DNA of 64,000 bases, from NCBI GenBank assembly GCA_965219455.1, contig OZ244744.1, positions 4,224,001 through 4,288,000 on the forward strand. Direction: 5' to 3'. Of this stretch, positions 1 through 64,000 are shown piece by piece. Source of the stretch: Candidatus Latescibacterota bacterium. GTDB lineage: Bacteria > Latescibacterota > UBA2968 > GCA-2709665. Position 1 is the first letter of the stretch. Every line of letters begins with the position of its first letter. Both the position numbers and the translations under genes were made by a program. The notes under the pieces were generated by a model. It saw nothing but the letters and a program-made list of their open reading frames with translations, was not told the origin of the DNA and made no database searches.

Positions 1-1571
1 AACCTGTCTGATTCCTCATCCTGGACCGGTATCACGGACAATGAATGACGCGACATCTCCTGAAGAACGTCTTCGATGGGCTCGTCGGGGACGGCATAAG
101 GCGGGTCCGGGCGCAGCACATTTCGGAGGGGTGTGTCCGCCCAGGATCCCATGGGAACAGACGTCAGCCGCGCTGGAGACACGATCCCCGCGACGGCGCC
201 TTTGTCGACCACGACGTAGTCCTGTTGATCCGGCACGATCCAGTCATCGGCAAAACTTCTGATCGACAGTGTTGCTTCGGGATAGGTCCGGGACGGGTCC
301 AGTACGTGACCGGCTGTAATGTCGTCCAGCGCGCGCCGCGCGAAGGACGTCGGCACGACTTCTGGCGGCGTGGGGCGGTGGGTCAGGCGCGCTCTGGTGA
401 CCGCCGCGGAGATTGCCAGTGGCATCAGCACGATATAGCCGAGCATTGCAAGCACGACCACCGAGAACACTTCCTGTCCGATCACGCCGTTTTCGAGGAG
501 TACAAGCAGAAGCGCGATCTCTGCCACGCCCTTGGCCATCAGTCCGGCCGCCTGCGCGTAGGGTTTGTCGAGGCGAGCCACGTAGGCACCGATGAACGCG
601 CCCGCGAACTTTCCCGCCGCGGGAATCGTTAGTATCGCGACAATGGTCGCCAAAGGCAGAGACAAAAAAGAAAAGTCCAGGCGCAAGCCCGCCGAGGCGA
701 AAAAAAGTGGTACGAACAGGCCCTCTGCTGCGCTTCGAATGCCCGGCATAACGTCGTTGCGCACCTGACGCGGCAGGCCCGACAGGGCCGCGCCGAAAAG
801 CAGGGCGCCGAGGGATCCGTGAAGGCCTATTTCCTCGGCCACGACGACCATTAAACACAGACCGCCAATCAGCAGACCGAACGACAACTCGGGTACGTTA
901 AAGAATCGTTTCAAAAAGAGAATCGTCGTCGGCATGATTCTTGCGGACAGAATCCATGCCACGACCGCGAAAGCCGCGACCTCCGCCAGCAGAAACACCA
1001 CACTGACGGCACCCATGAAATGGTCGTGTGCGCCAATGGTACGCTCGCCGATGCTGAACCCGACCACCAGGAGCGTGATCATCTCGGCGATAATGACCGT
1101 TGTGAAGATCTCGAGCCCGAGTGGTTCTTTAAGATACCCCTTGTCTGCGAGTACCTTTGCCACAAGTCCCATGCTTGACATCGACAGGATGCCGGCGAGC
1201 GCCAGTGCATCCTTAAAATGGAGTTCGAGGGCAAAATTCACCCCGAACAGGTTCGACGTGACCACCATGGCCGCAAACATGGAGATCACAACAGACAGTG
1301 TGGCGGCACAAAAAAAACGCCCGCGGATGGTTGCCACGAAGCCGGGGATGTCGATCTCGTCGAGACCGACAAGGAAGAAGAGGATAAAGACGCCAATACC
1401 CAGGAAGACCTGAAGCTTGCTCGTCGGTTCAATGATCCCGGCGACGGGTCCGAGCAGGATACCGGCCGCCGTGTAGGCCACGATCGAACTCAAGCCAATC
1501 CGGTCGAGGAGGCATTCGAGGAGTTTGGCTACGACGATGAGCAACCCGATCGGCAGCAGGTTTTCGATCAT
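1..1571 (-). CDS. Cation:proton antiporter (CPA2/Kef-like) with C-terminal CBS-like domains; runs off the window edge
   Basis: Translated by hand from ATG 1571 (MIENLLPIGLLIVVAKLLE...LFFLVGLDEID...LFVPLFFASAGL...). About 12 hydrophobic segments, then a CBS-like tail (DEPIEDVLQEMSRHSLSVIPV). No stop codon in the window, so it is absent from the ORF track. Confidence 0.85.
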   Translation of the reverse strand, partial: MIENLLPIGLLIVVAKLLECLLDRIGLSSIVAYTAAGILLGPVAGIIEPTSKLQVFLGIGVFILFFLVGLDEIDIPGFVATIRGRFFCAATLSVVISMFAAMVVTSNLFGVNFALELHFKDALALAGILSMSSMGLVAKVLADKGYLKEPLGLEIFTTVIIAEMITLLVVGFSIGERTIGAHDHFMGAVSVVFLLAEVAAFAVVAWILSARIMPTTILFLKRFFNVPELSFGLLIGGLCLMVVVAEEIGLHGSLGALLFGAALSGLPRQVRNDVMPGIRSAAEGLFVPLFFASAGLRLDFSFLSLPLATIVAILTIPAAGKFAGAFIGAYVARLDKPYAQAAGLMAKGVAEIALLLVLLENGVIGQEVFSVVVLAMLGYIVLMPLAISAAVTRARLTHRPTPPEVVPTSFARRALDDITAGHVLDPSRTYPEATLSIRSFADDWIVPDQQDYVVVDKGAVAGIVSPARLTSVPMGSWADTPLRNVLRPDPPYAVPDEPIEDVLQEMSRHSLSVIPVQDEESDR

Positions 1572-1777
1572 GGTCGGCCTTTCAGTTTCTCGGGAGATTC
1601 GGGAGGAACCCTCTGGTTCCAGGACAAAACGCGGCCGCCACGCCGTCCATTCTAAGTGCCGATGACGTGAATGATCGTCCAGAGGACCCGGTATGGCTAC
1701 GGTGTCATTTCCACCCGTGGTGCTGTTTCAGCGAATCGCATTCTGCTTCTGTAGAGCAGTCCCGGACCAACCATCTC

Positions 1778-2122
1778 CTAACCTCCGACCGCTGCCAGCG
1801 CTTCGGACCGGGAGGCGTAAACCGGTATAATTTTGTCGAACCCGCTGATCTCGAAGACCTCCCTGATTGGTTCCGAGAGCGAACAGACCACGAATTCCTT
1901 TTCTGACTTCCGAAGCGTCCTGGCGGTCAGCAGAATGACCCGAAGGCCCGCGCTGCTTATATATGAAAGCCCTTCGAAATCCACAATCACGGCTCGCCCG
2001 TCTTCGTGCTGGGTGATTGCGGAATCGAGCGCTTCCTCGAACTCACGGGCATTGGACCCGTCGACGCGACCCTCGGCCTTCGCGATCAAGGTGCCGTTGT
2101 CCCGTTCGGTGTTAACCTCCAT
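1778..2122 (-). CDS. STAS-domain anti-sigma factor antagonist (SpoIIAA/RsbV-like)
   Basis: 114 aa with GRVDGSNA and the motif DFEGLSYISSAGLRVIL; AAGGAG ribosome-binding site. Confidence 0.92.
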   Translation of the reverse strand: MEVNTERDNGTLIAKAEGRVDGSNAREFEEALDSAITQHEDGRAVIVDFEGLSYISSAGLRVILLTARTLRKSEKEFVVCSLSEPIREVFEISGFDKIIPVYASRSEALAAVGG

Positions 2123-2342
2123 CGACCGATCTCCTTATTTATTGTGACTCTGCCTCTCAATTACGATATATTAGAATACATTGACGGATGTGCGCCGAAA
2201 CGATTAGATAATAGTATTCGTTCGATATGTCAAGTATTTTGTTCAAGATTGCAGCACACGGAATTGCCGCATCGTTCCCATTTGCAAAGGCCCTTCGTTC
2301 CAGGTCGCCACCCCCGGGCGTGACGGGCGGGAAAGGAAGGAA

Positions 2343-2401
2343 TAGTGTTCTGTCCCGGAAATAGATTGCTTGAATTCGGCCGCCGAGTCGCCCGGCTCGC
2401 A
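2343..2401 (-). mobile_element. Partial copy (one end) of the 168-bp MITE-like repeat
   Basis: TAGTGTTCTGTCCCGGAAATAGATTGCTTGAATTCGGCCGCCGAGTCGCCCGGCTCGCA is near-identical to the reverse complement of the right end of the copies at 34668 and 43471. Confidence 0.85.
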
Positions 2402-2596
2402 TCCTTCGACAGGCTCCTAGGCACAAACGAGAAACATTTCCTGGTCTTGCGAGTCATATAACATGGTTGGATCATGTTGAACCTGGTTTGGCATTCGTAA
2501 AGTCAATCACAGTTAGCAACTGTAAACGGATCGATGTATCGTCGGACGGCAGGACGGCGACTATCGCAAGTAACTTTCCAAAGAAGGGGGATCGCA

Positions 2597-3565
2597 ATGT
2601 CTGGTTGGATTCGAAGCGTGTTTCTGTTGACGATGGCCGCAGGCGTGATATCCGGCTGCGGCGGTGACCGCGTTACCACCTCAATGGCGCCGGAAGCGGA
2701 CCCGCTTGCTGAGGGGGTCAACCCCGCAGCCCGGCAGGGGCACGCAGGACAGCCGTTGGGCAAACTGGCGATAGATGGGAATATGACGCAGGCCGTGGTT
2801 GTGGCAACGGTGCGGCAGGGCGGCGCGGCGCTTAGCGGCGTGACCGTGGAGTTGTCACGTTCTGTCTCGGGTTTAGCGACGGATTATGCATGGTCGGGCG
2901 CAACCGATGCGAACGGTGAGGCGCGCGTGGTGATTGGGGGAGGTAATGTAAGCGGTTACTATCGGGTGCGCGCCACTCAGGACGGGGTCGTGCTGGATTC
3001 CTGGTCGAGCATTCCGGTCAATGGCGGATACGAAGTGACTGTTGAACTGCCCGTTGGCGGGAAGGCGCGAGTGACGGGTTCATCGCCCCTTCCGAGCATT
3101 ATCGGTTCCTGGGGATACGTGGGAACGGATATGGTTGAGACGATAAGCGAGAACCTGGTGAATGCTATCCTCGAGCAGGGTCTGGTGGATAGTGCGACTG
3201 CCGTCTTTATCGTCAAGGAATTTACAGGCGATCTGGAGAGCAGCCTCCGCGACAGTGTCTGGTCGCCGATCCGGCGTCTTGATGCAGACGGCACTTTTGA
3301 GGGCCAGGACAGCACGGGTGCGTGGTCCGATACGGGTACCTGGAAGGTGAACGGCGATATTCTCACAATGGTGGAAGAAGACGGGCTGATTATGGAATGC
3401 TCGTTCGACGTGGAGGGGGACAACCTGACGCTCACGTTCACCAGGGAGCAATACATGCGGATTGTCCTGCAGTCGGCAGGGGAGTTGAACGAGGAGGACC
3501 AGCAGTTCTTTGATGCCATGCTCAAGGCGGACGACACGATCAGATTCTTCTTCGAAGCCCGTTAG
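2597..3565 (+). CDS. Lipoprotein with an Ig/carboxypeptidase-regulatory-like N-terminal module and a lipocalin-like C-terminal region
   Basis: Signal peptide with lipobox VISG-C; GVTVELSRS...GATDANGEARV; C-terminal IIGSW...GTWKVNGDILTM pattern. Confidence 0.7.
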   Translation: MSGWIRSVFLLTMAAGVISGCGGDRVTTSMAPEADPLAEGVNPAARQGHAGQPLGKLAIDGNMTQAVVVATVRQGGAALSGVTVELSRSVSGLATDYAWSGATDANGEARVVIGGGNVSGYYRVRATQDGVVLDSWSSIPVNGGYEVTVELPVGGKARVTGSSPLPSIIGSWGYVGTDMVETISENLVNAILEQGLVDSATAVFIVKEFTGDLESSLRDSVWSPIRRLDADGTFEGQDSTGAWSDTGTWKVNGDILTMVEEDGLIMECSFDVEGDNLTLTFTREQYMRIVLQSAGELNEEDQQFFDAMLKADDTIRFFFEAR

Positions 3566-3783
3566 CCGCGGGATAAAGGTAAGTCAGGGGACCTGTGCTT
3601 CCCTGATCCCGTTCACGAAGCATGAATGAAGGATAAGAAATCCACTCTATGGCAGACTAAACGCGCCGGGAGCGAGTCCATCGCCCCCGGCGCGTTCGTT
3701 TTTTGACGAAAATTCGCACGACAACCAATTGCCGAGCGGACCGCGTGGGCAGTTGATGTTGCCAACACCCTTCGCTGCGTTCC

Positions 3784-3999
3784 CTACTCGCAGCGTACGA
3801 GAGGCCCAGTCCGAAGGCACGACGAACGGAGTTGACTCGTTGCATGCCCTGTGCCGCATCCGATCTCCAGGATTCTTCCATCGTCAGGAATCCCCGATAG
3901 GCATTCGACGCCGCCAATTGGTTCGCCGGGGTACCTGGGCCTGATTTCATCGTAACGGCATGCGACGCTGTCGAAGGTATTTCGTCGAGAGTCGGGCAT
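3784..3999 (-). pseudogene. N-terminal remnant of a class I SAM-dependent methyltransferase
   Basis: MPDSRRNTFDSVACRYDEIRPRYP...RILEIGCGTGHAT (motif I); recognisable similarity ends there and a stop follows after about 70 codons. Confidence 0.7.
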
Positions 4000-4358
4000 C
4001 GTATTCGTCCTGGCGGTCAGCATTCCAGCTTTATCGATATTCAAGGGTGCTATCGCGTAGCGCCTGGAATTCGAGGGTCTCCCATAATGATGTCCATGAA
4101 CGGGTCCAGGCGGCTCCGGATCTTTGCGACATCCCGAATCGTCACGCGCGTGTGAAAGTTTACGTGGCGGCCGCTGGATAAGATAATTCTCCACAATTGC
4201 AGTGTCAAACTTGGCCAGGCCTATTATCGCTCAAGAGAATGGCTTGACCAGCGACACTTGTGACGCCTTGGAGCGCGCCCGGAATACTCGGGGAAGGGAG
4301 TCTTCGGTCGCGGACCATCAGCGGGACGACTGGTTACGAGGCCGTTGTAGGCGGTACC

Positions 4359-5678
4359 CTACGGGTAGAGTCTTTTGGGCCCTCGATAGACGTACGTGAC
4401 TTCCCGGACGTTGTTGTATCCAAGCAGGATCATGAGCATTCGGGTGAGGCCAAAGCCGAATCCGCCGTGGGGCGGACATCCATATTTGAAAAAGTCCAGG
4501 TAGAACCGGAGCGGTTCTAAACTGAGACCTTTTTTTGCGGCTTGGGCAGCCAGAATTTCAGGGCGGTGTTCTCGCTGAGCGCCGGTGGTGAGTTCCAGGC
4601 CATTCCAAAGCAGGTCGAAGCTCTTTGTGACGGTAGGATCCTCTGGATACCTCATGTGATAGAACGGGCGGACGGATACGGGATAGTCGGTAAGGAAGAC
4701 GAATTCGTGACCGTATGTTTTTTGGATGTATTCGCACAGGATGCGCTCTCCCTGAGGGCACAGGTCGCCCTGTCTTTGTGGCGGGGGCGTGTAACCCAGT
4801 TCCGCTAGTCGGACGACGGCTTCTTCCATGGCGATTCGTGGGAAGGGATAAGCCGGAACGGTGACTTGACGGCCGAAGTGTTCGGCGATTGATTCGCCAT
4901 GGGATTTTTGCACGGCGAACAGTATGTGGCAGAGCCATTGTTCTTCAAAGACCATTAGATCCTCGTGGGAGCGGATCCAGGCAATTTCAACGTCGACGCT
5001 GGTGAATTCGGTGTCGTGGCGCGACGTGAACGAGGGGTTCGCTCTGAAGACGGGGCCAATTTCAAAGACTTTGTCGAAACCGGCAGCCATGGCCATCTGC
5101 TTGTAGAACTGGGGCGACTGAGCGAGGTAGGCTGTGGTGTCGAAATATGGAAGTTCAAAGAGTTCGGCGCCGGATTCGCTTGCGCTGCCCATGATTTTCG
5201 GGGTATGTATTTCGATGAATCCCTCTTGCTCCCAGAAGTTACGCATAGCGGCTTGGACGGTGGTCTGGATCTGGAAGAGCAGATGGTTCTCCGGTCGGCG
5301 CAGATCCAAATGTCGCCAGTCAAGCCTTGGTTCCAGACCGGGTGGATCCTCGCCAAATGGTTCGATAGGTAGTGGTGAGGCCGCCTTGTTTTCGATGTCA
5401 AGTTCGGCCAGTTGAATTTCGATGCCGCCGAGGCGGACGTTTGGATTCTTCACGACGCGGCCAGTGACTCGAACGGCGGATTCACGGGTAAGGGTGGAAA
5501 CTATGATTGCCAGGCCGGGATTCTGTTGTTTTTTGTGGACGACCTGGACCTTTCCCGTGGGATTGCGGAGAATGATGAATTGCATTTGTTTCTGGTCGCG
5601 AATGGTCTGTACCCATCCTCGAAGGGTGACGGTTTGTCCATTGTGATGACTGAGTCGGGGTATGGATATGTTTCTCAT
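4359..5678 (-). CDS. aspS: Aspartate--tRNA ligase, short archaeal-like type (probably non-discriminating)
   Basis: OB-fold start (LRGWVQTIRD), YLAQSPQFYKQ, motif 2 FRAN...RHDTEF, motif 3 PPHGGFGFGLTR. About 440 aa, without the bacterial GAD insertion. AAGGAG ribosome-binding site before ATG 5678. Confidence 0.92.
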   Translation of the reverse strand: MRNISIPRLSHHNGQTVTLRGWVQTIRDQKQMQFIILRNPTGKVQVVHKKQQNPGLAIIVSTLTRESAVRVTGRVVKNPNVRLGGIEIQLAELDIENKAASPLPIEPFGEDPPGLEPRLDWRHLDLRRPENHLLFQIQTTVQAAMRNFWEQEGFIEIHTPKIMGSASESGAELFELPYFDTTAYLAQSPQFYKQMAMAAGFDKVFEIGPVFRANPSFTSRHDTEFTSVDVEIAWIRSHEDLMVFEEQWLCHILFAVQKSHGESIAEHFGRQVTVPAYPFPRIAMEEAVVRLAELGYTPPPQRQGDLCPQGERILCEYIQKTYGHEFVFLTDYPVSVRPFYHMRYPEDPTVTKSFDLLWNGLELTTGAQREHRPEILAAQAAKKGLSLEPLRFYLDFFKYGCPPHGGFGFGLTRMLMILLGYNNVREVTYVYRGPKRLYP

Positions 5679-5722
5679 GTGATAATGCTCCTTTTTTAAG
5701 AGGTCTGAGTTTTCAGGCATGG

Positions 5723-5755
5723 AAAAACCGCCGCTGGTGTGCGACCAACGGCGGG
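5723..5755 (-). terminator. Intrinsic terminator (attenuator) upstream of aspS
   Basis: CCGCCGTTGGT-cgcac-ACCAGCGGCGG-TTTTT on the minus strand, 45 nt before the aspS start codon. Confidence 0.85.
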
Positions 5756-5775
5756 TTGTGTTTCAGAGTAAGTTT

Positions 5776-5916
5776 TCAGCCATATATCGGCCCGGCCCGC
5801 CGTTGGATAGGGTCATGGTGGTTATTATGGTGGTCGGGATTGACGTCCAGGCATACGGCTGGCGCGAGAGATTTCTGCGGGGTTGTGATGCGGAAGATAG
5901 AACAAGCCATGGTCAT
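5776..5916 (-). CDS. Putative attenuator leader peptide for aspS (46 aa, Asp/Asn/His cluster)
   Basis: AGGAG ribosome-binding site; MTMACSIFRITTPQKSLAPAVCLDVNPDHHNNHHDPIQRRAGPIYG*; contains an 11-nt perfect complement of the terminator 5' arm. Confidence 0.7.
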   Translation of the reverse strand: MTMACSIFRITTPQKSLAPAVCLDVNPDHHNNHHDPIQRRAGPIYG

Positions 5917-6077
5917 TGTATTGGTCTCCTGGTTCCGCACATCACCTATTGCCAACATTTACGAATTTAAGGAGTTTTCACGGGCGACACCGAAGCAATG
6001 CTCCGTTGGACGCCACCTTGAGTGTCATGCGCCCGCACTCAGAATACGTCAGAACACGCACAAGGTGCCGGGAAACC

Positions 6078-8526
6078 CTATTGCGCTTCGATGGCCGCCG
6101 TAACGATCTCGCCGTTCAGTATGACGTGAAGGCCGGGATCGAGCGGGTTGTTAAGCACGACGTCTAAATCACGCGCACGCGTGATGCTGGTCAGATCCGA
6201 TTCGGCCTCCTTCAGTGCCAATGAGAGCGCCTGATCATTTACGGTAAGTTGCAGCCGTTTCAGGGGTGCGCTGAGTGAGAGATTGGCGTTGCTCTTGTAA
6301 CGTCGGACCGCAGTGGCGATCTCAACCAGGAGGTTGCCATTTGTTTCGGCGCGTTCGTCTAAAAATCGCGGGTTCACGGACGGCCAGGTGGAGATGTGGA
6401 TGGATTCACCGTTCTCTGCGAACAGTCCAACGTAGATCTCTTCGGTTACGTAAGGCAGAAACGGCGCAAAGAGGTGGATGCAGGTTCGAAGCACGTGGCT
6501 GAGTGTATATTGCGCACCACCGGTTCCGATCCCGGTCTCGTCATACAGACGCCGCTTGGCCATTTCAAGGTAGTTGTCCGCCAGGTCTCGCCAGAAGAAG
6601 GTTTCGGTTTCACTCCTGGCGAGAGCGTATTGATAGTTTTGGAAAAAGCCGGTTGCCCGATCGATAAGGCGTTGTGTCCGCGCCAGGATCCAGCGGTCCG
6701 CGGGGGTCAGGAGTGGAGGTTCGACTGGAGTGCGGTATCCTTGTAGAAACCGTTCGCTGAAGCGGGCCACATTCCAGAGTTTGGTGACCAGTTTGTGACC
6801 GGCCTGGATTCTTTCTTCGCTGATTACCGTGTCTTTGCCGAATCCCGTTCCGGCCGCCCAATAACGCACGGCGTCGGCGGAATATTTCTCGATTATGTCT
6901 ATCGGCGCGGCCGGTCCGCCTCCTCGGCTCTTGCTGATTTTCCCCGTGCCTTCCGGAGCCAGGCCCCATCCGGAAATGCATATTTCCTTCCAGGGTATCT
7001 GTCCAAAATGGTGGTGAGATTTGACAATGGTGTAGAAAGCCCAGGTCCGAATGATTTCGTGTGACTGGGTGCGCATGGACATGGGGTAGACGTCCTGATA
7101 GAGCTCGTTGTCGCATAACCAACCTGCCGCGATTTGAGGACTGAGCGATGAAGTAGCCCAGGTGTCCATAACGTCCGTATCGGCTACCCAATCGTTGGCG
7201 CCGCAAGTACACCTTGCACGCGGGCAGGTTTCGAGCGGGTCCAATGGCAGTTCGGCTTCTGGCGCCACGGTGATCTTACCGCAGCCACCGCAATACCACA
7301 CCGGAAACGGGATGCCAAAATGGCGTTGGCGGGAGATACACCAGTCCCCAGTGCAGGTTTTCGATCCATTCAATGTAACGGGCTTTCATGTGCGGGGGAT
7401 GCCACCTGATATCTTCGCCCAGTTCGAGCCAACGGCTTTTGAAGTCAAGGACACGGATGAACCACTGCGGAGCGACGATGTATTCCACCGGCGTGTCGCA
7501 GCGATCGTGGACCCGAACGGACTGAGGTGCGGGCCGCCTGTCCACCATCAAGCCGCGTTCATCGAGTGTCTTCACGATCTGTCGTCTGGCTTCGGACACG
7601 GAAAGGCCTTCGAGAATGCCGGAACCCGCGGTCATCCTGCCGTTCCTGTCGATGGCGGAGACCAGCGGCAGGTTGTGTGAACGCCACCAGGCCACGTCCG
7701 CAGCGTCGCCGAAGGTGCAGCACATCACAGCGCCCGTGCCTGTTTCGGGATCCGCCCCTGTATCCTGCAGTACGGGCACATGATGGCCATAAAGGGGGAC
7801 TGAGACATTGCGGCCGATGAATGAACTATAGCGTTCGTCACTTGGATGGACGAAAATCGCCGCACATGCGGACAGAAGTTCCGGCCGGGTGGTGGCGATC
7901 GGCAGTGACATGCCCCCTTCAAGGTGGAAGTGCACGGTGACGAATTCACTCTCCCGTTCAATTTCGTTCAGTTCGGCCTGTGCGATTGCGGTTCCGCATT
8001 CCGGGCACCAGATAGCCGGCGCCTTTTTGCGGTAGACCAGTCCTTTGTCTAACAGGTCTATAAATGACTTCTGTGCAATGCGGCGGGCGGTGTCGCCCGC
8101 TGTGCGATAGGTATGTGACCAATCGACCGAAAGCCCCAGGCGAAGCCAGAGGTTCTCGTATTCGCGTTCAATGGCTTCACCGTGGTACATGCATTTTTCG
8201 ATAAACGCCTGACGGCCGAGTCCCGATGCGCTTGTTCCAAGGCGTTTTTCCACCAGGCGTTCGGTGGGGAGACCGTTGTCGTCATACCCCATCGGGTAGA
8301 AGACGCGCCGGCCGTTCATTCGCCAGAAGCGAGCCATGAAGTCGGCATGGCTATAGGAGTAGACGTGACCCATGTGGAGTTTTCCGGACACGGTCGCAGG
8401 AGGCGTGTCGATGGCGTACACGGGGCCTTCGGCCAGCCTTTCGAATTTGTAGATGTCCGACAGTCGCCAGCGCGCCTGAAGGCGAAGCTCTGTTTCCTGT
8501 GGGCGATATCGTTTGGATGAGGCCAT
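6078..8526 (-). CDS. valS: Valine--tRNA ligase, archaeal-like type 2; split by a +1 frameshift at about 7346-7349
   Basis: DTPPATVSGKLHMGH (HIGH motif), ATTRPELL, GTGAVMCCTFGD, DWCISRQR, DVMDTWATSS, KISKS. ORFs 7276..8553 and 6078..7373 join as NLHWDWCISRQR if one G is removed from TGGGGAC. Confidence 0.88.
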
Positions 8527-8581
8527 TCTGATTCTCCCGGGAGGAAAATTCAACTCTTCGATTCCATAGATTTCGTTCCTC

Positions 8582-8767
8582 TCAACCGTCGAAGACGGCG
8601 AGTTCGAGGATCTTGAAATTACAGACTACATCCTGAAATCCTATCCGCCGCAGCCAATCGCGGTGTACCCTTGCGGCGGCCGGCATATTGGCCTGTTTGC
8701 CCTCCCGGTGGTAATATTCGTAAGCCATCTGTACGGATTGCCGCAATATCCCTTCCCGCCTCACCAT
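8582..8767 (-). pseudogene. Probable C-terminal remnant of a SAM methyltransferase
   Basis: EYYHREGKQAN...DWLRRIGFQDVVCNFKILELAVFDG resembles the C-terminal helix and strands of class I methyltransferases; no motif I upstream. Confidence 0.45.
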
Positions 8768-8791
8768 CAGAATTCCTTGTAGTGTGAATAC

Positions 8792-8827
8792 AAAAAAAAA
8801 CCGCCATCGAGTGGACTCGATGGCGGG
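8792..8827 (-). terminator. Intrinsic terminator (attenuator) upstream of the valS region
   Basis: CCGCCATCGAG-tcca-CTCGATGGCGG followed by 9 T on the minus strand. Confidence 0.88.
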
Positions 8828-8852
8828 ATAATGATTCTCTTCGTTTTCGCTG

Positions 8853-8978
8853 CTATACCATAAGCCGCCATAGGGTCCTATGATTATTGGCCGAATTGAC
8901 ATCGTTTACAGGGCGTACGGCGTCGTCTACACTTCGCGGCAGCGTGAGGTTCAGGAACCGGTGGCTGTTGACGTTCAT
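8853..8978 (-). CDS. Putative attenuator leader peptide for valS (41 aa, Val/Asp/Asn-rich)
   Basis: MNVNSHRFLNLTLPRSVDDAVRPVNDVNSANNHRTLWRLMV*. GGACCCTATGGCGG in its 3' end pairs 12/14 with the terminator arm CCGCCATCGAGTCC. The ribosome-binding site is weak. Confidence 0.55.
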   Translation of the reverse strand: MNVNSHRFLNLTLPRSVDDAVRPVNDVNSANNHRTLWRLMV

Positions 8979-9093
8979 GATATTCTCTGTGTTGTAGGTT
9001 TCCGGCATCGAATTCACAATAATATAGAAGACCGTCCCGATGATGTCAAGGCGATTCCGGATTCTACCGGCCCTTACGCCCGTGTCCATGCCC

Positions 9094-10110
9094 CTACCCG
9101 CGGCGTTTCCGTCCCCCGGATTTCATTTCATCCAGCTTGGCCTTTTGTTCATCCGTAAGGATGGCGTCGAGGTCATTCTCGAAATCTTCTTTCAATTCGT
9201 GCAGCGTGTACCTGAGACCCGAACGGTCGCCTGACTCCTGAGCACTGTCGATCGCGGATTTAACGTCGGCCTGGTAATCCTCATACAATTCCTTGAGGTC
9301 CGCGATCTGTTGGTCGCTCAGGCCAAGGGAATCGCTCAGTGCGGCGATGTAATTTCCCCGCCCGCTGTCCTTCCTCCGGGAGGTTGCATTGGCCTTGATT
9401 TCCTCGAGTCTGGTCTGTTGCTCGTCCGTGAGGACATCGTTGAAGTCCTCTTCGAATCCCAGTCTCAATTCCTTCAGACTCTCCCGAAGCCCTGTACGGT
9501 CTCCCGACGCTTTGGCGTTATCGATCAGGGCCTTGACGTCGGCCTGGTAGTCATCGTGCAGTTCATTCAGATCCGCGACCTGTTCGTCGCTCAGGCCCAG
9601 CGAGTCGGTCAACGACGCGATGTAATTCTCCCACGCTTTGTCCTTCCTCCGTGCGGCCGCATTGACCTTGATTTCCTCGAGTCTGGTCTGTTGCTCGTCC
9701 GTGAGGACGTCGTTGAAGTCCTCTTCGAATCCCAGTCTCAATTCCTTCAGACTCTCCCGAAGCCCGGTACGGTCTCCCGACGCTTTGGCGCTATCGATCA
9801 GGGCCTCGACGTCGGCCCGGTAGTCTTCATGCAGTGCATTCAGATCCGCGACCTGCTGGTCGCTCAGACCCAGCGAGTCGGTCAGCGCCGCGACATATCG
9901 TTCCCATCCATTGTGGTTCCCGCGCCGAAATTTGCTGTAATTGTCGCCATCAAATTTGGAACCTATCTCGTCCGTGGACGCCTTTGAGGCCTGAGATGAG
10001 CTTTCAGTGGATCCAGTCCCGGTTGGAGACTCGACGGGGATCTTGTTACCGCACCCGAGGAGTGTGAAGGAGACGACGACGGACGTGATGGCAAATCTGC
10101 GAAACGACAT
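9094..10110 (-). CDS. Lipoprotein with three tandem ~91-aa helical Spy/CpxP (LTxxQ)-like repeats
   Basis: Lipobox LLG-C; the unit SLGLSDQQ...VLTDEQ occurs three times; the DNA repeat period is 273 bp (9421 versus 9694). Confidence 0.8.
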   Translation of the reverse strand: MSFRRFAITSVVVSFTLLGCGNKIPVESPTGTGSTESSSQASKASTDEIGSKFDGDNYSKFRRGNHNGWERYVAALTDSLGLSDQQVADLNALHEDYRADVEALIDSAKASGDRTGLRESLKELRLGFEEDFNDVLTDEQQTRLEEIKVNAAARRKDKAWENYIASLTDSLGLSDEQVADLNELHDDYQADVKALIDNAKASGDRTGLRESLKELRLGFEEDFNDVLTDEQQTRLEEIKANATSRRKDSGRGNYIAALSDSLGLSDQQIADLKELYEDYQADVKSAIDSAQESGDRSGLRYTLHELKEDFENDLDAILTDEQKAKLDEMKSGGRKRRG

Positions 10111-10141
10111 TTCTGTTTCCTTTCTATCCCGGCTGATTCGG

Positions 10142-10657
10142 TCAAATCGAAGAGGGGCTGGCGTCGTTGCGGTCGGGACGTGGATGTCCCATTCCCTTCA
10201 AGCCCCTCCGGTAGCCACCCTTGCGCCACATCTTGCGAAATCCTTTTTTCGGACGATCCCTACGCATTTCGCGAAGCATGTTCCGTTGCTCCGGGGTCAG
10301 GACGCTGTTGACTTTGAGTCGGTGGTTGACCCGGTTTTCCAGGATCAGGGATCGGGCGTTGTTGACGGTGCCAACCCGCGCTTTGACCTCGGCAGGGCTC
10401 GGTTCGTCCTGCCCCATAGCGGCTCGGAGATCCAGCCTGGCCACCTTCAGGTCGGCGCGCAACTGCGCCATCTGTTTGGCCCGCTCCAGGTTGAGGCTTT
10501 CCAACCTGGTCCGCTGTTCTGCCGAGAGTTCCAGGGCTGCCATTGGCGACTTCCGGGCTTTCCAGCCACGTTTGCCGCGATGGGCGTTTGAGGGCAGCGC
10601 CCACGCGATGACAACAACGGGAATGAGAATTGCAGCGATGAAAGCTAGACGTTTCAT
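10142..10657 (-). CDS. Periplasmic Spy/CpxP/ZraP-family protein
   Basis: Signal peptide, LELSAEQ and VLTPEQR motifs, helical and basic composition. Confidence 0.8.
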   Translation of the reverse strand: MKRLAFIAAILIPVVVIAWALPSNAHRGKRGWKARKSPMAALELSAEQRTRLESLNLERAKQMAQLRADLKVARLDLRAAMGQDEPSPAEVKARVGTVNNARSLILENRVNHRLKVNSVLTPEQRNMLREMRRDRPKKGFRKMWRKGGYRRGLKGMGHPRPDRNDASPSSI

Positions 10658-10748
10658 GGTTTGGCTCCTTTCGGTTTTCCCGGCTATTCGTCTTTAATGG
10701 CGGTTACCCGGCGTGTCGAGGATGCGCATCCAACAATGGCTTTACACC

Positions 10749-10780
10749 TTTGACAGATGGTTGCATCCGTGCGTTCCCTG
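10749..10780 (-). promoter_or_regulatory. Putative ECF (sigmaE-like) promoter
   Basis: CAGGGAACGC-N16-GTCAAA; same layout as the copy at 12854-12885. Confidence 0.65.
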
Positions 10781-10786
10781 ATGCGA

Positions 10787-11680
10787 TCAGAAATTGAATG
10801 TCCTGCCACCGGGTCTACGCCTGAAGCGGCGCTCCCATCCCATGCGTCGCTCGATGCCGGCAGTGATTTCTTTGAACTTCTCTGCCTGATTTGCACGCAG
10901 CAGGGTTTTGATTTCAGACCAGGTCTTCCCGGTTATGGACGCGAATTGCTCGTCGCGTTTCTGGAATATCCGGCGGGTTGCCTCCCGTCCGTCCTTCTCG
11001 ATCTGATCGATTTTGGCCCGTTGCTCGACCGATAAATCCAGGTTCCACCTTCGGTAGAGTCCTCGAAAGGGAACCGGTTTGCGTGCCTTGATTTGTTTCA
11101 ACTGCTGCGGGGCGAGCACGCCGTACATTTTTTCGCGTGTCTGTTCCACCCTTGTCCTCAACTGCTTTCGGATTTTCCTGCGCATTTTTTGCATCGACGC
11201 CCAATTCTTTTTGAGGATACTTCTCACGTTCGCCTGTTGTTCTTCGTCGAGGTCGAGATCCCTGGTGAGTTGTCGCAGGATAATTTCCGGAGACACGGGG
11301 CTTGTCAATTCGTCGAATCTCTCCTGCTGATCCGGCGTGAGTAGATCCCGAATCCTGGCCCACGTTTTTCGGGTGACCGACTCGGTCTTCGCGCGGATTT
11401 CCCTGCGCATTTTGCCCATCGTTAACCGACCTTCATCCAGGATCTTTTCGATTTCGGTCCGTTGCTCGCCGGTCAGTTCGAGGTTTCGAACGTATCGATT
11501 GAGCAGGCGTTCCGAAGTTGAGCCAAACGGGGGTGTGCGGCGGCGTTCAGACCGGTCGGAAATCCCTTGACCTTTGCCAGGGGGACCCCAGCGCTGGTAC
11601 GTGGCGCCCAGGGCTGCTCCGAGGACGAAAATGCCCAACGCAAGCAGGACGGCCTTCATGCGGGTGGCGTTTGTCGACAT
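10787..11680 (-). CDS. Exported or membrane-anchored protein with multiple LTxxQ helical repeats
   Basis: N-terminal hydrophobic segment; LELTGEQ, LLTPDQQ, LDLDEEQ, LDLSVEQ motifs. Confidence 0.75.
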   Translation of the reverse strand: MSTNATRMKAVLLALGIFVLGAALGATYQRWGPPGKGQGISDRSERRRTPPFGSTSERLLNRYVRNLELTGEQRTEIEKILDEGRLTMGKMRREIRAKTESVTRKTWARIRDLLTPDQQERFDELTSPVSPEIILRQLTRDLDLDEEQQANVRSILKKNWASMQKMRRKIRKQLRTRVEQTREKMYGVLAPQQLKQIKARKPVPFRGLYRRWNLDLSVEQRAKIDQIEKDGREATRRIFQKRDEQFASITGKTWSEIKTLLRANQAEKFKEITAGIERRMGWERRFRRRPGGRTFNF

Positions 11681-11683
11681 GGG

Positions 11684-12127
11684 CTACCTCGTCTGCAGTA
11701 TATATAAAATGTCGTCGCGGGAAAGTTCGCCCTGGGAGAACATGCCAACGTCCGTTTCCGCCCACTGCACCTTCAGATAGTCTTCCAGCGTATATTCGGG
11801 CGCTTCGGTGGTGAGATTGCCCAGGACGGCCAGAAGCAGGACAGCGGCGGCCAGAATTGGAAGAAACCTCGTGCCTACCCATTCAAACTGTTTCCACGGC
11901 TCCGCGACGTCTTCGACGACAATATGCCGCGCAATGTGCCGCCAGAGCCCAGGCGGCGCGGATTCGGGTCTGGCGGCAAGCAGGCGTTGTATGCGCTTGA
12001 GATAATCCAGTTCTTCCCGACATGCGGCTGAGGCGGAGAGGCGCGCCTCAACCTCGCGCATTTGTTCGGCCGGCAGGTTGGATTCCAGATATGCGGGTAA
12101 AAGGGCCTTGACTTCGGAATCTTTCAT
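11684..12127 (-). CDS. Transmembrane anti-sigma factor (degenerate zf-HC2-like N-terminus)
   Basis: LLPAYLESNL...EVEARLSASAACREEL, single TM segment; start overlaps the sigma stop codon (ATGA). Confidence 0.8.
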   Translation of the reverse strand: MKDSEVKALLPAYLESNLPAEQMREVEARLSASAACREELDYLKRIQRLLAARPESAPPGLWRHIARHIVVEDVAEPWKQFEWVGTRFLPILAAAVLLLAVLGNLTTEAPEYTLEDYLKVQWAETDVGMFSQGELSRDDILYILQTR

Positions 12128-12714
12128 GGCGATGTACCCTCTTTCCACTCGTTGTATACGGGCCGTAGAAGATCCCTGAGATGTGCCCTGGCCCGAGAGA
12201 GACGAGATTTGACCGTACCTACCGAACAATTCAGCGTTTCTGAAATCTCTTCCTGCGACATTCCCTCGATATCTTTCAGCACGATAACCAGCCGATGGTT
12301 GGGCGAGAGTTGATTAAGAATTTTCTGTATGGTTTCCTGGAGCTGCAGCCGCTCGAAATCGCCGGCGGGTGTTCGGAATTCCCAGAGGTGTTCGGAAGAG
12401 AAGCGTCCGGACTCCAGGAGGGTATCGAGCGAGGTTGAATCTCGACGACGCTTCTCTTTTTGTGCCGCGTTGAGACAGACGTTAACGGCGATTTTATAGA
12501 GCCAGGTGTAGAACCCCGATTCCGCCCGGAATCTGGGCAGGGCCTGGTATGCTCGAATGAAGGCTGTCTGGGCGGCATCCCTGGCGACCTCCCGGTCTCC
12601 CAGAATTGAACAGGCCAGGTTGTAGAGGCGCCCTTCGTAACGTTCCACCAGTACCCGATACGCCTGATGATCTCCCTTCTGGCAGCGTCTGACCAGATCC
12701 AGCTCTTCACCCAT
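12124..12714 (-). CDS. ECF RNA polymerase sigma factor (RpoE-like)
   Basis: Region 2 (ARDAAQTAFIRAY...FYTWLYKIAVN) and region 4 (SQEEISETLNCSVGTVKSRLSRAR). Confidence 0.95.
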   Translation of the reverse strand: MGEELDLVRRCQKGDHQAYRVLVERYEGRLYNLACSILGDREVARDAAQTAFIRAYQALPRFRAESGFYTWLYKIAVNVCLNAAQKEKRRRDSTSLDTLLESGRFSSEHLWEFRTPAGDFERLQLQETIQKILNQLSPNHRLVIVLKDIEGMSQEEISETLNCSVGTVKSRLSRARAHLRDLLRPVYNEWKEGTSP

Positions 12715-12853
12715 TCAGGCTCCCGGAAACACGGCATAGATCCAAACCAACAGATATGGTGGCTGCATTTGGGCAACCGGCAGTGACATGAAAAACGGCC
12801 CCGCACTGCTTTGGGGGTTGGGCGTGCCGCCTGCATTTTGACTCTTCACACTC

Positions 12854-12885
12854 TTAGACATGCCCGTTGTGGCCGGCGTTCCCTG
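12854..12885 (-). promoter_or_regulatory. Putative autoregulatory ECF promoter
   Basis: CAGGGAACGC-N16-GTCTAA, about 140 nt upstream of the sigma gene; resembles the sigmaE-type GGAAC/GTCnAA consensus. Confidence 0.65.
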
Positions 12886-12946
12886 CGGGCACGAAAATCC
12901 GGATGCTGTTGAACAACATCCGGCGGTTGATCTTTTTTCCGAGTAT

Positions 12947-14722
12947 TCACTCGGTGATTATATCCGCAAATGTATGGCCGGAGGGAATCATGGGAAGGAC
13001 ATGTTCCTGGTAGGGCACGATCACGTCGAGTAAGTAGGGGCCGGGTGTCTCGAGCAGGCATTCCAGGGCTCCCCGAAGGTCTTTCTTGTGTTCCACGCGA
13101 GCGGCTGGAATGCCGAATCCCTCGGCAATTTTGACAAAATTGGGATGGATGCCGCCATCCGGATCGCCTATAAACGTATGCCCGCGGTTGCTCTGATAGA
13201 ACCGGTCTTCCCACTGAACCACCATACCCAGATGCTGGTTGTTGATGATGATTGTCTTAACGGGCAGTTTCTCCACATATAGAGTGGCCAGTTCCTGCAC
13301 ATTCATAACAAAGCTCCCGTCGCCATCGACGTTGACGACCAGGTCGCCAGGTCGGGCCAGTTGCGCGCCCAGGGCGGCGGGTAGACCGAAGCCCATAGCG
13401 CCCAGCCCGCCCGACGTGAGCCAGTTGCGGGGCTCGTCGAAGAGGTAATACTGGGCGGCCCACATCTGATGCTGTCCCACTCCGGTGGAGACCACCGCTT
13501 TCCCTTCCGTTATTCGGTACAGCAGGTCTATGGCATGCTGCGGCAGGATCGCGTCGGCCGTTTCCTGGTAACCGAGCGGATATTTCTGTCGCCAGGTCTC
13601 CAAGTCGGCATGCCAGGCGGCGTAGTCTCCTGGCTCCACCTGCTTATTCAGGTCCTCAAGTGCGTATTTGACGTCGCTCACAACAGGAATGTGCGCGATT
13701 TTGTTCTTGTTGATTTCAGATGGGTCGATATCGACGTGCACGATTTTGCCGTGTTTGCAGAATTCTTCGAGCTTTCCGGTGACGCGGTCGTCGAAACGAA
13801 CGCCCATAGCCAGCAGCAGGTCCGCATGGTTGATCGCGTAGTTGGCGTATACTGTGCCGTGCATGCCGACCATCCTGAGCGAGAGCGGATGGGTTTCCGG
13901 GAAAACGCCCAGCCCCATGAGTGTTTGCACTACGGGTATATTGGTCTTACGGACGAGTTCTCGAAGCTGCTTGGCGGCACCGGCAGCCACGATGCCACCG
14001 CCGACATAAAGGACCGGTCGTTTGGCTTCGCGGATGGCGCGGACGACGTTATCGATGGCTTCGTTGTCGGCCCGGATATGTGGATTGTAGCTTCGAATGG
14101 CCACGCCATCGGGCCAAACCGGAGTATGCATTGCTTGTTGCACATCTTTCGGCACATCGATCAACACGGGTCCGGGACGGCCCGTGCTTGCAATGTGGAA
14201 TGATTCCTTTACAATACGTGGAATATCCTCTATGCGATCGATCAGGAAGTTGTGTTTGGTGATTTGCCGGGTGACCTCGATGATGGGCGTCTCCTGAAAG
14301 GCGTCGCCCCCCATCACGTGTGTCGCCACCTGACCCGTGATAGCCACGAGAGGAACGGAATCCATCTTGGCATCCGCCAATCCGGTGACCAGGTTGGTGG
14401 CTCCCGGCCCTGATGTGGCCAGACACACGCCGACCCTGCCAGATGCCTTGGCAAATCCTTCCGCGGCAAAGATCTCACCCTGTTCGTGCCGGCACAGTAC
14501 GTTGCGTATCCTGGACCGTGTGAGCGCCTGATGAATCTCCATACTGGCGCCGCCAGGGTATCCGAAGATGACATCGACACCTTCTCTGACCAGCGCTTCC
14601 ACCAGGATATCCGCGCCCTTCATTGGGGATGCGGGGGGCGAAGACGCGCCACCGATCCCCACCTGCTGTTCCGGGCGCCCGTTGGTCTCGGAAGCGCGAA
14701 TTTTCTCTGATCCCTTTGACAT
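12947..14722 (-). CDS. ilvB: Acetolactate synthase large subunit
   Basis: [44 protein letters not shown] motif GDGSFVMN...[11 protein letters not shown]. Confidence 0.96.
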
Positions 14723-14823
14723 TTGCCAAATACTCCTGAGTTTAAGATGCCATTTTAAAATTATTTAATGCAAATTTAACACGTACTGGCGGTCCGTCAA
14801 ATTCGTGTGGTAAAGCCGCAAAC

Positions 14824-14852
14824 AAAAAAGCCGTCGAATCGGCATCGACGGC
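14824..14852 (-). terminator. Intrinsic terminator (attenuator) upstream of ilvB
   Basis: GCCGTCGA-tgccgat-TCGACGGC-TTTTTT on the minus strand. Confidence 0.85.
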
Positions 14853-14881
14853 GGGCTGAATTCGTGTATTTGCCAATATGG

Positions 14882-14989
14882 CTACGAGCCCTGCCGCCGC
14901 CGGGATACGGATACAAAAAGGCCGCTGTTCCGGTTTACGCTATTGTCGACCAGGACTGCAACGGGCATATCGCGTAAATTTAGAACCAT
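14882..14989 (-). CDS. Putative ilvB attenuator leader peptide (35 aa; 7 Val, 4 Leu)
   Basis: AAGGA ribosome-binding site; MVLNLRDMPVAVLVDNSVNRNSGLFVSVSRRRQGS*. CGGCGGCAGGGCT can pair with AGCCCGCCGTCG, which overlaps the terminator 5' arm. Confidence 0.7.
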   Translation of the reverse strand: MVLNLRDMPVAVLVDNSVNRNSGLFVSVSRRRQGS

Positions 14990-15365
14990 GTGGAAATCCT
15001 TTACAACGGTTCCTGGCGGCCTTAGCTGCACCGCCGCCTCGAAACCCCGCCACGACGAAATGCCGGCGGGAGATGCGGTGACAGGTGATCTGCGTTTTTC
15101 AGGAAAGTATAGTATCGGTTTCGAATCGAAAAGTCAAGGTGTTTTTGATTCCGTGCGGTCACGCCCAGGCAGACGGATGAATTCCCAGGAATCCAGTGCG
15201 GTGTCATTTGCGTCCGTGTGTCAAAAGTCTTGCAGGCGCATGCGGTATTTGACTATTTTGAGGGGGAGAACCCATGTTCTTTCGCCGTGACGTCCGAAAT
15301 GGAACGGAAACGCGTGGCCCCTACAGGCTTCCGGTAGAACACCCGTATATATCCGGGGCGGAACA

Positions 15366-16130
15366 TTAGCTCTCTTCCAACTCCCATATCTTGTCGCGGA
15401 TGGCTGCGGCGCGCTCAAAGTCTTCTTCCTCAACGGCTTGAGCCAATTCCTCTTTGAGTTTTTCCGCGGGACTCTGCGGACGTTTGCTCAGAATTTCGTC
15501 TTTGAGTTCTCTAAGGGAATCCTGAGAGCGCTTTTTTTCCATTTCGAACTCTTCGGCCTCCACACCCTCGAGGTTCGCGATCTTCGTTTGCGCGTCGTGG
15601 ATAATTTCGAGGGCTGTGTCGTAATCCTTCTGCTGGGTCGCGATCATCACCCTGGCGACGGCGTGGATTCTGAGAATGTAGGGCCACCACTTTTCAAGGT
15701 TTTTCCGGTCTTCTCCGCGTTCAGCATACCGGTTTACAAAGCGAAAGACGTCCATATTTCTTTCGGTATCGCGCACAACCCGGCTGTAATCTCTAATCTG
15801 GAGCAGAAATACGTATCGCTCGTATATCCGCCTGCTTTCATCGAAGATCTCGGAACAGGCGTGCTCGTCCAGATTGAAGCCGGCGGTCGATCCGGAAGCG
15901 CCCACGTGTTTCTGCAACAGTTTCTTTTGATAGTCCAGGACAAAGGTCTGATTGTAGGGCTTCTGGCCGTCGGGTCGGCCGTCCAGTTCCATTTGCAATA
16001 CGCCTTGAAACGCGCCTTGGTCCACACGCACCTGGATTTTCTCCACGCCCCCGGGATCGATTACTTTACGAATGCTGTTCTGTGGATCGTAAGGCCAGTT
16101 TTTCAGGATTGATCCAATATCTTCTGACAT
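15366..16130 (-). CDS. UvrB/UvrC (UVR) motif-containing protein
   Basis: C-terminal LKEELAQAVEEEDFERAAAIRDKI; N-terminal GVLQMELDGRPDG. Confidence 0.8.
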   Translation of the reverse strand: MSEDIGSILKNWPYDPQNSIRKVIDPGGVEKIQVRVDQGAFQGVLQMELDGRPDGQKPYNQTFVLDYQKKLLQKHVGASGSTAGFNLDEHACSEIFDESRRIYERYVFLLQIRDYSRVVRDTERNMDVFRFVNRYAERGEDRKNLEKWWPYILRIHAVARVMIATQQKDYDTALEIIHDAQTKIANLEGVEAEEFEMEKKRSQDSLRELKDEILSKRPQSPAEKLKEELAQAVEEEDFERAAAIRDKIWELEES

Positions 16131-16460
16131 CCCTGGGCTCCGGGGCTTGAACAAAATTGTCAGTCCATAAGGGTTAGCCGAAGGCCACCGGCAGAACAGT
16201 TGATCGACTGGTTCCACGGAACGCCGGCAGAGATAAATGTATATAAGTTCCATACAAAATCAAGCGTAAAGCCGACTGCCCGGACGATGTGTTCTGAAAT
16301 GCGAAACGACGGGTGAGACAGTGCCGCGAAGGGCTGAAACGGGGGAGCGGCCGATGGATGTAGAGACTGCCTCGAGGCGGGACGATGCCAAGACCTCAGC
16401 CATGGGGCATTGAAACGCATTTATTCCATTTTCGTCTTCTATTCCTATTTGGAGAGCCAT

Positions 16461-17774
16461 ATGCTGGCGATTGCGAGGTGTTTTCGATTTAAAGAGAAGG
16501 GGGCAACCTACCGTACGGAGGTGGTTGGAGGGCTTACTTCGTTTGTAACGATGGCGTATATAGCGGCAGTGAATCCGGGTATGTTGGCGGAAGCGTTGGG
16601 TAAGGATCTTTTTGGAGAACTGTTGTTCGCAACCTGCGTTTCAGCGGCACTGTCGACGTTGATAATGGGCGTTGTCGCGAACTACCCGTTTGCCCTGGCG
16701 CCAGGTATGGGATTGAATGCCTTTTTCACGTATTCGGTGGTACTGGGCATGGGCGTGCGTTGGGATCTGGCATTGGGCGTGGTTCTTGCATCCGGCATTC
16801 TATTTACGTTGCTGACGTTGATGCGGGTGAGGGAGGCCATTATCAACGCGGTACCCGATGCCATAAAACAGGCGACAGCGTGCGGCATTGGGCTGTTTAT
16901 CGCGTTTATCGGATTGAAAAACGCCGGAATCGTAGCGGGAAACTCCGCGACTCTGATTGCACTTGGCGACATCAGGAGTGGACCCGTGGGGCTTACGCTG
17001 TTGGGCGTGCTGGGCACAGGAGTGATGTTGGCAAGAGGTGTGAAGGGAGCCATATTGTTGGGGATGCTGGGCGTGGCGGTTCTGGGCATGATGACGGGCG
17101 TGACCTCCACGCCTCAGGGGCTTTTCAGTTTGCCTGCGTGGCCGGAGCGGTTGTTCGGGGTTGCGGCAGTCAACCTGACGGCGGCTTTAGATGTCGGCTT
17201 GATCGGCGTGGTGTTTGTATTTTTGTTTGTGGATATGTTCGACACGATGGGTACGCTGGTGGGTGTGTCCGGGAGAGCGGGGTTTCTGGATGAACGTGGT
17301 CGACTGCCGCGAGCCAACCGGGCGCTCCTGGCCGATTCATTGGGCACGATATTGGGTTCGCTCTTTGGGACGTCGACCGTGACGACGTATGTCGAAAGCG
17401 CGGCGGGTATTTCTGCCGGAGCGCGTACCGGTTTCGCCAGTGTGGTCACGGGCGCCATGTTTCTGCTGGCGCTTTTCTTTGCGCCGTTGGTGGAGGCCAT
17501 TCCGGCGTTTGCAACCGCGCCCGCGCTGATCGTGGTGGGTGTGCTGATGATGGCATCGGTGCTAAACGTGAATTGGCACGACGTCACCGATGCGTTGCCG
17601 GCCTTTCTGACGATGATCGGCATGCCGTTGACGTTCAGTATTTCGGACGGTCTTGCGATGGGGTTTATAGCGTTTCCCATTGTGAAACGGCTGGGAGGAC
17701 GTGGTGACGAAGTGAATCCCCTTGTGGACCTGCTGGCGGTGATCTTCATCGCCCGGTACCTGTTTATGGACTGA
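16461..17774 (+). CDS. NCS2/AzgA-family nucleobase permease
   Basis: TEVVGGLTSFVTMAYI, ALAPGMGLNAFF, DMFDTMGT, TTYVESAAGI, GARTG. Confidence 0.93.
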   Translation: MLAIARCFRFKEKGATYRTEVVGGLTSFVTMAYIAAVNPGMLAEALGKDLFGELLFATCVSAALSTLIMGVVANYPFALAPGMGLNAFFTYSVVLGMGVRWDLALGVVLASGILFTLLTLMRVREAIINAVPDAIKQATACGIGLFIAFIGLKNAGIVAGNSATLIALGDIRSGPVGLTLLGVLGTGVMLARGVKGAILLGMLGVAVLGMMTGVTSTPQGLFSLPAWPERLFGVAAVNLTAALDVGLIGVVFVFLFVDMFDTMGTLVGVSGRAGFLDERGRLPRANRALLADSLGTILGSLFGTSTVTTYVESAAGISAGARTGFASVVTGAMFLLALFFAPLVEAIPAFATAPALIVVGVLMMASVLNVNWHDVTDALPAFLTMIGMPLTFSISDGLAMGFIAFPIVKRLGGRGDEVNPLVDLLAVIFIARYLFMD

Positions 17775-17802
17775 GAATATCCGCTTCCAGGATGGCTCGA
17801 CT

Positions 17803-19848
17803 ATGCGTATTGGCATCGATATCGGCGGCACTTTTACGGATGTTGTGGCTGTAAGCGAGGACGGCCGTGTGGCACTCTGCAAGCTGCCTTCCACGCCCGG
17901 AGATTACGGGAGAGCCATCGCAGATGGTGTACGTCGCGTTGTAAAGGGATCGGGGGCGGACGTGACCGAAGTCATTCATGGCACGACCGTGGCAACCAAT
18001 GCCGTACTCAGCGGCACGGGTGCGCGGACCGGCCTGATCACAACACGGGGTTTTCGCGACGTGCTTGAGATCGGGCGGCTGCGGATGCCCCGGTTGTACG
18101 ATCTCTCCTGGGAGAAGCCGAAACCTCTCGTGCCCCGCTATCTCCGTCTGGAGGTGAACGAACGGATTGCCGCCGACGGCGACGTACTGGAAGCGCTGGA
18201 CGTGGAGAGTGTTCATCTTGCGATCGAACGGCTGGTTGAGGAGCGCGTGGTGTCGGTTGCGGTGTGCCTGCTCAATGCGTACGTGAATCCGGATCACGAA
18301 ATCAGGATAGGTGAGTATCTGCGGGCGGCCGGACGGTGGACAGTGACGCTTTCGTCGGAAGTCTTGCCTGAGATCAAGGAATATGAGCGGACCAGTACCA
18401 CGGTGATAAACGCATACGTGCTGCCGGTAGTGCGCAGTTATCTGAGCGATCTTCGCGGGCGTCTTCAGACTCTTGGTATCGATGCGCCGTTGCGGATCAT
18501 GCAGTCGTCGGGAGGCGTCACCGAGGCCATGACGGCGGTCGAGCGCCCAGTGCAGATTCTGGAATCCGGACCGGCCGCGGGTGTGGTCGCCGCGGCGGCG
18601 TTGGGGCGTCACATCGGTTGCGGGGACCTGATTGCATTCGATATGGGAGGGACGACAGCCAAGGCGTCACTTATCGAAGACGGGCGGATTTCCCGGATAT
18701 CGGATTACGAGGTCGGCGGCGGGTTGTCCGTTGCGGGAAGATTGATGGGCGGTGGCGGGTACGCCATTCGAGTACCCTGTATCGATCTGGCCGAAATCGG
18801 AGCCGGCGGCGGGAGTATCTTACAGGTTGATGGCGGCGGTGCGCTTCAGGTGGGGCCGGCGAGCGCAGGTGCGGAACCCGGTCCCGTCTGCTACCGGCGC
18901 GGAGGGAACCGGCCTACGCTTACCGATGCCAATCTGTTGCTGGGATACCTGAATCCCGAAGGACCGGCTGGCAGTAGCTTGCCTCTGGACGTTGCGATTG
19001 CCCGTAGCGCAATGCGGGAATGGATCGCGTCAAAGATGGATCTGGTCGAGGACGAGGCCGCTCTGGGAGCGCACCGGATCGCGGTTGCCCGTATGGTGAG
19101 GGCTGTACGCGCGGTTTCATCCGAGCGGGGCCGGGACCCCCGTGAGTATTCATTGCTGGCTTTCGGCGGCAGCGGTCCCCTGCACGCCGTCGGGATGGCC
19201 AGGGCACTCGGCATACAGAGGGTAATGGTGCCTCCGGCGCCCGGTCTCTTCAGCGCGATCGGTCTGGTCTCGGCAGGATTGCAGTACGATCTGGCACGCA
19301 CCTGCCTAAAACCTCTCCTGAAAACGGAACCGGTTGAGCTACAGTCGGCCTTTGAAAGGATGGCTGACGAAGCCAGAGAAAGATTACCCGATTCAGCAAT
19401 TGAGAATATCGTGGATCTCAGGTACGCAGGACAGTCCTACGAACTGCCAATCAGGGCACCCGAAGGGCAGTGGAGCCGCGGCACCGTTGCCGATCTCCAG
19501 GAAGCCTTTGAAGCGGAACACGAACGCACGTACGGGCACCGCTCCGAGACCGACTCTGTTGAGATCGTTACTTTGAGGATTCGCGCGTTTCTGCCCGAGC
19601 CGCCGTTGCCCCACGGGAGAGACATCACCGAGCCGGACGGCAGCGCCCGAAGACCGGCCAGCAGGCGCGCGTATTTCGGGGAATGTCGGGGATGGATCGA
19701 GACACCGGTTTTGCCTCGGCGTCACCTGGCGGATTCGCCGGTATGGGGTCCGCTCATTGTGGAGGACTATGACGCAACCACGCTGGTACCCCCGGATGTT
19801 CGCGTCCACCGGGACGACTGGAGGAATATCGTGATTGATTTGGAATGA
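17803..19848 (+). CDS. Hydantoinase/oxoprolinase subunit A (ATP-binding)
   Basis: GIDIGGTFTD, HGTTVATN, ESGPAAG, DMGGTTAK, GAGGGS, AFGGSGPLHA. Confidence 0.93.
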   Translation: MRIGIDIGGTFTDVVAVSEDGRVALCKLPSTPGDYGRAIADGVRRVVKGSGADVTEVIHGTTVATNAVLSGTGARTGLITTRGFRDVLEIGRLRMPRLYDLSWEKPKPLVPRYLRLEVNERIAADGDVLEALDVESVHLAIERLVEERVVSVAVCLLNAYVNPDHEIRIGEYLRAAGRWTVTLSSEVLPEIKEYERTSTTVINAYVLPVVRSYLSDLRGRLQTLGIDAPLRIMQSSGGVTEAMTAVERPVQILESGPAAGVVAAAALGRHIGCGDLIAFDMGGTTAKASLIEDGRISRISDYEVGGGLSVAGRLMGGGGYAIRVPCIDLAEIGAGGGSILQVDGGGALQVGPASAGAEPGPVCYRRGGNRPTLTDANLLLGYLNPEGPAGSSLPLDVAIARSAMREWIASKMDLVEDEAALGAHRIAVARMVRAVRAVSSERGRDPREYSLLAFGGSGPLHAVGMARALGIQRVMVPPAPGLFSAIGLVSAGLQYDLARTCLKPLLKTEPVELQSAFERMADEARERLPDSAIENIVDLRYAGQSYELPIRAPEGQWSRGTVADLQEAFEAEHERTYGHRSETDSVEIVTLRIRAFLPEPPLPHGRDITEPDGSARRPASRRAYFGECRGWIETPVLPRRHLADSPVWGPLIVEDYDATTLVPPDVRVHRDDWRNIVIDLE

Positions 19849-19956
19849 CCCCGGTTTTCCCTGAATCTCCTGTTTAAAATGCGGGCGGTCCTTGCGATCG
19901 TTCGCATTTTCTTGTCAATCCGGGTCGAGGACGGCACAACGGGTCTGCCGGAGGCT

Positions 19957-21678
19957 TTACATGCGCCCGGCACGGGTCCGGAGCAGGTTCGTACGTGCAT
20001 CGTCGATGTTCAACGTGTCCGGGTCGATAGCGACGCCGTACTTCTGTTCGGCGGACCGGATTGAGACTTTGCCGTTTCTGACGTCGTCGAGGACGCGTTG
20101 GGGATCGCGTTCCAGCGGGTTGCCCCAACCTCCAGCGCCCGCCAATACGTGCCGCAGAATGTCGCCTCTGTTGAGGGTGAGTAACGTCTTCGCGGGTAAC
20201 GCCCGGGCTTCGGTGTGTGGGTTCAGGATGTTTTTGGATCGGGATCCCGGCTGACCGCCCGACAGGCCGTAGGGCCGGGAGTTGTGGCGGTCCGAGCGGA
20301 TCTGCAGGGTCGCCCGTGTTTCCGTAAAACGGTATTCGCGTACAATCGAGCAGGAACCGCGATATTTGCCCGCCCCGCCGGTGTCGGGCAGGAATCCGTA
20401 TTCGAGAATCTGGAGAGGGTATTCGGCTTCGATAACTTCGGCGGGGTTGTTGGAGAAATTGACGACAATACTGGCGCAACCGTCGATTCCGTCCCGGTCC
20501 GGGCGACCCCCCCAGCCGCAGAAGAGGAACTCGAGAAAGACAAAAGGGGTACGGTCCGTACGGTATCCACCAATTGAAATACCCGTGTCTCCTCCAACTT
20601 CGCAGGCGGGCACGATATGCGGCGTCAATAGGGCGAGCGCGCCCATAATCGCATTGGCCAATCGAAAGCCGGTGAGACCTCGGGCGGCCACGGGAGCGGG
20701 CGGCACGGGGTTGGCGATCGTGGCGGACGGGATGCGGACGTCAATGGCGCGGAAGAAGCCGGAATTGGTGGGGATGTCCGAGTGCATGAGACAACGTAGA
20801 CAGGCGTACACCGTCGATCTGGTGAATGAAGCGACACAGTTGATGGCCCCCTTTACCTGCGGTGCGGTGCCGGTGAAGTCTACGGACAACGCGCTGCCCG
20901 CGACCTCGATTGTAACGGCGATGGGGATTGGACCCGGGTCGATACCGTCGTCGTCGAGTACGTCGGTAAAGCTGAAACGCCCGTCCGGCAGGGCGGCGAT
21001 TTCTGCCCGCGTTAGGCGTTCGGAGTAGTCCAGAAGTTGGGAGAATCCGCTCTGGAGGCGATCGAAACCCTGATCCCGGGCCAGGGCGACGATTGCTCGT
21101 TCACCTATGTGGCAGGCGGACAACTGGGCGCGAAGGTCGCCCAAAGCGTTGCGGGGGACGCGGACGTTGCGTTCTATAATGTCGAAGATGGCCTGGACCG
21201 GCCGGCCTGCAACGTAGAGTTTGAGCGGCGGAATGCGCAGGCCTTCCTGGTAGATTTCCGTCGAGTCGCAAGCGTTTCCGCCGGCGACCCGGCCGCCGAT
21301 GTCGGTATGATGCGCGATGGACGTCGTGAATCCGAGCAGCCGTGAGTCGACAAACACTGGCTTGTAGATGTAGATGTCCGGCAGGTGCGTGCCACCTTCA
21401 TACGGATCGTTAAGCAGAAATACATCGCCCTCTTCGATGGCGTTGCCATACCGGTTCAGGACGGCGGCGATCCCGGCCGGAAGGCTGCCAAGATGCAAGG
21501 GAAGGCATAGACCCTGCGCGACCAGGCGCCCGTCGGGGTCGCAGAAGCCGGTGGAAAAGTCCATGGAGTTTCTGAGATTGGTTGAATAGGCGGTGCGAAC
21601 GACCGTGAGCGCCATGTCGTCCACGACGGATTCCAGCCTGTTTTTCAGGAGTTGGAGTTCGATAGATGTGTACGTCAT
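19957..21678 (-). CDS. Hydantoinase B/oxoprolinase subunit
   Basis: DFSTG, HLGS, NDPYEGGTHLPD, HHTDIGG, EIYQEGLRIPP, GAGGWGNPLERD. Confidence 0.93.
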   Translation of the reverse strand: MTYTSIELQLLKNRLESVVDDMALTVVRTAYSTNLRNSMDFSTGFCDPDGRLVAQGLCLPLHLGSLPAGIAAVLNRYGNAIEEGDVFLLNDPYEGGTHLPDIYIYKPVFVDSRLLGFTTSIAHHTDIGGRVAGGNACDSTEIYQEGLRIPPLKLYVAGRPVQAIFDIIERNVRVPRNALGDLRAQLSACHIGERAIVALARDQGFDRLQSGFSQLLDYSERLTRAEIAALPDGRFSFTDVLDDDGIDPGPIPIAVTIEVAGSALSVDFTGTAPQVKGAINCVASFTRSTVYACLRCLMHSDIPTNSGFFRAIDVRIPSATIANPVPPAPVAARGLTGFRLANAIMGALALLTPHIVPACEVGGDTGISIGGYRTDRTPFVFLEFLFCGWGGRPDRDGIDGCASIVVNFSNNPAEVIEAEYPLQILEYGFLPDTGGAGKYRGSCSIVREYRFTETRATLQIRSDRHNSRPYGLSGGQPGSRSKNILNPHTEARALPAKTLLTLNRGDILRHVLAGAGGWGNPLERDPQRVLDDVRNGKVSIRSAEQKYGVAIDPDTLNIDDARTNLLRTRAGRM

Positions 21679-21735
21679 TGGAAATTTATGTTGAGGCGCC
21701 AGCCGGAAGTGAGCCCCTGCATGAAGGCGGATCGA

Positions 21736-22923
21736 TTACACGGGCGGGCGGTAGACGGTGGATGGGGGGTCGATTTCCGGGATCTGTAAAGTGTCCCAAA
21801 AGGTAGTCCCGGAAAACGGATATCGTCTGAGGTCGGGAATTGCAATGGTGGCACCGCCCAGTTCCGCCGAGCGGGCTGCAACGATGCCCGGCAGCGCATA
21901 TTCGATGGCGCGGTAGACGTCAATGGGCGAGGGTAGGTCCTCAAGCAGGATGTTTGTGAAGTGCCGGGCGACTTTCAGATCCGTTCCCCCGTGGCCGCCC
22001 GTGGCATCGTCTACGGCGGCCCGGCTGACCGGCAGAACTCTCCAGCCGTCGTTGTGACTGCAACTGTTATCGAAATAGCGGATGCATTCTTCGTAGGTAA
22101 ACATCTCCGCGCTCCCTTCGGTTCCGAAGAGTCGATAGCGGTGCTCGGACGGACGAATTGTGTTCAGGGTAACCATGATCTTGATCAGGGTGCCCTTCTG
22201 GGTGAGGAACAGGGCGATTTGCCCATCTGATCTCAAAGGCGCTTCCTTGCAGCGCCAGGGGGCGCTGAGGCAGGTAACGGATACGGCGCGGTCGTCCAGG
22301 ATTTCCAGCAGGGGGCCCAGGTCGTGGGTAAGGTACTGGATGGGGGGCTGGTCGGCGCGCCATATGGGTTTCGCATTCACGCTACCGGCGGAATGCACCT
22401 GGCTTGGCGAAAGGCGTTTGCCGTCCGGCGAGAAAAGCGTCTGCGGCAGGTAGTGAAGGTATTCCGCTTCGGCGATGGAGATGGGTCCGAACCGATCTTC
22501 CTGTATCCACTTTCGCCAGTAGGGCGCAAAACCGGCGTAACAGGCGTTTTCGGCCAGCATGTACGTGAGTCCGGTGCGTTCCACGGTATCGCGGAGGCGA
22601 ACCAGTTCGTGTTCGGTGTCTGCTCCCGGAACTTCCGAGAGAACGTGGCAGCCGGCTTCCATTGCCATGCAGGCGTGTTCAACCTGAAGTTTGCCGTTAC
22701 TGGCAATGACCACGGCATCGGGTTTACGTTCCAGGAGATCGTCGTACTCCACCAACAGTTCCGTTGGCGCGCCTTCCCTGTGCAATATTGAACGTGCCTG
22801 GTCCCGGTAGTAGGGAAAGCGGTCGCAGGCGGCAACGACTTCGGCGTTCTCGGTGGCCAGAAAGTTGCGCAGGTGGGCAATGCCTCGCCGCAGGCCCAGG
22901 ACGCCGACTCTGATTTTCTCCAT
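21736..22923 (-). CDS. Gfo/Idh/MocA-family oxidoreductase
   Basis: Rossmann start RVGVLGLRRG, HVLSEVP, YMLAEN, YLTHDLGP, GGHGG. Confidence 0.88.
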   Translation of the reverse strand: MEKIRVGVLGLRRGIAHLRNFLATENAEVVAACDRFPYYRDQARSILHREGAPTELLVEYDDLLERKPDAVVIASNGKLQVEHACMAMEAGCHVLSEVPGADTEHELVRLRDTVERTGLTYMLAENACYAGFAPYWRKWIQEDRFGPISIAEAEYLHYLPQTLFSPDGKRLSPSQVHSAGSVNAKPIWRADQPPIQYLTHDLGPLLEILDDRAVSVTCLSAPWRCKEAPLRSDGQIALFLTQKGTLIKIMVTLNTIRPSEHRYRLFGTEGSAEMFTYEECIRYFDNSCSHNDGWRVLPVSRAAVDDATGGHGGTDLKVARHFTNILLEDLPSPIDVYRAIEYALPGIVAARSAELGGATIAIPDLRRYPFSGTTFWDTLQIPEIDPPSTVYRPPV

Positions 22924-23436
22924 CGTTTACGTTTCCCCGGAAAAGTGGCGTGCGGTGACGTGGGCGTTCGAATAAACGCCGCAGTTCGACGTGAACCGTC
23001 GGGCGGTCGCGGAAGCCGATGTCCATCCGTCCGGTGGTTCGCCCGTTCGGGTGGCTCTTTTGGCGTTGTCCCCTTTATTTTGACGGGGAAAGACGGCATA
23101 CATGGTAAATCGGGATTTTTGGAATTCGACTTCCTTTCCAGCTAATATATGGAAGAGATAGCGGATGTCATTGGAAAAATTGGGGGAACGATTTGAGGCT
23201 ACCGTCGTTCTAAATGATGTAGCGTAAAGGACGGATCGGCAACTCCTTCTGAAGTAAATGATCGCCGATTTAAATACAGCATTTTCCCGCAGATATCGTG
23301 CGGGAACAGGGGTGGGGGCGGTAAAATCCCGGCGGCCGACCCCCACCCCATCGCACTTGGACGATAGCCATCGGCACGGATTTGCCAGATGCAGGGTGTG
23401 GCCGCCGAAATTCTGGCACGGTTAAGGAGGTCGATT

Positions 23437-26400
23437 ATGATCAGGCGCAATTTGATGTCCGCGATTCTTGTTGGTCTGTTCACGTATGGTATTGCGGGCG
23501 GTCAGGAGTATTTCGGCAAGAACAAGGTGACGTATGACGATTACGACTGGCACTATCTGGAGACGGAGCATTTCAAGATCTATTTCGACAAGGCGTCGCA
23601 GCCTGCGGCGGAGTTTGCGGCGAAGGAGGCGGAGCGCTCGCTGGTGCGTCTGGAGAAGGATCTGAAGTATACCTTGAAGGACCGATATCCGATAGTAATC
23701 TACAACTCGCACAACGGTTTTTCAGTGACGAACATTGCGCCGACGGAGCAGTCGGAGTTTACGGGCGGATTTACGGAGTTTGCGCAGGGTCGTGTGGTGA
23801 TACCGTATACGGGATCTTATGGCGATTTCCGTCACGTGATACATCACGAGTTGGCGCACGTGGTGACATTGGAGATGTGGACGGGCGGCGGGTGGCTGGG
23901 AGCGATGATGACGCAGGCGGCGACGTTGCCGCCATTGTGGATTGCGGAGGGTGTGGCGGAGTATTTATCGCAGGGAGGCTGGGACCGTGAGGGCGACAAT
24001 TTCATGCGTCACGCGACGATCACGGGTTATGTGCCTGGTATGACGGCATTGAGCGGCGCGTTTGCGTATAAGGGTGGTCAGTCTGTATTCGTGATGATCG
24101 AAGAGGAGTATGGCAAGGACAAGGTGGCGGAGTTTATCTCGTCGTTTCGGTCGGCGCGGTCTGTGGACAAGGCGCTGAAGGCATCGGTGGGCGAGGGTGT
24201 GGAGGAGCTGGACGAGAAGTGGCAGTTGTGGTTGAAGCGTCAGTATTGGAACGAGATCAACCTGCACCACGTGTCGGAGGAGGTGGCGAAGCAGTTGACG
24301 GAAGCGTCTGTGGGTCGTGGTTTTTACAATATCGCGCCGTCGTTTTCGCCGCAGGGCGACAAGATCGCGTATGTGACGGAGCGTCAGGGCACGTTCGACA
24401 TCTATCTGATGTCGGCGATCGACGGTCAGGACCTGGGCCGGTTGGTGGAGGGCGAGCGATCGTCGGACTTCGAGGGATTGTTCGTGCTGCGTCCCGGCAT
24501 CACGTGGTCGCCCGACGGCAAGCAGGTCGCGTTTGCGGCGAAGTCGCGTAACAAGAACACGCTGTATACGCTGGACGTGAGGAAGCGGCGCGTGACGAAG
24601 CGCTTCAAGTTCGATCTGGACGGATTGTTCGAGCCCACGTGGTCGCCCGACGGGAAAGAGATCGCGATCGTGGGGTTGAAGGACGGGTGGTCGGACGTGT
24701 ATGTCGTGAACGTGGAGGACGAGTCGCTGCGGCGCATGACGCGGGATCCGTATGACGAGAAGCACCTGAACTGGTCGCCGGACGGGGAGTGGATCGCCAT
24801 CAGTTCGGACCGACCGGCGGCGGCCCTGACGTATGACGGGTCGAAGGATTTCGTCTTCGGCACGTATGACGTGTTCGTGATCCGCCGTGACGGGTCGGAT
24901 ATCCGTCGCGTGGTGGAAAGTGAGGCGAACGACAGCCATCCCACGTGGGGGCCGGACTCGCAGACGCTGGCGTTCGTGTCGGACAGGACGGGCGTGGGCA
25001 ACATCTACATCGCGCACGTGGACGGCTCACAGGTGTATCCCATCAGCAATCTGTTGTCGGGGGCGCGGTATATCGACTGGTCGGCCGACGGCAAGAAGCT
25101 GGCGTTTACGACGTTTCACAAGGGCGGTTATGACATCTTCGTGATGAAGGACCCTCTGAAGCAGAAGCGGGGGACCGAAGATCTGCCGCTGACGCGGTAT
25201 GCGAAGCGTCTGGCGGGTATCGAAGACCGGCCGTTCGTGGAACTGCAGCGTGAGCGCAGGGAGGAGCAGGCGACGGCAAGCGCGGCGGCCGACAGCGCGG
25301 ACGTCGCCGCACAACAGGACACGGTGGTGGTGGCGGCGACGACGGACAGGAAGGTGGAGACGTGGATGTCGGATCAGATGGCGCTGGCGGCCGCCGAGGC
25401 GCGCGGCGACGACGACGAGGGCGCCGGGGCCGACACCCTGGAGACGGACGGCGACAGGGAACTGACGCTGCGCGACTGGAACAGGGAGTTCACGGTGAAC
25501 AAATACCGTGTGAAACTCAAACCGGAATTCTTCGGAGCCAACGCCGGCTTCGACACCTTCTACGGCGTCAGCAGCCTGGTCCAATTGTCGCTGACCGACG
25601 TGATGGGCGACCACCGCGTCATCATACAGTCAGGGTTGAGCTTCTCCCTGAAAGACAGCGATCTCTTCCTCGGATACCAGAACCTCAAACACCAGACCAA
25701 CTACTACCTCAGCGCGCTTCACACCCGAAACTTCTTCATATCAAACGGTCAGGTCGTGGCCGATCGCGTCTACGGTGGTGGCGTTGTTTTCCATCGGCCA
25801 TTCAATCGATTTACCCGGCTTGAAGCGAGTATGCAGGCGATCAATATTTCCCGCGAAAACCTGGGCGTTTACTCAAACCAGCCCTTTCGCGCAGGCTACA
25901 CCGGACGGGTTCTCCGGGGGAGCGGTACGCCGGTTTCCGACAACAAAGCCGTTATTAACAGCCTGGATATCGTCGACGACAACGCGTTGTATTCCCTCTA
26001 CGGGCCGACAAAGGGACGACGGGCGAGGTTGTCCTTAAGGGGCAGTTGGGCAGGAATGCGGTACGGTACCGTTCAGGGCGACTATCGGAAATACATACCG
26101 ATGCTGGATGAGTACACGTTTGCAATCCGTATGTCCGGCGGGACCAGTTTCGGTCGGAACCGGCAGATCTTTTTCCTGGGTGGGGTGAACAATTCAATCA
26201 ATCCGAATTTCGCCACGTTCGCATCCGTTGAGCGGGACCGGATATTCTTCTCCAGTTTTGTCTGGCCCCTGCGCGGCGCCGACGTGTTCGAAATGGCTGG
26301 GGACTCGTACGTGTTGACCAATGTCGCTTTTCGTTTCCCACTAGTGAGACAGCTGGCCATGGGCTGGCCGTTACCCCTTTTGTTTCAGAATGTCCAGGGT

Positions 26401-26628
26401 GAACTGTTCATGGACGTGGGTAGTGCGTTCAATCGGGACAGTTTCGAACCGTGGGAAGCGCGGGACGGTGGTTTTGAACTCCGGGATCTGAAGGCGGGTT
26501 ACGGGTTCGGTGTTCGAGTGAATATGGGCGCGTTTCTGTTCCGCTACGACCTGGCCTGGCCGACCGATTTTGCGGAAACGGGCCAACCCAAGCAGTATTT
26601 TTCAATTGACTACACCGGGTTGTTTTAG
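23437..26628 (+). CDS. Outer-membrane protein: zincin-like peptidase domain, PD40/TolB-like propeller and Omp85 (BamA/TamA-like) barrel
   Basis: AAGGAGG ribosome-binding site and signal peptide; FGKNKV, HHELAH (HEXXH), WIAEGVAEY; repeated WSPDGK; barrel motifs FFLGG...LRG and GYGFGVR; terminal Phe. Confidence 0.85.
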   Translation: MIRRNLMSAILVGLFTYGIAGGQEYFGKNKVTYDDYDWHYLETEHFKIYFDKASQPAAEFAAKEAERSLVRLEKDLKYTLKDRYPIVIYNSHNGFSVTNIAPTEQSEFTGGFTEFAQGRVVIPYTGSYGDFRHVIHHELAHVVTLEMWTGGGWLGAMMTQAATLPPLWIAEGVAEYLSQGGWDREGDNFMRHATITGYVPGMTALSGAFAYKGGQSVFVMIEEEYGKDKVAEFISSFRSARSVDKALKASVGEGVEELDEKWQLWLKRQYWNEINLHHVSEEVAKQLTEASVGRGFYNIAPSFSPQGDKIAYVTERQGTFDIYLMSAIDGQDLGRLVEGERSSDFEGLFVLRPGITWSPDGKQVAFAAKSRNKNTLYTLDVRKRRVTKRFKFDLDGLFEPTWSPDGKEIAIVGLKDGWSDVYVVNVEDESLRRMTRDPYDEKHLNWSPDGEWIAISSDRPAAALTYDGSKDFVFGTYDVFVIRRDGSDIRRVVESEANDSHPTWGPDSQTLAFVSDRTGVGNIYIAHVDGSQVYPISNLLSGARYIDWSADGKKLAFTTFHKGGYDIFVMKDPLKQKRGTEDLPLTRYAKRLAGIEDRPFVELQRERREEQATASAAADSADVAAQQDTVVVAATTDRKVETWMSDQMALAAAEARGDDDEGAGADTLETDGDRELTLRDWNREFTVNKYRVKLKPEFFGANAGFDTFYGVSSLVQLSLTDVMGDHRVIIQSGLSFSLKDSDLFLGYQNLKHQTNYYLSALHTRNFFISNGQVVADRVYGGGVVFHRPFNRFTRLEASMQAINISRENLGVYSNQPFRAGYTGRVLRGSGTPVSDNKAVINSLDIVDDNALYSLYGPTKGRRARLSLRGSWAGMRYGTVQGDYRKYIPMLDEYTFAIRMSGGTSFGRNRQIFFLGGVNNSINPNFATFASVERDRIFFSSFVWPLRGADVFEMAGDSYVLTNVAFRFPLVRQLAMGWPLPLLFQNVQGELFMDVGSAFNRDSFEPWEARDGGFELRDLKAGYGFGVRVNMGAFLFRYDLAWPTDFAETGQPKQYFSIDYTGLF

Positions 26629-26708
26629 CCTGTCCGTCGGAGGAAGAAACCATAATAGGTGTCGGCAGGTTTGCGTCTATGCGCTGTACCACCACGGAGG
26701 CCACCACG

Positions 26709-27873
26709 GTGGGCTACCGTATCACAGCGGCACTGCTTGTGATATTAGCGGCTGCGGGTTGTGGCAAAGGCGCAAACGACTCCCAGCCGGAGGATTTGTC
26801 TCCGGAGACCGGTAACGGGTCGGCGGTTGACACCAGGGTGGATGGGTTGACGGTACTGACGCTGGTCACCGGGCTGGATACGCCATGGGATCTGGCCTGG
26901 GGCCCGGATGGCCAGATCTGGGTGAGCGAGCGTAAGGGTACGATCTCCCGCGTGGATGCGAAAACGGGCGCAGTAACGGAGGTCGGTCAGATTGAAGCCT
27001 TCGAGCTGAGTGAAAGCGGGTTGATGGGAATCGCGTTCCACCCTGATTTTGAGAACCGGCCCTTTGTTTATGCGGTATACTCGTACAATGCGGGCGGAGG
27101 TTCGGAATCGCCTGGTACGGATGCTATACGACGGCACAGCGCTCGGCCAGCCCGAAATCCTATTGAACGGCATTCCCGGAGCGCCCAATCACGACGGATC
27201 CAGGCTTGCGGTCGGACCTGACGATCTATTGTATCTCACAACCGGTGACGCGCAATCACCCGCGCTTGCCCAGGATCTGAATTCGCTGGCGGGCAAGGTT
27301 TTGCGACTCGACCTCGATGGAGAGCCCGCGGTCGGCAATCCGTTTGGCACAGCGGTTTTTTCCTTTGGACATCGAAATCCACAGGGCCTGGTGTTCCACC
27401 CGTCAACCGGTGCACTCTATAGTACCGAACACGGGCCCCGCGATAACGACGAGGTGAACCTGATTCTGGCCGGGCGGAACTACGGTTGGCCAGGCGTCCA
27501 TGGGTTTTGCGACAATGATGTCCTTACGGGCGAGACCGCATTTTGTACGGCAAACAACGTGGCGGAACCGCTGGCGTCCTGGACGCCGACAATCGCCCCC
27601 GCAGGCGCGGACATTTACGAGGCGAATCTGATACCCGGATGGAAAGGGAGCCTCCTGTTTACGACGTTGAAGGGGCAGGCGCTCTGGCGTCTGAGCCTAT
27701 CCTCCGACGGCCGGCGCGTGACGGACCGGGATGGCTTGTTCCGCGGCGCGTTCGGCCGGCTGCGGGATGTGCTGGTAGGGCCCGATGGCGAGGTGTACCT
27801 GGCCACGAGCAACCGGGACGGGCGGGGTCAGCCGCAGACGGGCGATGACCGGATCCTGGTCGTCACGCCATAA
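26709..27873 (+). CDS. PQQ-dependent sugar dehydrogenase-like lipoprotein (soluble GDH/YliI type); frameshift at about 27100
   Basis: Lipobox LAAAG-C; GLDTPWDLAW, GLMGIAFHPDF, HDGSRL, GHRNPQGL, EHGPRDNDEVN, GRLRDV. Two overlapping ORFs join if one G is removed from GGCGGAGGTTCGG. Confidence 0.82.
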
Positions 27874-27944
27874 GATAAAACAGGGCAGTAAACACGTTTC
27901 CACGTTCCGCCATATGGCGGCTGTTACAATTCAGGAGGTACGCA

Positions 27945-28835
27945 ATGAGACGCGTTCTGACGAGTTTGATCTGTTTCGGGGTATTGGCAGCGGCATCGTC
28001 ACCTGGGGCGGAGGAGACAGACACTTTCACGCCTCCTGGTGCCGGTGTGGGGGCGTGTGTTATTCAGGATGGGAACGGTGTTTCGGCCGATGGCGAGATA
28101 CCCTGGAAGGGTTCGGATATGATGGTACCGTCGGTGTCGACGGGGTTCGGAAAGCTGGGCGTTCCGTCGGAGGGGGTCCGTCCGGTCAGGTGGACCGAAT
28201 ATGCGGAGGAGGGAGATATTCTCATGCCGCAAAGTGGCATGAGAAATAAGAACGGGTTGAGCCTGTACTTCTCCAGCGCGACGGGTGGATTCGGGTTCCG
28301 TATGGGGTACGACCGGCGGCTCTCACCGGTCCTTCGGCTGATTGCGGGAAACGAATATATGACGTATGGACCGCTGCAGGCCTTGAAGAAGCTTGGCGAG
28401 CATCTGCGTCCCGGGGTGCAGCGCGTGACGCTCATATCGATGCCGGTGGGGTTGCTGCGGCAATTTGGGGTGGAGAAACGAATCGTTCCCCACGTCGGAT
28501 TCGGCGCCGGACCCTATGTTCGATTCGACCACCGGGGCGGCTACGGCGGTTTCCTTTCGGGCGGATTGGGCATCGGTACGGGCTTGGGGGGTGGAAACAG
28601 CGGCATGGGTGTACGGTTATCGCAATTGGGAAGTCCGGTTGACGGATTCTCGGATATTTCATTTACGATGGGCGGCTATATTCTGTCCGGTTTTAACGTT
28701 CGGTTTGGAGAGAACAAAGATCTGGCTGTGACGACCGACGGGCGTTACACCCTGGCGCGTTTTTCGGACGCGCTGGGCAACCCCGGAGACCTGAGTGGTT
28801 TCTCCCTTTCAATTGGCGTCGGGAAGTATTTTTGA
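27945..28835 (+). CDS. Putative outer-membrane beta-barrel protein
   Basis: AGGAGG ribosome-binding site, signal peptide, amphipathic strands (VPHVGFGAGPY), C-terminal SLSIGVGKYF. Confidence 0.65.
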   Translation: MRRVLTSLICFGVLAAASSPGAEETDTFTPPGAGVGACVIQDGNGVSADGEIPWKGSDMMVPSVSTGFGKLGVPSEGVRPVRWTEYAEEGDILMPQSGMRNKNGLSLYFSSATGGFGFRMGYDRRLSPVLRLIAGNEYMTYGPLQALKKLGEHLRPGVQRVTLISMPVGLLRQFGVEKRIVPHVGFGAGPYVRFDHRGGYGGFLSGGLGIGTGLGGGNSGMGVRLSQLGSPVDGFSDISFTMGGYILSGFNVRFGENKDLAVTTDGRYTLARFSDALGNPGDLSGFSLSIGVGKYF

Positions 28836-29134
28836 GGAGATGCGGACGATCGATTATCGCCATAACCGACAAGAAGCGCCGCGGGTGGTGGTTAAAAAAA
28901 AATATGGATCGTCCCGATCTGAGACGCCAATGTGTAAGCGTAAACGAGACCCTTCTCCGGCGAGGTTGTCACCACCATAGATTCACTTTATGTTGAAACT
29001 TTGACGCTGCGCGGAAGTATAAGGATATAGAAACGCCCTTTCTCCCGTCGTTGTCCTTTTGGACCTTCCCTCCCGCCAAAAGGTTACTCTACGGAGAGAG
29101 GGCGTTTCTGCGTGTCTGCCCCCGTGGGCATCCG

Positions 29135-29959
29135 CTACATCAGGCTTTCCAGCAGTTTTTTGCCCTGGACCAGATCCCTCACCTTTTGGTCCCAATCCGG
29201 TATTTCGCGTTCCATGGTGACAGGTCCTCGGTATCCGATCTGTTTGAGTCTGGCAATGAAACGATCCATACCGACGTCGCCGTCGCCGAGCGGGTGTTCC
29301 GCGCCGAGTTGTCCTTCGCCCGGTGGCCACTTTCCATCTTTCGCGTGAACGCTGACGACGTAGTCGGCCACAATACCGAGGGCTTCGATGGGTTCTCCAC
29401 TTCCATAAAGGATCATATTGGCCGGGTCGAAGTTGACTCTTACGTTATTTCGATTCAGCGTCTCAAGAAAGTGGAGGAGCGCGGAAGCCGTTTCCTGACC
29501 GGTTTCCAGGCAGAAGTCCTGTCCGTTCGCACCGCAATAGTCGGCCATTCTTCTGACACAATCAACCATGGCATGGTGGTCCGGGTGATCCGGTTCTTCC
29601 GGGACGAAGCCGATGTGTGCGGCCACCTTGTCAACGCCGAGCGCGCTTGCAAAATCGGAAATACGCCCGGTTTTTTTAATGCGTTGCTCCCTCAGGGATG
29701 GATTGAGATACCCTACGGTATCTCTGATGGTCGGAATGTCAGCGTAACTCTCTTCTGAAAACCCCGCGAAGACGGTGGTAACTTCAATGCCGACCGAATG
29801 AATGTCTCGGATCAGCGCGGTACTTCTGTGTTTATCTTCCAGGACATCCTCAGAAGGGGCGGCAATTTGTACGTTCCCGAAACCCAGATCCCGGACCTGC
29901 CTGAGCTGGTCAAGGGTCCATCCAACGCTCATCATGACACCAACCGGCATCTCCTGCAT
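29135..29959 (-). CDS. Sugar phosphate isomerase/epimerase (xylose isomerase-like TIM barrel)
   Basis: LETGQE, VNFDPAN, SVHAKD, LGDGDVG, TMERE metal-binding motifs. Confidence 0.88.
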   Translation of the reverse strand: MQEMPVGVMMSVGWTLDQLRQVRDLGFGNVQIAAPSEDVLEDKHRSTALIRDIHSVGIEVTTVFAGFSEESYADIPTIRDTVGYLNPSLREQRIKKTGRISDFASALGVDKVAAHIGFVPEEPDHPDHHAMVDCVRRMADYCGANGQDFCLETGQETASALLHFLETLNRNNVRVNFDPANMILYGSGEPIEALGIVADYVVSVHAKDGKWPPGEGQLGAEHPLGDGDVGMDRFIARLKQIGYRGPVTMEREIPDWDQKVRDLVQGKKLLESLM

Positions 29960-29987
29960 TGTTTTCTCCTCCTGTTGTTCGTTTACG

Positions 29988-30540
29988 TCACTCGAAGACC
30001 TCGAATTCGCCGTTTCTCACGATCAGTACAATAGGATCGTAGACCGCGTCTCCGTTGCCGTCGAACGAGAATTCGCCCAATATGGTGTCCAGATCCGTTC
30101 CGCCATGTCCGCCATTGCCTCTCGAATAGTGGTTGGATCCGTCGATCGGGCTCTTGCGAGGGCCGTCGCAAGAATATGCAACGCGGCATAGGACTGCGCT
30201 GCCCATCGGTTCGGTTCAACGCCGAAATTCGTCCTGTACCTCTCAACGAAGGAGGCATTTCCGCGCGTGGAGGCAATGCCGGTCCAGCCCGTAAAGGCGA
30301 TTGCGCCCTCTGCGCCATCGCCTGCAGCACGAACTTCATCCTGGGTCAAAACTGGCACGATAAAGTGAACATTGGCGGGAATGCCACGACAGCCTGCGGC
30401 AGGGTTACATCGACAGCCCGTTTGCCCAACGGCTGTCCTATCGGTTTCTCAGCCTGAGTATCCTGCGGCGTCGTCGGGCGTTCGCCACCGCAGCCCCAGG
30501 CAAGGCCTGCGACAAGTGGGAGAACGAATGCACGGCGCAT
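29988..30540 (-). pseudogene. Internally deleted, frameshifted lipoprotein gene: N-terminal module plus C-terminal LivJ/K-type substrate-binding fragment
   Basis: MRRAFVLPLVAGLAWGCGG...GQPLGKRAVDVTLPQAVVA abuts AGDGAEGAI...FVERYRTNFGVEPNRWAAQSYAA and, in another frame, DTILGEFSFDGNGDAVYDPIVLIVRNGEFEVFE*. Confidence 0.75.
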
Positions 30541-30887
30541 ACTGCGGAACACAGGTTGTCTCCTTGAACGAAATGCGTTTTCGATACCGCGGAAGGAACT
30601 CATACTTGAGATCTGATCAGTGGTCATCCGGCTGAACCAGGACAGGGCGTGCAGAAGAACCGGCGTCGAGCCCTTCCCCAATGCAAAGACGCTCTTTTTT
30701 TCCTTAAGTTGAGTCATCTGTCGTCCTATGCGCCCAATATATGTGAGAACCATAGCCCGTGCAAAGTCAAATCACAGAAGCGCAGGAGTACTCGGACAGC
30801 AGCCAGCCATTAAACGAGAAGTTGATATCCAGAACACCGTCTCTGCATTGGAAGATAGTTTAGAGGCTTTCATTTATATAACACGAC

Positions 30888-30916
30888 TTGACAACTGCAC
30901 ATTTGTTTAGTATATC
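30888..30916 (+). promoter_or_regulatory. Putative sigma70 promoter
   Basis: TTGACA-N17-TATATC upstream of the 30976 ORF. Confidence 0.6.
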
Positions 30917-30975
30917 TTCGATATACGGGATGTCTCAATAGCGAGCCATGTAGAGCCCTGGCAAGGAGGTCTGAG

Positions 30976-31272
30976 ATGTCTGACCATGCGGTACAAGAGA
31001 GGGATATCACCGGCGGATCCACATTGAAGTGCTTGAGCGAAGACTTTCGCCGGGTTGTGGAACGCATACAAACCGGGGTCAATGGCGTCGCCTTGCACGC
31101 AATGGATGCGGGGCGTTTGGTGACGGTCGACGCGGCCGAGCGCGCCGTCGACAATCTGGCCCTGGAATTGCAGCGTGGCGTCGGAAATCGAAATGCGTGG
31201 CGGGGGGCGCTTGTAGACTATGAGTCGGCTTGGCTGGAAATCATCCGCAACGCACGAGACGGTAAAAATTAG
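30976..31272 (+). CDS. Small hypothetical helical protein (98 aa)
   Basis: AAGGAGG ribosome-binding site and its own promoter; no recognised motif. Confidence 0.7.
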   Translation: MSDHAVQERDITGGSTLKCLSEDFRRVVERIQTGVNGVALHAMDAGRLVTVDAAERAVDNLALELQRGVGNRNAWRGALVDYESAWLEIIRNARDGKN

Positions 31273-31370
31273 CTCCGGTCCAATACACCGTCGTCGTGCC
31301 ACCAGTGGATTGGAACGCAAAAAATCACGTTCCGAGGCCAGAGCGGGCAACGCCCGGGCAAACGAAAGAT

Positions 31371-31393
31371 AGATTCCCGGTACAGAACACTAG
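31371..31393 (+). mobile_element. Isolated terminal repeat of the MITE-like element
   Basis: AGATTCCCGGTACAGAACACTAG compared with the element end TATTTCCGGGACAGAACACTAG. Confidence 0.55.
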
Positions 31394-31541
31394 CTTTAAC
31401 GTCGATCCTGGATCTTCACAACGTTCTTCCTCCTGGTTGAAGAGGCGAGAGGGTAGAAAACGGCTTCGGCAAGCTGGAGGTATAAAGGGCGGATCTTCCA
31501 ATGGAAATCCGCCCTCAGGTTTTTGTACAATCGATTCGTTC

Positions 31542-32552
31542 TCAGGCCAGGTCAACAATGTCTCCGAAGTACCTGCCCGTTTCAGCAATCGTTACGGGTA
31601 CCCCTGTGTGCGTTTCAACGTCGTGAATCAGTTCCAGCACGGGTTCCGTAAGCGCCTCACGGGCGCGGGCGCCCCGCACAGCCGGGTCAAGGTGGTCGCA
31701 GAAAGTGAGGGCAATCTGGGTGGGGCCATTGAGCATAACCGCCTCTTCCAGGTGTCGCCATGAAATCCTGTGGGCTTTTCTGCGGCGTCGCCCTGTCGTC
31801 ACACCGTATTCGACGATACCCCGTCGATCCTGTTCACCTGCAGACATTTCAAACGGCAGCGGACCCGCGCCCACGCGACTGGGTACGGCCTTGACCACCA
31901 GGATGACGTCCTTGATAAACTGCCAGTTCAGCCCTGCATCGTCCGCCGCCGCAACGGTTGTACAATTGTCGGAAGTGCAGAAGGGGTAGTCCGTGGTAAG
32001 CGCAAGGGACAGGTGGGTGCCCTGGCTGGATTCGATGACAACGGCCCCTCCGTCCCTGCACGCCGTGTTGATTTCTCGCGGTACGTCGGTGAGGAAATCC
32101 TGAAGTTCCGGGATGTCCCGGGCCTGTCGGGCGCGACGCAGGACAAAGTCCGCTCTGGCGGCGCCGCTTCCGCTGCATACACTGCCCAAAGTGGCCGCAA
32201 GTTGCCTGTCCTGGGCCTCACGTGCGCGATGTTCGGGCTCAATCACCGGACAGCGCAGATCCACCCCGGTACGGTCGGCGAGTTTGTACTTCCGGATTTC
32301 ACGGAGAAAGATTTCAGGGTCTACCGCGACTCCGCTTCCGATCCTGAGCTGCGTACGGGGATGTAACCAACCGCAGCACAGTTGATGCGTACGAATTTCG
32401 GAGCCGTCTTCAAAGTAGATGCTATGGCCGGCATTGGTGCCGGTACCGGCGCGTACACAGAAGGCGGCTTTCTGTTTGAGGGCGGAATAAGCCGCGATTT
32501 TTCCTTTGCCGGAATCGCCCCAAAGCGCGTCCACAACAAGGGTTGCGCACAC
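31542..32552 (-). CDS. purA: Adenylosuccinate synthetase-like protein, short archaeal-type
   Basis: WGDSGKGK, NAGH, ESSQG, YPFCTS, SRVGAGP, EYGVTTGRRRR; only 336 aa. Confidence 0.8.
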   Translation of the reverse strand: MCATLVVDALWGDSGKGKIAAYSALKQKAAFCVRAGTGTNAGHSIYFEDGSEIRTHQLCCGWLHPRTQLRIGSGVAVDPEIFLREIRKYKLADRTGVDLRCPVIEPEHRAREAQDRQLAATLGSVCSGSGAARADFVLRRARQARDIPELQDFLTDVPREINTACRDGGAVVIESSQGTHLSLALTTDYPFCTSDNCTTVAAADDAGLNWQFIKDVILVVKAVPSRVGAGPLPFEMSAGEQDRRGIVEYGVTTGRRRRKAHRISWRHLEEAVMLNGPTQIALTFCDHLDPAVRGARAREALTEPVLELIHDVETHTGVPVTIAETGRYFGDIVDLA

Positions 32553-32644
32553 GATACACCTCCATTTCGAGTACTGCCGGTTAAATTTGTGCTACCATCC
32601 CGGTTGCCAGGATGGCCGGGACGGATATATTATAGCAGACCTTT

Positions 32645-32663
32645 ATAAATAAAAAAAATTTAT
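32645..32663. promoter_or_regulatory. LysR-type binding site in the AT-rich divergent promoter region
   Basis: ATAA-N7-TTAT (T-N11-A) at 32649-32663, overlapping ATAAAT-N7-ATTTAT, between the purA-like and LysR genes. Confidence 0.6.
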
Positions 32664-32781
32664 TAATTTTATTTTTGTTATATTAAATTTTTATGATATT
32701 TCACAGAGTTTCGCGGTCAATACGGCGGAAGCGCCCCAATACAAAGATGCGCCTCATAATGAACTGGCGGAGCACTGACAA

Positions 32782-33711
32782 ATGGATCTGGACCGGCTCA
32801 GGGGGTTTGTGGAAACGGCGCGCGAGAAGAGCTTTACCCGCGCTGCGGAGAAGCTGTTTCTGACTCAGCCGGCGGTGAGTCTTCAGGTGAAGGCACTTGA
32901 AGACGAACTCGGCGAAGACCTGTTCGAGCGCCGCGGCAAGCAGATTCTATTGACCGAGGCCGGTCGGCTTTTGTTCGCGCGGGCCGAGGCTATTCTGGAG
33001 ATGGCCGAGCAGATCCCCCAGGATATAGCGGCCCTCGGCGAGTTGCGCACGGGTCGCCTGAGTATCGGCACCAGCGACACCAATTGCGCCTATGTGCTGC
33101 CTCCCGCGGTAAAGGCGTTTCGACAGGCGTATCCCGGAATCGAGATCCGCCTGACCGACCGGATGTCTCCGGAGGTGGTGCGGCTGGTTTTGGAGGGGGC
33201 GGTGGATTTCGGGCTGGCCACGCTGCCGGTCACCGAACCCAGGGTGAGAACCAGGCCGTTTTTCATCAGAGACGACGTAGCCATCTGCAGTCCGACGCAT
33301 CCCCTGGCACCCGCTGAATCGGTCGATCTGCGTTCGCTGAGCGAATGTGCGATGTTGATGCTCGAGAGGGGCAGTACAAGCAGGGGATTGATGGATCGGA
33401 TGTTCGCGGAGGTGGGGCTACAACCGCATGTCACGATGGAGTTGGGCAGCATTGAAGTGATCAAGCGCTTCGTTGAGATCGGCCTGGGAGTTGCGATCGT
33501 GCCCGAAGTGGCGGTTCGGGACGAAGTGACATCGGGCCGGTTGACGGCGCTTCGAGTGACGGGGCTTCCGGCTCGCCAGGTGGGTATGGTGCGTCGTGAA
33601 GGCGGGCATCTCTCCCGCGCGGCCGCGGCGTTTCTGAAGTTCCTTGAAATGCATCTGGAAGCAACCGGTCTTCGCATACCTGAAGGAGACGGCCGTGACG
33701 TACCGGAGTAG
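32782..33711 (+). CDS. LysR-family transcriptional regulator
   Basis: SFTRAAEKLFLTQPAVSLQVKALEDELG HTH, LFERRGK, LTEAG, substrate-binding domain. Confidence 0.96.
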   Translation: MDLDRLRGFVETAREKSFTRAAEKLFLTQPAVSLQVKALEDELGEDLFERRGKQILLTEAGRLLFARAEAILEMAEQIPQDIAALGELRTGRLSIGTSDTNCAYVLPPAVKAFRQAYPGIEIRLTDRMSPEVVRLVLEGAVDFGLATLPVTEPRVRTRPFFIRDDVAICSPTHPLAPAESVDLRSLSECAMLMLERGSTSRGLMDRMFAEVGLQPHVTMELGSIEVIKRFVEIGLGVAIVPEVAVRDEVTSGRLTALRVTGLPARQVGMVRREGGHLSRAAAAFLKFLEMHLEATGLRIPEGDGRDVPE

Positions 33712-34660
33712 CCTGCGGATGCCTCTGGAACAGATCGTGGAAATGGTGTTCCATCGGTACGGTCTGCGTGTTCTGGTGGATCACATTCGGTTTGGGATGA
33801 TGAGTACGACGGTTCGGTTGTCGAGAGACACTGAGGTATTTTTGCTGAAAGTGTTCAACAGTGACGTGGTGGCATTGGACCAGATCGCGTTCGGTGCGCA
33901 ACTGGGCAATAGGCTGCGAGATTCGGGAATCCCCGTGGCGGAACTGATTCCCACAACAGACGGGATGACGGTGGTCTCCGAAGGCGAGAATTTCTTACAG
34001 CTATGGGCATTCGTCGACGGAGCGGCCTTTGCGCCTGGCGATACGACGCAGATCGAGCAGGCGGGCGCGACGTTGGGCAGAATTCATACAGTTGGTAATC
34101 ATATGTCGGTTCCCGTGGGGCAGACCCGCGCTTCCGTTTACGTGAGCGTCTCGCGGGAACTGGAGCAGAGGTGGCGCGTGCTGGATGAATCGGGCGATGT
34201 TGCCCCCGAATTGAGACGTTTCCGGCGTGTGATGGGTGATAGCGCGGGTGGACGGGACTGGGAGGAATTGCCGCGCACGGTTATCCACGGAGATTACCGT
34301 GCCCAGAACCTGCTTTTTTGTGGCGGGAGGGTGGCCGCAGTGCTTGACCTGGATACGGCATGTCTTGCCACGCGGCTGTGGGATCTGGCTTATGCGCTGG
34401 CGTTTTTTCAGGCGGTGGTTACGGACGGCCCGCTCACGAAGGAGGAAATGGCTGCATTCTTGCGGGCGTACGATGGCGAGGCGGCACTGACCCGAATGGA
34501 GAGAGTCTTGCTTCCCGATGCGCTGCGGATGGCGGTTCTGAGAGGGCTGACTCTGTGGATGCGAATCGCTTACATCGACCGGTCAAACGATCGGGCGTTA
34601 ATGTGGATAAGGGATTATTGGCCCCTGTACGAGCGTCTGGAACGGGGCGACGCCATGTGA
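33695..34660 (+). CDS. APH/homoserine kinase type II-like phosphotransferase
   Basis: IHGDYRAQNLLF and VLDLD motifs; AAGGAG ribosome-binding site before the GTG start; overlaps the end of lysR. Confidence 0.82.
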   Translation: MTYRSSLRMPLEQIVEMVFHRYGLRVLVDHIRFGMMSTTVRLSRDTEVFLLKVFNSDVVALDQIAFGAQLGNRLRDSGIPVAELIPTTDGMTVVSEGENFLQLWAFVDGAAFAPGDTTQIEQAGATLGRIHTVGNHMSVPVGQTRASVYVSVSRELEQRWRVLDESGDVAPELRRFRRVMGDSAGGRDWEELPRTVIHGDYRAQNLLFCGGRVAAVLDLDTACLATRLWDLAYALAFFQAVVTDGPLTKEEMAAFLRAYDGEAALTRMERVLLPDALRMAVLRGLTLWMRIAYIDRSNDRALMWIRDYWPLYERLERGDAM

Positions 34661-34667
34661 CATGTCG

Positions 34668-34835
34668 CTAAGGTCCCGTCCCAGAAATATGTCACCATTC
34701 ATCCGCCGTTTCATCCCGTCCCGCTGCGTTGCCTTTACTCGCCGACCTTGCGCAGGGCGCCTTGCTCAGGCGCCTTGCGAGCCGGGCGACTCGACGGCCG
34801 AATTCAGGCAATCTATTTCAGGGACAGAACACTAG
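34668..34835 (+). mobile_element. 168-bp MITE-like element, full copy
   Basis: Imperfect terminal inverted repeats (CTAAGGTCCCGTCCCAGAAATA ... TATTTCAGGGACAGAACACTAG); colinear with the 43471 copy. Confidence 0.85.
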
Positions 34836-35044
34836 GCCGTGCTTGTGTTTTTCGGGGGTTTTTTGTATCATTAGCCCGAGTTGGCGGAGTTATATGGCGT
34901 TGGCCGTAAGGCACGAACGATAAACCGTGCGCCTTGTCGCGCTTACCCCCGCGTTCGGTGTCTGTCCGGGCGTACTTAATTCGCTCGAGATGCCAATATC
35001 GAGAAATCTTCGGCACAGGTATCATCCAACCGAGGAGGCAGGCT

Positions 35045-37315
35045 ATGACGCGACTGCCCCTGTTGTTCTGGACGGTGCTCGCGATTGTCGGAGCGGCACA
35101 GGCGCGAGTCGAAGGCAGCGATGCCCGGGCCCGGGCCGAGGCGCTATACGAGCAGGCGATCGCGCACGTGGCCGAGGGGGCGTCTGAGCTGGCGGCCGAA
35201 TCGTTTCAATCGGCCATTGAACTTTACGACAAACATGCGCCGTCCTATGTGGGTCTCGGGCACATTCATCTCCAGCGGGGCGATCTGGATGCGGCAGAAA
35301 AGATGTTCCGGCAGGCGCTTCGCAAAAAAAAGCGGTTTGCGCCCGCCTTTAACGGTCTGGGCCTCGTCTTCCGCAGCCGACCCAAAGGGCTTCGTCAGGC
35401 GATCGATGCGTTTCGGAACGCGCTGCGGGCGGACAAGGCCTATGTCGAAGCGCAGTACAATCTGGCTGAGACGTACCGGCAGTTCGGCAGCAGCGAAACG
35501 CTCAGAGCATACCGAAAGGTGGTCAAAATGGACCCGGACCACCCGGATGCGTTGTTCCAGATTGGCGTGATTGAAGAATCGAAGGGTAAGTACGGGAAGG
35601 CCGAAAAGGCCTACCTGAATCAGATTTCAGCGAATGCACACCACTACGGGGCGCGGTTGCGGCTGGGGGTTGTCCTGAAACTGCAGGATCGAACCGATCA
35701 GGCGATAGCTGAACTGAAGGCGGTGGTCCGGAACCGGAACCCGCACCAGCGACGGGGGGTGCTGGAACTGGCGGATATCCACCAAAGGCGTCGGGACTAC
35801 GACCGGTCGCAGGCGTTGTTCGAAGCCTTTATCAACCGTCTGGAACCTGAGGAGCAGCGGCTCTACTACGATTTGAGTCTCGTAACCAATACTGCGGACG
35901 ATTCCAGTACCAAATCGTTGGAGGAGCAGAAAGCCGCGGCAGAGGAGTTTTGGGTCTGGCAGGATCCGGCGCCGGTATCGGCGGCCAATGAGCGGATGGT
36001 AGAGCATTATCGACGCGTGGCCGCGGCAAGGGAGAATCACGGAAAGCACAGATTCCCGTGGGACGACCGCGGGGAAGTGTATGTGCGTTTCGGGGAACCG
36101 GATCATGTCAGCCGGTCCGGAGATATCCGGTTCGAGACGGATCCCAGGGTGCTGGCGGTCAAGGATCGTCTGCTGGCGTCGGCGGGAGCGGCCGGCGCGA
36201 AGCTCCTCAAGGAAGAGGTACGATTCCTGGGACAGGTCGCACAGTCGTCCATTCTGGGTCGGCCGGTCTACCCTGTGGGAGGGATCTGGGAATATTGGAT
36301 ATATGCCCACGTGGGGCAGGGGATCGAAATGACCTTTGTACAGCCGAATTTTCCCGGTCCGTACGAGTTCGCGAGAATGCCCCTGGGAACCGGACGGATC
36401 GCAAGAATCTGGCAAAGAATGAACCCCGAGACCGTGATGCTCAATCAGGTAGCCCGGCAACCGACTGCCTATCGTCCGACATTTGCCACGGGGCCGCTGG
36501 ACTTTTATTTCTATACGGCCTCTTTTCGGGGCGACGATGACAAGACGGCGATGGAGGTCTATTATGGGATTCCAACTCGTGATTTGACATATCGTGAAGG
36601 GGACGTCGGGCGGCTGGCGCACCTTGTCCGTGGCGTTGCGGTCTACGACGGCGACAATAAGCCCGTGTACCGAACCGACGATGAAATGACCCTGCGTGTT
36701 TCGGGCGTGGTGGACACCTCGGCCGGGGCGTTCATTCCGGCGATAGATCGCCTCCTGTTGCCTCCGGGCGCCTACCGGGTAGACGTGCAGGTGATGGACC
36801 GCAATTCCGGCAGGACTCAGATATACCGGGAAGATCGCATTTTGAAGGCGTATCCTGTGGCGGCATTGACGTTGAGCGACGTGGAAATGGGCGCCCGGAT
36901 CGATGTGGCGGAGCGGGGGCGCTTTATAAAGGGCGATATCGAGGTAATCCCGATGGCGTCCAAAGCGTACCGCCCTGGCGAGCCGGTGTTTATTTATTAC
37001 GAGATTTATAACCTCACGCGTGATGAATTCGGGGCCACACGATATCGTATTTCCTACCAGATACGGTCCTTGCGTCGGACAAACGTGGGCGCTCGGATAT
37101 TGGGCGGCCTGGGGCGATTGATCGGGAAGCGTGAGGAGGGCAACGTCATCAGCATCGAATACGATCATGTCGGAACACAGTCCGACGAACGGGCTCACCT
37201 TGAACTGGATATGGAAGCGACCGTACCGGGGATGCAGTTGTTGAAGATTACGGTTACCGACGAAAACAGCGGGCAGACGGGCAGGGCGGCCATCAATTTC
37301 GATATTCGACAGTAG
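35045..37315 (+). CDS. Exported TPR-repeat, GWxTD-like domain protein
   Basis: Signal peptide, several TPRs, FW..QDP...NER..EHYRR and PWDDRGEVYVRFGEPD. Confidence 0.8.
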   Translation: MTRLPLLFWTVLAIVGAAQARVEGSDARARAEALYEQAIAHVAEGASELAAESFQSAIELYDKHAPSYVGLGHIHLQRGDLDAAEKMFRQALRKKKRFAPAFNGLGLVFRSRPKGLRQAIDAFRNALRADKAYVEAQYNLAETYRQFGSSETLRAYRKVVKMDPDHPDALFQIGVIEESKGKYGKAEKAYLNQISANAHHYGARLRLGVVLKLQDRTDQAIAELKAVVRNRNPHQRRGVLELADIHQRRRDYDRSQALFEAFINRLEPEEQRLYYDLSLVTNTADDSSTKSLEEQKAAAEEFWVWQDPAPVSAANERMVEHYRRVAAARENHGKHRFPWDDRGEVYVRFGEPDHVSRSGDIRFETDPRVLAVKDRLLASAGAAGAKLLKEEVRFLGQVAQSSILGRPVYPVGGIWEYWIYAHVGQGIEMTFVQPNFPGPYEFARMPLGTGRIARIWQRMNPETVMLNQVARQPTAYRPTFATGPLDFYFYTASFRGDDDKTAMEVYYGIPTRDLTYREGDVGRLAHLVRGVAVYDGDNKPVYRTDDEMTLRVSGVVDTSAGAFIPAIDRLLLPPGAYRVDVQVMDRNSGRTQIYREDRILKAYPVAALTLSDVEMGARIDVAERGRFIKGDIEVIPMASKAYRPGEPVFIYYEIYNLTRDEFGATRYRISYQIRSLRRTNVGARILGGLGRLIGKREEGNVISIEYDHVGTQSDERAHLELDMEATVPGMQLLKITVTDENSGQTGRAAINFDIRQ

Positions 37316-37382
37316 CTACGTGGCCCGGGTCGTAAACCGGCGTGCGGGACGAGCCGGTCTGCGTATTTGAGGAGCATTCAAC

Positions 37383-38726
37383 ATGGGTGAGTTTACGGTT
37401 GCCCAAATGCGCGCGGACGCGGCGTTGATCTTTGAATCGGCGGTGGCGGCCGTGGATGCGCAGGAATGCGTAAAGCGATTCGTGAGACTGGATGGGCAGA
37501 CGCTTCGGATCGGGGGCGTAGACTACGATCTGGAAACCTTCGACCGTGTGCTGGTGGTCGGAACCGGCAAGGCGTCGCCACGGATGGGTGTGGCGCTCGA
37601 GGCGGAGCTGGGCGACCGGATTTCGGACGGGGTCGTCAATACCAAGTACGAGCATGCGGAGCCGCTGGACAGGATACGCATCGTGGAGTGCGGCCATCCC
37701 GTTCCCGATGAGGCGGGTGTTGAGGGTACGAGGAAAATTCTGTCAGCGCTGGAGGCGGCCGACGACCGGACCCTGGTGATTTGCCTGATATCAGGCGGGG
37801 GGTCGGCATTGATGCCCGCGCCTTCGGAGGGCATTTCGCTGCCGGATAAACAGGACACAACCCGGTTGCTGCTCGAATGTGGCGCCAATATCGTGGAGTT
37901 GAACGCGGTACGTAAACATCTGTCCAGGGTGAAGGGCGGAGGTCTCGCCCGTGCGGCGTTTCCGGCCACTGTGGTGTCCCTCATGTTGTCGGATGTCATC
38001 GGCGATCCCATGGACGTGATTGCATCGGGGCCGACGGTGCCCGATACGTCCACGTTCAAGACCTGTATGGAGATTTTTCGGAAGTACGAGGTTTCGAAAC
38101 GCCTGCCGGAAGCGGTGCGAGAGCGGTTCGAAGCGGGCGTGGCGGGAGAGATTCCGGAAACGCCGAAACCGGGAGGCGCGGTGCTGGAAAGATGCCAAAA
38201 CGTGGTTGTCGGCAGCAACGGTCTGGCGGTGGCTGCTGCCAACGAACGGGCTCGGGATCTGGGTTACAATACGCTGGTGTTGTCCACGCGCCTGGAGGGT
38301 GAGGCACGTGAGGTAGCGCACATATATTCGGCCATAGGCAAAGAAATACGCGTATCCGGAGTGCCTGTGACCGCGCCGGCCTGCGTGATCGCCGGCGGGG
38401 AAACAACGGTAACCGTTCGAGGAAACGGCAAGGGTGGACGCAACCAGGAACTGGTGCTAGCCGGCGCCATGCATCTGTCCGGATGGGACGGTACGGTACT
38501 GTTCAGCGGCGGGACGGATGGAACCGACGGTCCGACGGACGCGGCGGGGGCGATTGCGGATGCCGAAACGATCACACGCGCGGAATCTGCGGGGCTTTCT
38601 GCAATCGATTCGTTAAAGAACAACGACGCGTACCACTTCTTCAAACCGCTGGGCGATCTGGTGATGACGGGTCCGACGGGAACCAATGTCGCGGACGTGG
38701 CGTTTGTCATGGTTGGGGCGGCTTAG
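37383..38726 (+). CDS. Glycerate 2-kinase (TtuD/MOFRL family)
   Basis: GTGKAS, GHPVPD, LISGGGSAL, KGGGLA, SDVIGD, GGETTV, GGRNQE, GTDGTDG, TGPTGTNVAD. Confidence 0.93.
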   Translation: MGEFTVAQMRADAALIFESAVAAVDAQECVKRFVRLDGQTLRIGGVDYDLETFDRVLVVGTGKASPRMGVALEAELGDRISDGVVNTKYEHAEPLDRIRIVECGHPVPDEAGVEGTRKILSALEAADDRTLVICLISGGGSALMPAPSEGISLPDKQDTTRLLLECGANIVELNAVRKHLSRVKGGGLARAAFPATVVSLMLSDVIGDPMDVIASGPTVPDTSTFKTCMEIFRKYEVSKRLPEAVRERFEAGVAGEIPETPKPGGAVLERCQNVVVGSNGLAVAAANERARDLGYNTLVLSTRLEGEAREVAHIYSAIGKEIRVSGVPVTAPACVIAGGETTVTVRGNGKGGRNQELVLAGAMHLSGWDGTVLFSGGTDGTDGPTDAAGAIADAETITRAESAGLSAIDSLKNNDAYHFFKPLGDLVMTGPTGTNVADVAFVMVGAA

Positions 38727-38807
38727 CAGCCCGTTGAAACGCCTTCAGGCGGGCGCCCGGATCGCGACCCGTGGAAGAAGAGTCTCTTATTTGGCCCCCG
38801 ACTTTCT

Positions 38808-39695
38808 TCAGGTCTCCGAATTGACGATGGCGACGCCGATACCGACCAGCAGCACGCTGGCAAGAAGAGTCGCGGAGATGGCCTCTCCCAGCAGCAGGTC
38901 GCTGAACACAACGCCCACAACGGGCGTAACGAAACCGAACGCCCCCAGGCGACTGGCTCTGTAGCGTCGCAGGAGGGAAACGGATATAAGAAAACAAAAC
39001 CCGGCAACCACAAGACCCTGGTAGAAGATTGCGCCGACGATGTCAGGGCGGATGCCTGACGGGATCTGGTTTTCGAGGAAGGCGCTGAGCAGGATGAATA
39101 CGGGCAGGCTGAGGGCGGCTTGCCATAACAGAAGACGGGCGGGATGGATGTATTGGGTGAGCTTCTTGGTGTAGACCTGCCGGGCGCCGAGCAGCAGCCC
39201 GCTCATTAGAACCATCACATCGCCCGGCAGATAGCCGAGGTCGCCCCTTGAGAGGCTTTCGGCAAAGACGAGCACCACCCCCAGGAACGAGAGGGTCATA
39301 CCGGTAATTTTGAGGCGGCTGAGCCGGTCTCCGGGCATGAACAGGTGGGCGAAGACGGCGGTAAAAAAAGGGTAAGTGGAGATGAAGACGGTTGAACGAC
39401 CAGCCGTCGTGAAATGCGTGCCGGCGTTAAGCAGGTAGATCTGTGCGATAAAGAGCAGAACCAGTTGAAACAGACCTCTTCTTTCGCCGGACCCGGGGCG
39501 GAGGGGGATGCGGGCGTAGATTGCCCATAGCATTACAGCCATCCCGCCCAGAAGAAAGCGGGCGGCAGCCAGGGCCAGCGGAGGCAGGCCGTCCAGGGCG
39601 ACTTTGATGGCGATGGAGTTGCCGCCCCACAGGATGGCCGTAAGCAGGGCGAGGCTTCCGGCCTGAAGGGTGAGGCGCTCGTTGAGCACGATCAC
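38808..39695 (-). CDS. DMT/EamA-family transporter
   Basis: LLTAILWGGN...PPLALAAARF; about 10 TM segments in two repeats; GTG start overlaps the upstream stop codon. Confidence 0.88.
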   Translation of the reverse strand: MIVLNERLTLQAGSLALLTAILWGGNSIAIKVALDGLPPLALAAARFLLGGMAVMLWAIYARIPLRPGSGERRGLFQLVLLFIAQIYLLNAGTHFTTAGRSTVFISTYPFFTAVFAHLFMPGDRLSRLKITGMTLSFLGVVLVFAESLSRGDLGYLPGDVMVLMSGLLLGARQVYTKKLTQYIHPARLLLWQAALSLPVFILLSAFLENQIPSGIRPDIVGAIFYQGLVVAGFCFLISVSLLRRYRASRLGAFGFVTPVVGVVFSDLLLGEAISATLLASVLLVGIGVAIVNSET

Positions 39696-40315
39696 GGCGC
39701 CGGTTTCCGGTCGGCGGGATAGCGCCGACGCACGAGAAAGTAACCGACGCCGAGCGGCAGAAGAAGCCAGGCGACTTGCAGGACGCCGATTGCGGTACCC
39801 AGCTGCCCGAACGCCCCGCAGAGGATGAGCAGATTGCAGACATATTTCCCTGCGGGTGGATCGCTGGAAATGTTGATCCGGCGGAGGAGACGATCGAACC
39901 GTACCCGACGTATGCTCTTGAGGTGGTTTCCGGCGAGGATGGCGGTGAGCGAGAGCAGGCCGGCAAAGAGGTTTGCCCCGCGGTCTACCCACCCGAGACC
40001 GATGCCCAGCAAGAGGAAATGGCTGTATCCGAACAGGAGGACCGCGCCGTTGCGGAACGGATCGTAAAGTCCGATCTCTTTCAGCTGGCGCACGCGGGTC
40101 CTGTCGGCATATGGGATCAAACGGAAGAAGATATATACGAGCGTCATTGCCCCGGGATGAAGAAAGACGCCCACCCGTTTGTTCAGCTCCGCGTCGATGC
40201 GTCCGTACGCGTCCCAGTGTACCGGAATCCGTTCCGGAAGATGGTCATACGCCAGATAGTTCGCCACAAGTGAGAGCAGTATGGCGGCAATGGGATCCCG
40301 TTGAAGGACGCTCAT
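39692..40315 (-). CDS. DUF1648/SdpI-like membrane protein
   Basis: YDHLPERIPVHWDAYGRID motif and several TM segments. Confidence 0.8.
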   Translation of the reverse strand: MSVLQRDPIAAILLSLVANYLAYDHLPERIPVHWDAYGRIDAELNKRVGVFLHPGAMTLVYIFFRLIPYADRTRVRQLKEIGLYDPFRNGAVLLFGYSHFLLLGIGLGWVDRGANLFAGLLSLTAILAGNHLKSIRRVRFDRLLRRINISSDPPAGKYVCNLLILCGAFGQLGTAIGVLQVAWLLLPLGVGYFLVRRRYPADRKPAP

Positions 40316-40586
40316 ACGAAGGAAACAGGGGGTTCAAGGGCGTTATCGCCGCTGTCTGGAGATGAGGGCGAAAGTCGCCTGCCGTGGCGGGGAATGCACT
40401 CTCGCCCTGAGGTCGAGGAGTCGACGAGCAGAAGGACGGGCACCGCTGCGGCGGCGTGAATCGAAAGCCTCAGGATTATAGCGGGATTCCTGGAGCTTGT
40501 CAAGGTATTCGCGGATAAGGGGAACCGGAACAATTCAGGGTCATCAGAATAGCATTCGAATATGCTTCTCAAATGGAGGCGGTCGG

Positions 40587-42218
40587 TTGAAACGGACGAT
40601 TATCGTTATTTGTTGCCTGGTATTGTGGAATGAAGGCGCGGCTGCCAGGGATTTCCTGGCGGAGATCGGCGCTCATGGCGCTCGGGGCCGAGCCGATTCT
40701 GCACTGGTCACGGCGCGGTTGTTCACAAAGACGTTTCCGGATAGCGCCAATGCTCATGGCGTCCTCGGCATGGTATTCGCGCAGATGGGACAGGCCCGGG
40801 GCGCTATCGGGGCCTTTGAGAAGGCGATTGAGTTAGGGCCGAATCTTGAAGCGCCGTACGACGCGCTCTTCAGGATTCACGCACAACTCAGCAGGGGTCG
40901 GGAGGCGCTGGAGGTGTTGAATAAGGGGTTGCGGCAGATTCCGAATTCCGTCCTTTTGCTGATGGACAGGGCAATGCTGTATCAGGAGGTCGGTAATCCG
41001 GGGCTTGCGGTGCAGGACCTCAGGGCTGCGATTTCGTTGGATCCTCAAAATATCGAAGCATACCAGTCTCTGGCGGGGTTGCATGTCGCGCTCAAGGACC
41101 CCGATAAAGCGCTTTCGGTTTTCGACCAGGGATTGAAGAACAACCCTGAGAGTGTTGTATTGATGATCAATCAGGGGCAGATCTACGGAGCAATGGGTAG
41201 ACCTCAGGGTGCGATTCGGCTGTACGAGCGTGCAATAATGGTGCTCGAAAAGGCATTGGAGAAGACGCCGAACGACGTTTCCCTGCTGGTAAACAAGGGG
41301 GCTATCTTCCATTCGATGCGGCGGACTGTGGAAGCCTTCACCGCCTACCGGCAGGCGGCTACCGTGGCGCCGGACGATCCTGAAGTACACAGGTCCATGG
41401 GTCAGATGGCGGCCGAGGTAGACTCGCTGGACGTTGCCCGGGAGGCGTGGGAGAAAGTGGCGCAGTTGGTGCCGGGCGATCTGGATACACGCTCCGCGCT
41501 CGCCAGGCTGTATACCGTTCAGCAGAATTGGGACCGGGCCCTGAACGAGTATCGGTTGATTATGGAAATAGCGCCCGAGGCGGAACGGGCGCGCCTTCAG
41601 TACGGCATCGCGCAGGTCTATCTGCAGAAGGGAGACATCGAACAGGCAAAGAAGGCGCTGGAAGCGACAATTCAGTTGAATCCGGACATTCTGGAGCCCT
41701 ATGGAGATCTTGCCTTGATTTATGCGGGACAGCAGGACCTCGACTCTGCTCTTGAGGTGTACAATAGGGCATTGGCGGTGGATTCCACCAATGCGGGTGT
41801 GCATTACAATATGGGCCTTGCCCTCACGTCAAGGCAGGAGTTTGATCGGGCGACGCGTGCGTTTGCCAAGGCCATAGCCTTCAGTCCGAACGAAGAAATC
41901 GGACGGGCGGCCCAGATGAAGATTGACGAGATCGAGGGGATTCAGTCAGGGAAGCTATGGGTGTACCATATCCTGGTGGAAACTGAAGCGGAGGCCCAGG
42001 AAGTTCTCGAAAAGCTGAGGGCGGGTGAAGATTTCAGAGTACTGGCCCGTGAACATTCCAATGATTCTTCAGCGGAGATTGGGGGCGATCTGGGTTTTTT
42101 TTCACCAGGCGATTTGAATCCGGCGTTTGAGGAAGCGGTGCTGAAATTGCGGGTGGGTGAGACCAGCGGGGTCGTTCAGACACCCGTGGGATATCACATT
42201 ATCAGGCGGCTGAACTGA
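40587..42218 (+). CDS. Exported TPR-repeat protein with C-terminal parvulin-type PPIase domain
   Basis: GGAGG ribosome-binding site and TTG start; many TPRs; HILV...FRVLAREHSND...GGDLGFF...FEEAV...VQTPVGYHII. Confidence 0.88.
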   Translation: MKRTIIVICCLVLWNEGAAARDFLAEIGAHGARGRADSALVTARLFTKTFPDSANAHGVLGMVFAQMGQARGAIGAFEKAIELGPNLEAPYDALFRIHAQLSRGREALEVLNKGLRQIPNSVLLLMDRAMLYQEVGNPGLAVQDLRAAISLDPQNIEAYQSLAGLHVALKDPDKALSVFDQGLKNNPESVVLMINQGQIYGAMGRPQGAIRLYERAIMVLEKALEKTPNDVSLLVNKGAIFHSMRRTVEAFTAYRQAATVAPDDPEVHRSMGQMAAEVDSLDVAREAWEKVAQLVPGDLDTRSALARLYTVQQNWDRALNEYRLIMEIAPEAERARLQYGIAQVYLQKGDIEQAKKALEATIQLNPDILEPYGDLALIYAGQQDLDSALEVYNRALAVDSTNAGVHYNMGLALTSRQEFDRATRAFAKAIAFSPNEEIGRAAQMKIDEIEGIQSGKLWVYHILVETEAEAQEVLEKLRAGEDFRVLAREHSNDSSAEIGGDLGFFSPGDLNPAFEEAVLKLRVGETSGVVQTPVGYHIIRRLN

Positions 42219-43474
42219 TGGCTGAGCGTTTCGCAAAAACGGGCGACGAGGCCGGTGTATCGTCGCCCGTTTTGTGCGCCGGAAAGGGCGGAAAGCGAGT
42301 AAGGGTGCTTTTCCTGACGGGATGTACGGGGCGGGGAGGAGCCGGGAATAGTCTCTTTTATCTATTAAAACATCTCGATCCTTCGGTGTTTGAGCCCGTG
42401 GTCGTGATGCCCAACGAAGGCGTGTTGAAGAGGCGGCTCGTGGAGAACCGGATCCGATACCGTATTGAGCCCCGGCTGAAGGAACGTCTTGCGGAGATGC
42501 GATTCCAGAGTCAGAGCCGCTTCTGCAGAATGGCGTCCGTGGTTCTGAACGCGATCGACAGCGTGCGGTTTACGTTGGATCTGATTCGCATGGTCTCCCG
42601 AGAGCGTGTTGCGTTGATTTATTGCAACCAGATGATGGTGAAACTGATGGGCACCGTGGCCGGTATGGCGTGCGGAACTCCGGTCGTCTGGCACTGCCGT
42701 ACGCTTTACGGTAAGGCCTTCAGAGGCTGGTTTTTCGACTGGCTCGCGCGGTCTGAGAGCGTGACGAGAATTATCGCCGTATCCGAGGCGTGCGCGGGAA
42801 ATTTCCCGTCGGCTAAAGCGAAGGTACGTGTTGTGTACAATGGCGCGGACCTGGTCAGTTTCGACCCGGAGAGAGTTCGGGGGTGTGTGCGCCGGATGTA
42901 CCGAATTGGACCGGACGAAGTGGTGTTGGGCTTCGTCGGTCGTATCGTAAAATGGAAGGGTATCGATACGCTGCTTTCGGCGATGGAGCATGTACTGGCC
43001 CGGCGTAAGGACGTGGTTCTGGTGGTTGTTGGCGGGAGCCCGCAGCGGTCGTTGAACTTGCTGGATCGTTATCGTCACAAGGTGGCGAACGGGCGATATG
43101 CGGGCCGGGTTCTCTTTACGGGATTTCGTACCGACGTCAGACCGTATTTGAAGGATATGGATGTCACACTTGTGCCGTCCGTGGCGCCCGATCCCTGTCC
43201 GCGAAGCGTTATCGAATCTCTGGCGCTGGGCACACCGGTGGTTGGATCTGCAATCGGCGGTGTTCCGGAGTTGATCCGGGATGGTTACAACGGATTTCTG
43301 GTGAAGCCAAACGACGTCACCGGGCTGGCGGAGACCATCCTCAGGGTGATTGAGAATAGGGAATTGCGTCAACGAATGGGTTCGGCCGCCCGCGATTCCG
43401 CGGTTCAACGGCACGATGCAGTCGAAGTAGCCCGACGTGTGCAGGCCGTGATGTTTGAAGCGCTGGGGGTCTAG
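42218..43474 (+). CDS. Glycosyltransferase family 4 (GT-B fold)
   Basis: GGAG, VVYNG, FVGRIVKWKG, DPCPRSVIESLALGTPVV, GGVPELI. Confidence 0.92.
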   Translation: MAERFAKTGDEAGVSSPVLCAGKGGKRVRVLFLTGCTGRGGAGNSLFYLLKHLDPSVFEPVVVMPNEGVLKRRLVENRIRYRIEPRLKERLAEMRFQSQSRFCRMASVVLNAIDSVRFTLDLIRMVSRERVALIYCNQMMVKLMGTVAGMACGTPVVWHCRTLYGKAFRGWFFDWLARSESVTRIIAVSEACAGNFPSAKAKVRVVYNGADLVSFDPERVRGCVRRMYRIGPDEVVLGFVGRIVKWKGIDTLLSAMEHVLARRKDVVLVVVGGSPQRSLNLLDRYRHKVANGRYAGRVLFTGFRTDVRPYLKDMDVTLVPSVAPDPCPRSVIESLALGTPVVGSAIGGVPELIRDGYNGFLVKPNDVTGLAETILRVIENRELRQRMGSAARDSAVQRHDAVEVARRVQAVMFEALGV

Positions 43475-43638
43475 TGTCCCGTCCCAGAAATATGTCACCA
43501 TTCTTCCGCCGATTCATCACGTCTCGCTGCGTTCCCGTTGCTCGCCGACCTTGCCCAGGTCGCCTCGCTCAGGCGCCTTGCGAGCCGGGCGACTCGACGG
43601 CCGAATTTACGCAATCTATTTCCGGGACAGAACACTAG
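43471..43638 (+). mobile_element. 168-bp MITE-like element, full copy bounded by CTAG; its TAG is the GT4 stop codon
   Basis: CTAGTGTCCCGTCCCAGAAATA ... TATTTCCGGGACAGAACACTAG (19/22 inverted-repeat match). Confidence 0.88.
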
Positions 43639-43810
43639 AGATGTGTCGCAGGTTCACTTTTTCATGGCACGGCTTTCGCTGTTAATGTACAGATTCTGCA
43701 ATCGAAAAAGCCCAGGTCGAATGAAGCTATCTTTAATATATACAACTATTTTTCTGCTTTTTGTGCACAAAATGACACGTCGTTTATCCGGGAGGGTGAC
43801 GGGAGAGGCG

Positions 43811-45190
43811 TTGCAATTTCTCCACACATGTAGTAAAAGTTCACACCGGGTAAGGCTTTCCGCTTCAATTGTCCTGATCTGCGTGACGGGGATCGGTATC
43901 CGTCCGTGTTATTCCGATTCCGGACCGGGTCGATACGATCTCGTCGTGTGCGTTCGGTTGGCGGTCGCGTCGAGTCCCTCCATTCATGCCGCCGAGGCGG
44001 ATCTGGAGATCGCTGAGAATCGGCTTAGACAGGTACATGCCGCGCGATTTCTTCCCCGTTTGGATCTGACCTGGATATTTGGACCGTCGCCGGAGGCTCG
44101 GGGCGACGCCATTACCGGGGTCAGCAATTGGCGGCGGATGAGTGTGTTTTCGAGAACCGAACTGTCGTTGGTTCAGCCACTTTTCACCTTTGGCAAACTC
44201 GAGGCGGCCGTAGAAGCCGCATCCGGCGGCATCGGTGCGCGCCGCGCCGGACTGACCAGATCCCGATTCGACCTGGAGCGGCAGGTAGCCAGGGCCTACT
44301 ATCTGCTGTTATTGGCAAATCAGCTCCGGGCCCTGGCGAGTGAGTCGCGGATGGAAATTGACAGGGCGCGGCGAACGATCGCCGAAAAGCTGGAAGCGGA
44401 TACAGGGGATTTTACGTATACCGATCTGTACCGGATTGACAGGTTTGTATACGACGTGGAGGAAAATGCAAATAAGGTCGTCAAGAGCCAGGCGCTCGCA
44501 CGGTCCGCGTTGCGTGTCCTCGTGGGGCTTTCTCAGTCAGACTCCCTTGTTCTCGCCGACGGGAGTCTGAAACCGCTTGACGTCCAGATCCGTCCACTCG
44601 AACACTATCTGTCGCTGGTCGAGGCTCGACCGGATCTGGGGCAACTTCGGGAGGGGTTACGGGTGCGGTCGGCACAGGTGCGCGCCATCCGAACCGATTT
44701 GTTTCCACAGGTCTTTCTCGCCGGCCAGTTTAAATACGGTTATGCGCCGAACAGGGACCGGCAGCGGAATCCCTTCCTGAAAGACGAGTTTAATGTTACA
44801 GAGTTGGGCGCCGTCCTTGGCTTTCGGCAGTCACTGTCTTTCGCGAGCACGACAGCAAGGGTGAAAGAAGCCCGTCTGGCCTATGAAAAACTCAGCTATC
44901 AGGCGCAACTGGCAGTGCGTGGCGCCCGGCTGGAGATCGAACGCGCCTATCGGTCGCTCATTGAGGCGGAAGCCAATATCAGGGCGGCACGAGTAGCCCG
45001 ACGGGCAACAAGGCTGTGGTTTATTTCGGCGAGAGATGGATTCAACGCCGGGCTGGAGGAGGCGGGGGAGATGGTCGATGCGGTCAAGGAATATGGCATT
45101 ATCCGCGCCAGGTATTATCAGGCTGTGTTGGAGTTCAATCTGGCCTGGGCGGCATTGAGGCGTGCTACGGGAACCTCGATTCTGGAGTAA
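43811..45190 (+). CDS. TolC-family outer-membrane efflux protein
   Basis: AVASSPSI, ARFLPRLDL, LVQPLFTFGK, VARAYY, RPDL, two-repeat OEP architecture; start codon uncertain. Confidence 0.85.
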   Translation: MQFLHTCSKSSHRVRLSASIVLICVTGIGIRPCYSDSGPGRYDLVVCVRLAVASSPSIHAAEADLEIAENRLRQVHAARFLPRLDLTWIFGPSPEARGDAITGVSNWRRMSVFSRTELSLVQPLFTFGKLEAAVEAASGGIGARRAGLTRSRFDLERQVARAYYLLLLANQLRALASESRMEIDRARRTIAEKLEADTGDFTYTDLYRIDRFVYDVEENANKVVKSQALARSALRVLVGLSQSDSLVLADGSLKPLDVQIRPLEHYLSLVEARPDLGQLREGLRVRSAQVRAIRTDLFPQVFLAGQFKYGYAPNRDRQRNPFLKDEFNVTELGAVLGFRQSLSFASTTARVKEARLAYEKLSYQAQLAVRGARLEIERAYRSLIEAEANIRAARVARRATRLWFISARDGFNAGLEEAGEMVDAVKEYGIIRARYYQAVLEFNLAWAALRRATGTSILE

Positions 45191-45204
45191 AAGGGGAGAG
45201 CGAC

Positions 45205-46644
45205 ATGGTAAATAAGGCAGTGATTATTGCTGCCGGTATGGGCAGCCGCTTAAACGGGCACGGATGCGGCCGGCCAAAACCGCTGGTGAAAGTGGCCGGC
45301 GTCGGGCTGCTGAAGCGGGCTATATTGACCGCGAAACGGGCAGGGATCATCGAGTTTGCCATTGTTATCGGTTTTCGAGGCAATGAAATACGCGAGGCCA
45401 TTGCAAACGATCCGCAGATCGACGTACACATAGATTGGGTTGAAAACCCGGAATGGACGCGTGGCAACGGCGTTTCCGTTCTGAAAGCCCGGGATTTTGT
45501 GGAGGGCCCATTTCTTCTGTTGATGGCAGACCACTTGTTCGAATCGCAAGTAATCACCCGTATGCGGCGCATGTTGCTGAGCACCGGCGAATCGGCGTTG
45601 TGCGTTGATACCAGGCTGCACCGGATTCAGGATCTGGACGATGCCACCAAAGTCGTCCTGGAAGGCGACCGGATTCTGGAGATCGGAAAAGCGCTGGGCC
45701 ATTACGACGCGGTGGATACCGGTATTTTTCTCTGCAGTCACGCGCTATTTGACGGACTTGAGCATTCTGTTGCACAGGGTGACGAAACACTCTCTGGAGG
45801 TGTCCGCGTCCTGGCTTCTTGCGGAAACATGCGTGCGGTGGAAATCGATGGACTGTTCTGGCAGGATGTGGATACACCGGAAGCATTGCACCAGGGAGAA
45901 AAGGCGTTGTTCGGCCAGTTGGGCAAACCGACCGATGGGATTGTATCGCGCCATTTCAACCGCAAAATCTCCTCCTGGATCTCCAGATTATTGGTAAGAA
46001 CGCCGGTGACGCCCAATCAGATTTCGATTGCCGCAATGATGGTGACCTTTCTTGCGGGCTGGGCGATGGCGGAAGGAGGCTATTTTTACGTGGCGCTGGG
46101 CGGGCTGCTGTTCCAGTTTGCGTCCATTGCGGACGGCTGCGACGGGGAGATCGCCAAGCTCAAGTTTGCGGGATCCCGCATGGGGGAATGGCTGGATACG
46201 GTGGCCGATAACGTCTCGTATCTGGCATTTTTCTCGGGTGTCATATACGGCACGTACAAATTGACCGGAGAACCGGTTCTGATCGCCCTGGGATGCGTTG
46301 CCCTTGCACTGGACGTATTGGCAGTCTTGTTCATCTGCGTTTACCTGAAGCAGAGCGGGTCGGGCAGTATCGTCAGCTTCAATATGGGGTTTTCAAGCGA
46401 GGTTCCGGAAGAGCGTCGCGGACATTTGCACCGGATATATTGTGGACTGAAGTTCGCGTGTCGTCGAGACTTCTTCGCGGCTTTGTTCTGTGTCCTGGCG
46501 GGTTTGAATTGCCTCGAGGCGATCTTCTGGATCTTTGTGCTCGGTTCCGGCCTGGTTGTGAGCGCCGTTTTCGGATTTATTGGACATATTATGCGAACCC
46601 GCACGACGGAAGCGGATAAGCTGGTTTCAGGAAAGGCGGATTGA
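45205..46644 (+). CDS. Bifunctional nucleotidyltransferase / CDP-alcohol phosphotransferase (IPCT/DIPPS-like)
   Basis: AAGMGSRL...PKPL, GNGVS, MADH, DTG, WQDVDTPE, followed by TPNQIS and DGCDGEIAK...GEWLDTVAD (the CDP-alcohol phosphotransferase motif). Confidence 0.9.
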   Translation: MVNKAVIIAAGMGSRLNGHGCGRPKPLVKVAGVGLLKRAILTAKRAGIIEFAIVIGFRGNEIREAIANDPQIDVHIDWVENPEWTRGNGVSVLKARDFVEGPFLLLMADHLFESQVITRMRRMLLSTGESALCVDTRLHRIQDLDDATKVVLEGDRILEIGKALGHYDAVDTGIFLCSHALFDGLEHSVAQGDETLSGGVRVLASCGNMRAVEIDGLFWQDVDTPEALHQGEKALFGQLGKPTDGIVSRHFNRKISSWISRLLVRTPVTPNQISIAAMMVTFLAGWAMAEGGYFYVALGGLLFQFASIADGCDGEIAKLKFAGSRMGEWLDTVADNVSYLAFFSGVIYGTYKLTGEPVLIALGCVALALDVLAVLFICVYLKQSGSGSIVSFNMGFSSEVPEERRGHLHRIYCGLKFACRRDFFAALFCVLAGLNCLEAIFWIFVLGSGLVVSAVFGFIGHIMRTRTTEADKLVSGKAD

Positions 46645-46759
46645 CGGAGGAGATGTATGTACGCAAATCATGGGAAGAATAGAACGGGTATCGAGCCGGC
46701 AGGGGAGGTGTCCTTCTGCCGGATCGTTTTATTTCTGGCCTCAAAAGGAACTGGCTAAA

Positions 46760-47383
46760 ATGAGAATATTGTTATATATTTTTGTGTTTTATGCTTTTGT
46801 TGGGTTTAGAGGGGACGGCTCCGCCTGGGGTGCGGACCAGGCGGGAATGCTCCTTGAGATGATGAAGACACGGGACAAGTCAATAAAGGCAATTGTGAAT
46901 TCGGAATCAGAGGGAGAGACCGCTGAGGAACGCGAGAAGCTGAAGACGATTGTCGAAGAAATGTTCGATTTTCACCGCTTCAGCAGGGTTGCGCTGGGTC
47001 GTCATTGGCAACGGCGCACCGAGGCCGAGCAGTCTGAATTTGCGGACCTCTGCCGTCGCCTGATCGTCAAAAACTACGCTGATCCGAAACTCTATACGAA
47101 ATCCGAGAAAATTGAATATGCGGGTTCGAACGTCGACAGTACGGAAGGTCTCGTGAGGACCGTCGTGCACTACAAGGATGAGCAGAGCAACATTAACTAT
47201 AAACTCCATCCGGTTGACGAAAAATGGCTGGTTTACGATATGGTAATTGACGATTTGAGTGTTGCCAGAAACAATCGATCGCAATTTTACAAGGAAATTC
47301 GCAAGTCGTCGTACGAGGGTCTTGTAAAGAAACTGAGGGATAAGCTCAACGAGGACGATGCCAACGGGAAAGGGAAGGACTGA
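46760..47383 (+). CDS. MlaC/Ttg2D (HpnM-like) periplasmic lipid-binding protein
   Basis: FDFHRFSRVALGRHW...EQSEF, WLVYDMVIDDLSVARNNRSQF...GLVKKL. Confidence 0.88.
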   Translation: MRILLYIFVFYAFVGFRGDGSAWGADQAGMLLEMMKTRDKSIKAIVNSESEGETAEEREKLKTIVEEMFDFHRFSRVALGRHWQRRTEAEQSEFADLCRRLIVKNYADPKLYTKSEKIEYAGSNVDSTEGLVRTVVHYKDEQSNINYKLHPVDEKWLVYDMVIDDLSVARNNRSQFYKEIRKSSYEGLVKKLRDKLNEDDANGKGKD

Positions 47384-47387
47384 TTTC

Positions 47388-49850
47388 ATGCAGGAATGGT
47401 TGCGGTTTCTGGCGGACTTTGTCTATCGACGGTACGCCAGTATAATTGTCGTTGCGGCTCTCCTTTCCATTTTTTGCAGTTTTTTTGTCTTTCGTCTGAT
47501 CCAGCGTCTTGAGACGGATATCGCTTCCCTGATTCCGGAACATTACCCCAGCGTGCAGACGCTGGAAGATATAAAAGCCCGGCTTGGCGGCGTGGGAAGT
47601 ATGGTGGTTCTGGTGGAGTGCGATGATTTTTCGCTCTCCAGGCGATTTGTGGATGATCTGGTTGTTGAACTGAAGGCGGAAAAATATTGGAAATACGTAA
47701 ATTACGTCGATTACAAGCGGGATGTCGATTTTTTCAAAGATAACGCGCTGCTGTATATGGATCTGGAGGATCTGGAGGAAATCCAGGTTCGCATCGATGA
47801 TCGCATCCGCCAGGAGAAACTGAAGTTATCACCTTTGTTTTTCAGGCTGGACGACGTCGAAGACGAAGAGGCGCTGGACTTCTCGGATATTGAAGCGAAG
47901 TACGAAGAAGACGGTGGCCGTGGCCACGAAGTCTATTATACCAATCCGGACAGCACCATCGTTGCAGTGGAGGTTATGGCATCAGGAACGGTGAGTAATA
48001 TTGGTTTCAGCAAAGAGATGTACGGAATGCTTCAGAACGCCGTGCAAGAGCTGAACCCAGGGTCCTATCATCCCGAAATGCTGATCTCGATCGGAGGATC
48101 GTACAAGAACAAAATCGACGAATATAACGTCATCCTCGACGACATCAAGTCGACGTTGATATTTGGTGTCGTTGGTGTTGTCTTGCTCCTCACTTTCTAT
48201 TTTCGGCAGCCGCTGGCTGTCTTTTTTGTTGCCATCCCGCTCATTATGGGGTTGACGTGGGCTTTCGCCATCACCTATTGGACCATTGGCAACTTGAATA
48301 CGATGACCGGATTCCTGTTTGTGATTCTGTTCGGTCTGGGCATCGATTTCGGTATTCACATGTTTGGACGGTACCTGGAAGATCGCATGGCGAACATGGA
48401 CGTGAGGCGGTCCGTGGAGACAATGTTGATCCAGACGGGGCAGGCCATCCTGACGGCCGCATTGACCACGTCGATGGCGTTCTATTCACTGACGATCACG
48501 GATTTCAAGGGATTCTCCGAATTCGGTTTCATTGTGGGTACGGGGATCGTTATGTCGCTCGTGTCGATGACGATAGTTCTGCCGGCCTTTCTGGTTCTGG
48601 CTGACGAGCGCCTGAAGCTGGTTCGAATGCGGCAGGTACTGGGGCACGACCGGGGCGGTGGGAAGGGCAGGTTTCCGATGGCGCGGTTGGTGTTCGCGGT
48701 TGCTATCGCGGTCACGGTCTACCTGGGTTATAATCTCGACCGAATACAATTCGAATACGATTTTACCAATTTGCGGTCCAATCTTGCCACATCCAAGAAA
48801 GTGAAAGACAAGATCAATACGCTTTCGAAATTCAGGGGCGAGTCCCATTCTCCGAGCGTGGTTCTGGCCGACAGCAAAGAAGAACTGGACGAAATTGTCG
48901 CGGCCTTAAACGCCAGGATTGCAGCGGATGACCCAACGCCAACGATCGACAAGATCAGGACGCTCTGGTCCTTCCTTCCCGAACAACAGGAGGAAAAGCT
49001 GGAGGTCGTCGCTGAACTGCGTGAGCTTGTGGACGGCGAAGGTGCGAAACTGCTGAAGGGCGGGCAGAAGGAGCGGGTGGACGATTTGCGTAGGCTGATG
49101 GATGTGAAGAGGCTGGACGTGGATGACCTGCCGAGGATCATACTGCGCAAATTCTCCACCGTCGACGGAAGCCGGGCGTACTTTGCGTTCATCTACCCCA
49201 GCGTGCCACTTCGGGACGGTCGAAAGGCCATCGAGTTTGCGGACGACACCCATTTGATAACGACCGACTCCGGCAAGACGATTTATTCCTCCAGTTCCAG
49301 CATTATTTTCGCCGATATGCTGAAATTGATGATCCGGGACAGCAAGTGGGCGATAAGCATCACGCTTCTCGTCGTGTTTCTTATTGTTATTATTAATTTT
49401 CGAAGTATCCGAAACGGATTGTTGGTTATGTTGCCTCTAACGTGTGGTGCAGTCTGGATGTGTGGGAGTATGTTCTTGTCCGGAATGAAATTGAACTTTT
49501 ATAACATGGTTGCCCTGCCGACCATTATCGGAATGGGGATCGATAACGGCGTTCATCTGTTCCACCGATATCAGGAGGAAGGCGCGAATTCGATACCTGT
49601 GATCCTCAGGAATACCGGCGGCGCGATGCTCGTATCGATGCTGACCACGATGGTCGGCTTTTTCGGTTTGATTACCGCCAGACATCCCGGATTGAACTCC
49701 ATCGGAAAGCTGGCCGTGATCGGCCTTCTGACCTGTTTTGTCGCGGCCATTGTGGTATTGCCCGCGGTGCTTGAGATCCTCGATCGATGGAAACGGAACC
49801 GGGGCGCGGCGAGAGTAAGGAGCGCGCGGCCGTCCGACAAGGTCAGGTAG
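47388..49850 (+). CDS. MMPL/RND-family transporter (HpnN-like)
   Basis: Two RND halves with GLGIDFGIH and GMGIDNGVH motifs, AALTT and SMLTT, and large periplasmic loops. Confidence 0.92.
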   Translation: MQEWLRFLADFVYRRYASIIVVAALLSIFCSFFVFRLIQRLETDIASLIPEHYPSVQTLEDIKARLGGVGSMVVLVECDDFSLSRRFVDDLVVELKAEKYWKYVNYVDYKRDVDFFKDNALLYMDLEDLEEIQVRIDDRIRQEKLKLSPLFFRLDDVEDEEALDFSDIEAKYEEDGGRGHEVYYTNPDSTIVAVEVMASGTVSNIGFSKEMYGMLQNAVQELNPGSYHPEMLISIGGSYKNKIDEYNVILDDIKSTLIFGVVGVVLLLTFYFRQPLAVFFVAIPLIMGLTWAFAITYWTIGNLNTMTGFLFVILFGLGIDFGIHMFGRYLEDRMANMDVRRSVETMLIQTGQAILTAALTTSMAFYSLTITDFKGFSEFGFIVGTGIVMSLVSMTIVLPAFLVLADERLKLVRMRQVLGHDRGGGKGRFPMARLVFAVAIAVTVYLGYNLDRIQFEYDFTNLRSNLATSKKVKDKINTLSKFRGESHSPSVVLADSKEELDEIVAALNARIAADDPTPTIDKIRTLWSFLPEQQEEKLEVVAELRELVDGEGAKLLKGGQKERVDDLRRLMDVKRLDVDDLPRIILRKFSTVDGSRAYFAFIYPSVPLRDGRKAIEFADDTHLITTDSGKTIYSSSSSIIFADMLKLMIRDSKWAISITLLVVFLIVIINFRSIRNGLLVMLPLTCGAVWMCGSMFLSGMKLNFYNMVALPTIIGMGIDNGVHLFHRYQEEGANSIPVILRNTGGAMLVSMLTTMVGFFGLITARHPGLNSIGKLAVIGLLTCFVAAIVVLPAVLEILDRWKRNRGAARVRSARPSDKVR

Positions 49851-49904
49851 GTTGACGCCCGGTTGTCAGACGCCCGCCGGGCTGATCGAAGACTCAATTT
49901 TTCG

Positions 49905-49944
49905 AAGACAGAAGATGCGCTCCGCCGCGTGTTCTGTCTTTTTT
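49905..49944 (+). terminator. Intrinsic terminator after the MMPL gene
   Basis: AAGACAGAA..GCG / CGC..TTCTGTCTT followed by a T run. Confidence 0.7.
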
Positions 49945-49962
49945 GTCCTAACGGGCTGAATC

Positions 49963-49991
49963 TTGACCCGTTAGACAGGCGGATGTATCAT
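49963..49991 (+). promoter_or_regulatory. Putative sigma70 promoter
   Basis: TTGACC-N17-TATCAT. Confidence 0.6.
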
Positions 49992-50038
49992 TTTCGTCTG
50001 TTTCCAATTCAGGCAGGAGCCGACCAGGGCGGCCACCC

Positions 50039-50839
50039 ATGCACTTTTGGTTTTCGTTTGTCGTCAGTTTGACTTCAGGATTATACACCTCTTTGTGGGG
50101 TGCTTTCAAGGACTCTCCCTTTGAGGGCCTGAAGCGGCGCACCTTTCCCCGTAGCGTTTACTTTCATGCCGTTATTTTTTGTGCGCTTTATTGGTTGCCT
50201 TTCTTTTATGGAAGTTTTCGTCAATTGAGCCTGTTCCAGGTTTTCTTTGCTATTATGGGCCTCGAACGGTTCCTCGCGGAGTTGTACAAGGGGTTCTTCA
50301 GATCGGAGGATCAGTCGAAATACGCCGTGCCGTCCAGAATTACGTTTTTCGGTCGGCCGGTTACCAGCGAACCGTTGCGACTCTTCTTCGGTGTCGTTCT
50401 GGTGTCGGGGGTCTTTTCCCTGCTGTTTTTTTCAGTCCGAATTGAGGATTTCCCGGGATTCGCCGCGGTCGCCTTTTCGACGGGATTGCTGGTTTCTCTC
50501 GGAGGGGCATACAAGGACGCCCCCTTTGAAGGGTTCGCTCCCCTGAAGTTTTTCCGGTCCGCAACGGTGCTGGCCATTTGTTCTCCACTGTTTTTCTTTT
50601 CAAACAATCCGCTTTCACCTGTGCCGCTCGGTTATCTGATTTTCATGAACGGTGGATTGGAGCGGTTTCTGGTCGAGTATTACAAGACCTACGTGCAGCG
50701 CACCATGTCCGGCAAGTTCAGACCGGACCTGCCGCGAATACCCCGATATATCGAGACACGCGAAAAATACCACTATATGGCGTGGATCATAATCGTTGGT
50801 CTGACAATTCTGTACGTCTATGAACTCACGGCCCTATGA
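50039..50839 (+). CDS. Uncharacterised polytopic membrane protein with an internal two-fold repeat
   Basis: GAFKDSPFEG...GLERFLAELYK and GAYKDAPFEG...GLERFLVEYYK; about 7 hydrophobic segments. Confidence 0.8.
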   Translation: MHFWFSFVVSLTSGLYTSLWGAFKDSPFEGLKRRTFPRSVYFHAVIFCALYWLPFFYGSFRQLSLFQVFFAIMGLERFLAELYKGFFRSEDQSKYAVPSRITFFGRPVTSEPLRLFFGVVLVSGVFSLLFFSVRIEDFPGFAAVAFSTGLLVSLGGAYKDAPFEGFAPLKFFRSATVLAICSPLFFFSNNPLSPVPLGYLIFMNGGLERFLVEYYKTYVQRTMSGKFRPDLPRIPRYIETREKYHYMAWIIIVGLTILYVYELTAL

Positions 50840-52319
50840 AGCCATTGTAATCGGGTCCGGTCTTGGAGGCGGCGCTGCGGCGTATGCGCTCAGCCGGGCG
50901 GGTTTCCGGACGCTTCTGCTCGAACGAGGCGGGTGGGTGAAGCGGGATGCGCTGGACTGGAGCCCGCGCGGGATCCTTATTGATCAACGGTACAGAAGCC
51001 GTTCGCCGATGGTGGTAGAGGGTGACGGGGCCCCTCAATCCGTTTATCCGAACGAAGCGGTCGGTGGAATGTCGGTTTTTTACGGAGGGGCGTCGCTGCG
51101 CTTGCGCGAGAAGGATTTCTGGAATTGGCCGATTGATTACGCGGCAATGGAGCCGTACTATACGCAGGCGGAGCATCTGCTGGAGGTGCATGGTCAGGCG
51201 GGCAAGGATATGAACGAGCCGCCGAGGTCCGCGGCCTATCGGTTCGGAGGCATAGAACTCACCCCTCCGGCAAAGCGGATATACGAAGCCGCGAGGGCAC
51301 TCGGGCACCGTCCCTTTAAGATACCGCTGGCGCTGAATTTCACGAACAGAGATCGGCCAACGTGCATTCGATGTACGACCTGCGATGGATTTCCATGCCG
51401 AATCGAAGCCAAAAACGATGTGGCCATGACCCTTCTGGCAAAAGCCCAGGCATTCGACCTGGATATCATGCCCGGGATGATCGTACAGCAACTGGAAACA
51501 GGGAGCGGGAGGGTCATGCGGGTCAGATGCCTGGATGGGACTTCAAAACGGGCGGTGGATTTCAGTGCAAAGATTGTGATTCTCAGTGCCGGGGCTCTGC
51601 AGAGCCCGGCTATCCTGTTGCGTTCCGGGTTGGAGCGACTCGAAAATCAGCGGCTGGTCGGTAGATTTTTGATGCGGCATTGCAATGCAGTGGTCACCGG
51701 TCTCTTTCCGTTCCGGACCAACCCGGACCGTGTATTTCACAAGCAGTTGTGTTTTACGGATTTCTACGAAGACCTGAGGGATCGATTGGGCACGTCAGTG
51801 GGAACGATTCAGGATATATACACTCCCGCTCCGGAGGTGCTGAAGCACTACGCACCCTTCGGATACGGGAATATGTCCGCGTTTGTGGCCAGCTGCGTTC
51901 AAAATTTGCTCTGCATCGCGGAAGACGATCCCCAATTTGAAAATCGGGTGCGTCTGACAACACGTCGGGACGATTACGGAATCGCGGTCACCGGAGTCGT
52001 CCATCGATATTCGGATGAAGACCGCGTCCGCAGAAAATATCTGACAGAAAGGGCCAAACGCATTTTGAAGCAGGCGGGTGGCATCTACCGCCGCGTTTAC
52101 AAACTGGATACGTTCTCCCACGCGGTCGGGTCGCTGCGTTTCGGTAACCACGCCCGGGACAGCGTTCTGGACGAATTCTGCCGGTTTCGCGGCATAGACA
52201 ATCTGTTCGTCCTCGACGGCAGTTTTATGCCCACGTCGGGAGGGGTGAATCCGAGCCTTACGATTGCAGCCAACGCGTTGCGGGTCGCGGATATCATCCG
52301 CACGGAATACGGAAAATGA
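50820..52319 (+). CDS. GMC-family FAD oxidoreductase
   Basis: IGSGLGG, LLERG, VGGMSVFYGG, CIRCTTCDGFPC, HAVGSLRFG, DGSFMPTSGGVNPSLTIAANALR. Confidence 0.92.
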   Translation: MNSRPYEAIVIGSGLGGGAAAYALSRAGFRTLLLERGGWVKRDALDWSPRGILIDQRYRSRSPMVVEGDGAPQSVYPNEAVGGMSVFYGGASLRLREKDFWNWPIDYAAMEPYYTQAEHLLEVHGQAGKDMNEPPRSAAYRFGGIELTPPAKRIYEAARALGHRPFKIPLALNFTNRDRPTCIRCTTCDGFPCRIEAKNDVAMTLLAKAQAFDLDIMPGMIVQQLETGSGRVMRVRCLDGTSKRAVDFSAKIVILSAGALQSPAILLRSGLERLENQRLVGRFLMRHCNAVVTGLFPFRTNPDRVFHKQLCFTDFYEDLRDRLGTSVGTIQDIYTPAPEVLKHYAPFGYGNMSAFVASCVQNLLCIAEDDPQFENRVRLTTRRDDYGIAVTGVVHRYSDEDRVRRKYLTERAKRILKQAGGIYRRVYKLDTFSHAVGSLRFGNHARDSVLDEFCRFRGIDNLFVLDGSFMPTSGGVNPSLTIAANALRVADIIRTEYGK

Positions 52320-53251
52320 AAAAAATCTGTCTGGTCGGCTGCGGGAACATCGCTCGGCTGCACGCGAGTAATCTTTCGGGCGCCGCCGAGCTTTTTTTCT
52401 GCAGTCGATCCGAAGAAAGCGCCCGGCGTTTCAATATTAAATTTCGCGGCAGCGGCATCTTCAGCCGTCTGGATGATGCGCTGGCATCACCCGACGTGGA
52501 CGCGGTGGTGATCGCATCCCCGCCGGCGTTCCATAAGGATCAGGTGATCCGTGCAATGTCGGCGAGGAAGGCCGTGATGGTCGAAAAGCCGATGTGCGTT
52601 TCTCCGGAGGAGGTGGATGAGATCGGTGCAGCGCTGGCCAGGCATCCGGAAGCGCTGTTGATGGTGGCCGAAAACTACTGTTATAAACCATTGCTCAAGA
52701 AAATCAAGGCATTGACCGGGAGGTGCCGGATCGGAAACATCAGGTCGATACGGGTGAAGAAGATGTTCACACAGTCGACATTCGGTTGGAAATGCCAGTA
52801 CGGTGCATTGCTCGAAGGCGGCATCCACTTCGTCGCGTTGATTTCCGCGCTGCTCGAGTGTTCGCCGGCAAGCGTCATTGGGCGGTTTCCCGGACGCCGC
52901 GAGGGACAACCGGAGCGTTCATCGGTTACCGAGCTGACCTATCCCGACGACGTGACTGCCGAGTTGAGGTATTCGTGGAACACGAGCAGCCGCACAATGG
53001 GTACCTTTCAGCATTCCCGCATCTATGGCACGCACGGCCAGATCATATTCGAAAGCAATGGCCTCTATGTACTCCAGACCGGTGATTGTGGTGCCCGGCT
53101 GTACTTTCCCGGAATATCGGATCTGATGGGGTATCGGGAGATGACCCGCGATTTCTTGTGTTGTCTGGACGATCGAAGCCGGAAGCCGTATTCGGACTTT
53201 CTGAGAGCCAAACAGGATCTGAGAATCGTTTTTGATGCCTATCGCTGGTAA
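52316..53251 (+). CDS. Gfo/Idh/MocA-family oxidoreductase
   Basis: LVGCGNIA, VEKP, GALLEGGIHF; ATGA overlap with the GMC gene. Confidence 0.9.
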   Translation: MKKICLVGCGNIARLHASNLSGAAELFFCSRSEESARRFNIKFRGSGIFSRLDDALASPDVDAVVIASPPAFHKDQVIRAMSARKAVMVEKPMCVSPEEVDEIGAALARHPEALLMVAENYCYKPLLKKIKALTGRCRIGNIRSIRVKKMFTQSTFGWKCQYGALLEGGIHFVALISALLECSPASVIGRFPGRREGQPERSSVTELTYPDDVTAELRYSWNTSSRTMGTFQHSRIYGTHGQIIFESNGLYVLQTGDCGARLYFPGISDLMGYREMTRDFLCCLDDRSRKPYSDFLRAKQDLRIVFDAYRW

Positions 53252-53318
53252 CGACGGCGCGCTGGTGAGTCCAGTGTGTATACCCGACGGTCAGTCCCGG
53301 GTTCGGATACAAAAACAG

Positions 53319-53347
53319 TTGACCGCATTTATGCTTGTCGCTATATT
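53319..53347 (+). promoter_or_regulatory. Putative sigma70 promoter
   Basis: TTGACC-N17-TATATT, about 220 nt upstream of the polyprenyl synthetase start. Confidence 0.6.
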
Positions 53348-53564
53348 GTCGTGCATATTCTTCCCCAACCTCCTCCTTCCTTCGTAACACTCCTTCACAC
53401 CGATTTATCCTGAACGAATACTTTCGAGTATACGGCCCCTCCTCGCAACGGGTACGATTGCCGTTAACGGATTGCGTGCACAGGGGGTCGTCACGTCGCT
53501 CAGGTGAACGGCCCGATGATAAAGTGACATCGACGCTCCGGGGAAGAGCGCGAGGGTTTTGCCG

Positions 53565-54608
53565 GTGAACGATCGCCTGAAGACTTATCTCCAGTCCTTT
53601 GTACCCCTTATCGACGCAGAACTGTTCAGGTTTCTGCCTCAGGCCGAGCCACTCGGCTATTTGTACGAACCGATGCGGGATTACCCGATTCGGGGCGGAA
53701 AGCGGTTTCGGTCGGTACTGGTGCTGCTGGCATGCGAGGGGTTGGGAGGTACTGTGGAGAAGGCGTTGCGGACGGCGGCGGCGTTTGAGATGTTCCAGTC
53801 TTTTGCACTGGTTCACGACGATATTGAAGACGGTTCGGAAATGCGCAGGGGAAAACCCTGTCTGCACCACCTCCACGGTGTGCCGTTGAGCGTCAATGCG
53901 GGTGACGCGCTACATTCGAAGGTGTTCGAGATTCTCGCTTCCAACAGGGAGATTCTCGGCGACGCCGTGGCGCTTGATCTGATTCAGGAAATGCTTTACG
54001 GAGCTCAGCGTACATTTGAAGGACAGGCTTACGATATTGGCTGGATCGAGTCGGGCGATGTTCCCGAAGTTGATGTTTTCCTGGAAATGCTACGCCTGAA
54101 AACGGGTTGGTACAGCGGCAGGGGGCCGTGTACCGCCGGCGCGATCGTCGCCGGCGCATCCCCGGATTGTCAACGGGCCGTGGGCGCGTTCGGCGAGCGA
54201 ATGGCGGTGGCGTTTCAAATCAAGGACGATCTGCTGAATCTGACGGTGCGGGCCGAGGATGCACTCCAGGCCCCGACGACGACCTCCGGGGGCTACGGCA
54301 AGGAACGCGGCGGAGACATTGCGGAGGGTAAGCGGACCCTGATGGTGATCGATCTCTTCCACAGATGTTCGCCGGATGAACAGGCGTGGGTGCGGGACAT
54401 TCTGAATCGAGATCGTTCCGAAACAAGGACGGATGAGGTCGAGCGGACGATCTCACTGATGGAACACTACGGTTCGATCGAACGGGCCGAAAACGCGTGC
54501 CGGGAATGGGCGGCAGCCGCGGAAGCGCATCTGAACGAGATTCCTCCGTCCGAGGCCCGGGAGACGATGCGCGAGATGTGCGGTTTTCTGGTCGACAGGG
54601 TGTTTTGA
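53565..54608 (+). CDS. Polyprenyl diphosphate synthase
   Basis: GGKRFR, LVHDDIED...RRG (first Asp-rich motif), GQAYD, LKTG, FQIKDDLL, GDIAEGKRT. Confidence 0.93.
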   Translation: MNDRLKTYLQSFVPLIDAELFRFLPQAEPLGYLYEPMRDYPIRGGKRFRSVLVLLACEGLGGTVEKALRTAAAFEMFQSFALVHDDIEDGSEMRRGKPCLHHLHGVPLSVNAGDALHSKVFEILASNREILGDAVALDLIQEMLYGAQRTFEGQAYDIGWIESGDVPEVDVFLEMLRLKTGWYSGRGPCTAGAIVAGASPDCQRAVGAFGERMAVAFQIKDDLLNLTVRAEDALQAPTTTSGGYGKERGGDIAEGKRTLMVIDLFHRCSPDEQAWVRDILNRDRSETRTDEVERTISLMEHYGSIERAENACREWAAAAEAHLNEIPPSEARETMREMCGFLVDRVF

Positions 54609-54671
54609 GTCACCTGAGACTCGAGCTTGTCTCACGGACAAGCTGTTTCAAATTGCCACTTGAAGTTTCTC

Positions 54672-54804
54672 CTGGTGTTCTGTTCCGGAAACAGATTGCC
54701 GAAATTCGGCCGACAAGACGGGATGAAACGGCACCTGCCTGTGCGTGCAGCCTCACGTAGGCAGACAGGGAAGCATGGTGACCCATTTCGGGGACACGAC
54801 ACTT
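54672..54804 (-). mobile_element. Diverged, shorter copy of the MITE-like element (inverted)
   Basis: Both ends recognisable (CTGGTGTTCTGTTCCGGAAACAGATTGCCGAAATTCGGCCG ... ATGGTGACCCATTTCGGGACACGACACT). Internal GACGGGATGAAACGGC is the exact reverse complement of a segment in the 34668 copy. Confidence 0.75.
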
Positions 54805-54856
54805 TACCGGAGAAAATCAAGTATCCCTCAATAACCACATTACAGGAGGGCGCACG

Positions 54857-55525
54857 ATGAAGTTCTTTATTGACACTGCCGATCTGGATGAAATCCGTGA
54901 GGCCAACGAAATGGGGGTTCTGGATGGTGTGACAACCAATCCGACGCATATTTCAAAGGAAGAAGGCACGTTTGAGCAAATAATATTGGAAATTTGCGAA
55001 TTGGTTGACGGTCCTGTCAGCGCGGAGGTCGTGAGTACCGAGTGGCGATTAATGCTCCAGGAAGCACGCCATCTGGCAAGCATTCACGATAACGTAGTCG
55101 TCAAGGTTCCCATAACTTTGGACGGGCTGAAGGCAATCAAGGCCTGTAGCGATGAACAGATCAGAACGAATGTGACGCTGTGTTTTTCCGCCAACCAGGC
55201 GCTGCTGGCTGCGAAGGCCGGAGCGGCCTATATCAGTCCATTTCTGGGGCGTCTGGACGATATTGGGCAGGTTGGGATGGATCTGATCAAGACCATACGG
55301 CAGATTTACGACAATTATGGTTTCCGGACCAAGGTTCTGGCAGCCAGTCTGCGACACCCCCTCCATGTCATCGACGCGGCTCGGGCCGGAGCGGATGTGT
55401 CCACGTTGCCGCCGGACGTATTGAAGAAGCTCTTGGCGCATCCACTGACGGATGACGGCCTGGAGCGTTTTCTGACCGATTGGAACACGTGGAAGGAAAA
55501 TCAACGAGAGACGGTTATCGCATAA
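54857..55525 (+). CDS. tal: Transaldolase (TalC/Fsa short type)
   Basis: [51 protein letters not shown]. Confidence 0.93.
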
Positions 55526-55562
55526 GGCGTCTGCATTTTGCCAACGGAGCAGCCCACACATG

Positions 55563-55598
55563 AAAAAGGGCCTGTGTATCAAAACACACGAGCCCTTT
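55563..55598. terminator. Probable terminator between the convergent tal and tRNA genes
   Basis: AAAAAGGGC..TGTGT / ACACA..GCCCTTT imperfect hairpin. Confidence 0.55.
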
Positions 55599-55606
55599 CC
55601 TGTAAA

Positions 55607-55682
<76 letters not shown>

Positions 55683-55768
55683 TAAGGCAATGAAAAACAG
55701 ATCATTATCGTCCATAACACGGCGCGTATAAAATACATAAGCGATGGTTGCGTGTCAAGGGTAATTCT

Positions 55769-57043
55769 ATGGAACCCACCGAAACGGGTACAACGGGATC
55801 GACGGAACAGAATATACCAGGAAACCTGGTAATGGGCGCCGCGAAGGTTGACGTAACGCCGCCAATAGGTATGTCAATGGCCGGATATTCAGGTCGCAAG
55901 AGCTCGGCCATAGGAACGCATTTGCCGCTGTGGGCAAGGGCTTTTGTGTGCGAACAGGGTTCGGTGCGGGTTGCGCTTGTCGTGGTGGACGTGGTCGGAT
56001 TCAGCGGGAAGACCACGGAGCGGATACGGACGTCGATTCAGGAGCGGACGGGAATTGCGATCGACCGCATCCTCGTTGCAACGACGCACACCCACTCCGG
56101 ACCGGTAACCACCCGGTTCCGTGACAACGCACCCGATCCCTCGTATATGGCGGACCTGGAGGAACGGATTGTCGAGGCGGTGGTCAGGGCTTCCGATGAT
56201 CTGCAGCCGGTAACGATCGGGTTCGCACAGATGCAGGAACCCGAATTTCACCACAACCGGCGCAAGGACGATCGACCCATAGATTCTACGCTCGGGCTGG
56301 TGCGCTTTTTAGGGGCGGACGGACGGGTCGTGGGCGCCTGGGTGAACTACGGCTGCCATCCGACGATCCTGACGGGGACGAATCTCCATTGGTCCCCGGA
56401 CTTTCCCGGAGTGGTCTGCGACAGACTGGAAGACGCCTGGGGCGGTTCGGCCGCGTTTTTCAACGGTTGCCTGGGTGATGTAGGGCCGTACCGGCCGGAA
56501 CAGAACTTCGCTGAAGTGAAAAAGATCGGCAGCGGACTGGCGGGTTCGGTGCTGAATATGGCCAGGGACATCACGCAAAAGGGCAATCGTGGACTCGACG
56601 CGCAACGGCTTTATTGCACGTGCCCGCTGGATGCCATACCGACCGTGACCAACTTAAACGAACAGACGGCGCGCTCCAGGCCTGATTCGTACCAGGCGGG
56701 CTGGGCACGAGATCAACTGGCGATGCGAGCGGCGGGTGAGGCGGTTCCCACCTCGGTGCGACTGGAGGTGCAAGGGCTTCGCATCGGGGATGTGTTCCTG
56801 GCGTGTTTTCCAGGACAGCTTTTCGGTTCGTGGGGGCTTGAGTTAAGGCGTCGATGGCCGGACGACCGACTGTTCATCGTCAATCAGGCGAACGCGCATG
56901 CCGGCTATTTCCCTTCGAAAGAGGCATGGGACGGAGGAGGTTACGAGGTCCGGTCGGCGTTCATGTTTAATTCCGATTTGCCAGCGCCGATGACGTCGGA
57001 GGCCGGGCGGCGATTGATCGATACCGCGCTTACCTTGGCGTAG
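55769..57043 (+). CDS. Neutral/alkaline ceramidase-superfamily hydrolase
   Basis: VDVTPP...MAGY, ATTHTHSGP, NRR, NYGCHPT, SPDFPG, GYFPS, GGYE; start codon uncertain. Confidence 0.8.
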   Translation: MEPTETGTTGSTEQNIPGNLVMGAAKVDVTPPIGMSMAGYSGRKSSAIGTHLPLWARAFVCEQGSVRVALVVVDVVGFSGKTTERIRTSIQERTGIAIDRILVATTHTHSGPVTTRFRDNAPDPSYMADLEERIVEAVVRASDDLQPVTIGFAQMQEPEFHHNRRKDDRPIDSTLGLVRFLGADGRVVGAWVNYGCHPTILTGTNLHWSPDFPGVVCDRLEDAWGGSAAFFNGCLGDVGPYRPEQNFAEVKKIGSGLAGSVLNMARDITQKGNRGLDAQRLYCTCPLDAIPTVTNLNEQTARSRPDSYQAGWARDQLAMRAAGEAVPTSVRLEVQGLRIGDVFLACFPGQLFGSWGLELRRRWPDDRLFIVNQANAHAGYFPSKEAWDGGGYEVRSAFMFNSDLPAPMTSEAGRRLIDTALTLA

Positions 57044-57096
57044 TGCGATTCGGTGGTTGTTCCGGGTGGGTTTCACCAGGAAACCCGTTTCGAATT

Positions 57097-57143
57097 CGAC
57101 AGCAAAAAGGCTTCGGGAAGAACCCGGAGCCTTTTTGCTGTCG
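57097..57143. terminator. Bidirectional intrinsic terminator
   Basis: CGACAGCAAAAAGGCTTCGGG-aagaa-CCCGGAGCCTTTTTGCTGTCG between convergent genes. Confidence 0.85.
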
Positions 57144-57163
57144 AGGGAAGTTGCCCCGTTGCG

Positions 57164-57583
57164 TTACTTTGGCTTTGACGGTCGGGATTGGGGCCGGATC
57201 GACTCCTTGAGTTGTCGGACAGGCGGCGTCTTGGGTACACGCAACTTGTAGTCTATGGATGGGTCGGGTTTCGCAATGGGCATGTTGTATGCAAACCCTG
57301 AGCCCGGGCTGACAAGCGGCATGTTGTCCAGCGGCGATCGTCGGACCAACAGGCGCTCAAGTGCGAGCTCGATTATTGCATGTCGTTTCTGTAGGTCCCG
57401 GTTTTGCATTTGTCTCTGTCTCAGTCGTTTCAGCAGTTCCGGAAGGGATAAACCATCCGAACGTTGTAATGGCTGTTTTTTCAGTGAATCGGCCGGCGCC
57501 GGCGGCACTCCTCCTGCCGGATCCGCGAAAAAATGTACAAAGATAACGAAGGAGAGGGCGCGGAAGAAGGGTCCGGGCATCAT
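57164..57583 (-). CDS. Hypothetical secreted protein
   Basis: AGGAGG ribosome-binding site, signal-like N-terminus, repeated NMP motif (DNMPLV, YNMPIA). Confidence 0.6.
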   Translation of the reverse strand: MMPGPFFRALSFVIFVHFFADPAGGVPPAPADSLKKQPLQRSDGLSLPELLKRLRQRQMQNRDLQKRHAIIELALERLLVRRSPLDNMPLVSPGSGFAYNMPIAKPDPSIDYKLRVPKTPPVRQLKESIRPQSRPSKPK

Positions 57584-57722
57584 TGACGCCTCCTGCAGAA
57601 AATGGAGGGTTGATGAGGCAGAACAACTCTGAAACGCTCAGGTTCGTTCGACGTTCCCGATGCAGTGGTTCGAAACGCCCGCAATCTCCAGGCGCATTGG
57701 GACGCGCGGCCTGTTCCGATGG

Positions 57723-60485
57723 TCAGGATGTCTCGGACCAGGCCATCCACGTCTCTCCGGCGCGGATATCGTAACCCCTGTCACCACGTCGGGTGACCAA
57801 TACAGGACGACCTTCGAACTCGGTGAGCCCGAGAACAGGGTAAGCGCGGATCATCTGCCGGCTGTCGGTAACGAAGATGTGTTTACCCTCCAACTCGCGC
57901 AACGTGGTCGCCTCGCCAAGGGTCACCAGTTCGGATTCCTTTTCGGTCACAAAGGTTTCCAGGACGGGACCGGACAGCGCCGCGAATTCGTGCTCGAGGG
58001 CGACGTCGCCATGTTGAAGACGTGTGCCCCCCACGAGCCAGGCATCTTTACTCGAGATGAGACCGAATCGGCCATTGAAACTCAGCGGATATTCTTCCGG
58101 CACAATGGCTTCGGGGGTCTTTCCGGATCCGGCGCTGATTATGAGATCTTTCCCTGAGTTGGTGGTGACTTCAACGACGGTTGCGAGGGTGGTCCGGTCC
58201 CGGTAGAGGATGCGTACGGATCTGACGGCGTTCCCATTGCAATACACCGTAACGAAGGTACTGACGCCGTTGTTCCGACGTCGCACAAGGTAAGGTGTGG
58301 TGGCGCCCATGTCGCGGGCCTTTCGCTGGCCGAATCCCTGGCCGACAAAGACCTGTTCGTGTTCACAGGCAGGAATGTGTACACGGAATGGCTTCCCGTT
58401 GCCGGGCGTCCACGCGGCGGACCAGGGAGATTTTGATCCACCTGTGCGGATCCGCGTGAGATCGTAAAATTCTGCGTTCGTCGGGCTGGTTTGGATGCCG
58501 GAGAGCGCGAGCGAGCGGTCCGGTCCGTGCATGACCCAATCGTGTCTGGTGCCTCCGTTGACGCGAAAGATATCCACAATGTATTCGGCTTGTCCGCTGC
58601 CGACGGTGGCGATTGTCCGGCAGTAGATCGAGGTGCCCGGGTAGACGTTTGAAGAGGCCTCCATCACCTTCGCGTGCGGACATGCCGAAAAGAGGTGGAA
58701 GGTCGCCCGGCGGCTGCGTGTCGTCTGTTCTTCGCCGTCTACCACCACCAGATTGTGGGCAAGGGTGCGGTTGACTCCGTAACGGAGGTCTTCCATATCC
58801 CAGAGATAGCCAAGGTCGGTGAGCAGTTCACGACCCTCTCTCCAGTAGTAGAGATTGAGATGGTCGTGGTGGTGGTGGCCTTTCCAGTCTGCGCCATAGA
58901 GGATGACCGCAGCGCTGTTTCCCCTGTGGCCCGTGCGCTGGGTTCCGACGTTCAGGTGGGGCCCGAGGTCATCCACGAACCGCGGCGGTTGTTCCGGCAG
59001 TACAACAGGCTCTCGGTAGAACGCGGCCGCCGTGTCCAGGTTGCCGCCGTACCAGAACTGTGCAATTCGGCCCGCGTAACAGCGATCCAGCTTCGCGATG
59101 TCGCGTTGAAGCAGGCGATGGTTTTCCGAAGGGTAATTTCGTGCGAGGATGTCGGCGAACATAGCGGACATGTGGCAGGGTAACCGGTTGTCGGCAAGCA
59201 GAGGATAGTTCTGATCCGGCAGCAGAGGACGGGCCATGTTCTGCCATACTGCACGGTAGCGCGGCCACCTGTAGAGGTCCACCCGGTCCAGCGGCGCAGG
59301 CGGAAAATCGACGCCATCCGGATCCGAGTAGCGCTTGAGGGCTTCGGCGATGCGCCAGATGCCGGAGAGCATCATGCCGGCGTACCCAATGGATTCCGGT
59401 GTTCCACCATCCGGCAGCCACCAGTCCCGTACGGCCCTCACAAAGCCGTCCAGGCCGAAACGGATCAGAAGCGGGTCGCCGCAGACGATTCCGATCAGGC
59501 CGACGGCGCACCGGTTCATTCCGGTCTTGTTGTTAATGACGTCGTCCGAGAAAAGCATCACGGCCGCGTCGAGAAGCAGGTCGTGCTCGATGTGCCGTTT
59601 TTCCGCGTCTGGCAGGGTTTCGGCAACCAGATCGTAGGCGAGGATGAGTTTTTGCAGGGATGTGCCTTCCATCCCTCCGGAGGAACCCCAGCGCAGTACG
59701 GCCCAGTATCCGGGATGCAGTTTTCGGTTCGGTGTATTGCCTGGAGGGCACCACTCGTCTTCGGGCAGATTATCCACCCGGGTTGCAGCGATCTTCGGAT
59801 CGAAATCAGCAATGTCGCCGTATGAGGAATGTACGAGATACACGGGATGGACGTCGGCAAACCGCTTCAGGATGATTGCGGCGCCGGTCGCATAATTTCG
59901 TCTTCCCGTCAGGGCGTAGGCCAGCGCCAGGTCTTCGGCGGTGTTGGCCGCGTGCCGGCACCGATGTATGCGAGCGTGGCCGGAGAAGCTGGAGTGGATG
60001 GCGGCATATCCGTATGCTTCCCAGGATTTCCCACCGTAGAGTGTAATTTTCTGCCGGGGGTCGAAACGGCTTTCGAAAACCACGTCTTCCGGATAGTCTT
60101 CGTTGGGATACACGGTGTCGCAGCCCTTGCATCGGATGTGCGTTGGATCACTGGGAAGCCAGTCGTAAGCGCCGTGCATCGGCGCGAACTCGCACTTCGG
60201 ACACATGGTGAAATGCGGTGAGTATGGGGTGGTTGACGGAACATAGGTCCGCGCCCACGCCTTGGAAACCGTACCGGCTGCTTCGACTCGCTCCAGAAGC
60301 ATCTCCAGGGCTCTTCGCGCCCACGGGTGGCGGGAGGTATTCACCCTGGCGCGGTCAATATCGCCCGGTGAGAATATGGTCGCGGGATGTCGGACGTGAG
60401 ACCGGTACTGTTGCCATCGGCTCGGATCCTGCATCTCCTGAATATCAAATTCACCATGCCAGGTTTCAAGCCAGTCGTTTAACAC
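57723..60485 (-). CDS. Heparinase II/III-family (polysaccharide lyase-like) protein
   Basis: LALAYALTG, DGGTPESIGY, GHHHHDHLNL, DLGY, TLAHNLVVVDG, YIVDIFRV; CxxC pairs in the N-terminal part. Confidence 0.8.
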   Translation of the reverse strand: MLNDWLETWHGEFDIQEMQDPSRWQQYRSHVRHPATIFSPGDIDRARVNTSRHPWARRALEMLLERVEAAGTVSKAWARTYVPSTTPYSPHFTMCPKCEFAPMHGAYDWLPSDPTHIRCKGCDTVYPNEDYPEDVVFESRFDPRQKITLYGGKSWEAYGYAAIHSSFSGHARIHRCRHAANTAEDLALAYALTGRRNYATGAAIILKRFADVHPVYLVHSSYGDIADFDPKIAATRVDNLPEDEWCPPGNTPNRKLHPGYWAVLRWGSSGGMEGTSLQKLILAYDLVAETLPDAEKRHIEHDLLLDAAVMLFSDDVINNKTGMNRCAVGLIGIVCGDPLLIRFGLDGFVRAVRDWWLPDGGTPESIGYAGMMLSGIWRIAEALKRYSDPDGVDFPPAPLDRVDLYRWPRYRAVWQNMARPLLPDQNYPLLADNRLPCHMSAMFADILARNYPSENHRLLQRDIAKLDRCYAGRIAQFWYGGNLDTAAAFYREPVVLPEQPPRFVDDLGPHLNVGTQRTGHRGNSAAVILYGADWKGHHHHDHLNLYYWREGRELLTDLGYLWDMEDLRYGVNRTLAHNLVVVDGEEQTTRSRRATFHLFSACPHAKVMEASSNVYPGTSIYCRTIATVGSGQAEYIVDIFRVNGGTRHDWVMHGPDRSLALSGIQTSPTNAEFYDLTRIRTGGSKSPWSAAWTPGNGKPFRVHIPACEHEQVFVGQGFGQRKARDMGATTPYLVRRRNNGVSTFVTVYCNGNAVRSVRILYRDRTTLATVVEVTTNSGKDLIISAGSGKTPEAIVPEEYPLSFNGRFGLISSKDAWLVGGTRLQHGDVALEHEFAALSGPVLETFVTEKESELVTLGEATTLRELEGKHIFVTDSRQMIRAYPVLGLTEFEGRPVLVTRRGDRGYDIRAGETWMAWSETS

Positions 60486-60595
60486 GCAAATATCCCTCTA
60501 TTGTGTTATTACAGGACTGAATATCCCTATAATGTAGCGGGAGGCTTCGCGGCCCTTGCGCGGTACGGAGCAGGCGCTCGTGATATCCTTCTACG

Positions 60596-62293
60596 CTACG
60601 TGCTGCCGGCGTCCGGTCTGAACCTGATCCCGGGGCGCGCCGGGCCACCGGCAACGGCAACGGGCGACCCGTCGGCGCGCCAGCATGCGGCGCCTGTGAT
60701 GATCCCGGTGCCGTGATTGTAGACGATGCCGTTCATCCCTCCAGCCACCGTGTTTACTTCGCGAATGTCGTGACCGCGGCGAATGAGCCGGGTTCTTACG
60801 GTCTGAGGGATGGCGGGTTCGACTTCCAGTTCCTGGCCCTGGGTCCAGACTCTGGGGGCTTCAACGGCTTCCTGCAGGGTCATTCCGTGGTCAATGAGGT
60901 TGACAAGTGCCTGCAGTACGGCCGGGAAGATGCGTACACCGCCGGGGGTGCCCAGTGCGATATGGGGGTCGCCGTTTCTGGTTACAATGGTGGGCGCGTT
61001 GCTGCTGAGCATACGCCGGTTGGATCCGACTGAGTTGGACAAACCGGGGTGGGGGTCGAAAAGGGCCATATTGTTGTTCAGGAGCAGGCCCGTCCCCGGG
61101 GCAACGACCTTACAGCCGAATCCTTCGTTTATGGTCTGGGTCATGGCGGCCATGTTGCCGGCCGCATCTGCGGTGGTCACATGGGTGGTACACACGGATT
61201 CGGATGAGGGCGGAATGCCGGCGGCGGGACGGGTCGCTTCTGCCAGGTCGATATCCGTGCGTCTTTGCTCTCCGTAGGTTTTCGATACCAGCCAGTCTAC
61301 CGGCACGTCAATATGTTCCGGGTCGCCCATGTATTTCGTACGGTCGGCAAAGGCGACCTTAAAGCATTCGGCGAGGACGTGAATGGAGTCCGCTGTGCCG
61401 AACCCGAGGTCGGCAATGTTGAACCCCTCGAGCAGATTGAGGATTTGAAGAATGTGTACGCCACCGGAGCAGGGTGGAGACGGTACAATGAGTTCATATC
61501 CACGGTATGTTCCCCTGATCGCCCTGCGCCGGACGGCGCGATAGGCGCCGAGATCTTCCATGGAAAGGATGCCGCCGCTCTGTCGGACGTGGTCGACTAT
61601 AGTCTGGCCAAGTGGGCCGTTGTAGAGTACGTCCGGACCGCCATCGGCGATGTCGCGCAGGGAAGCGGCGAGGTCGGGTTGAACAAGGCGGGTTCCCTGT
61701 GCGAGCGGGCGCCCGTGGGGCAGAAAAATGCGGGCCGTTTCAGGAAATCTACTGAGGTAACTCTCATTCTGTGCCACGGATTCGGCCAGGTAACGACTGA
61801 CGGGAAACCCGTTTTCGGCAACCTGGACGGCCGGTTGAAGGACGGTCTTCAGGTCCAGGACACCCCAGCGCCTGAGCGCCTCGCACCAACCCTTCAGCGC
61901 GCCCGGAACACCGGTGGCCAGCGGGCCGATCCTGTTCGCGTCGTTTTCGGCACGCATGTAATCCGGCCAGGTGTCGGAGACAGGCGCATACATGTCGGAC
62001 GTCGCCGCGGCGGGCGCGCAGGCGTAGGCGTCGAGGATGACGGGCGTGCCGTCGGCAAGGCGAATATTGATCCAGCCCGCGCCGAAGAGACCCACCATCT
62101 GAGGTTCGACCACGTTGAGGGCGAAGAGTGCAGCCACCGCGGCGTCGATGGCGTTCCCACCCAGCGCGAGCATCTGCGCGCCGGCCGCGGACCCGATCGG
62201 GTTGTTGGCGGCAACCACGCCGCGCGATCCGGATGCCGGCTGTTTTTGAACTTCAAAGGGTGTACCGGCATTATTTCGCCAATTTGCGGGCAT
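60596..62293 (-). CDS. ggt: Gamma-glutamyltransferase family protein
   Basis: GGNAIDAAVA, VVEPQ, GVPG, nucleophile motif TTHVT, TQTIN..FG, LLNNNM, GTPGG. Confidence 0.9.
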   Translation of the reverse strand: MPANWRNNAGTPFEVQKQPASGSRGVVAANNPIGSAAGAQMLALGGNAIDAAVAALFALNVVEPQMVGLFGAGWINIRLADGTPVILDAYACAPAAATSDMYAPVSDTWPDYMRAENDANRIGPLATGVPGALKGWCEALRRWGVLDLKTVLQPAVQVAENGFPVSRYLAESVAQNESYLSRFPETARIFLPHGRPLAQGTRLVQPDLAASLRDIADGGPDVLYNGPLGQTIVDHVRQSGGILSMEDLGAYRAVRRRAIRGTYRGYELIVPSPPCSGGVHILQILNLLEGFNIADLGFGTADSIHVLAECFKVAFADRTKYMGDPEHIDVPVDWLVSKTYGEQRRTDIDLAEATRPAAGIPPSSESVCTTHVTTADAAGNMAAMTQTINEGFGCKVVAPGTGLLLNNNMALFDPHPGLSNSVGSNRRMLSSNAPTIVTRNGDPHIALGTPGGVRIFPAVLQALVNLIDHGMTLQEAVEAPRVWTQGQELEVEPAIPQTVRTRLIRRGHDIREVNTVAGGMNGIVYNHGTGIITGAACWRADGSPVAVAGGPARPGIRFRPDAGST

Positions 62294-62373
62294 GTTGACG
62301 ACGCTGTAATTGGAATGCGGCTATCGCGCTGACTGGCGCCGCAGGCACGCCGGAGCGCAGGCGGGGCGGAAAG

Positions 62374-63708
62374 TCAAACCTGGAGTTGACGGGCAAGCGA
62401 CTGAAAGGTCTGCCGGGCTGACGCATTGAGGCCTTCCGCGAAGGGCCCCGGGCCGGTGGTGGTGTAGGTGTTGGCGCGGTCAACTTCATAACCCCCTTCC
62501 GGCAGAAGTTCGTCGGTGGGAAGGTAACCGCGTCCTTCCTGGCAGTAGCCCCAGGCGATCAGGTTCGGGTCGTTGATCCAGGCTCTCACGAGATCAAGCC
62601 ATTCGGCGAGAACTTCGCCTGCAATCCAGGCGACCATATGACCGGCTGAAAGACGTATCAGGCCAACGGGCCAGGGCACCGCCTTGACCGGTGGAATACC
62701 GCTCTCGAGCCGCTCGACCCAGTAGCCGCCCAGATTGCGGTTGAGTACGTCTTCCGAGTTTATCAGCGACCGCCAGTGGTCCACGGGCGGTATTTTCCTC
62801 TGGTCTCTCGGGGCAAGGAAACGTCCCTGAACTGCCGCGATGTCGAGGTCCAACCTTGTGCCTTTGTTGCGGAGTGCACCGACAATATCGCTTGCGAGTT
62901 CCGTTCCGGCAGCCAGCGTGTCGGCGGGCGTGGATTCACGAAACCTTGCCCGATCCAGGTCGGCCAGAACGCGGGGTCGGATGTTGCCCGCAAACCCCTG
63001 AATGAACTGGCAATGGGTGTTGGCGCCGAGTATCGACCGCAGGGTTTTGCGGCAAACGCCGGGATAGTCGGCGGAGATGCCGTCCCAGGCATAACCGTAG
63101 ACGATGACCGGATGGCATCCGTAGCTGAAGACCACACACCGCTCGTCACTCTCCGTCGCTGAAACGTCGACTATCCACAGGTCCGGGTTGTGTGCGCCAT
63201 CCGGGTTGGGACCCATCGCAATCTTACCGGATGGGTCTTTCCTGCGGCGGTTGATGCCAACCGCCGACTCGCCGCGGTATTCGGTTACCGTAACCGGTTG
63301 AAGGTTTCCCACGGCTTCGAGCGCAACGTGGACGATGTTTCGGCACAGGATCTCGTCATACGCCTGGAGTTCGCGCGGTTTGGACACAGGCGTGGCATAA
63401 CCTTCAAATCCGCCCATGGGGCCGCTGTGGGTGTGCGAGAAATTGAGAATAACGGCCTCGATGGGAATACCGGTGAGTGCGGAGAGGTCGTAACGGAGAG
63501 GTTCCGCGACAATCGGCGAGAGTCCAACGAGGTCGACGGAAATCCAGAGTATCCGCTTACCCTCGGGGTCTTCCAGTACCGTGGCCTGTGCGCAGAGCGG
63601 ATCTAGGATGTTCCCGCCAGGTGTAAAGCGAGGGCCGCGTCCTCCCATGGGCAACCCGAGTGGTGGCGTGGTTTCAACTTCCGCCCAACCTGCTCTGGCG
63701 GTGGTCAT
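62374..63708 (-). CDS. Neutral/alkaline ceramidase-superfamily hydrolase
   Basis: TTPPLGLPMGG, SHTHSGP, INRR, YGCHP, SADYPG, GYLPT, EGGYE. Confidence 0.8.
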   Translation of the reverse strand: MTTARAGWAEVETTPPLGLPMGGRGPRFTPGGNILDPLCAQATVLEDPEGKRILWISVDLVGLSPIVAEPLRYDLSALTGIPIEAVILNFSHTHSGPMGGFEGYATPVSKPRELQAYDEILCRNIVHVALEAVGNLQPVTVTEYRGESAVGINRRRKDPSGKIAMGPNPDGAHNPDLWIVDVSATESDERCVVFSYGCHPVIVYGYAWDGISADYPGVCRKTLRSILGANTHCQFIQGFAGNIRPRVLADLDRARFRESTPADTLAAGTELASDIVGALRNKGTRLDLDIAAVQGRFLAPRDQRKIPPVDHWRSLINSEDVLNRNLGGYWVERLESGIPPVKAVPWPVGLIRLSAGHMVAWIAGEVLAEWLDLVRAWINDPNLIAWGYCQEGRGYLPTDELLPEGGYEVDRANTYTTTGPGPFAEGLNASARQTFQSLARQLQV

Positions 63709-63757
63709 GGTGGGCTCCAGTGGTCAATAGGTGGAATGCGGAGTCCCGTGAGAGGGT

Positions 63758-64000
63758 TCACGCAATGCGATACCTGTCGATTTTGTCCCGGTTCAGGCTC
63801 ACGCCCAGCCCCGGTCCGGGGGGCGGCAGAAGATAACCGTCCTCTATAATCAGGGATTTGACGATGACGTCATCCGCGTGATAGACAAAGCCGTTGACGT
63901 CGCTGGCATAGCCCAGGTTTCGCATGGCAAAGGCGAGGTGGGCTTGTGCAGACGTCCCGATGCCGAGTTCAGGCATGCTGCCAATGATGCAGGGTAGCCG
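63758..64000 (-). CDS. Enolase-superfamily enzyme (muconate cycloisomerase/mandelate racemase-like), C-terminal part
   Basis: IIGSMPELGIGTSAQAHLA...PPGPGLGVSLN; the gene starts beyond the window. Confidence 0.8.
   Translation of the reverse strand, partial: RLPCIIGSMPELGIGTSAQAHLAFAMRNLGYASDVNGFVYHADDVIVKSLIIEDGYLLPPPGPGLGVSLNRDKIDRYRIA

Follow-up and report, generated by a model that had tools for sequence, protein, structure and literature searches.

A probable leader-peptide attenuator with a conserved R-A-G-P end upstream of a spare archaeal-type aspartyl-tRNA synthetase gene in Latescibacterota

Introduction

Attenuation of transcription through a leader peptide is a textbook mechanism. 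Examples on aminoacyl-tRNA synthetase (aaRS) genes given in PMC1262725 are pheST in gamma-proteobacteria and, as predictions, trpS and leuS in Streptomyces. These attenuators combine a short open reading frame (ORF) carrying a run of cognate codons with mutually exclusive antiterminator and terminator structures ahead of an aaRS gene.

The sequence R-A-G-P is described as the ribosome-arrest core of SecM and YwcI (PMC10951299, PMC10987492, PMC12992588). In SecM, YwcI, ApdA and ApdP, as portrayed in the same papers, the core is located close to the C-terminal end of a small upstream ORF, is conserved at the amino acid level and is depleted from the host proteome. Most RAGP-like sequences tried in Escherichia coli and Bacillus subtilis caused no stalling in the experiments reported in PMC10987492.

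A second aspartyl-tRNA synthetase (AspRS2), of archaeal type, is reported for Deinococcus radiodurans and Thermus thermophilus beside a bacterial AspRS, an asparaginyl-tRNA synthetase (AsnRS) and GatCAB (PMC4206432). The passages on these enzymes in that source do not mention leader-peptide control.

Here we describe a candidate attenuator ahead of aspS2, a second, archaeal-type AspRS gene in a 64,000-nucleotide stretch of a Candidatus Latescibacterota genome (the window, to which all positions refer). It resembles the pheST, trpS and leuS attenuators, as these are described, in its short ORF with a run of cognate codons, its exclusive helices and its aaRS target. It differs from them in its Asn and Asp control codons, in controlling a spare archaeal-type AspRS, in its candidate-phylum host and in a conserved R-A-G-P end that encodes the antiterminator strand. 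The R-A-G-P core recalls SecM, YwcI, ApdA and ApdP in its place towards the C-terminal end of a small upstream ORF, in its conservation in amino acids and in its depletion from the proteome. Unlike the SecM-type peptides in the available descriptions, the leader lacks both a signal peptide and a membrane segment (at most 7 of its 46 residues form a continuous hydrophobic run), the gene downstream is aspS2 and neither sec/yidC nor metal-related, and the proposed output of the putative stall is transcription termination. As in D. radiodurans and T. thermophilus, the second AspRS occurs next to a bacterial AspRS and an AsnRS; in contrast to those species, an asnB-family gene is present as well.

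In 2012, Saad et al. reportedly described a T-box of Clostridium acetobutylicum that controls the tRNA-dependent formation of asparagine. There, too, a shortage of charged tRNA(Asn) is said to induce the route through a non-discriminating AspRS (ND-AspRS) and GatCAB. The sensor in Clostridium is said to be a tRNA-binding riboswitch, whereas here a ribosome translating Asn/Asp codons is the proposed sensor, in a leader that gave no T-box match.

Results

All features of the attenuator were located on the minus strand, and a reading of the sequence agreed to the base with a first-pass annotation of this DNA, the start of aspS excepted. A Shine-Dalgarno sequence, AGGAG (5926..5930), lies 9 nt ahead of the ATG (5916-5914) of the leader ORF. 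In a comparison of upstream regions, GGAG occurred at similar spacing ahead of an ATG-ACC start in leaders L001-L004. The leader ORF (5776..5916) consists of 46 codons (5916-5779) and a TGA stop (5778-5776), and the C-terminal end of its product is LDVNPDHHNNHHDPIQRRAGPIYG. The same frame also opens at an upstream ATG (5776..5958 in the ORF list). Codons 24-35 (5812..5847) encode the cluster D-V-N-P-D-H-H-N-N-H-H-D, with 3 Asp, 3 Asn, 4 His, 1 Val and 1 Pro. The codons for P-I-Q-R-R-A-G-P, which contain the RAGP core, follow at 5788..5811 (Gly42, 5793-5791; Pro43, 5790-5788).

The 5' strand of the antiterminator, segment 2 (CCAACGGCGGG, 5796..5806), lies inside codons I37-A41 of the leader. 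Its 3' strand, segment 3 (5745..5755), was recognized as an inverted repeat and by aligned pairing, and serves at the same time as the 5' arm of an intrinsic terminator (5723..5754). The terminator scan gave an 11-bp stem (5754-5744/5738-5728) with 8 G-C pairs, a 5-nt loop and TTTTT (5727-5723). The following parts of the leader-peptide attenuator recognized earlier were present: small ORF, codon cluster, terminator and an antiterminator sharing a strand with it. The hairpin and U run had been placed directly before aspS; the hairpin was found, but the gene most likely starts 45 nt past the U run, at ATG 5678 behind the Shine-Dalgarno sequence AAGGAG (5688..5693), and not at ATG 5720 of the longest frame. 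A promoter scan detected no sigma-70-like promoter for the leader. The gene upstream of the leader in this genome is valS2.

With this start, aspS2 (4359..5678) encodes an aspartate--tRNA(Asn) ligase of 439 aa, which fits the short form of about 430-440 aa. By the NCBIfam equivalog models the product is an archaeal-type AspRS of the non-discriminating type, as the first-pass annotation had it. A query with one extra N-terminal residue scored 481.7 bits with NF003483 (cut-off 353) and 382.4 bits with TIGR00458 aspS_nondisc (cut-off 368.4), and stayed far under the cut-offs of the bacterial aspS models. The same genome contains a bacterial-type AspRS frame of 613 aa, an AsnRS above cut-off and GatB; judged by this gene content, aspS2 is an accessory or spare copy alongside the bacterial AspRS and AsnRS. 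The tRNA(Asn) of the genome carries U1-A72 and its tRNA(Asp) G1-C72, which are given as the identity pairs for bacterial amidation in PMC1635274. GatB and the U1-A72 pair of tRNA(Asn) are circumstantial evidence that AspRS2 may charge tRNA(Asn) in addition to tRNA(Asp).

Since an asnB-family gene accompanies aspS2 in this genome, aspS2 need not be the sole route to asparagine. A role of aspS2 as a replacement for asparagine synthetase found no support, as asnB-family matches were not cleanly complementary to aspS2. Among 41 genomes sampled in the order, a match over cut-off was obtained in 8 of 19 aspS2-positive and 7 of 22 aspS2-negative genomes, and 15 of the 41 had neither aspS2 nor an asnB-family match. 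No asnA was found in any of these 41 genomes.

The aspS2 orthologues of the 19 positive genomes in the order were all preceded by an N/D-rich small ORF and a terminator. Across the phylum, 28 of 168 genomes encoded an aspS2 orthologue at an identity of at least 51%. Upstream of 25 of these 28, a leader with the RAGP motif was found, comprising a D/N-rich ORF with ribosome-binding site, a terminator and an antiterminator. Two more orthologues had decayed motifs (RRWRPP and RRRRHP), both in genomes with a split or stop-containing aspS2, and one (G079) had no leader. Two further pattern matches in the phylum, G152 and G158 (family f4), lay outside the examined loci. A scan of 185,579 species genomes with a degenerate pattern yielded 65 stretches, 20 of which were true leaders. 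Eighteen of these came from records titled Latescibacterota or Latescibacteria, one from a Gemmatimonadota bacterium record and one from a record titled only 'bacterium'; aspS2 was located downstream of 19 of the 20.

Twenty-five leaders were aligned, leaving out L018 (G037), in which both motif and terminator were degenerate, and L013, which was nearly identical to L008. With the first in-frame Met taken as the start, the ORF had 46 codons in L002, L003, L004, L007, L015 and L017 (family f1). In the 16 rows with the leader tail of family f2, it had 29-32 codons in 14 cases and 44-45 in L009 and L019. In family f2, a methyltransferase gene took the place of valS2 upstream, with the same leader and terminator. 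The leader of G016 had no stop codon between RAGP and the terminator. Paralogous attenuators lacking RAGP were seen at the same loci, namely leader-2 and, in tandem pairs, the first unit.

The complementarity of 5796-5806 to 5745-5755 proved to be perfect over 11 nt, as had been noted earlier, and was the sole inverted repeat reported in a search of 5700-5960. The calculated energies were -24.3 kcal/mol for the antiterminator duplex and -20.9 kcal/mol for the terminator hairpin. In an alignment of 24 sequences, 89.6% of the 288 cells of the antiterminator (12 aligned pairs) were paired, versus 27.8-52.8% when the strands were slid against each other; for the terminator these values were 92.0% and 29.6-52.1%. 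Three antiterminator pairs and 6 of 12 terminator pairs were altered on both sides in these sequences, which supports the view that both helices maintain their pairing via compensatory changes. The alignment of upstream regions, proposed earlier as a check, returned a D/N-rich ORF in 25 of 28 cases together with covariation of both helices, in support of the attenuator first suggested. Because the aligned leaders belong to about three groups of close relatives, their compensatory changes amount to few independent events, and shuffle controls overstate the support for such kin.

The fold z-score of the whole leader was only -2.3, and the case against chance rests on conservation in relatives, not on this score or on the binomial probability given below. 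With the 3' arm withheld, the antiterminator was the minimum-energy fold in 7 of 15 folded leaders (L001-L005, L007, L015); in the other 8 the truncated RNA had its energy minimum in another fold. The minimum-free-energy fold of the full leader contained a predicted anti-antiterminator (1:2) hairpin (5777..5861), formed by 5861-5853/5785-5777, 5852-5847/5795-5790 and 5838-5835/5799-5796, which leaves all but 4 nt of the 11-nt segment 2 free here.

Control by Asp and Asn codons, as first suggested, agreed with the relatives in that both were enriched, with Asn dominant and Asp making up 1-3 of 12. The 12 codons ahead of the P-I motif comprised 3-7 Asn, 1-3 Asp and 0-4 His in the 25 related leaders, while Asn and Asp account for 2.9% and 5.9% of crude coding codons in this genome. 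By these counts, the control codons of the relatives are dominated by Asn rather than by Asp, and the four His codons found here are lineage-specific and not conserved. The binomial probability of 10 N/D/H codons among 12 was ~3e-8, for one fixed 12-codon span and crude genome frequencies and uncorrected for the number of possible spans. His makes up 4 of the 12 control codons here, which the attenuator model does not explain and which counts against it. Sensing of queuosine via NAY codons, to which Asn, Asp and His codons all belong, was considered and dropped, His being lineage-specific.

The leader peptides ended in P-(I/N)-(Q/R)-R-R-A-G-P. P, R, A, G and P were invariant in all 25 aligned leaders, and four synonymous codons each were used for Ala, Gly and the first Pro. 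The use of all four Ala and all four Gly codons indicates selection on the peptide. Beyond the 25 leaders, PN(Q/R)RRAGP or AIRRRAGP was found in G080, G082 and G077. Among the 24 possible orders of its residues, RAGP was the least frequent in the crude proteome of this genome (20 observed vs ~58 expected), and RAPP and RGPP were each the rarest of their 12. A genome-wide search for small ORFs with RAGP, RAPP or RGPP before hairpin terminators gave 28 candidates. As only the aspS2 leader among them was attenuator-like, the combination of motif and attenuator is not a general design in this genome. The first-pass annotation had made no remark on the conserved peptide end.

Discussion

We consider it highly probable that the element is a ribosome-mediated (leader-peptide) transcription attenuator controlling the spare aspS2. 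The conserved ribosome-binding site and ATG and the synonymous variation in the motif suggest that the leader is translated, and aspS2 would be switched on under shortage of charged tRNA-Asn or tRNA-Asp. Weighing against this reading are, besides the His codons, the negative promoter scan, the short overlap of the predicted 1:2 hairpin with segment 2, the 8 leaders with another minimum-energy fold, the small number of independent compensatory events, the missing complementarity with asnB and the orthologue in G079 that has no leader. Transcription would start upstream of 5930, and a ribosome would translate the 46-codon leader. Given an ample supply of Asn-tRNA(Asn) and Asp-tRNA(Asp), it would pass the Asn/Asp run, arrive at the R-A-G-P end and occupy the antiterminator strand (5806-5796). 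With this strand occupied, the terminator (5754-5728 plus the U run) would form and transcription would end before aspS2. If too little tRNA(Asn) or tRNA(Asp) is charged, the ribosome would stall earlier, within codons 24-34; segment 2 would then be free to pair with 5755-5745, the terminator would be blocked and aspS2 would be transcribed. More AspRS2 would give Asp-tRNA(Asp) and Asp-tRNA(Asn), the latter to be amidated by GatCAB, with the likely benefit of bypassing the need for free asparagine.

Since the antiterminator strand consists of the motif's own Arg and Ala codons, a ribosome arrested at Gly-Pro would cover it exactly. That RAGP is a programmed arrest parking the ribosome on segment 2 has, in our judgement, close to an even chance. 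Points in favour are the rarity of RAGP in the proteome, the G016 leader without a stop and the two decayed motifs beside a broken aspS2. If the motif acts like that of SecM and YwcI, the ribosome would stall with the residue ahead of the final Pro in the P site. The leader would then be a hybrid of an Asn/Asp hungry-codon sensor and a SecM-type RAGP arrest, with the R-R-A codons as the antiterminator, a combination that is not known; we put this forward tentatively, as plausible though short of an even chance. In such a hybrid, the arrest would enforce termination without the need for a stop codon, and only an upstream stall on Asn/Asp codons would free the antiterminator strand.

Similarly credible, and also at somewhat less than an even chance, is a plain classical attenuator, in which no programmed arrest takes place, R-R-A-G-P is kept for RNA pairing and the ribosome runs to the stop as in trpL. 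It is in line with this that most RAGP sequences caused no ribosome stall among those reported in PMC10987492. The R-R-A codons are the antiterminator strand, so that this part of the motif is also under RNA-pairing constraint, which counts against an arrest role, as do the paralogous attenuators without RAGP; in family f2, moreover, the Gly and Pro codons join a predicted local hairpin. A requirement for pairing accords poorly, however, with four synonymous Ala and four Gly codons at zero residue change in 25 sequences, with Gly-Pro codons that have no consistent pairing partner across groups (15 folded) and with the depletion of RAGP in the proteome. Leaders of family f1 have their stop 4 codons beyond Pro, and a ribosome there would leave segment 2 uncovered, because the usual ribosome footprint extends about 12 nt behind the P site. 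The G016 leader, without any stop ahead of the terminator, also speaks against a ribosome that runs to the stop.

Alternatively, free Asn or Asp in the exit tunnel might strengthen a stall at the RAGP end and thereby set termination, as in ligand-sensing arrest peptides of the TnaC/SpeFL kind. The N-P-I-(Q/R)-R-R-A-G-P block is conserved past the core and a ribosome stalled there would sit over the antiterminator strand, but we regard this as improbable: the RAGP/RAPP arrests described in PMC10951299, PMC10987492 and PMC12992588 need no ligand, and the enrichment of Asn/Asp codons, which hungry-codon sensing predicts, would be unexplained. That the element acts as untranslated RNA with the ORF incidental, for instance as a riboswitch, a protein-binding leader or a tRNA sensor resembling a T-box, is very improbable, even though most known Gram-positive aaRS leaders are T-boxes according to PMC1262725. 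At gathering score, Rfam gave only one tRNA in the window; at E up to 10 on 5600-6200 it gave no T-box, and a weak match to an sRNA model (E = 0.84) was limited to the terminator hairpin. Furthermore, the ORF is conserved along with its ribosome-binding site, length class and amino-acid motif, and its codons vary synonymously. Lying downstream of valS2 here, the hairpin might be a mere valS2 terminator, with the small ORF and the complement present by chance. The comparative data already contradict this hardly credible reading, as family f2 has a methyltransferase gene upstream with the same leader and terminator, the element stays with aspS2 across genomes and the pairing covaries.

For the attenuator reading, the new aspects are the Asn/Asp-specific leader, its non-discriminating AspRS target, the uncultured candidate phylum and the conserved P-(I/N)-(Q/R)-R-R-A-G-P end of the peptide. 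It offers a rationale for the spare AspRS, in that a tRNA-dependent route would be switched on when direct charging of tRNA(Asn) fails; in Clostridium, a T-box reportedly follows the same logic. The conservation of RAGP suggests that a known arrest core may have been recruited to keep a transcription attenuator "off" by default. If so, RAPP-type arrest peptides would also serve amino-acid-responsive transcription attenuation, and their uses would widen beyond protein export and metal homeostasis.

Our literature search retrieved no described Asn/Asp leader-peptide attenuator on aspS, and the first-pass annotation had likewise known of none that was well characterised; published lists of RAPP-like small ORFs (PMC12992588, PMC10987492) might include such leaders. 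The sole related match concerned Shewanella aspS, ahead of which a "tRNA synthetase leader" of unspecified type is predicted. In the same lineage, aaRS and ilvB-like genes were seen to follow other leader-peptide attenuators, in support of the present reading. The presence of leader peptides ahead of several aaRS genes is useful for annotating genomes of this lineage.

Leader anatomy and alternative RNA helices

On the minus strand of the window, aspS2 (4359..5678) is preceded by a leader ORF of 46 codons, which begins at ATG 5916, 9 nt behind a Shine-Dalgarno AGGAG (5930-5926), and ends with a TGA stop at 5778-5776. The control cluster D-V-N-P-D-H-H-N-N-H-H-D occupies codons 24-35, and P-I-Q-R-R-A-G-P-I-Y-G forms the C-terminus of the peptide. 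The antiterminator 5' strand, segment 2 (CCAACGGCGGG, 5806-5796), is complementary to segment 3 (5755-5745) at every position, and this was the sole inverted repeat reported in a search of 5700-5960. Segment 3 is also the 5' arm of the terminator (segments 3/4), for which a terminator scan gave a hairpin of 11 pairs (5754-5728), then TTTTT. Each detail noted in the first-pass annotation (ribosome-binding site, ORF length, codon cluster, complement and hairpin) was borne out when the sequence of this strand was checked. Judged from its sequence, the layout is that of a classical attenuator, with control codons followed by segment 2 and then segments 3/4. The start of aspS2 is most likely ATG 5678 behind AAGGAG (5693-5688), rather than ATG 5720 of the longest frame. 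A scan for sigma-70-like promoters was negative.

In an alignment of 24 sequences, the 12 antiterminator pairs were formed in 89.6% of cells, compared with 27.8-52.8% when the partner strand was slid. For the 12 terminator pairs the values were 92.0% and 29.6-52.1%. Changes on both sides occurred at 3 of the 12 antiterminator and 6 of the 12 terminator pairs; since the aligned sequences cluster in about three groups of relatives, these compensatory changes represent few independent events. In the window's genome, the predicted energies were −24.3 kcal/mol for the antiterminator duplex and −20.9 kcal/mol for the terminator hairpin. The full-leader fold consisted of the terminator and an upstream hairpin (5861-5835 with 5799-5777), a predicted 1:2 pairing that overlaps the first control codons.

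A 13-nt sequence (ATGSCTGAAAACT, minus strand) is repeated directly with 92% identity: one copy sits where the leader ORF ends (5771-5783) and the other just past the terminator (5708-5720). A similar TGCCTGAAAA followed the terminator in locus L002 and in 10 of 16 rows with the leader type of family f2, and was absent from loci L003 and L004.

Distribution of the leader

An aspS2 orthologue (54-100% identity) was present in 19 of 41 genomes sampled within the order, and in each of the 19 it was preceded by a small N/D-rich ORF and a terminator. This comparison of aspS upstream regions, together with the covariation in both helices, supports the Asp/Asn attenuator proposed in the first-pass annotation. 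The degenerate pattern (D/N)-P-I-(Q/R)-(Q/R)-R-A-G-P, scanned over 185,579 species with one genome each, matched 65 stretches. Twenty qualified as genuine leaders, in which an N/D run leads into the motif and a stop follows after 1-4 further residues. Of these, 19 had aspS2 downstream; 18 came from records titled Latescibacterota or Latescibacteria, one from a Gemmatimonadota bacterium and one from a record titled only "bacterium". The remaining 45 sat within long frames of unrelated, mostly GC-rich genomes.

With a shorter pattern, true leaders were found in 25 of 168 genomes of the phylum, all in families f1 and f2; this count, for which 30 loci were inspected and 6 judged chance matches, leaves out two further matches. 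The covariance model extended the set by two genomes, with P-N-(Q/R)-R-R-A-G-P, and the regions upstream of the remaining orthologues yielded A-I-R-R-R-A-G-P in one genome of another order. Overall, 25 of 28 genomes with an aspS2 orthologue at at least 51% identity had a RAGP leader. In two others (G037, G084) the N/D-rich ORF persisted but its end had decayed (RRWRPP, RRRRHP), and the adjacent aspS2 was split or contained a stop; in one (G079) the leader was absent. Genome G028 had an orphan aspS2-type leader and terminator (L059 1633-3942) from which aspS2 is gone, with an IS605 OrfB/TnpB-type gene (tnpB) about 1.1 kb downstream. At three loci (L005, L014 and L074, in genomes G030, G035 and G087), a palindromic, repeat-like insertion of about 75 nt, missing from sister genomes, lay between the terminator and the aspS2 ribosome-binding site.

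A full-text literature search found no Asn/Asp leader-peptide attenuator on aspS; its one hit was a predicted "tRNA synthetase leader" of unspecified type upstream of Shewanella aspS. Classical attenuators have been reported before pheST, trpS and leuS (PMC1262725). The neighbours named for RAPP-like small ORFs in the passages covered from two studies (PMC12992588, PMC10987492) are sec, yidC, TonB, copper and thiol-folding genes.

Codon usage of the leader peptide

Among 25 distinct leaders, the motif positions were P, I, Q/R (6/19), R/Q (24/1), R, A, G and P. Four codons each were used for the motif Ala (3, 3, 3, 16), the Gly (3, 19, 1, 2) and the first Pro, and the residues after the last Pro varied (A, IYG, IYA, NGS, KCA, WHT, WFGS, AYA). 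One leader (G016) had no stop between RAGP and the terminator. The 12 codons preceding the motif contained 3-7 Asn, 1-3 Asp and 0-4 His, with His occurring in the window's own clade and two others; Asn and Asp make up 2.9% and 5.9% of the crude coding codons of the window's genome. Counted from the first in-frame Met, six f1 leaders had 46 codons, and 14 of 16 rows with the f2 leader tail had 29-32. The confinement of variation to third positions and the conserved ribosome-binding site and length class indicate, at the level of sequence, that the leader ORF is translated.

A spare AspRS and the proposed mechanism

The aspS2 product (439 aa) scored above the cut-off of both NCBIfam aspartate--tRNA(Asn) ligase equivalogs (archaeal, non-discriminating type) and failed the bacterial aspS and asnS models. 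Judged by gene content, aspS2 is a spare AspRS, because the same 5.84-Mb genome also encodes a bacterial-type AspRS frame, an AsnRS above cut-off and GatB; a spare AspRS of this kind is also known from Deinococcus and Thermus (PMC4206432). The genome further gave a match to the asnB family (395 bits), and a search for asnA found none. The single tRNA(Asn) has U1-A72 and the single tRNA(Asp) G1-C72, pairs that respectively allow and prevent amidation by the bacterial amidotransferase (PMC1635274). A tRNA gene at 55610-55682 (minus strand, 67.9 bits) was the window's sole Rfam match at gathering score.

If free asparagine were lacking, AsnRS would be unable to charge tRNA(Asn), and with the induced, predicted non-discriminating AspRS, GatCAB would make Asn-tRNA(Asn) from aspartate. 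Asn codons predominate in the control run; the window's His codons fall outside this account. The same induction logic, acting through a T-box, is reportedly the subject of Saad et al. 2012. Genes of the asnB family were present in 8 of 19 aspS2-positive and 7 of 22 aspS2-negative genomes. Since this distribution shows no clear complementarity, aspS2 as the sole route is not supported.

The usual ribosome footprint reaches about 12 nt back from the first P-site base and 15 nt forward. If Asn31 occupied the A site, the ribosome would cover approximately 5841-5814 and leave segment 2 free; if Gly42 occupied the P site, approximately 5805-5778, which takes in 10 of that segment's 11 nt; at the stop codon, approximately 5793-5766, with segment 2 uncovered. 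The antiterminator strand would therefore be masked by a ribosome at the G-P step and no longer by one at the stop. Purely by analogy and geometry, the leader could park the ribosome at R-A-G-P, a motif whose own codons make up the antiterminator strand; we give this possibility slightly less than even weight. It is suggested by this masking, by SecM, whose arrest core is RAGP and in which no peptide bond forms to the Pro-tRNA held in the A site (PMC10951299), and by depletion of the motif. Bacterial proteomes reportedly contain RAGP less often than expected (PMC12992588); in the crude proteome of the window's genome RAGP was the rarest of its 24 permutations (20 versus about 58 expected), and RAPP and RGPP were the rarest of their 12. 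However, RNA pairing also constrains R-R-A. Furthermore, most RAGP-like sequences tested did not stall ribosomes (PMC10987492), and paralogous attenuators at the same loci are without the motif.

Paralogous and other candidate attenuators

The aspS2-leader covariance model matched a paralogous attenuator before the leader (8792-8978, minus strand, 29.3 bits). Its ORF (8978-8853), without RAGP, has 41 codons, is Asn-rich (7 Asn, 6 Val) and ends ...NDVNSANNHRTLWRLMV*; the unit has an antiterminator strand (8873-8865), a terminator (8826-8801) and a U run (8800-8792). In most relatives, similarly weak matches occurred, and nearly every aspS2 leader had one some 3 kb ahead of it.

In the window, the paralogous attenuator precedes a probable methyltransferase remnant of 61 codons and then a second valS. 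The 61-codon ORF (8582-8767, minus strand), which had no Pfam match, was similar only to the C-terminal end of a SAM methyltransferase (305 aa) located before the aspS2 leader in f2, and is probably a remnant left by the valS2 insertion. The second valS (6078-8526, minus strand) lies directly upstream of the aspS2 leader and shares 31% identity with the other valS frame of the genome; one surplus G within GGGG (7346-7349) breaks it into two frames. Both halves were matched within one reading frame in G009 and G010, and the split may reflect either a genuine frameshift or an assembly error in the homopolymer. In f2 (L059 4048-7154, minus strand, and equivalents), the paralogous leader is followed by a glyoxalase-family gene, a gamma-glutamyltranspeptidase, the SAM methyltransferase and the aspS2 leader.

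Two leader-plus-terminator units stood in tandem before aspS2 at five loci (L015 in G020, L016 in G016, L018 in G037, L174 in G077 and L176 in G084), the first unit being Asn/Asp-rich and ending without RAGP (e.g. ...IQWRDLVLP*, ...RRDRMRF*, ...QRRDRL*). Leader-peptide attenuation seems, from sequence matches, to be a common device in this Latescibacterota lineage, because further matches precede synthetase and acetolactate-synthase-like genes. These candidate attenuators, all in relatives, comprised a small ORF with W-W-W upstream of a class I W/Y synthetase (L154, G081), a V/L/G-rich ORF ending ...RERP* before an acetolactate-synthase-like TPP enzyme (L153, G021), and an H/T-rich ORF followed by the core of a class II synthetase that has an HGTP anticodon domain (L161, G083).
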